Source: an uncultured bacterium
Lineage (GTDB): Bacteria > Schekmanbacteria > GWA2-38-11 > J061
Reading direction: 5' to 3'
Assembly: GCA_964549305.1 (NCBI GenBank)
Contig: CAZJVM010000058.1
Coordinates: 1 to 15,667 of the forward strand
Length of the DNA: 15,667 nt
In this document: piece after piece, positions 1 through 15,667 of the stretch
Position numbering within the stretch: position 1 is the first letter of the stretch
Layout of the letters: each line of letters begins with the position of its first letter
The notes under the pieces: generated by a model
Told to the model about the DNA's origin: nothing
Database searches by the model: none
What the model saw: the letters and a program-made list of their open reading frames with translations, nothing else
Position numbers and translations under genes: made by a program

Positions 1-37
1 CATGAGGCTTCGATCGATCAAATTTCTCTTTCCCCAT
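1..37 (-). CDS. tuf: Elongation factor Tu, N-terminal fragment (runs off the left edge)
   Basis: Read manually; absent from the ORF track. The minus strand from ATG at 37 gives MGKEKFDRSKPH, the EF-Tu N-terminus. SD GGAGG at 46-50. Canonical position after fusA. Confidence 0.95.
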   Translation of the reverse strand, partial: MGKEKFDRSKPH

Positions 38-84
38 CTCTTAGTCCTCCATAAAGTTATTTATAATTTTTTTATTTAAAATAC

Positions 85-2181
85 CTATATTGCCTTTTGC
101 AAACCGCTTACCTTTGAAACAATGCTTTCCGAAATATTCTGGGGAACTTCTTTGTAAAAGGAAAATTGCATCGAATAAGTAGCTCGCCCCTGAGTCTTTG
201 ACCTCAATGTCGTTGCATAGCCGAACATCTCTGAAAGAGGGACTTTTGCGTTTATAACCTGCGAACCCGCCCGTGGTTCCATTCCGAGAATTTCTCCCCT
301 GCGCGAATTAAGATCGCCTATTACGTCACCCACGTATTCGTCGGGAAGAACAACTTCAACTGACATTACCGGTTCAAGCAAAGCGGGCTTACACTTGTTG
401 AATACCTCTTTAAAAGCCATTGACGCGGCAATCTTAAATGACATTTCCGACGAGTCAACTTCATGATATGAACCGTCCAGGAGAGTTGCCTGAATATCTA
501 TAACCGGATACCCCGCCAAAATACCGCATTCCATCGATTCCTTCAATCCGGAATTTACCGCGGGAATATATTCCTTTGGAATCGATCCGCCTACTATTGC
601 ATTTTCGAAAACAAAACCGGAACCCGACTTAAGCGGTTCAAGACGAATCTTGACATGTCCGTATTGTCCCCTGCCTCCGCTTTGGCGCACATACTTCGCC
701 TCGCCCTCGCAGGCTTTCCTGATTGTTTCCTTATATGAAACGTTCGGTTTACCCACATTCGCGCCTACATTAAATTCTCTTAACAGTCTGTCTGTAATAA
801 TCTCCAGATGAAGCTCTCCCATACCGGAAATCAGCGTCTGTCCCGTTTCTTCGTTTTTTGAAACTTTGAATGAAGGGTCTTCCTGCATAAGTTTTGTAAG
901 CGACAACCCAAGTTTTTCTTCATCGGCTTTTGTTTTCGGTTCAATTGCAACAGATATAACGGGCTCGGGAAAAACAATGGATTCAAGTATTACCGGTTTT
1001 CCAGGGTCGCAAAGAGTATCGCCCGTAAAGGTATTTTTCAGTCCCACAGCGGCAACAATATCGCCGGCATAGACTTCTTTTATCTCTTCCCTCTTGTTAG
1101 CGTGCATTTTCAGAAGACGCCCTATTCTTTCTTTTTTCCCGTTCGATGAATTCAGTATCTGAGACCCCGAACCGATATGCCCCGAATAAACCCGGAAAAA
1201 TGTGAGCTGTCCCACAAAGGGGTCCGTCATAATTTTAAACGCGAGGGCAGTAAAAGGTTTGTTATCATCAGCGAATATCTCCACCGCGTCTTTCCCTTTA
1301 ACCGGTATTGACTCAAAGGGAGGAACATCAACAGGTGAAGGAAGGTATTCGACTACAGCGTCAAGAAGGGGTTGTACTCCTTTATTCTTGAAAGCCGAAC
1401 CACATAAAACAGGCGTTATCTTATTTTCAACTGTAAGTTTTCTTACTGCATCTTTTAGTTCCTTTACCGTGGGTTCAGTGCCTTCAATATATCTCTCCAT
1501 AATGACATCATCATATTCACCGAGTATTTCTATTAGTTTTTCCCTTGCTTGTGCTACGCCTTCCTCAATCCCCGCAGGAATATCATCAGAAGATTCAACT
1601 TCAATACCGAGATTATCTTCAGGAAAAGAAAGAGATTTCATTGTTATCAGGTCAAAAACACCTTTAAAATTTTCTTCGCTTCCTATGGGATACTGAAGAA
1701 GAAGGGGTTTTGACTTGAGGCGCTCTTTTATCATTTTGAGACATCTGAAAAGGTCCGCTCCACTGCGGTCCATTTTGTTCACAAACGCTATTCGCGGCAC
1801 TCTGTACTTGTCAGCCTGTCTCCATACGGTTTCCGACTGAGGTTCAACACCTCCCACTGCGCAAAAAACAGCCACAACTCCGTCCAGCACCCTTAGCGAC
1901 CTTTCAACTTCGACGGTAAAATCCACATGGCCCGGCGTATCTATGATGTTGACTCTGTGGTCTCTCCAAAAACAGGTTGTCGCCGCGGATGTTATCGTTA
2001 TTCCCCGTTCCTGTTCCTGCTCCATCCAGTCCATTGTCGCCGCGCCGTCGTGTACCTCACCCATCCTGTAAAGAATTCCCGTATAATAAAGGACTCTTTC
2101 AGTCGTTGTGGTCTTACCGGCATCAATATGAGCCATTATGCCGATATTCCGGATTTTTTCCAAAGGTACTAGTCTGGCCAT
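85..2181 (-). CDS. fusA: Elongation factor G (698 aa)
   Basis: Motifs [37 protein letters not shown] and GMGELHLEI. Start moved from 2208 to the ATG at 2181 ([12 protein letters not shown]), 7 nt after the rpsG stop. The SD-like AGGTGG is formed by the last rpsG codons. Confidence 0.98.
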
Positions 2182-2188
2182 TAGTATT

Positions 2189-2662
2189 TTACCACCTGTA
2201 ATGGGCAAAAGCTTTGTTAGCTTCCGCCATCTTATGAGTATCCTGCTTTTTCTTAATTGCAGTACCTATATTATTAGCAGCATCGATAATTTCCGATGCC
2301 AGTTTTTCCTTCATACTTTTTTCTTTTCTCGCTGCAGAAGCGTTGATCAGCCATCTTATGCTCAAAGAGATTTTTCTATCTGGCGGAACTTCTATGGGAA
2401 TTTGATAAGTTGCGCCTCCAACCCTTCTGGATTTAACTTCAAGGGAAGGTTTGATATTTTCTATGGCCTTGTAAAAAATCGATATGGCATCATCGCTTTT
2501 CGTCTTTTCTTCTATGGTTTTAATCGCGCCGTAGAAAATTCTTTCCGTAGTACTTTTCTTGCCATCGAGCATTAGGTTATTTATAAAACGACTCACAAGC
2601 ACGCTTCCGAATTTAAGGTCCGGCTGTATTTCTCTCTTTTTAATAAATTTTTTTCTTGGCAT
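2189..2662 (-). CDS. rpsG: 30S ribosomal protein S7
   Basis: MPRK start, [30 protein letters not shown] end; str-operon position. Confidence 0.99.
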
Positions 2663-2699
2663 TAGTGGATACCCTGATCTTTTTTCTTCAAAGGTTAGC

Positions 2700-3074
2700 T
2701 TATTTTGATTCTCTCTTCACTCCGTACTTTGACCTTGCCTTTTTCCTGTTTGAAACCCCCGCAGTGTCAAGGCAACCACGGACAACATGATATCTTACTC
2801 CGGGCAGATCCTTTATTCTTCCGCCTCTGATAAGAACAATCGAATGTTCCTGAAGGTTGTGTCCCTCACCGGGAATATAACAGGTTACTTCATAGCTGTT
2901 AGTCAATCTGACCCTTGCAACCTTTCTCAAAGCCGAATTAGGCTTTTTAGGGGTAGTCGTATAAACCCTCAGGCAAACTCCTCTTCGCTGAGGACAATTT
3001 GAAAGTGCCGGTGAATCCGACTTTTCTTTTATCTTCTTCCTGCCTTTTCTAATAAGTTGGTTCAAAGTTGGCAT
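2700..3074 (-). CDS. rpsL: 30S ribosomal protein S12
   Basis: [43 protein letters not shown] at 3084-3088. Confidence 0.99.
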
Positions 3075-3126
3075 ACTAAACCACTCCCGTGAATGTTCTT
3101 TAAGTTATAGTTAAGAGTCAAACCTC

Positions 3127-3164
3127 AAAAAATTGATTGAAAGATGGCAATCTTTAGCTATCAA
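3127..3164 (-). terminator. Possible weak intrinsic terminator after rpoC
   Basis: The minus strand reads TTGAT-AGCT-AAAGAT-TGCC-ATCTTT-CA-ATCAA-TTTTTT: an interrupted AT-rich stem followed by T6, starting 11 nt after the rpoC stop. The stem is weak. Confidence 0.35.
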
Positions 3165-3175
3165 ATGCCTCTTTG

Positions 3176-6100
3176 TCAAGCAATTTCTTCATCTAAACCC
3201 ATTTTTAATTTTCTGTAATCATCAAGCCCCGTTCCAGCTGGAATAAGCTTGCCCATAATGACGTTTTCTTTAAGTCCCTGAAGCGTATCAATCTTGCCGT
3301 TAAGTGCCGCCTCCGTGAGAATTCTTGTGGTTTCCTGAAATGACGCGGCGGAAACAAAGCTTGTCGTGGAAAGAGCCGCTTTGGTAATGCCCAGAAGCAC
3401 AGGTTCCCATTCAGCCGGTTTACCTTTATTGCTTCTTACCTCTTTGTTGACTTTTTCCACTTCCCTTTTATCTTCCTGCTGTCCCACAATATACCCGGTG
3501 TCGCCGGCATCCTTGATTTTTACCTTCTTGAGCATCTGCCGCACCATTGTTTCAATATGTTTGTCATTTATGCTCACACCCTGGAGGCGATAGACTTCCT
3601 GTACCTGCGCCACAAGAAATTTCTGCAGCTCATTGGGTCCCTGCACTTTAAGAATGTCGTGTGGATTGGGCAACCCGTCAACAAGGGATTCTCCGGCTTT
3701 TATGAATTCGCCTTCCTGGACAAGAATATGCTTTCCACGGGGGATGAGATATTCCTTTACCTTTCCCTTGTCGGGCTTTACAACTACACGCCTTTGTCCC
3801 GCCTTAGCTTTAGCTTTGGATAGGGGTTCGCGCGGAAGTTCCACCACTCCGTCTATTTCGCTGATTATGGCTTGTTCTTTCGGTTTTCTTGCTTCAAAAA
3901 GCTCATCAACTCTCGGGAGACCTACCGTCATATCCTTGGTCTTGGTCGTTTCTCTGGGAATCTTGGCAATTATGTCACCGTTTCTTATTTCCTCTCCTTC
4001 GTCAACTTCAATATACGCTCCTGTGGGAAGCTGATATCGCGCAGCGGTCTTATTACTTGCGTCCTTAATAGAGATTCGCGGTTCCATAGACGAATCCTTG
4101 TAGTCAACGACTACGCGCATGGTATGAGCAGTAATCTCGTCAACCTCTTGCTTGATTGTCTGTCCGTCAATAATATCTCCGAATTTAATGATTCCGTTTT
4201 TCTCGGAAATAATGACTTTGTTATGGGGATCCCATTCAAAAAGATCCTGTCCGGATTCAACGGTTTCTTTTTCCTTCACCTTCATCTGCGCACCGTACTC
4301 AACGGGATAATTTCTTATCCTGTTATTTCCTTCATCAACTATTACTAACCCCTTCCTGCTTACTACGACAAGATTCCCCGCTCTGTTTTCATATGTGCGA
4401 ATACCTTTATATTTGACAGTTCCGGGATTCTTCGCTTTTCTGCTTGAAAGAGTGCTTGCCCCGCTTACCGCGCCTCCGATATGGAATGTTCTCATAGTAA
4501 GCTGAGTCCCCGGTTCACCTATTGACTGTGCCGCGATAATGCCGATAGGGTCTCCTATCTTGATGGTTTTTCCGGTGGCAAGATTTCTTCCGTAACATTT
4601 TATGCAGGATCCGTTCTTTGAATCGCAGGTAAGAACAGATCTTATTTTTACATTGTCAATACCGGCATCTTCAATAAGTTCGACAATATCTTCATTGATT
4701 TCATCATTGGCTTTGACTATGACTTCGCCCGTTGTGGGATCTTTGATCTCGTCAAGGGAAGTCCTTCCGAGAATTCTGTCTGCCAACGGTTCGATTATCT
4801 CACCGCCTTCCATTAAAGGTTCCACTTCAATACCGTCAATGGTGCCGCAGTCATATTCGTTTACAACAAGGTCCTGGGAAACATCTACGAGTCTTCTTGT
4901 AAGATATCCGGAATTTGCCGTTTTTAAAGCTGTATCTGCAAGACCTTTTCGCGCTCCGTGAGTCGAGATAAAGTACTCGAGAACCGACAACCCTTCCTTA
5001 AAGTTTGATTGGATAGGGGTTTCGATAATTTCTCCGGAGGGTTTTGCCATCAATCCTCTCATTCCGGCAAGCTGGCGAATCTGGTTTGCGCTTCCACGGG
5101 CACCCGAGTCGAGCATCATAAAAACAGGGTTGAATTGTGCCTCGGAAGTTTTCTCGCCTAACCTCATACTCCTGTCTTCTTCCTGAAGTTCCCTTAAAAG
5201 TTCATCTGCAACACGGTCTGTTGTCTGTGACCATGTATCGACGACTTTGTTATATCTTTCTCCTGCGGTGATAATACCTTCTCTGTACTCCTTATCTATA
5301 TTGATGACATCGCTTATGGCGCTGTCGAGAAGCTTCTTTTTTTCAGCAGGTATCTTCAGGTCGGCAATCGAAAAGGATATTCCCGCTTTTGTTGCAAAGG
5401 AAAACCCGAGCTCTTTCAGTTTATCGAGAACAACAACCGTTCTTCTCGTTCCCACGGTTCTGAAGCATTTTTCAATAAGCGCCACAATGTTCTTCTTCTT
5501 CATCTCCCTGTCAACATACTCAAAGGAAATTTCGGTGGGAATAATCTCCAGCAAAAAAAATCTTCCCACGACAGACGACAATATTTGTCCGTTAAATCTT
5601 GTTTTCACTAAAGCGTGAATATCAACTTCTCCGAGATCATAGGCGTATTTCATCTCATCAATGGAGGAAAAAATCATTCCCTCGCCTTTGGCGCCTTTTT
5701 TCTCCTTTGTCATATAATAAAGCCCGAGCACCATATCCTGACTCGGCACCATAATAGGACTTCCGTTTGCCGGTGAGAGAATATTGTTGGATGACATCAT
5801 CAACACCCTTGCTTCCAGTTGCGCTTCATTTGAAAGGGGAAGGTGCACAGCCATCTGGTCACCATCAAAGTCAGCATTGTACGCCGCGCACACAAGAGGA
5901 TGTACACTTATTGCTTTGCTTTCCGTAAGGACAGGTTCAAATGCCTGAATTCCGAGTCTGTGAAGCGTCGGAGCTCTGTTTAAAAGCACAGGATGCTCCT
6001 TTATAACCTCATCGAGTATATCCCACACTTCGGCGCTGAGCTTTTCGACCTTTTTCTTCGCATTTTTTATGTTTTGCACAAGCCCTTTTTTCTCAAGCTT

Positions 6101-7408
6101 GTGATAAATAAAAGGCTTGAATAATTCCAGCGCCATCATTTTTGGAATACCGCACTGGTTAAGCTTCAGATTGGGACCCACGACAATAACCGACCTCGCG
6201 GAGTAATCCACGCGTTTTCCGAGAAGATTCTGCCTGAATCTTCCCTGTTTTCCCTTGAGCATATCGCTGAGGGATTTCAAAGGCCTCTTATTCTGGCCTT
6301 TCAGCGCGCGACCGCGCTTGCTGTTGTCAAAGAGGGCGTCCACAGCTTCCTGAAGCATTCTTTTCTCGTTTCTTATTATAACTTCAGGCGCTTCCAGTTC
6401 TCTTAGTCTTTTAAGACGGTTATTTCTGTTGATAACCCTTCTGTACAGGTCATTGAGGTCCGAAGTGGCAAATCTTCCACCCTGAAGAGGCACTAAAGGC
6501 CTGAGATCGGGCGGAATTACGGGAATAACCTCGAGAATCATCCATTCGGGGTGATTTCCGGATTTTCTTAACGCCTCTACGATTTTAAGGCGCTTTAGAA
6601 GATTGCGCTTTGTCTGAACGGATTTAACCGTTTTTAAATTGACACGAAGCTCCTTTGAAAGCTCTTCAAGGTCCAGGTCAATGAGCATCTTTTTTATCGA
6701 TTCAGCTCCTATGCCTGCAGCGAAATTTTGCGGAGGCTCATAATATTGCTGTCTGTACTCCTCAACGGTCAAACCGTGCTCTTTTAAATGCTCCTCGATA
6801 TAAGGTCCGGTTATCTGCATTTCAAATCCACATTCCTGACAAACTTCAAGTCCTGCGTCATTAATCCATCTACCCTCCATTATGAGATTGTAACGCTCTT
6901 CGGTGAGAAGCTCGTAATCTTTGAAGGGGTTGGGTACTTTCTTGCTGTTTTCCTCCTCGCCTCTGTTGACGATAACAAACTGTTCAAAATAGAGAATCTT
7001 CTCAAGGTTGCGCAATGACATATTCAAAAGACCGCCTATGCGACTCGGTATTCCCTTGAAAAACCATGTATGGGCTACCGGTGAAGCAAGTTCGATATGC
7101 CCCATTCTTTCTCTGCGCACCTTTGCCTGAATTACCTCGACACCGCACTTTTCGCAGGTAATACCCCTGTGCTTCATTCTCTTGTACTTGCCGCAGTTAC
7201 ATTCCCAGTCTTTTGTGGGGCCGAATATCTTGGCACAAAACAAACCGTCGCGCTCAGGCTTGAATGTCCTGTAATTGATGGTTTCCGGTTTTGTCACTTC
7301 TCCGTAAGACCATGACCTGATCTTTTCAGGAGATGCCAGCGATATCTTTATGGAATTAAATTTAACCGGGTCCTTTGCCTCGTTAAAATGAGAAATAAAA
7401 TCACTCAA
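3176..7408 (-). CDS. rpoC: DNA-directed RNA polymerase subunit beta' (1410 aa, TTG start)
   Basis: Catalytic NADFDGD, N-terminal Zn site (CNC...CEKC), bridge helix [17 protein letters not shown], and trigger loop TMRTFH with an SI3/beta'-i6-type insertion. SD AAGGAG lies 8 nt before the TTG. Confidence 0.99.
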
Positions 7409-7432
7409 GGCATTTTCTCCTTATTTAAAATT

Positions 7433-10400
7433 TTAATCGTTCTGAATCAGTTCAACATCCAGACCAAGACTCTGCAGTTCTTTTACAAGAACGTTGAAAG
7501 ACTCGGGCAATCCCGGTGCAGGAGGATTCACGCCCCTTACTATTGCCTCATACATTGAAGTCCTGCCGGAAATATCGTCTGATTTAACTGTGAGCATTTC
7601 CTGCAGTATATTAGCGGCACCGTAAGCTTCCAATGCCCATACTTCCATTTCTCCCAGTCTTTGACCTCCAAACTGCGATTTTCCGCCAAGAGGCTGTTGC
7701 GTAACAAGAGAGTAAGGACCTATTGAACGGGCATGGAGTTTATCGTCAACCAGATGGTGCAGTTTGTTCATGTATATATATCCAACGGTTACTTCCTGAG
7801 CAAAAGATTCTCCAGTTTTTCCGTCATATAGCCGGTGTTTCCCTGAAACAGGAAGACCCGCTTCTCCGAGAAGTCTTTCGATATCCTCAATATGCGCTCC
7901 GTCGAAAACCGGTGTCGACATTGGTATTCCACCTTCGAGCTCGAAGACATAATCTTTGAGCTCTTTCGATGTAAGAGAATCGATATACTTTGAGATATCC
8001 CGGTTATTGAACAACGATTTAATCTGCTCGCGAATCACGGGATAATCCTTGACAAACGCTTCATCCAGTCCGAGAGACTTTGCCTGCATAATGGTATCTT
8101 CGGTGAGGACTTCATCCTTTTTCTGAAGAACCATATCGGTCGTTCCTATCATAAGGTCTTCGGCAAGTTCCCATCCCTTGCAGTCATCGATATTTTTTTT
8201 AATCTGTTTTATGGATGCTTCATCTACGATTTTCTGAATCTGTTCTCCGAGTTTTTTTGCGGCCCAACCGAGATGGGTTTCAAGTATCTGTCCCAGGTTC
8301 ATACGGGAAGGAACACCCAAAGGATTCAACACTATATCAACCGGCGTGCCGTCAGGAAGATAGGGCATATCTTCTTCCGGAACAATCCTTGACACAACAC
8401 CTTTGTTTCCATGTCTTCCCGCCATCTTATCGCCAACGGAAAGCTTCCTTTCTATAGCCACATAAACCCTCACAAGCTTGATTACGCCCGGAGGAAGTTC
8501 ATCTCCCCTTTGAAGTCTTGATATTCTTTTATCCCTTATGGTTTTGAGAATCTCGATCTGGTCCTTTGCGTCTTCCTCGATTGCTTCAATCTTTTTTCTC
8601 ACATCAGATTCTTTAATTTTTATGGAAGAATAATTTTCCGGACTGATTTTTCTCAGGTTTCCGGGAGTAACTTTATCCCCCTTTTCAAAAATAACTCCTC
8701 TACTTCCCGTGCTTGTCACCTTCTCTTTTACAACGCAGTCGATGAGAAGTTTAAATATCTTTCTGTTGTTATCTTCTTTAATAATCCTTTTTTCATCCTC
8801 AAAATCTTTTTCAATCTTATTGATTTCCTCATCTTCGATAAGCTTGCTTCTTTCATCCTTATCCACGCCGCGCCTTGAAAAAACCTTTACATCCGTCACA
8901 ATTCCCGACGCACCCGGAGGCATTTTAAGAGAGGTATCTTTCACATCCCTCGCTTTTTCGCCAAAGATTGCCCTGAGAAGTTTTTCCTCGGGAGAAAGCT
9001 GAGATTCACCCTTCGGAGTAATCTTGCCCACGAGGATATCTCCCGCTTTCACCTTTGCGCCTATGTAAACAATTCCGCTTTCATCAAGATTGTTAAGAGC
9101 ACCTTCACCGATATTGGGAATATCTCTTGTTACCTCTTCGGCGCCGAATTTTGTATCCCTTGCTTCAAGCTCAAATCTTTCGATATGGATTGAAGTGAAA
9201 AGATCATCCTTCACGACTTTTTCGCTGATAAGTATCGAATCTTCAAAGTTATAACCCTGCCACGGCATAAACGCCACAAGTACATTATTTCCAAGGGCAA
9301 GGTCTCCCCTGTCAGTTGAGGGACCGTCGGCAACAACATCGCCCTTTTTCACATACTGGCCCTTTTTTACGATTGGCTTCTGATTAATCGTGGTATTCTG
9401 ATTTGACCGTTCAAATTTTCTCAGGGTGTATATATCAACATTTGAGTCAAGAGATAATCTTTCCCCGTTTTCTTCGGAAATTCTTATTACTATTCTTGAA
9501 CCGGAAACACTTTCCACAATTCCCGAATGGCGAGCAACGACAACTGCGCCGCATTCCTTCGCCACAATGGCTTCCATTCCGGTTCCCACAATGGGCGCGC
9601 CCGGTTTTACAAGGGGCACACTCTGTCTCTGCATGTTGGAACCCATAAGAGCTCGGTTTGCGTCATCGTGTTCGAGAAAAGGAATCATAGAGCTTGCAAC
9701 ACTAACGAGCTGTTTCGGAGACACATCCATATAATCAATCTGTTCAGGTGACGCGAGAATGAAGTCTCCCTCTTTTCTCGACCTTATACGGTCACTTTCG
9801 AATTCGCCGTTTTCTTTTATTGGTGCGTTTGCCTGGGCTATTACATACTTGTCTTCAATGTCCGCGGGAAGATACTCAACGGTGGATGTCACCTTTCCCT
9901 TTACTACCTTTCTGTAGGGGGTTTCTATGAAACCGAATTCATTTACGCGCGCGTAAGTGCTCAACGACGCAATCAGACCGATATTGGGACCTTCCGGCGT
10001 TTCCACCGGACATATGCGCCCGTAATGGCTGGGCTGAACGTCTCTGACATCAAAACCAGCCCTTTCACGCGTCAGACCGCCGGGACCCAGAGCGGAAAGT
10101 CTACGCTTATGAGTAAGTTCCGAAAGAGGATTTGTCTGGTCCATAAACTGAGAAAGCTGGCTTGAACCGAAAAATTCCTTAATTACCGACGTAACAGGTT
10201 TTGAGTTGATAAGGTCAGTGGGCATAAGAGTTTCCGCGTCCTGCAGATTCATTCTCATTCTTTCTCTTATTGCCCGTTCCAGCCTTACAAGCCCCATTCT
10301 GAACTGATTCTCCAAAAGCTCGCCTACGGTGCGCACTCTTCTGTTTCCAAGATGGTCAATATCATCTATGGAGCCTATTCCGTTTTTGAGCTCGAGAAGG

Positions 10401-11932
10401 TGCCTTACGACAGCAAGTACATCCTCTTTCGTGAGTGTGCTTGTCTCGATTGGAACATCCAGGTCAAGCTTGTTGTTAAGTTTCATGCGACCAACTTTCG
10501 AGAGGTCATACCGCTTTGCATCGAAAAAGAGTGATTCAAAAAAGTTTTTCGCAGTCTCTTCAGTCGGCGGATCTCCCGGCCTGAGGCGCTTGTAGATTTC
10601 TTCCTGAGCTTCCTGCGGGGTATGCAGGAGATCAACACCAAGCGTTTTGCTCATTGCAATATCATTATAGGATTCCAATCCGGTAATAGTCTCAAATGAT
10701 TTTATTTTGGCTTCTATAAACTTCTCAAGCACCTCTTCAGTTATTTCCTGATTGCATTCGGCTATAACCTCGCCTGTTTCCCTGTTAATTATATCCTTTG
10801 CAAGATGCTGGTTGTAAAGACCCTCCCTTTTTACCTGAAACTCTTTTATTCCGAGGTCTTTGAGTTCCTGATAAATTCTTTTTGAGATCTTCTTATTTTC
10901 TTTTGCGACAATCGCTTTCTTTCCCGGTGCCTTGATTTCCACCGATGCTTTTGAGCCGATAATGGATTTTTGAACTTTTTTCAAAAAAGTCTTGTTCTCA
11001 TGGTCAATTTTGTAGGTGTCAAACTGGTAGAATTCTTTGAGAATTTCCTCAGAAGAATATCCAAGAGCTTTAAGAAAAACAGTCGCGGGAAGTTTTCTTT
11101 TCTTGTCTATTTTTACGTGAAGAATGTCTTTGTAGTCAAACTCAAAATCGAGCCAGGAACCTCTGTAGGGAATAATCCTGCAGGAAAAAAGCACCATTCC
11201 GCTTGCGTGGACTTTCCCCTCGTCGTGAGTAAAAAAGGCACCCGGCGAACGATGCATCTGACTTACGATAACCCTTTCAGTGCCGTTAATAATAAACGTG
11301 CCTTTGTCGCCAAGACGAATCTTCCCTTTGTCATTTTCACGAATATCCGACATCAAAGGGAATTCGCCGAGATACACTTCCTGCTCTTTTATATCCCTGA
11401 TAGTTTTTTTTGCCGCATCCTCAGGATCAATATCATACATAATGAGCTGGATTTTAACCTTCAGTGGAATTGCAAAAGTCTTTCCTTTGCTCAAACTCTC
11501 AGGAACGGTGTATTTCGGTTTCAAAGTAACTCTTGAATTACAATCAGGACACTTCTTGTAAAAAAGAGGCTTCTTGCATTCAGGACATTTAAATTTTTTT
11601 AACTCGGAAATTCCGCTCGCTTTACAGCTTTTGCACTCCCATTCATACCTGGAATGAATTCCCTTCATAGCTCCGCACTTGCACTCCCATTGTCCAAGCT
11701 CGTAGCTTACGAATTCAAGGGAAATCTTTTCCGTATAATCCTTTATGGGGAATACTTCCCTGAAAACCTTCTCAAGGCCTATAGTCTCGTTTCTGCTTTC
11801 GGGAAGATAGTCAATTTGCAGAAAATCCTCGAAGGATAGTCTTTGCAAATCAATAAGTGAAGGTACTTCCATCACCTTGTATAGTTTCGAAAAATCTTTC
11901 CTTAAAACTCGGGGCAGACCCTCGCTTTTCAT
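7433..11932 (-). CDS. rpoB: DNA-directed RNA polymerase subunit beta (1499 aa)
   Basis: Rif region [58 protein letters not shown]. Insertions of beta-i4, beta-i9 and beta-i11 type are present. SD GAGGAG. Confidence 0.99.
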
Positions 11933-11943
11933 AGCGACTCCTC

Positions 11944-12002
11944 AAAAAAAAGTCTTAAATCTCAATCTGCTGACAAAACCGCAAAACTCAGATAATGAGA
12001 TT
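11944..12002 (-). terminator. Candidate attenuator/terminator between rplL and rpoB
   Basis: The minus strand reads AATCTCA-TT-ATCTG-(19 nt)-CAGAT-TGAGATT, then TAAGAC and T8 directly before the rpoB SD. Confidence 0.4.
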
Positions 12003-12393
12003 ATGATATCTCTACCTCTGCGCCCACAGCTTCAACTTTTTTCTTGATTTCTTCTGCCTCTTCTTTGGGGATTCCTTCCTTAATGGGATTAGGCGCACCG
12101 TCAACAAGGTCTTTCGCTTCTTTGAGTCCAAGTCCCGTAATAGCTCTCACTTCCTTGATTACCTGAATTTTTTTGTCACCAACAGATTTAAGCGTGGCAA
12201 TAAATTCCGTTTTTTCTTCTGCTGCCGCTTCGCCGCCGCCTGCTGCCGCAACTGCGCCTACGGGCATTGCCGCTGCCGCCGTCACACCGAATTTTTCTTC
12301 CAACTCCTTTACAAATTCCGACAATTCAAGAACTGTCATTTCCTCAATGAATTTAATCACCGATTCCTTTGAAATATTTGTTTCTTCAGCCAT
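12001..12393 (-). CDS. rplL: 50S ribosomal protein L7/L12
   Basis: [19 protein letters not shown], Ala/Gly hinge, [24 protein letters not shown]. Confidence 0.99.
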
Positions 12394-12425
12394 TTTAACC
12401 TCTCCTTTTAAATAATCTTAAGTGT

Positions 12426-12941
12426 TTATTTTTTATTTTCTTCTATTGCTTTCAGCACATTCATAAACTTAATCAGCACGCCTCCAAGGACATTAACTGT
12501 CTTCGAAACAGGCGCTTTCATTGAAGATAGCATCTTCGAAAGAAGAACTTCTCTGGGCGGAACCTTGGAAAGCTTTTTAATCTCATCTATTGAAATCACA
12601 TTGCTGTCCCAAATGCCGCCTTTAATCTCAAGTGCAGGATTATTGGCCGAAAAATCCACCAATACTTTAGCCGGAGCAACGGGGTCATCATAACAAAAAG
12701 TGAAACTAACAGGCCCCTGTAAATGGTCATCTAGTTTTTCAAAACCCGTTCCCTTTGAAGCAATTGCGGCAAGCGTGTTTTTTATGACTTTCATCTCACT
12801 GCCGGTTTCTTTAATCTGCTTTCTTAATTCCGTAACCTGCTTAACGTTAAGCCCGCTGTAATCCGCAATAATCCCCAATTGTGAAGATTCAAACTTCTCT
12901 TTAAGTTCGGCTACCACTTTTTCTTTATTTTCTCTTTTCAA
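12426..12941 (-). CDS. rplJ: 50S ribosomal protein L10 (TTG start)
   Basis: DYSGLNVKQVTELRK, VIKNTL, IKGG motifs; strong SD AAGGAGGTG; lies between rplA and rplL. Confidence 0.97.
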   Translation of the reverse strand: MKRENKEKVVAELKEKFESSQLGIIADYSGLNVKQVTELRKQIKETGSEMKVIKNTLAAIASKGTGFEKLDDHLQGPVSFTFCYDDPVAPAKVLVDFSANNPALEIKGGIWDSNVISIDEIKKLSKVPPREVLLSKMLSSMKAPVSKTVNVLGGVLIKFMNVLKAIEENKK

Positions 12942-12972
12942 AACCTACACCTCCTTCCGGCCAAAACCTCTT

Positions 12973-13677
12973 CTATTTAATAGTGTCAAGCGCCTGATTG
13001 ATATCAATTTTGACACCGGCACCCATCGTAGATGACAAAGTTATTTTCTTTACATATTTTCCCTTGCTTGCGGCAGGTTTCTGCTTGACGATTGCCCCAA
13101 GGAGGGAATAGAAGTTTTCAACAAGCTTTTCCACCGAAAACGAAACCTTTCCGAATGTACAGTGGATTATTCCGGCTTTTTCAACCTTAAACTCCACCTG
13201 TCCTTTTTTAAGGTCTCCTATCGCCTTGGCAACATCATTGGTGACGGTGCCTGACTTCGGATTCGGCATCAAACCTCTGGGACCGAGAACTTTCCCGAGT
13301 CTTCCCACAGTGCTCATCATATCAGGCGTTGCAACCGCCTTATCAAACTCCATCCAACCTGATTGGATTTTCTTGACAAAATCATCATTACCTACAAAAT
13401 CAGCACCTGCTTCTTTTGCTTCGATTTCCTTCTCGCCTTTGGCAAACACAAGGATCTTAACCGATTTGCCCGTACCGTTGGGAAGAAGCACCGTGCCCCT
13501 TACCATTTGGTCGGCGTGCTTGGGATTTACTCCCAGATTTATCGCCACATCAAGGCTTTCATCGAATTTACAAAAGGCACTTTCCTTTACCATGGAAATA
13601 GCTTCGCCGATTTCATAAAGTTTTGCCTCATCAACTTTGCTTACCGCTTCTTTGTATTTTTTGCCTGTGGCCGCCAT
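12973..13677 (-). CDS. rplA: 50S ribosomal protein L1
   Basis: [42 protein letters not shown]. Confidence 0.99.
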
Positions 13678-13707
13678 AACTTCACATGCTCCTTATAATT
13701 TAAAATA

Positions 13708-14136
13708 CTATCCGCTAACCTGAATACCCATACTTCTTGCCGTGCCTTCTATTATCTTGACTGCGGCATCTACGTCATTTGCATTCAGGTCAGGCATTTT
13801 AACCTTGGCAATTTCCTCAACCTGAGCCCTTGTTACACGGGCAACCTTCTCTTTTAGAGGGTCGCCGGACCCTTTGGCAATTCCTGCGGCTTTTTTCAGC
13901 AAAACCGAAGCAGGAGGTGTTTTCGTGATAAAAGTGAACGACCTGTCCTGATACACGGTAATTTCCACGGGTGTCAGCATTCCCGGTTCATTCTTTTGAG
14001 TTTTGGCATTGAAAGCCTTGCAAAACTCCATAATATTGACTCCGTGCTGACCAAGCGCAGGACCTACGGGAGGCGATGGATTAGCCTGCCCCGCGGGTAT
14101 CTGAAGTTTTATCATTGCACTGATTTTTTTAGCCAT
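13708..14136 (-). CDS. rplK: 50S ribosomal protein L11
   Basis: [36 protein letters not shown] and GTARSMG. Confidence 0.99.
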
Positions 14137-14148
14137 TACACATTCTCC

Positions 14149-14733
14149 TTAGGTGATCCGTTCTATCTGCAAAAAATCAAATTCGACAGGTGTTGCCCTG
14201 CCGAATATGCTTACCATAACTTTTGCCCGTTCTTTTTCGGGATTGAGTTCTTCAACGTGTCCCGTAAATCCGTCAAAAGGTCCGTCAACGATTTTGACCG
14301 CATCACCTTTTGAAAATTTCCTTTTCATCTTAGACGCCTGAGTTCCCGTTTCCTTCTGCTCGATGATTCTCTCGACTTCCTTCCCTGTCAGAGGAGAGGG
14401 TTCGTTCTGGCTTCCCAAAAAACCGGAGACCTTGGGGATATTTTTTATAATCTGCAATATCTCTTTTCTTGCCGGATCTTCAATCGAATTTCCAAGATCC
14501 ATTTCTATAAGAACATAGCCGGGAAAAAATTTTCTGCTCGTAACCTTCTTAACTCCTTTTTTAAGGCTCGTTATATTTTCCGCAGGCACAAGGATTTCTC
14601 CGATTTTCTCGGAAAAAAGTTTATCTTCCTGTTTATCAGATTCTTTTGATTCCCTTAAAAGCTCATCAAGCGCAATCTTTACTTTATTTTCATAACCCGA
14701 ATAGGTGTGGACAACATACCATTTTTTTGCCAT
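14149..14733 (-). CDS. nusG: Transcription termination/antitermination factor NusG
   Basis: WYVVHTYSGYE and FPGYVL (NGN domain); GPFDGFTG and VSIFGRATPVE (KOW domain); secE-nusG-rplK synteny. Confidence 0.98.
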   Translation of the reverse strand: MAKKWYVVHTYSGYENKVKIALDELLRESKESDKQEDKLFSEKIGEILVPAENITSLKKGVKKVTSRKFFPGYVLIEMDLGNSIEDPARKEILQIIKNIPKVSGFLGSQNEPSPLTGKEVERIIEQKETGTQASKMKRKFSKGDAVKIVDGPFDGFTGHVEELNPEKERAKVMVSIFGRATPVEFDFLQIERIT

Positions 14734-14743
14734 TTCCCAATCC

Positions 14744-15286
14744 CTAATTAATTTGATCTTCCTTTTCAGCCGGAGTTTCCGCTTCTTCGTTTATTGATGG
14801 TTCCTGCGAAACAGCGCTTGCAATATTCAAAGTGCTCTTCACGGCAGAAACCGCACCCTGTGAATCCTTTACCTGCAATCTCACGGAATAGGTTCCCGCT
14901 GATTCAAATTTATGTACGATTATCTTATTTTTTGTAAAATTCTTTGCGGGATAATCCCAGGTCCCGTCTCCTTCAAAATCCCATCTAACCTGCAGGTCTC
15001 TGTTGCCGTCTTCGGAATCATAGGAACCCGTTGCGTCAAAGGTGAATGATGTATTCAAATCTCCCGTCTGAGGATTTACGGAAAATACGGCGACGGGCGC
15101 GTCATTGAGAAGCTTTTTGACGCCGCCTGACAGGACTATGTCCACAAGTCCGAGGTAAAACGCTATGACAACCACGACCACTATGACAACCTTTGTCGAA
15201 TCATATGTTTCCGGCTTGGACGGCCAGGTAACCTTTTTGAATTCCTGCCTTATTTCCTGCAAAAAATCCTTTATTTTTTTCAGCAT
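14744..15286 (-). CDS. secE: Preprotein translocase SecE fused to a C-terminal PKD-like domain (180 aa)
   Basis: aa 1-60 form a single-TM SecE (amphipathic helix, EFKKVTWP motif, TM VVIVVVVVIAFYLGLVD). aa 61-155 are PKD-like, followed by an acidic tail. Lies between tRNA-Trp and nusG; SD GAGGA at 15294-15298. Confidence 0.95.
   Translation of the reverse strand: MLKKIKDFLQEIRQEFKKVTWPSKPETYDSTKVVIVVVVVIAFYLGLVDIVLSGGVKKLLNDAPVAVFSVNPQTGDLNTSFTFDATGSYDSEDGNRDLQVRWDFEGDGTWDYPAKNFTKNKIIVHKFESAGTYSVRLQVKDSQGAVSAVKSTLNIASAVSQEPSINEEAETPAEKEDQIN
14822..15106 (-). other. PKD (Ig-like beta-sandwich) domain within SecE
   Basis: Matches the PKD pattern: N-x-A-P-V-A-x-F, F-T-F-D-A-T-G-S-Y-D-x-E-D-G, W-D-F-E-G-D-G, H-K-F-x-x-A-G-T-Y-x-V-x-L-x-V-x-D-x-x-G. 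Confidence 0.88.
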
Positions 15287-15351
15287 TAATTTGTCCTCAT
15301 CACCTTTATTTTTAAAAGCCCCTTTTCCAACGCCGGACTTTGTTCGATTAT

Positions 15352-15426
15352 CAGGCCAGGAGGGATTCGAACCCCCAGCCCCCGGATTTGGAGTCCGGCG
15401 CTCTATCCAGTTAGAGCTACTGGCCT
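15352..15426 (-). tRNA. trpT: tRNA-Trp (anticodon CCA), 3' CCA not encoded
   Basis: Full cloverleaf: AGGCCAG TA GCTC TAACTGGATA GAGC G CCGGA CT-CCA-AA TCCGG GGGCT GGGGG TTCGAAT CCCTC CTGGCCT G. Discriminator G; typical rpmG-tRNA-Trp-secE position. Confidence 0.97.
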
Positions 15427-15436
15427 ACTAAAAGAC

Positions 15437-15592
15437 TCATTTTGTCTCTTTATGCGCCGTATGGCATTTGCAAAAACGGCAATACTTGGAAAATTCAAGT
15501 TTATCAGTTGTCGTTCTCTTATTCTTGGTTGTCGTGTAATTCCTTCGTTTGCACTGACCACAAGCCAAAATAACCGTTATTCTATCACCCAT
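15437..15592 (-). CDS. rpmG: 50S ribosomal protein L33 (51 aa, Zn-ribbon form)
   Basis: Read manually; absent from the ORF track. [51 protein letters not shown], with two CxxC pairs. Confidence 0.97.
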
Positions 15593-15612
15593 TTTATTTA
15601 AATTACCCTCTC

Positions 15613-15667
15613 TTACTTTATAACTTCACTTACAACGCCTGCGCCTACTGTTCTTCCGCCTTCCCTT
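15613..15667 (-). CDS. tuf: Elongation factor Tu, C-terminal fragment (enters from the right edge)
   Basis: The minus strand gives [17 protein letters not shown], the EF-Tu C-terminus; tuf-rpmG synteny. Confidence 0.95.

Follow-up and report, generated by a model that had tools for sequence, protein, structure and literature searches.

A putative Ros/MucR-type zinc finger inserted in the RNA polymerase beta' clamp-toe of an uncultured Schekmanbacteria lineage

The RNA polymerase beta' subunit (RpoC) of an uncultured bacterium (GTDB Schekmanbacteria; GWA2-38-11; J061) carries an in-frame insert of 45-49 residues within the clamp-toe, and profile comparisons indicate that this insert and the Ros/MucR zinc-finger domain are very probably true homologues. 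Its putative zinc ligands follow the pattern C190-x2-C193-x13-H207-x3-H211. The window analysed here is the whole 15,667-nt contig CAZJVM010000058.1 of assembly GCA_964549305.1, and the positions of the relevant features are collected in Table 1.

The rpoC gene begins with a TTG start codon 24 nt past the rpoB stop, and its product matches Pfam RNA_pol_Rpb1 domains 1-5 with E values from 1e-86 to 4e-21. An initial annotation, made from the sequence, had described a beta' insert of about 45 residues with a zinc-finger pattern. Translation of the minus strand and a MAFFT alignment that also included 26 RpoCs of other phyla confirm that the insert is real; the numbering given for C190, C193, H207 and H211 is correct, and the quoted peptide is present in the translation through YRQQYY. 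The coordinates proposed at that stage, 6740-6874, do cover aa 179-223, whereas the full module reaches aa 227. In the alignment, a block of about 45 columns is occupied only by the source RpoC and its two phylum relatives. In the other 26 proteins, about 10 residues separate the LTEEEY-type helix from the F-x-A-x-MGAE motif, and the clamp-toe measures 32-35 residues (44 in one), compared with 86 in the source RpoC. The second, smaller expansion is a gap in all 26 proteins, is found in G003 and L047, and lies close to where the actinobacterial insert beta'i1 begins. The canonical zinc-binding domain of beta' is intact, and therefore the insert would supply one more zinc site to the subunit, besides the canonical one.

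Table 1. Features of rpoC and of the clamp-toe insert, in window coordinates
Feature	Position	Strand	Remarks
rpoC, RNA polymerase beta'	3176..7408	minus	1410 aa; from the ORF list and translation
Ros/MucR-type zinc-finger module, inserted (putative)	6728..6874	minus	aa 179-227; predicted beta-beta-beta-alpha-alpha
Cys knuckle C190-Q-E-C193	6830..6841	minus	turn between predicted strands 188-189 and 196-197
His pair H207-x3-H211	6776..6790	minus	H207 within predicted helix 203-209, H211 just beyond
Clamp-toe equivalent (E. coli beta' 144-179)	6722..6979	minus	aa 144-229, 86 residues
Native clamp-toe helix	6872..6910	minus	aa 167-179, immediately before the insert
Second small lineage-specific expansion	6926..6955	minus	aa 152-161, about 8 additional residues; MAFFT alignment gap elsewhere
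Canonical beta' zinc-binding domain	7142..7204	minus	C70, C72, C85, C88; intact

The insert is clade-wide in the material available, which consists of five insert-bearing sequences, all from one small phylum. Five genomes of this phylum were sampled; two of the assemblies have no rpoC, and the insert was found in all three that do. A search of 5.8 billion proteins returned five distinct RpoC variants with the insert, one of which is labelled Candidatus Schekmanbacteria by one source. All five have the Cys2His2 pattern, as C-x2-C-x13-H-x3/4-H, at 48-75% identity within the insert (the His-His spacing is x4 in one metagenome variant). This conservation, together with the significant database matches of the insert profile, speaks against a chance pattern. 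The Cys knuckle C-x2-C does not vary in any of the five variants, nor in an 18-row alignment with stand-alone fingers. A word-index search with residues 160-240 gave 24 candidates, of which the query itself was the sole match, and a pattern scan of the genome collection gave only chance matches, namely a Geomonas ORF of 253-255 aa, presumably TtcA-like, that shares the string IEEHLKEH.

Beyond the ligands, conservation extends through much of the module. In a four-row alignment covering the two families of the phylum, 19 of 48 insert positions are invariant, the four ligands among them, and the fifth variant also retains the ligand pattern. Non-synonymous divergence within the insert is low (pN = 0.14-0.38) against saturated pS; since synonymous sites are saturated, pN and pS are given here instead of dN/dS. 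This substitution pattern indicates that the insert is kept under purifying selection. The GC content of the insert showed no difference from that of its flanks, and because of this composition the insert is judged to be old.

Assignment to the Ros/MucR family is based on several searches. Pfam ROS_MUCR (PF05443) was the best match for all three inserts scanned, with a lowest E value of 2.6e-4. The 67-aa fragment of the source insert scored 21.2 bits (E 3.1e-4) over profile positions 66-97 of 123, the whole source RpoC scored 16.5 bits, and genome scans of the inserts gave 18.7-19.3 bits. Thus, the profile check placed ROS_MUCR first, as had been anticipated, but none of the three inserts reached the gathering cut-off of 25.4 bits. 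A profile of the insert, searched against 1.84 billion proteins, produced 125 matches at E<=1e-3, none of them an RpoC, with single stand-alone fingers at E values of about 1e-5. The nearest relatives are stand-alone or tandem MucR-like finger proteins from metagenomes (P0054, P0050, P0069, P0091, P0128 and others). When 38 of the matches were scanned with Pfam, ROS_MUCR was found at E<=0.01 in 35 and above the cut-off in 27, and P0054 and others thereby provide a transitive link from the insert to the family. Finally, hhalign of four inserts against 14 ROS_MUCR proteins, gathered independently of the insert query, gave 96.0% probability and E 4.4e-9 over 36 columns. The claim in the initial annotation that a Ros/MucR-type C2H2 finger had been grafted into the beta' clamp is therefore upheld by Pfam, the 1.84-billion-protein search and hhalign.

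Searches against known structures and other collections were less specific. In PDB sequence searches Ros appeared amid chance matches, with E values of 0.29 and 0.1, and a PDB profile search, in which eukaryotic fingers matched weakly, placed the eukaryotic three-finger protein Gfi-1 ahead of Ros, at an E value of 0.0024 summed over three fingers. A classical eukaryote-type C2H2 finger (PF00096), which comprises roughly 30 residues in a beta-beta-alpha fold and has a 12-residue spacer, was considered and rejected, as Pfam listed none of the zf-C2H2 families for the 67-aa fragment at E<=10 and the insert module possesses one strand and one helix more. The insert itself had no match in PHROGs, and a cluster look-up of ten stand-alone relatives yielded no informative names. 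As a separate observation, the relatives belong to a population of MucR-like fingers that is large, for the most part without names, and includes tandem arrays and endonuclease fusions.

The predicted topology is consistent with this assignment. AlphaFold2 modelled the 67-residue fragment as beta-beta-beta-alpha-alpha with a pLDDT of 79.9, and in a 400-aa context it gave three short strands and helices at 203-209 and 215-222, with mean pLDDT values of 87-92 over the blocks of the insert. The Cys residues are predicted on a hairpin turn, and the His residues within and just past helix 1, as in the description of Ros87, whose Cys occupy the turn of the hairpin and whose His belong to the next helix (PMC9779718). 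Foldseek found no PDB match to the insert model at E<=0.001; in a wide structure search the top row was 2jsp (Ros87), at 33% identity over 45 aligned residues, which does not convincingly establish a likeness of fold. The insert is most likely a rigid acidic knob that forms around a single zinc ion.

The native helix that precedes the insert (LLTEERY) resembles the second helix of the finger (LTVEEYR), and phmmer aligns the latter to the native helix of beta' chains in the PDB. It was therefore considered that there is no foreign domain, only a local duplication of the LTEEEY helix with chance Cys and His residues and convergent likeness to MucR. We find this scarcely credible. With an HMM built from the tails of 59 stand-alone fingers, the second copy and its tail scored 27.6-34.9 bits, but only 1.6-4.6 bits with a native-helix HMM built from 25 insert-free RpoCs, whereas the native helix (aa 167-179) scored 4.2-13.0 bits against the native-helix HMM and about 0 against that of the finger tails. 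Moreover, the hhalign match to the independent ROS_MUCR proteins spans the hairpin, both helices and the tail, and the two LT-x-EEY segments share no direct repeat at the DNA level. With the two copies scoring in opposite directions, the duplication that had been raised as a caveat was rejected.

The net charge of the insert is -4 to -8 in the four variants measured, all acidic, compared with +1 to +6 in 14 ROS_MUCR fingers, which agrees with the earlier suggestion that the finger had turned acidic. Stand-alone finger modules (n=130) have a mean net charge of +1.5 (SD 2.8), and 4 of the 130 are at or below -4. Immediately before the first His, the inserts have Glu-Glu, or Asp-Glu in the case of one variant, at a place that is basic or neutral in the MucR consensus. 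The insert also corresponds to the finger core only (profile positions 66-97 of 123), and the oligomerisation domain and basic C-terminal tail of the family are absent. Because of the acidic charge and these missing parts, we read the module as a protein-docking knob and not as a DNA reader; contact with protein rather than nucleic acid is the option that we favour, with moderate confidence. The combined statement, that the insert is a Ros/MucR-type finger and contacts protein, is held a little less firmly, only just on the likely side.

These same properties make a direct contact with nucleic acid distinctly unlikely. Such a contact, with AT-rich promoter DNA or with downstream DNA at the cleft entrance, would make the finger a built-in DNA-binding element. 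The homologous family is described as DNA-binding (PMC9779718), several of the nearest stand-alone relatives form the N-terminal finger in homing-endonuclease-like proteins of the HNH/NUMOD3 kind, where a role in DNA targeting would be expected, and the clamp tip lies at the entrance to the active-centre cleft, where beta'i1 is reported to span the DNA path (PMC5511352). However, the net charge, the acidic pair before the first His and the absence of the basic tail and oligomerisation domain all argue against it.

If the finger docks on a protein, precedent from E. coli suggests where to look. In E. coli, the clamp-toe (beta' 144-179) has an acidic surface and is reported to bind basic residues both of Crl and of the non-conserved region in sigma70 (10.1101/726851, PMC8113463, PMC7822876). 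The earlier suggestion that the site hosts unrelated lineage-specific inserts is upheld as well, the clamp-toe being a documented insertion hot spot in contact with sigma and Crl. Residues 118-150 of E. coli beta' align to the identically numbered stretch of the source RpoC; the same structural element is thus concerned, it is acidic in both, and the sigma-A non-conserved region of the source organism is basic (about 205 residues, net +10 to +20 in all five phylum genomes). By analogy, this region of sigma-A is a possible, tentatively named partner, its two grounds being charge complementarity and the E. coli example. The E. coli clamp-toe differs in having no insert, and the sigma contact in the source organism is a proposal. 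A complex prediction that combined clamp-toe and finger (aa 138-236), sigma-A aa 96-352 and one zinc ion gave no verdict, with a score of 0.00 in a run without controls, and it weighs neither for nor against the idea.

The proposed course of events is as follows. A single Ros/MucR-type Cys2His2 finger (aa 179-227) would have entered the beta' clamp-toe in frame in the ancestor of the phylum. The captured part would have been the finger core, with the Cys beta-hairpin, the His helix and the LT-x-EEYR helix, and it would then have become strongly acidic. The resulting knob would enlarge the clamp-toe about 2.5-fold at the clamp tip and may serve as a protein-docking surface, for which the best candidate partner is the non-conserved region, rich in lysine and arginine, of the primary sigma. 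Docking, following the E. coli precedent of an acidic clamp-toe bound to the sigma70 non-conserved region, would adjust how the open complex forms or how the promoter is escaped. The data show that the insert exists, that it is conserved and homologous to the finger family, where it lies, what its charge is and what topology is predicted for it; that it binds zinc, which partner it has and how it affects transcription are what we infer in this scheme.

A less eventful alternative, which we hold to be unlikely, is that the finger is a passenger, derived from a mobile gene, for example of the homing-endonuclease type, that reached a permissive loop at the surface, has no role in transcription and is retained only because a harmless folded domain is not easily lost. 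The clamp-toe is a recurrent insertion site, and phage-type HNH endonucleases contain related modules. A search of the five phylum genomes for an in-genome donor yielded no stand-alone ROS_MUCR gene, and therefore the module would have come from outside. Deletion of the E. coli clamp-toe is reported to leave basal transcription intact (10.1101/726851), and because of this the element seems to tolerate change, so that an insert could sit in it without serving any function. On the other hand, invariance of the ligands and of other positions across two families, retention of the ligand pattern in the fifth variant, non-synonymous change well below the saturated synonymous change, acidity common to all four variants measured, and the old age suggested by the matching GC content are not what a passenger would lead one to expect.

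Cys2His2 sites can be redox-labile, and the part of the polymerase that carries the finger is mobile and regulatory. On these general grounds a zinc or redox switch, in which Cys oxidation or zinc loss unfolds the knob and alters clamp or sigma behaviour under stress, can be imagined, but it is very improbable, as Ros-type fingers are described as structural sites (PMC9779718). We also give little credence to the wider proposal that the captured finger is a built-in regulator, whose zinc- or redox-dependent fold controls docking of the basic sigma-A non-conserved region or which, as an acidic DNA mimic, gates the entry of DNA at the mouth of the cleft. If this were true, the core enzyme itself would tune promoter opening and escape with no separate factor. 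The protein-docking knob remains our preferred reading, and the module is small enough for direct testing.

Lineage-specific inserts are known regulators of initiation and pausing by bacterial RNA polymerase, and the domains described so far in beta' are of the barrel-sandwich, BEAN, sLC or helical kind. A finger would be a new domain class among the known clamp-toe insert types, brought to a site that touches sigma and activators. In the papers compared here, we found no earlier report of such a finger in RNA polymerase. A 2024 survey of beta' insertional domains names the HABAS, BEAN and sLC folds, and the words "zinc" and "finger" are absent from its main text (PMC11515920). In actinobacteria, beta'i1 is described as a hairpin of two long helices (about 90 residues, approximately Msm 140-230) with a conserved charge asymmetry, and beta'i2 of Deinococcus-Thermus as five sandwich-barrel hybrid motifs with a reported role in sigma-A binding (PMC5511352). 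Like these, the insert is in frame, clade-wide and located within the clamp-toe at the clamp tip; unlike them, it is a predicted zinc finger of 49 residues and not a helical hairpin or an SBHM/HABAS, BEAN or sLC domain. Msm 107-143 aligns to aa 117-153 of the source RpoC, and Msm 140-143 to aa 150-153. The finger begins near aa 179, whereas the position aligned to the start of beta'i1 lies about 25 residues upstream, and the alignment suggests that it lies in the same element but probably at another insertion point. With the canonical beta' zinc-binding domain the insert shares its small size, its place in the N-terminal part of the clamp and, by prediction, zinc; that domain, however, is a universal bacterial Cys4 element of another fold and position, with no sequence kinship to the insert.

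The stand-alone MucR-like fingers from metagenomes share G-x-x-C-Q-x-C-G, H-L-K-x-H and T-x-x-EYR-x-x-Y-x-x-x-P with the insert. They are free proteins or nuclease fusions (some to HNH/NUMOD3 or DUF559-type endonuclease domains), are mostly neutral to basic, and none is an RNA polymerase subunit. In Ros, the zinc ligands C79, C82, H92 and H97 form C-x2-C-x9-H-x4-H, and H96 can substitute, giving x3 (PMC9779718); the Ros pattern cited in the initial annotation was accordingly right in its x9 spacer, and its x3 His spacing applies when H96 substitutes, x4 being the proper value. The Cys-to-His spacer is 13 residues in the insert versus 9 in Ros, and 13-residue spacers are common among the stand-alone relatives, including some with the shared motifs. 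As in Ros/MucR (PF05443; Ros87, PDB 2jsp), a Cys-x2-Cys knuckle on a beta-hairpin is followed by two His on the next helix and by a second helix with an (L/M)T-x-x-EY(R/K) motif, with beta-beta-beta-alpha-alpha as the predicted topology. Unlike Ros/MucR, the insert is a finger core flanked directly by beta' sequence, without the N-terminal oligomerisation domain (approximately residues 1-55) or the basic C-terminal tail; it is acidic and embedded in an enzyme subunit, where the family members are free regulators, and its host lies outside the alpha-proteobacteria in which the family is described. A MucR finger, usually an alpha-proteobacterial DNA-binding domain, would thus be reused in an unrelated phylum as an acidic, probably non-DNA-binding module.

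The minus strand of the window carries secE/nusG, rplKAJL, rpoB, rpoC, rpsL, rpsG and fusA, the usual gene order as judged by ORF size and order; the Pfam scan within the window was confined to rpoB and rpoC. The rpoC gene apparently starts with a TTG codon at position 7408 of the minus strand, 24 nt past the rpoB stop codon, and the N-terminal peptide read from this start is kept in G003 (a genome from another family of the same order) and in L047, a metagenomic RpoC variant. The initial annotation had proposed a Ros/MucR-like finger in beta' at 6740-6874 with the residues C190, C193, H207 and H211. The peptide and the numbering both agree with the RpoC translation. The insert does lie at this position, but the interval covers aa 179-223 only and the module extends to aa 227. 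In RpoB, Pfam domain 6 (373 profile positions) is spread across aa 799-1420 and domain 2 is matched in two stretches, which indicates that the beta subunit also contains sizeable lineage-specific insertions.

Coordinates of the features described in the rpoBC region of the window
Feature	Window position	Strand	Protein extent	Description
rpoB	7433-11932	minus	1499 aa	
rpoC	3176-7408	minus	1410 aa	Pfam RNA_pol_Rpb1 domains 1-5
Finger module	6728-6874	minus	aa 179-227	as delimited here
Second small expansion	6926-6955	minus	aa 152-161	~8 extra residues in the toe, by alignment

The insert is very probably a homologue of the Ros/MucR finger domain, as several sequence comparisons indicate. The best Pfam family for a 67-residue fragment is ROS_MUCR (PF05443; E 3.1e-4, profile positions 66-97 of 123), with a score under the Pfam cut-off (21.2 vs 25.4 bits), and this family was matched by all three inserts tested. 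A search of 1.84 billion representative proteins with a profile built from three inserts gave 125 matches at E<=1e-3, of which 10 reach E<=1e-10 and none carries the RpoC catalytic motif. Among 38 matches scanned with Pfam, 35 hit ROS_MUCR at E<=0.01 and 27 exceeded the cut-off; P0007, P0035 and P0126 had no ROS_MUCR match. The single-finger protein P0054 (85 aa) has an E-value of 1.5e-5 against the whole library and passes the cut-off with 30.5 bits. Alignment of the insert with stand-alone proteins (18 rows) holds from the first strand to a proline past the second helix; invariant positions are C24, C27, H45 and Y52, H41 is nearly invariant, and the 13-residue Cys-His spacer recurs in several stand-alone fingers. 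Since matches chosen by the insert's own profile carry a selection bias, an independent set was obtained from 401 genomes with the Pfam model itself, which had 14 ROS_MUCR matches above the cut-off in 11 of them. Against these 14 proteins, hhalign gave a probability of 96.0% and an E-value of 4.4e-9. The alignment has 36 columns, runs from the Cys knuckle through the whole second helix and is interrupted in the spacer by a 3-residue gap. The likeness to Ros/MucR first noticed by eye is thus borne out by the top Pfam family, the profile search and the independent hhalign alignment.

AlphaFold2 (AF2) modelling of the 67-residue fragment with the 18-row alignment (mean pLDDT 79.9) predicted, besides the native helix, three short strands and two helices (37-43, 49-55). 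For aa 1-400 with 30 RpoC rows, block mean pLDDT values were 87-92 across aa 171-230; strand or bridge residues were assigned at 182, 188-189 and 196-197, and the two helices span 203-209 and 215-222. C190 and C193 are placed in the turn joining strands two and three, H207 within helix one, and H211 two residues beyond it. The predicted beta-beta-beta-alpha-alpha order is that described for the NMR structure of the Ros zinc-finger domain Ros87 (PMC9779718).

The native toe helix (LLTEERY...) and the second helix of the finger (LTVEEYR...) are alike in sequence, and phmmer even pairs the finger helix with the native helix in beta' chains of known structure. A local duplication, raised as a caveat in the initial annotation, was considered with two HMMs: one from the native helix of 25 insert-free RpoCs (one of 26 was dropped as it fell outside the extraction pattern), the other from 59 stand-alone finger tails, all of non-RpoC origin. 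The second copy (H211 to the NFAA-type residues, four variants) scored 27.6-34.9 bits with the finger-tail HMM and 1.6-4.6 bits with the native-helix HMM; the corresponding scores of the first copy (three complete sequences) were about 0 and 4.2-13.0 bits. This comparison is somewhat biased because the stand-alone tails were retrieved with an RpoC-containing profile. The independent hhalign alignment includes the second helix, and no DNA repeat linking the two LT-x-EEY-type copies was found. Duplication of the native helix is rejected on these three grounds: the second helix arrived as part of the module, and the native one is represented by the first copy. As a speculation, the likeness of the two helices may have provided microhomology for the insertion.

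No stand-alone ROS_MUCR gene was detected in the five phylum genomes, their only ROS_MUCR signals being the RpoC inserts. In several of the closest relatives (P0048, P0091, P0128), the finger forms the N-terminus of an HNH/NUMOD3 endonuclease-like protein that has PHROG matches to homing/HNH endonuclease; in others, a conserved C-terminal domain with weak matches to DUF559 and REase types comes after the finger. These endonuclease-linked relatives make a mobile-gene source of the insert plausible. Many of the 125 matches contain 2-11 tandem module copies. The retrieved proteins (P0004-P0128) represent MucR-like fingers that are numerous, mostly unnamed and outside the described alpha-proteobacterial regulators, and the tandem-array proteins include an eukaryotic-looking one of 1352 aa.

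The N-terminal 400 residues of RpoC from 29 sequences, 3 from the phylum and 26 from others, were aligned. A block of ~45 columns is filled only by G000 (the genome of the window), G001 (same genus) and G003; in all 26 RpoCs from other phyla, ~10 residues separate the LTEEEY-type helix from the F-x-A-x-MGAE motif. E. coli beta' 118-150 aligns with aa 118-150 here, and the region from ~144 to the MGAE motif is the beta' clamp-toe. Its E. coli bounds are given as residues 144-179 (10.1101/726851), V145-K179 (PMC8113463) or 143-180 (PMC7822876). In the same sources, the acidic E. coli toe is reported to bind basic residues arrayed on the sigma70 non-conserved region in promoter escape, to touch that region in the closed complex too, and to dock the activator Crl. 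The toe has 86 residues in this RpoC vs 32-35 (44 in one) in the 26 others.

MucR is a DNA-binding silencer. The insert is devoid of the MucR oligomerisation domain and basic tail, and acidic residues precede its first His, so that the finger appears to have lost what makes MucR such a silencer. Module net charge is -8, -6, -6 and -4 in four variants vs +1 to +6 in the 14 independent ROS_MUCR fingers, in line with the acidic shift initially described; stand-alone modules average +1.5 (SD 2.8, n=130), with only 4 at or below -4. The primary sigma of the phylum has 589 aa (rpoD downstream of dnaG; L052/L054 on contig C15 of G000) and a ~205-residue Lys/Arg-rich non-conserved region between regions 1.2 and 2, with a net charge of +10 to +20 in all five phylum genomes. 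Contig C68 has a second gene with sigma region 1.2, in a frame of 289 aa. Judged from charge and position only, and by analogy with E. coli, the acidic finger may dock the basic sigma-A region: a putative zinc-stabilised knob would enlarge the docking surface and could then affect promoter opening or escape. Of three alternatives, a passenger without function is the most probable, residual nucleic-acid contact by the finger ranks second and a redox or zinc switch last.

The insert is present in three of the five species genomes of the phylum. Whole-protein and Pfam PF04997 searches detected no rpoC in G002 (98% complete, 20 contigs) or G004 (70%); with PF04997 it was recovered from G003 and all 14 control genomes, and the gap is probably one of assembly or binning at the rpoBC region. 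A metagenome scan gave the fourth variant, L047 (insert 60% identical, H-x4-H replacing H-x3-H). When 5.8 billion proteins were queried with the insert profile by word-index search, the five proteins recovered were all RpoC, among them the fifth variant (P0139) and a same-genus RpoC with the NCBI source label Candidatus Schekmanbacteria bacterium. G-(R/K)-W, EYR and the proposed ligand pattern, C-x2-C-x13-H-x3/4-H, are kept in 5/5 variants. In 401 genomes (396 outside the phylum), RpoC-length matches to an insert-only profile were restricted to three phylum genomes; four further matches, in ORFs of 366-607 aa, were weak (E 9e-4 to 6e-3). Synonymous sites are saturated between variants (pS at least 0.73), and pN of the insert is 0.14, 0.22 and 0.38 in three comparisons, ~2x that of the conserved flank 227-400 and slightly below to ~1.6x that of the rest of the toe. 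Saturated pS with low pN indicates an old insert under constraint; in GC content, insert and flanks are alike.

No literature report of a zinc finger in the beta' clamp-toe was found, and an older listing may exist. PMC11515920, a survey of RNAP insertional domains from 2024, mentions the phylum a single time, within a list of groups; for beta', it describes HABAS, BEAN and sLC inserts at seven sites, of which two are in domain beta'-bD2. Its main text contains none of the words zinc, finger and clamp, and one supplementary file does not mention the phylum. In PMC5511352, beta'i1 is described as two long helices from the clamp tip that span the cleft entrance; beta'i2 has five sandwich-barrel hybrid motifs and is given a part in sigma-A binding. 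In the alignment, aa 117-153 here are the counterpart of Msm residues 107-143, so beta'i1 would start near aa 150-153, and the finger begins ~25 residues further downstream. The second small expansion, shared with G003 and L047 and absent from all 26 other-phylum RpoCs, lies nearer than the finger to this classical beta'i1/beta'i2 insertion point. The finger is a lineage-specific beta' insert at a known hot spot, with what appears to be a new domain type.

Follow-up and report, generated by a model that had tools for sequence, protein, structure and literature searches.

The window (the whole stretch of DNA that was analysed, 15,667 nt) carries on its minus strand a secE gene in the canonical gene order, rpmG/tRNA-Trp/secE/nusG/rplK. 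The sequence-only reading had placed it in the housekeeping secE locus, and this was confirmed by rpmG and tRNA-Trp upstream (TIGR01023, ARAGORN) and nusG downstream (TIGR00922). Genome G001 has the same gene order around its copy. The list of open reading frames contains a single 180-aa frame at this position, which begins with ATG and ends with a TAG stop at 14744–14746; 10 nt 3' of that stop, at 14733, nusG begins. The genes and the parts of the secE product are as follows.

15437..15592, minus strand: rpmG, ribosomal protein L33 (TIGR01023), context
15351..15427, minus strand: tRNA-Trp (CCA), the canonical upstream neighbour of secE (ARAGORN)
15294..15298, minus strand: GAGGA, Shine-Dalgarno-like, 7 nt upstream of the ATG (read from the sequence)
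14744..15286, minus strand: secE-PKD open reading frame, 180 aa plus TAG stop (list of open reading frames; SecE and PKD Pfam matches on one polypeptide; kept in nine sequences)
15107..15286, minus strand: SecE core, aa 1–60, with a cytoplasmic amphipathic helix (~aa 2–17) and a transmembrane helix (~aa 30–60) (PF00584, TIGR00964, phmmer, AF2)
14822..15106, minus strand: PKD domain (Ig-like beta-sandwich), aa 61–155, predicted periplasmic (PF18911, PF00801, AF2, Foldseek, dN/dS)
14747..14821, minus strand: variable tail, aa 156–180, acidic with some Pro, probably disordered (AF2, alignment, pN)
14149..14733, minus strand: nusG (TIGR00922, 188 bits), context

The first 60 residues belong to SecE. 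PF00584 matched aa 6–59 (E 5.9e-19, 68.2 bits against a cut-off of 22.7) and TIGR00964 (secE_bact) matched aa 5–59 (56.9 bits against 27.55), while the NCBIfam PRK05740 models matched the protein only via their C-terminal ~55 positions. The solved SecE chains 3din_D, 3dl8_C, 5eul_E and 2zjs_E, which are 56–70 aa long, aligned with aa 3–59 in phmmer, and AF2 placed helices at residues 2–17 and 30–60, with low pLDDT (49–65). The frame continues past the transmembrane helix, as originally proposed, and the SecE and PKD profile matches lie on one polypeptide. Boundaries of aa 1–60 for SecE and 61–155 for PKD had been expected, and the profiles fell at aa 6–59 and, for PKD_4, at aa 61–153; the conversion of aa 61–155 to nt 15106–14822, with the tail at aa 156–180, was also correct. 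In SecYEG the C-terminus of SecE is extracytoplasmic. Given this topology and the homology to the short solved chains, the PKD domain should be periplasmic, as the sequence-only reading had predicted.

The C-terminal part was recognised as a PKD domain by PF18911 (PKD_4; aa 61–153, E 4.2e-13, 49.6 bits against a cut-off of 27) and by PF00801 (PKD; aa 68–149, E 1.3e-10, 41.5 bits against 23.5). AF2 modelled it with pLDDT of 76–92 per 10-residue block. When this model was searched with Foldseek, nine of the best 10 matches were named PKD or PKD-like, and the top one, 2c26, is titled carbohydrate-binding modules but contains a PKD domain. Seven single-domain PKD chains at ranks 2–9 gave TMt values of 0.77–0.85, so that the profiles and the model together point to a genuine PKD/Ig-like fold. 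The two motifs singled out at first reading were located at aa 88–94 (SYDSEDG) and aa 102–108 (WDFEGDG). The latter is the WDFGDG-type core motif (W102-D103-F104-E105-G106-D107-G108), in which W102, D103, D107 and G108 are invariant and generic. Invariant residues specific to this family are D76, Y89, G116, K119 and K126 only, most others being generic to the closest PKD subclass, and there is therefore no obvious large conserved new surface; K115, K121 and K129 are mostly conserved. At the junction the model is poor (pLDDT <50 at aa 53–58) and does not fix the pose of the PKD domain. A complex prediction with SecY (5-row alignment) and the PKD part alone (aa 58–160), run without controls, returned a score of 0.00 and a mark of 0.32, values that weigh neither for nor against an interaction.

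Calcium binding had been suggested from the two acidic motifs. The Ca2+ ligands of the collagenase domain ColH s2b, as listed in the accessible portion of PMC4356367, fall on conserved residues of the PKD domain, namely N61, D62 (main chain), D90, D93, D141 and S142, and three segments make up the putative site.

15104..15106, minus strand: Asn61, the first residue past the SecE helix, equivalent to the ColH s2b Ca2+ ligand Asn774 (alignment to ColH; PMC4356367, part of the text)
15005..15025, minus strand: SYDSEDG loop, aa 88–94, in which D90 and D93 (or E92) take the places of the ColH s2b ligands Asp802 and Asp804 (alignment)
14861..14866, minus strand: D141-S142, matching Asp844 (the axial Ca2+ ligand) and Ser845 (which positions a water) of ColH s2b (alignment; both invariant)

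All elements of the ColG/ColH-type ligand set were thus found: the N-terminal Asn, the next carbonyl, the Asp-x-Asp loop and the axial Asp of VxD. Asn61 is invariant (7/7 in one alignment and 9/9 in a fuller one), as are D90 and E92, and position 93 is either D or E. The ligand positions are kept in all nine sequences except for position 62, which contributes main chain only. This conservation suggests that the domain binds Ca2+. Ca2+ makes PKD domains more stable and brings the N-terminal linker into line with the axis of the domain, according to the part of PMC4356367 that was available.

The tail is acidic and contains Pro, as first read. Its pLDDT is 41–43, it has no conserved columns and its length varies among homologues. 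In the only unsaturated pair dN/dS was 0.137 for the SecE part and 0.230 for the PKD part, the tail being unconstrained in the same comparison, and the value of 0.23 indicates that the PKD part is under purifying selection. For G000–G003, pN was 0.16 for the PKD part against 0.09 for the SecE part, roughly a twofold difference in rate. Values of pN for the tail were 0.42–0.82.

The housekeeping gene is the sole secE: one SecE match was found in its own genome, which is metagenome-derived, in 169 contigs and 100% complete, and G003 and G001 have one apiece. All three genomes of the phylum that contain the locus (these same three) carry the fusion, as do the metagenome contig L091 and five further database proteins. 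The same in-frame architecture is therefore kept in nine distinct sequences at 48–85% identity, and both Pfam families were found in 7/7 database relatives. Genomes G004 (98% complete) and G002 (70% complete) gave no SecE, NusG or L11 match, SecY being found in both; the whole secE cluster is missing from these assemblies, and they have no bearing on loss of the fusion. Outside the phylum, the form was found in none of the 396 genomes sampled across Bacteria. There, 137 of 137 related SecE frames end 0–5 residues beyond the equivalent of aa 60, and in six long open frames checked in other phyla every extension is N-terminal or upstream. In this sampling the fusion is restricted to one small uncultured phylum. 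A literature search gave no publication describing a SecE-PKD fusion, in keeping with the first impression that it is undescribed.

Other searches added little. The whole-protein search returned 19,653 matches swamped by multi-PKD proteins, with P0007 the sole fusion among the 150 listed, and was of no use as a census. A homologue search with aa 1–62 gave just the three closest fusions at near lengths and no fusion among 21 candidates at longer lengths, and is weak as evidence because matching depends on shared words. None of the ESM Atlas clusters of at least 50 members combines SecE and PKD, the best scores (0.81–0.85) all belonging to PKD-only clusters and serving as a lead only. A tblastn match in a Bacteroidetes MAG (L018; residues 4–160 at 26%) was rejected as a fusion when phmmer found no SecE-like frame in it.

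Read mapping across nt 15106 had been recommended, and Logan contigs from two other runs, X2 (record 9, 15065–15218) and X3 (record 18, 14998–15148), span this junction without an indel. Their one difference, G>T at 15092, falls on the third position of the Val65 codon and is synonymous. No RNA data set was among the sequencing runs listed for the sequence. The contigs of the three runs leave part of the PKD region (~14924–14972) uncovered. Joints in X3 that skip 480–645 nt were disregarded, having sides of 22–26 letters at 90% likeness that stem from nusG and tRNA-Trp of other organisms. Since nine sequences keep the frame and contigs of two runs bridge the junction, the fusion is neither chance nor an assembly error.

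The sequence-only reading had likened the PKD domain to PpiD/YfgM or to the P1 domain of SecDF. As a replacement for these, or as a stand-in for any missing chaperone or accessory factor, the domain was ruled out. The genome encodes SecG, SecD, SecF and YidC, with a YidC of 570 aa that has a long periplasmic region, and it retains PpiD-like and SurA-like genes and a BamA match. The PKD domain therefore adds to the machinery and replaces nothing.

On balance, we favour the view that this protein is the sole functional SecE and that the fused PKD domain, stiffened by Ca2+, is an accessory module on the trans side of the translocon. The starting points are the architecture, the sole copy, the purifying selection, the PKD fold, the retained ligand residues and the restriction to one phylum. 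A lineage-specific fusion would have turned a tail-anchored 60-aa SecE into a type-II membrane protein. Long periplasmic domains follow established translocation rules, and a newly made SecE would need an existing Sec channel to export its 120-aa C-terminal part. The SecE part (aa 1–60) would bind SecY as in the solved SecYEG structures, its helix emerging into the periplasm behind SecY and running, without a linker, into one beta-sandwich (aa 61–155) followed by a floppy, unconserved tail. Since the Ca2+ site is partly built from the junction residue Asn61, periplasmic Ca2+ would stiffen the joint and so keep the domain of every translocon in one set orientation on the trans face. There it may contact emerging polypeptides or neighbouring periplasmic domains, supplementing PpiD, SecDF and YidC without substituting for them.

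Two sites described in the literature would lie close by. Locking the SecY plug to the C-terminal region of SecE gives an open, lethal channel (PMC2585858, available part), and in E. coli YidC is placed behind SecYEG, close to SecE TMH3, with its P1 domain in the periplasm (PMC13434473, available part). The PKD module would sit near both the docking site of the displaced plug and the YidC P1 site, and most likely serves as a stiff periplasmic element behind SecYEG, next to these sites. It could work in the manner of eukaryotic TRAP, in which Ig-like lumenal domains form a cradle below Sec61, the TRAP-alpha helix being opposite the lateral gate (PMC10279528, as far as the accessible text goes). 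Confinement to a very small clade fits a dispensable or a niche role equally well. More tentatively, the domain might be a built-in holdase or ratchet pawl that catches unfolded chains or stabilises the open plug, biasing movement outwards without ATP. If so, it would be a one-gene bacterial counterpart of the TRAP lumenal cradle and natural proof that accessory domains can be attached at the C-terminus of SecE.

A different role, which we consider unlikely, is that of an envelope tether. The PKD domain, perhaps with the tail, would bind glycan, a peptidoglycan-associated protein or another PKD protein, so that translocons were fixed or clustered at particular sites or coupled to the outer-membrane machinery, their substrates being untouched. 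Solved PKD domains matched in Foldseek come from carbohydrate-active enzymes, collagenases and surface-layer proteins, and the organism is diderm, as judged with its BamA match. Its genome also encodes a lipoprotein that combines PKD with an OmpA-like C-terminal region (by motif reading of the translation), and this gene adjoins one for a PrsA/SurA-like lipoprotein (SurA_N_3 match). The conserved lysines (K119 and K126 being specific to this family) could offer a binding site for an anionic partner. However, a PKD domain is ~4–5 nm long and, lacking a linker between helix and domain, this one stays near the inner membrane, while the tail, which would reach further, is conserved neither in sequence nor in length. 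Carbohydrate-binding residues were not found in the PKD domain.

Equally doubtful is the possibility that the domain, as a stable ectodomain locked by Ca2+, serves SecE itself, by fixing its topology, shielding its free form from quality-control proteolysis or tying its biogenesis to active translocons, or that it is a near-neutral passenger. As defined in the available part of PMC6857650, tail-anchored proteins have a single TMD within ~30 residues of the C-terminus, are targeted via the TMD and a short tail, and include the single-helix SecE, Sec61-gamma and SECE1-2. Here ~120 residues follow the TMD and the protein no longer belongs to that class, a point in favour of such a role, as are the Ca2+-dependent gain in stability noted above and the finding that the conserved PKD residues are mostly those of the generic fold or the Ca2+ site. 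Against this, the PKD part remains under purifying selection across lineages with saturated synonymous sites, which speaks against a purely neutral passenger, and all other sampled bacteria manage without a PKD domain on SecE.

A cut behind the SecE helix, such as one made by signal peptidase near S53-G54, would make the protein a two-in-one precursor of a minimal SecE and a soluble PKD protein in the periplasm. We regard this as very improbable. Behind the hydrophobic core come small residues (S53, G54, G55), with V51 at −3 to S53, a weak resemblance to a signal peptidase site, but aa 53–59 lie inside the SecE Pfam and TIGR matches and align with the solved chains, no AXA-type motif is conserved among the homologues, and the Ca2+ ligand Asn61 directly past the helix suggests an intact, rigid junction. 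Still less probable is a −1 slip at AAA-AAG (K57-K58, nt 15113–15118) that would yield a 61-aa minimal SecE besides full-length SecE-PKD, much as tau and gamma both come from dnaX. In E. coli the ribosome slips readily at A-AAG sites, and in the window a −1-frame TGA follows three codons on, but a nearby −1 stop is trivial given the conserved Leu-Asn codons, and the slip was rejected because the hexamer is in only one of four DNA sequences (AAG AAA in G003, AAA AGG in G001 and L091). An assembly chimera, or a frameshift masking a stop after aa 60, might be suspected in a metagenome-derived genome of 169 contigs but is effectively refuted by the frame kept in nine independent sequences from several sources, the bridged junction and the in-frame signature of purifying selection downstream of it.

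SecE is among the most conserved and most minimal of membrane proteins, and to our knowledge its described variation is N-terminal. A folded domain kept by selection at its predicted extracytoplasmic end indicates that the back, trans face of SecYEG can bear a permanent addition in a bacterium, that an essential tail-anchored subunit can be converted to a Sec-dependent type-II protein with viability kept, and that the area around the pocket of the open plug and around YidC P1 tolerates or exploits a bulky neighbour. SecE-PKD with its cognate SecY and SecG forms a compact natural construct for asking if Ig-like domains on the trans side help bacterial translocation, a role proposed for TRAP in the ER. 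Even a dispensable PKD domain would still mark a permissive fusion site for engineered periplasmic display at the translocon.

Among known systems, the PKD-like domains of the clostridial collagenases (ColG s2, ColH s2a/s2b; 4AQO, 4JGU, 4U6T) and the PKD domain of a Clostridium thermocellum endoglucanase (2C26) have the same fold as the PKD part (Foldseek E 1e-7 to 1e-5, TMt up to 0.85, 28–35% identity), and the Ca2+ ligand positions equal those of the collagenase domains. Those domains are spacers in secreted multidomain enzymes, whereas here a single copy is joined to the membrane helix of an export channel, and its C-C' region, with the family-specific lysines, is longer. TRAP-alpha, -beta and -delta likewise bear Ig-like beta-sandwich domains on the trans face of Sec61, held by a single helix, and these are proposed to contact emerging chains (PMC10279528, in the part available). 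The analogy is functional only: TRAP consists of separate, ribosome-anchored subunits that are not fused to Sec61-gamma, its conserved hydrophobic cradle has no demonstrated counterpart in secE-PKD, and no TRAP chain was among the Foldseek matches listed. YidC P1, the neighbour of SecE TMH3 in the structure of E. coli SecYEG-YidC (PMC13434473, in part), and SecD P1 are also beta-rich periplasmic domains on the bacterial translocation machinery, but they have other folds and belong to other proteins. The closest relatives are the minimal SecE proteins of Thermotoga maritima (3DIN chain D), Aquifex (3DL8 chain C), Geobacillus (5EUL chain E) and Thermus (2ZJS chain E), whose whole length is matched by aa 1–60. 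Minimal bacterial SecE shares the Pfam and TIGR families, the position between tRNA-Trp and nusG and the single copy, but it ends a few residues past the helix where secE-PKD adds 120 residues that include a folded domain. Lineage-specific extensions of this essential subunit also occur in the three-helix SecE of proteobacteria (E. coli type) and the long SecE of actinobacteria. Those are N-terminal, consisting of extra helices or cytoplasmic tails, whereas the extension described here is C-terminal and predicted to be extracytoplasmic.

The gene cluster around secE in the window is canonical. On the ORF list and NCBIfam equivalogs, the order along the minus strand is rpmG, tRNA-Trp, secE, nusG, rplK, rplA, rplJ, rplL, two long ORFs, rpsL, rpsG and fusA, with the following features at and around secE.

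Features of the secE-rpoBC region
14744–15286, minus strand: secE-PKD ORF, 180 aa
7 nt ahead of the secE ATG, minus strand: GAGGA motif
nusG start 10 nt further on, minus strand: secE TAG stop
After rplL, minus strand: two long ORFs (1499 aa and 1410 aa), assigned by position as rpoB and rpoC

The 180-aa protein matched Pfam SecE at aa 6–59 (E 5.9e-19), followed by PKD_4 and PKD within aa 61–153 (E 4.2e-13 and 1.3e-10), all exceeding the curated cut-offs, and NCBIfam secE_bact at aa 5–59. The sequence-only reading had described a SecE continuing in frame into a PKD domain, and every detail of this observation, coordinates and motifs included, was right. At the other end of the cluster, the 707-aa fusA ORF (85–2208, minus strand) opens with TTG and shares 20 nt with the end of rpsG (2189–2662, minus strand). 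As its EF-G profile match starts only at aa 10, the true start probably lies downstream of the listed TTG.

An assembly or sequencing artefact was ruled out for practical purposes by three observations. In the source genome (G000; 2.94 Mb, 169 contigs, 100% complete) the only SecE match was the fusion itself. The fusion recurred in relatives. Finally, Logan contigs from two other runs spanned the SecE/PKD junction at nt 15106 with no indel, the single change being synonymous, at Val65. The sequencing runs listed for this DNA included none of RNA. Read in the −1 frame, the codons for K57-K58 (AAA AAG, 15113–15118, minus strand) lead into GCT TCT CAA TGA, and a −1 slip there would yield a 61-aa minimal SecE. 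This hexamer was kept in just one of four homologous DNAs and is probably due to chance.

Five species genomes of the phylum (G000–G004) were examined. The fusion was found in G000, in the congeneric G003 (71% identity) and in G001 from another family (57% identity), where the ORF is 161–163 aa and nusG is next. SecE, NusG and L11 were all without a match in G004 and G002, though SecY was found in both, so these assemblies seem to be missing the whole ribosomal/rpoBC-adjacent cluster and the fusion is present in all three informative genomes. In G004, an assembly of 20 contigs with a completeness rating of 98%, secE, nusG and rplK were nonetheless undetectable. In all five genomes the SecY open frame lacked an ATG near the conserved N-terminus (VIETFQNIF...; for example L175, on contig C20 of G000, at about 1291), and the SecY start codon in this phylum is apparently GTG. 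A large protein collection contained seven proteins with PF00584 and PKD families (168–196 aa, 55–99% identity), one annotated 'preprotein translocase subunit SecE [Candidatus Schekmanbacteria bacterium]', and a metagenome scan added one further fusion of 172 aa (contig L091).

The pattern scans covered 185,579 species genomes and the metagenome collection, and 80 loci were taken from each. SecE-like ORFs were present at 65 of 80 loci from the genomes and at 73 of 80 from the metagenomes, and all 137 other than L091 stopped 0–5 residues past the equivalent of aa 60. These are the SecE most similar to the query, with record titles naming Desulfobacterota, Spirochaetota, Omnitrophota and other groups, and make up a biased but relevant sample. 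Of 401 genomes sampled across the domain, 385 had a SecE match. Matches to a whole-fusion profile spanned both halves only in G000, G003 and G001, the remainder covering about 1–66 or about 57–165 but never both, and none of the 396 genomes outside the phylum contained the fusion. The architecture was absent from every lineage sampled beyond this phylum. Six SecE frames of unusual length among the matches listed were all extended N-terminally or upstream, and their tails measured 7–28 residues. One of them, in an unrelated genome (L180, G195:C3), has a 28-residue C-terminal tail with the hydrophobic stretch WSFATLGLFAFILFWVY, which could form an extra C-terminal helix and would then be a different C-terminal variation. 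No description of a SecE with a PKD domain, C-terminal extension, or periplasmic or Ig-like domain was found in the searchable literature; the Schekmanbacteria papers among the matches listed concerned, by title, ecology and sulfur or nitrogen metabolism.

The ratio of dN to dS was computed for G001 and L091, the only pair with unsaturated synonymous sites (dS 0.43–0.51), and was 0.137 for aa 1–60 and 0.230 for aa 61–155. Between G000 and G003, pN was 0.086 for SecE, 0.159 for the PKD domain and 0.539 for the tail, which varies among homologues in both length and sequence. By these values the PKD domain is under constraint, though weaker than that on SecE, while the tail is free to vary. As to architecture, the case is solid that the fusion is genuine, conserved and selected, and is the only SecE of this small candidate phylum.

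An AlphaFold2 model built from a 7-row alignment had pLDDT 76–92 across aa 61–150 and 49–65 for the SecE helices, falling under 50 at aa 53–58 and in the tail. The top Foldseek matches in the PDB were PKD domains (2C26, ColH s2b 4JGU, ColG s2 4AQO/4TN9/4JRW/2Y72, Vibrio Epp and PrtV PKD1), with target-normalised TM-scores of 0.77–0.85 against single-domain chains. A PDB sequence search matched aa 61–168 to the same domains and aa 3–59 to solved SecE chains of 56–70 residues. Pfam, pLDDT and Foldseek thus agree on the PKD/Ig-like fold claimed for aa 61–155.

In the accessible text of PMC4356367, the Ca2+ ligands of ColH s2b, from a clostridial collagenase, are Asn774, the Lys775 carbonyl, Asp802, Asp804 and Asp844. 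A water is held in position by Ser845/846, and Ca2+ stabilises the domain and lines up its N-terminal linker with the domain axis. The aligned counterparts are N61, D62, D90, D93, D141 and S142. N61, D90, E92, D141 and S142 are invariant in the family, and position 93 holds either D or E throughout. The SecE-linked PKD domain is thus strongly predicted to bind Ca2+; of the site guessed at earlier, the conserved residues stand and binding itself is a prediction from the alignment. Asn61 directly follows the end of the Pfam SecE match, and the 'linker' here corresponds to the last part of the SecE transmembrane helix. Against 630 PKD domains from the 149 best-scoring multi-PKD proteins, a set biased towards the query's own subclass, most invariant residues were generic to that subclass and D76, Y89, G116, K119 and K126 were family-specific. 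K115, K121 and K129 extend a lysine-rich stretch at aa 113–130.

The BamA encoded by G000 marks the organism as diderm. The genome also encodes SecD, SecF, SecG, a YidC of 570 aa whose periplasmic region is long, a PpiD-like 623-aa frame and several SurA_N_3 proteins, so the PKD domain replaces no lost factor. There were only five PKD_4 matches in G000. The closest paralogue (45% identity) is in L006 (G000:C14, 1156–2643, plus strand), a 495-aa secreted protein whose N-terminal region is Lys-rich and which carries one PKD domain and two DWRLPT-KEL-motif repeats; it is a possible source pool for the SecE-linked domain. Another locus, L172 (G000:C29), encodes a 317-aa predicted lipoprotein (1011–1964, plus strand) with a PKD domain and a C-terminal region that is OmpA-like by reading of the translation, directly followed by a 340-aa PrsA/SurA-like lipoprotein (2113–3135, plus strand). 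On contig C96, PKD and SurA_N_3 matches lie ~2 kb apart.

In established structures, the SecE helix crosses the back of SecY diagonally and its C-terminus is on the trans side. The match of aa 3–59 to solved SecE chains is consistent with this topology, and the PKD domain is very likely periplasmic. When a disulfide joins the SecY plug to the SecE C-terminal region, the channel is locked in its open state, with lethal effect (PMC2585858, accessible text), which indicates that the displaced plug docks beside the SecE C-terminus. YidC occupies the back side of SecYEG, where its TMH3 faces SecE TMH3; its P1 domain is periplasmic (PMC13434473, accessible text). Because the SecE helix ends there and a linker is absent, the PKD domain would adjoin both the open-plug pocket and the YidC P1 site.

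Homologues of SecE in its minimal form belong to the tail-anchored membrane proteins (PMC6857650, accessible text). SecE-PKD has left this class, as a 120-residue C-terminal part now lies beyond the helix. This part must presumably itself be translocated, and SecE biogenesis would then depend on pre-existing translocons. Alternatives for the PKD domain are that it is an envelope tether, that it serves the stability or biogenesis of SecE itself, or that it is released post-translationally. Given the plug docking, the YidC position and a parallel with the eukaryotic TRAP complex, we favour an accessory trans-side module that would be rigidified by Ca2+ and may touch chains or dock a partner. The Ig-like lumenal domains of TRAP form a cradle below Sec61, with the single TRAP-alpha helix opposite the lateral gate (PMC10279528, accessible text), and this placing of Ig-like domains on the trans side of a Sec channel appears to be the nearest functional parallel to SecE-PKD.
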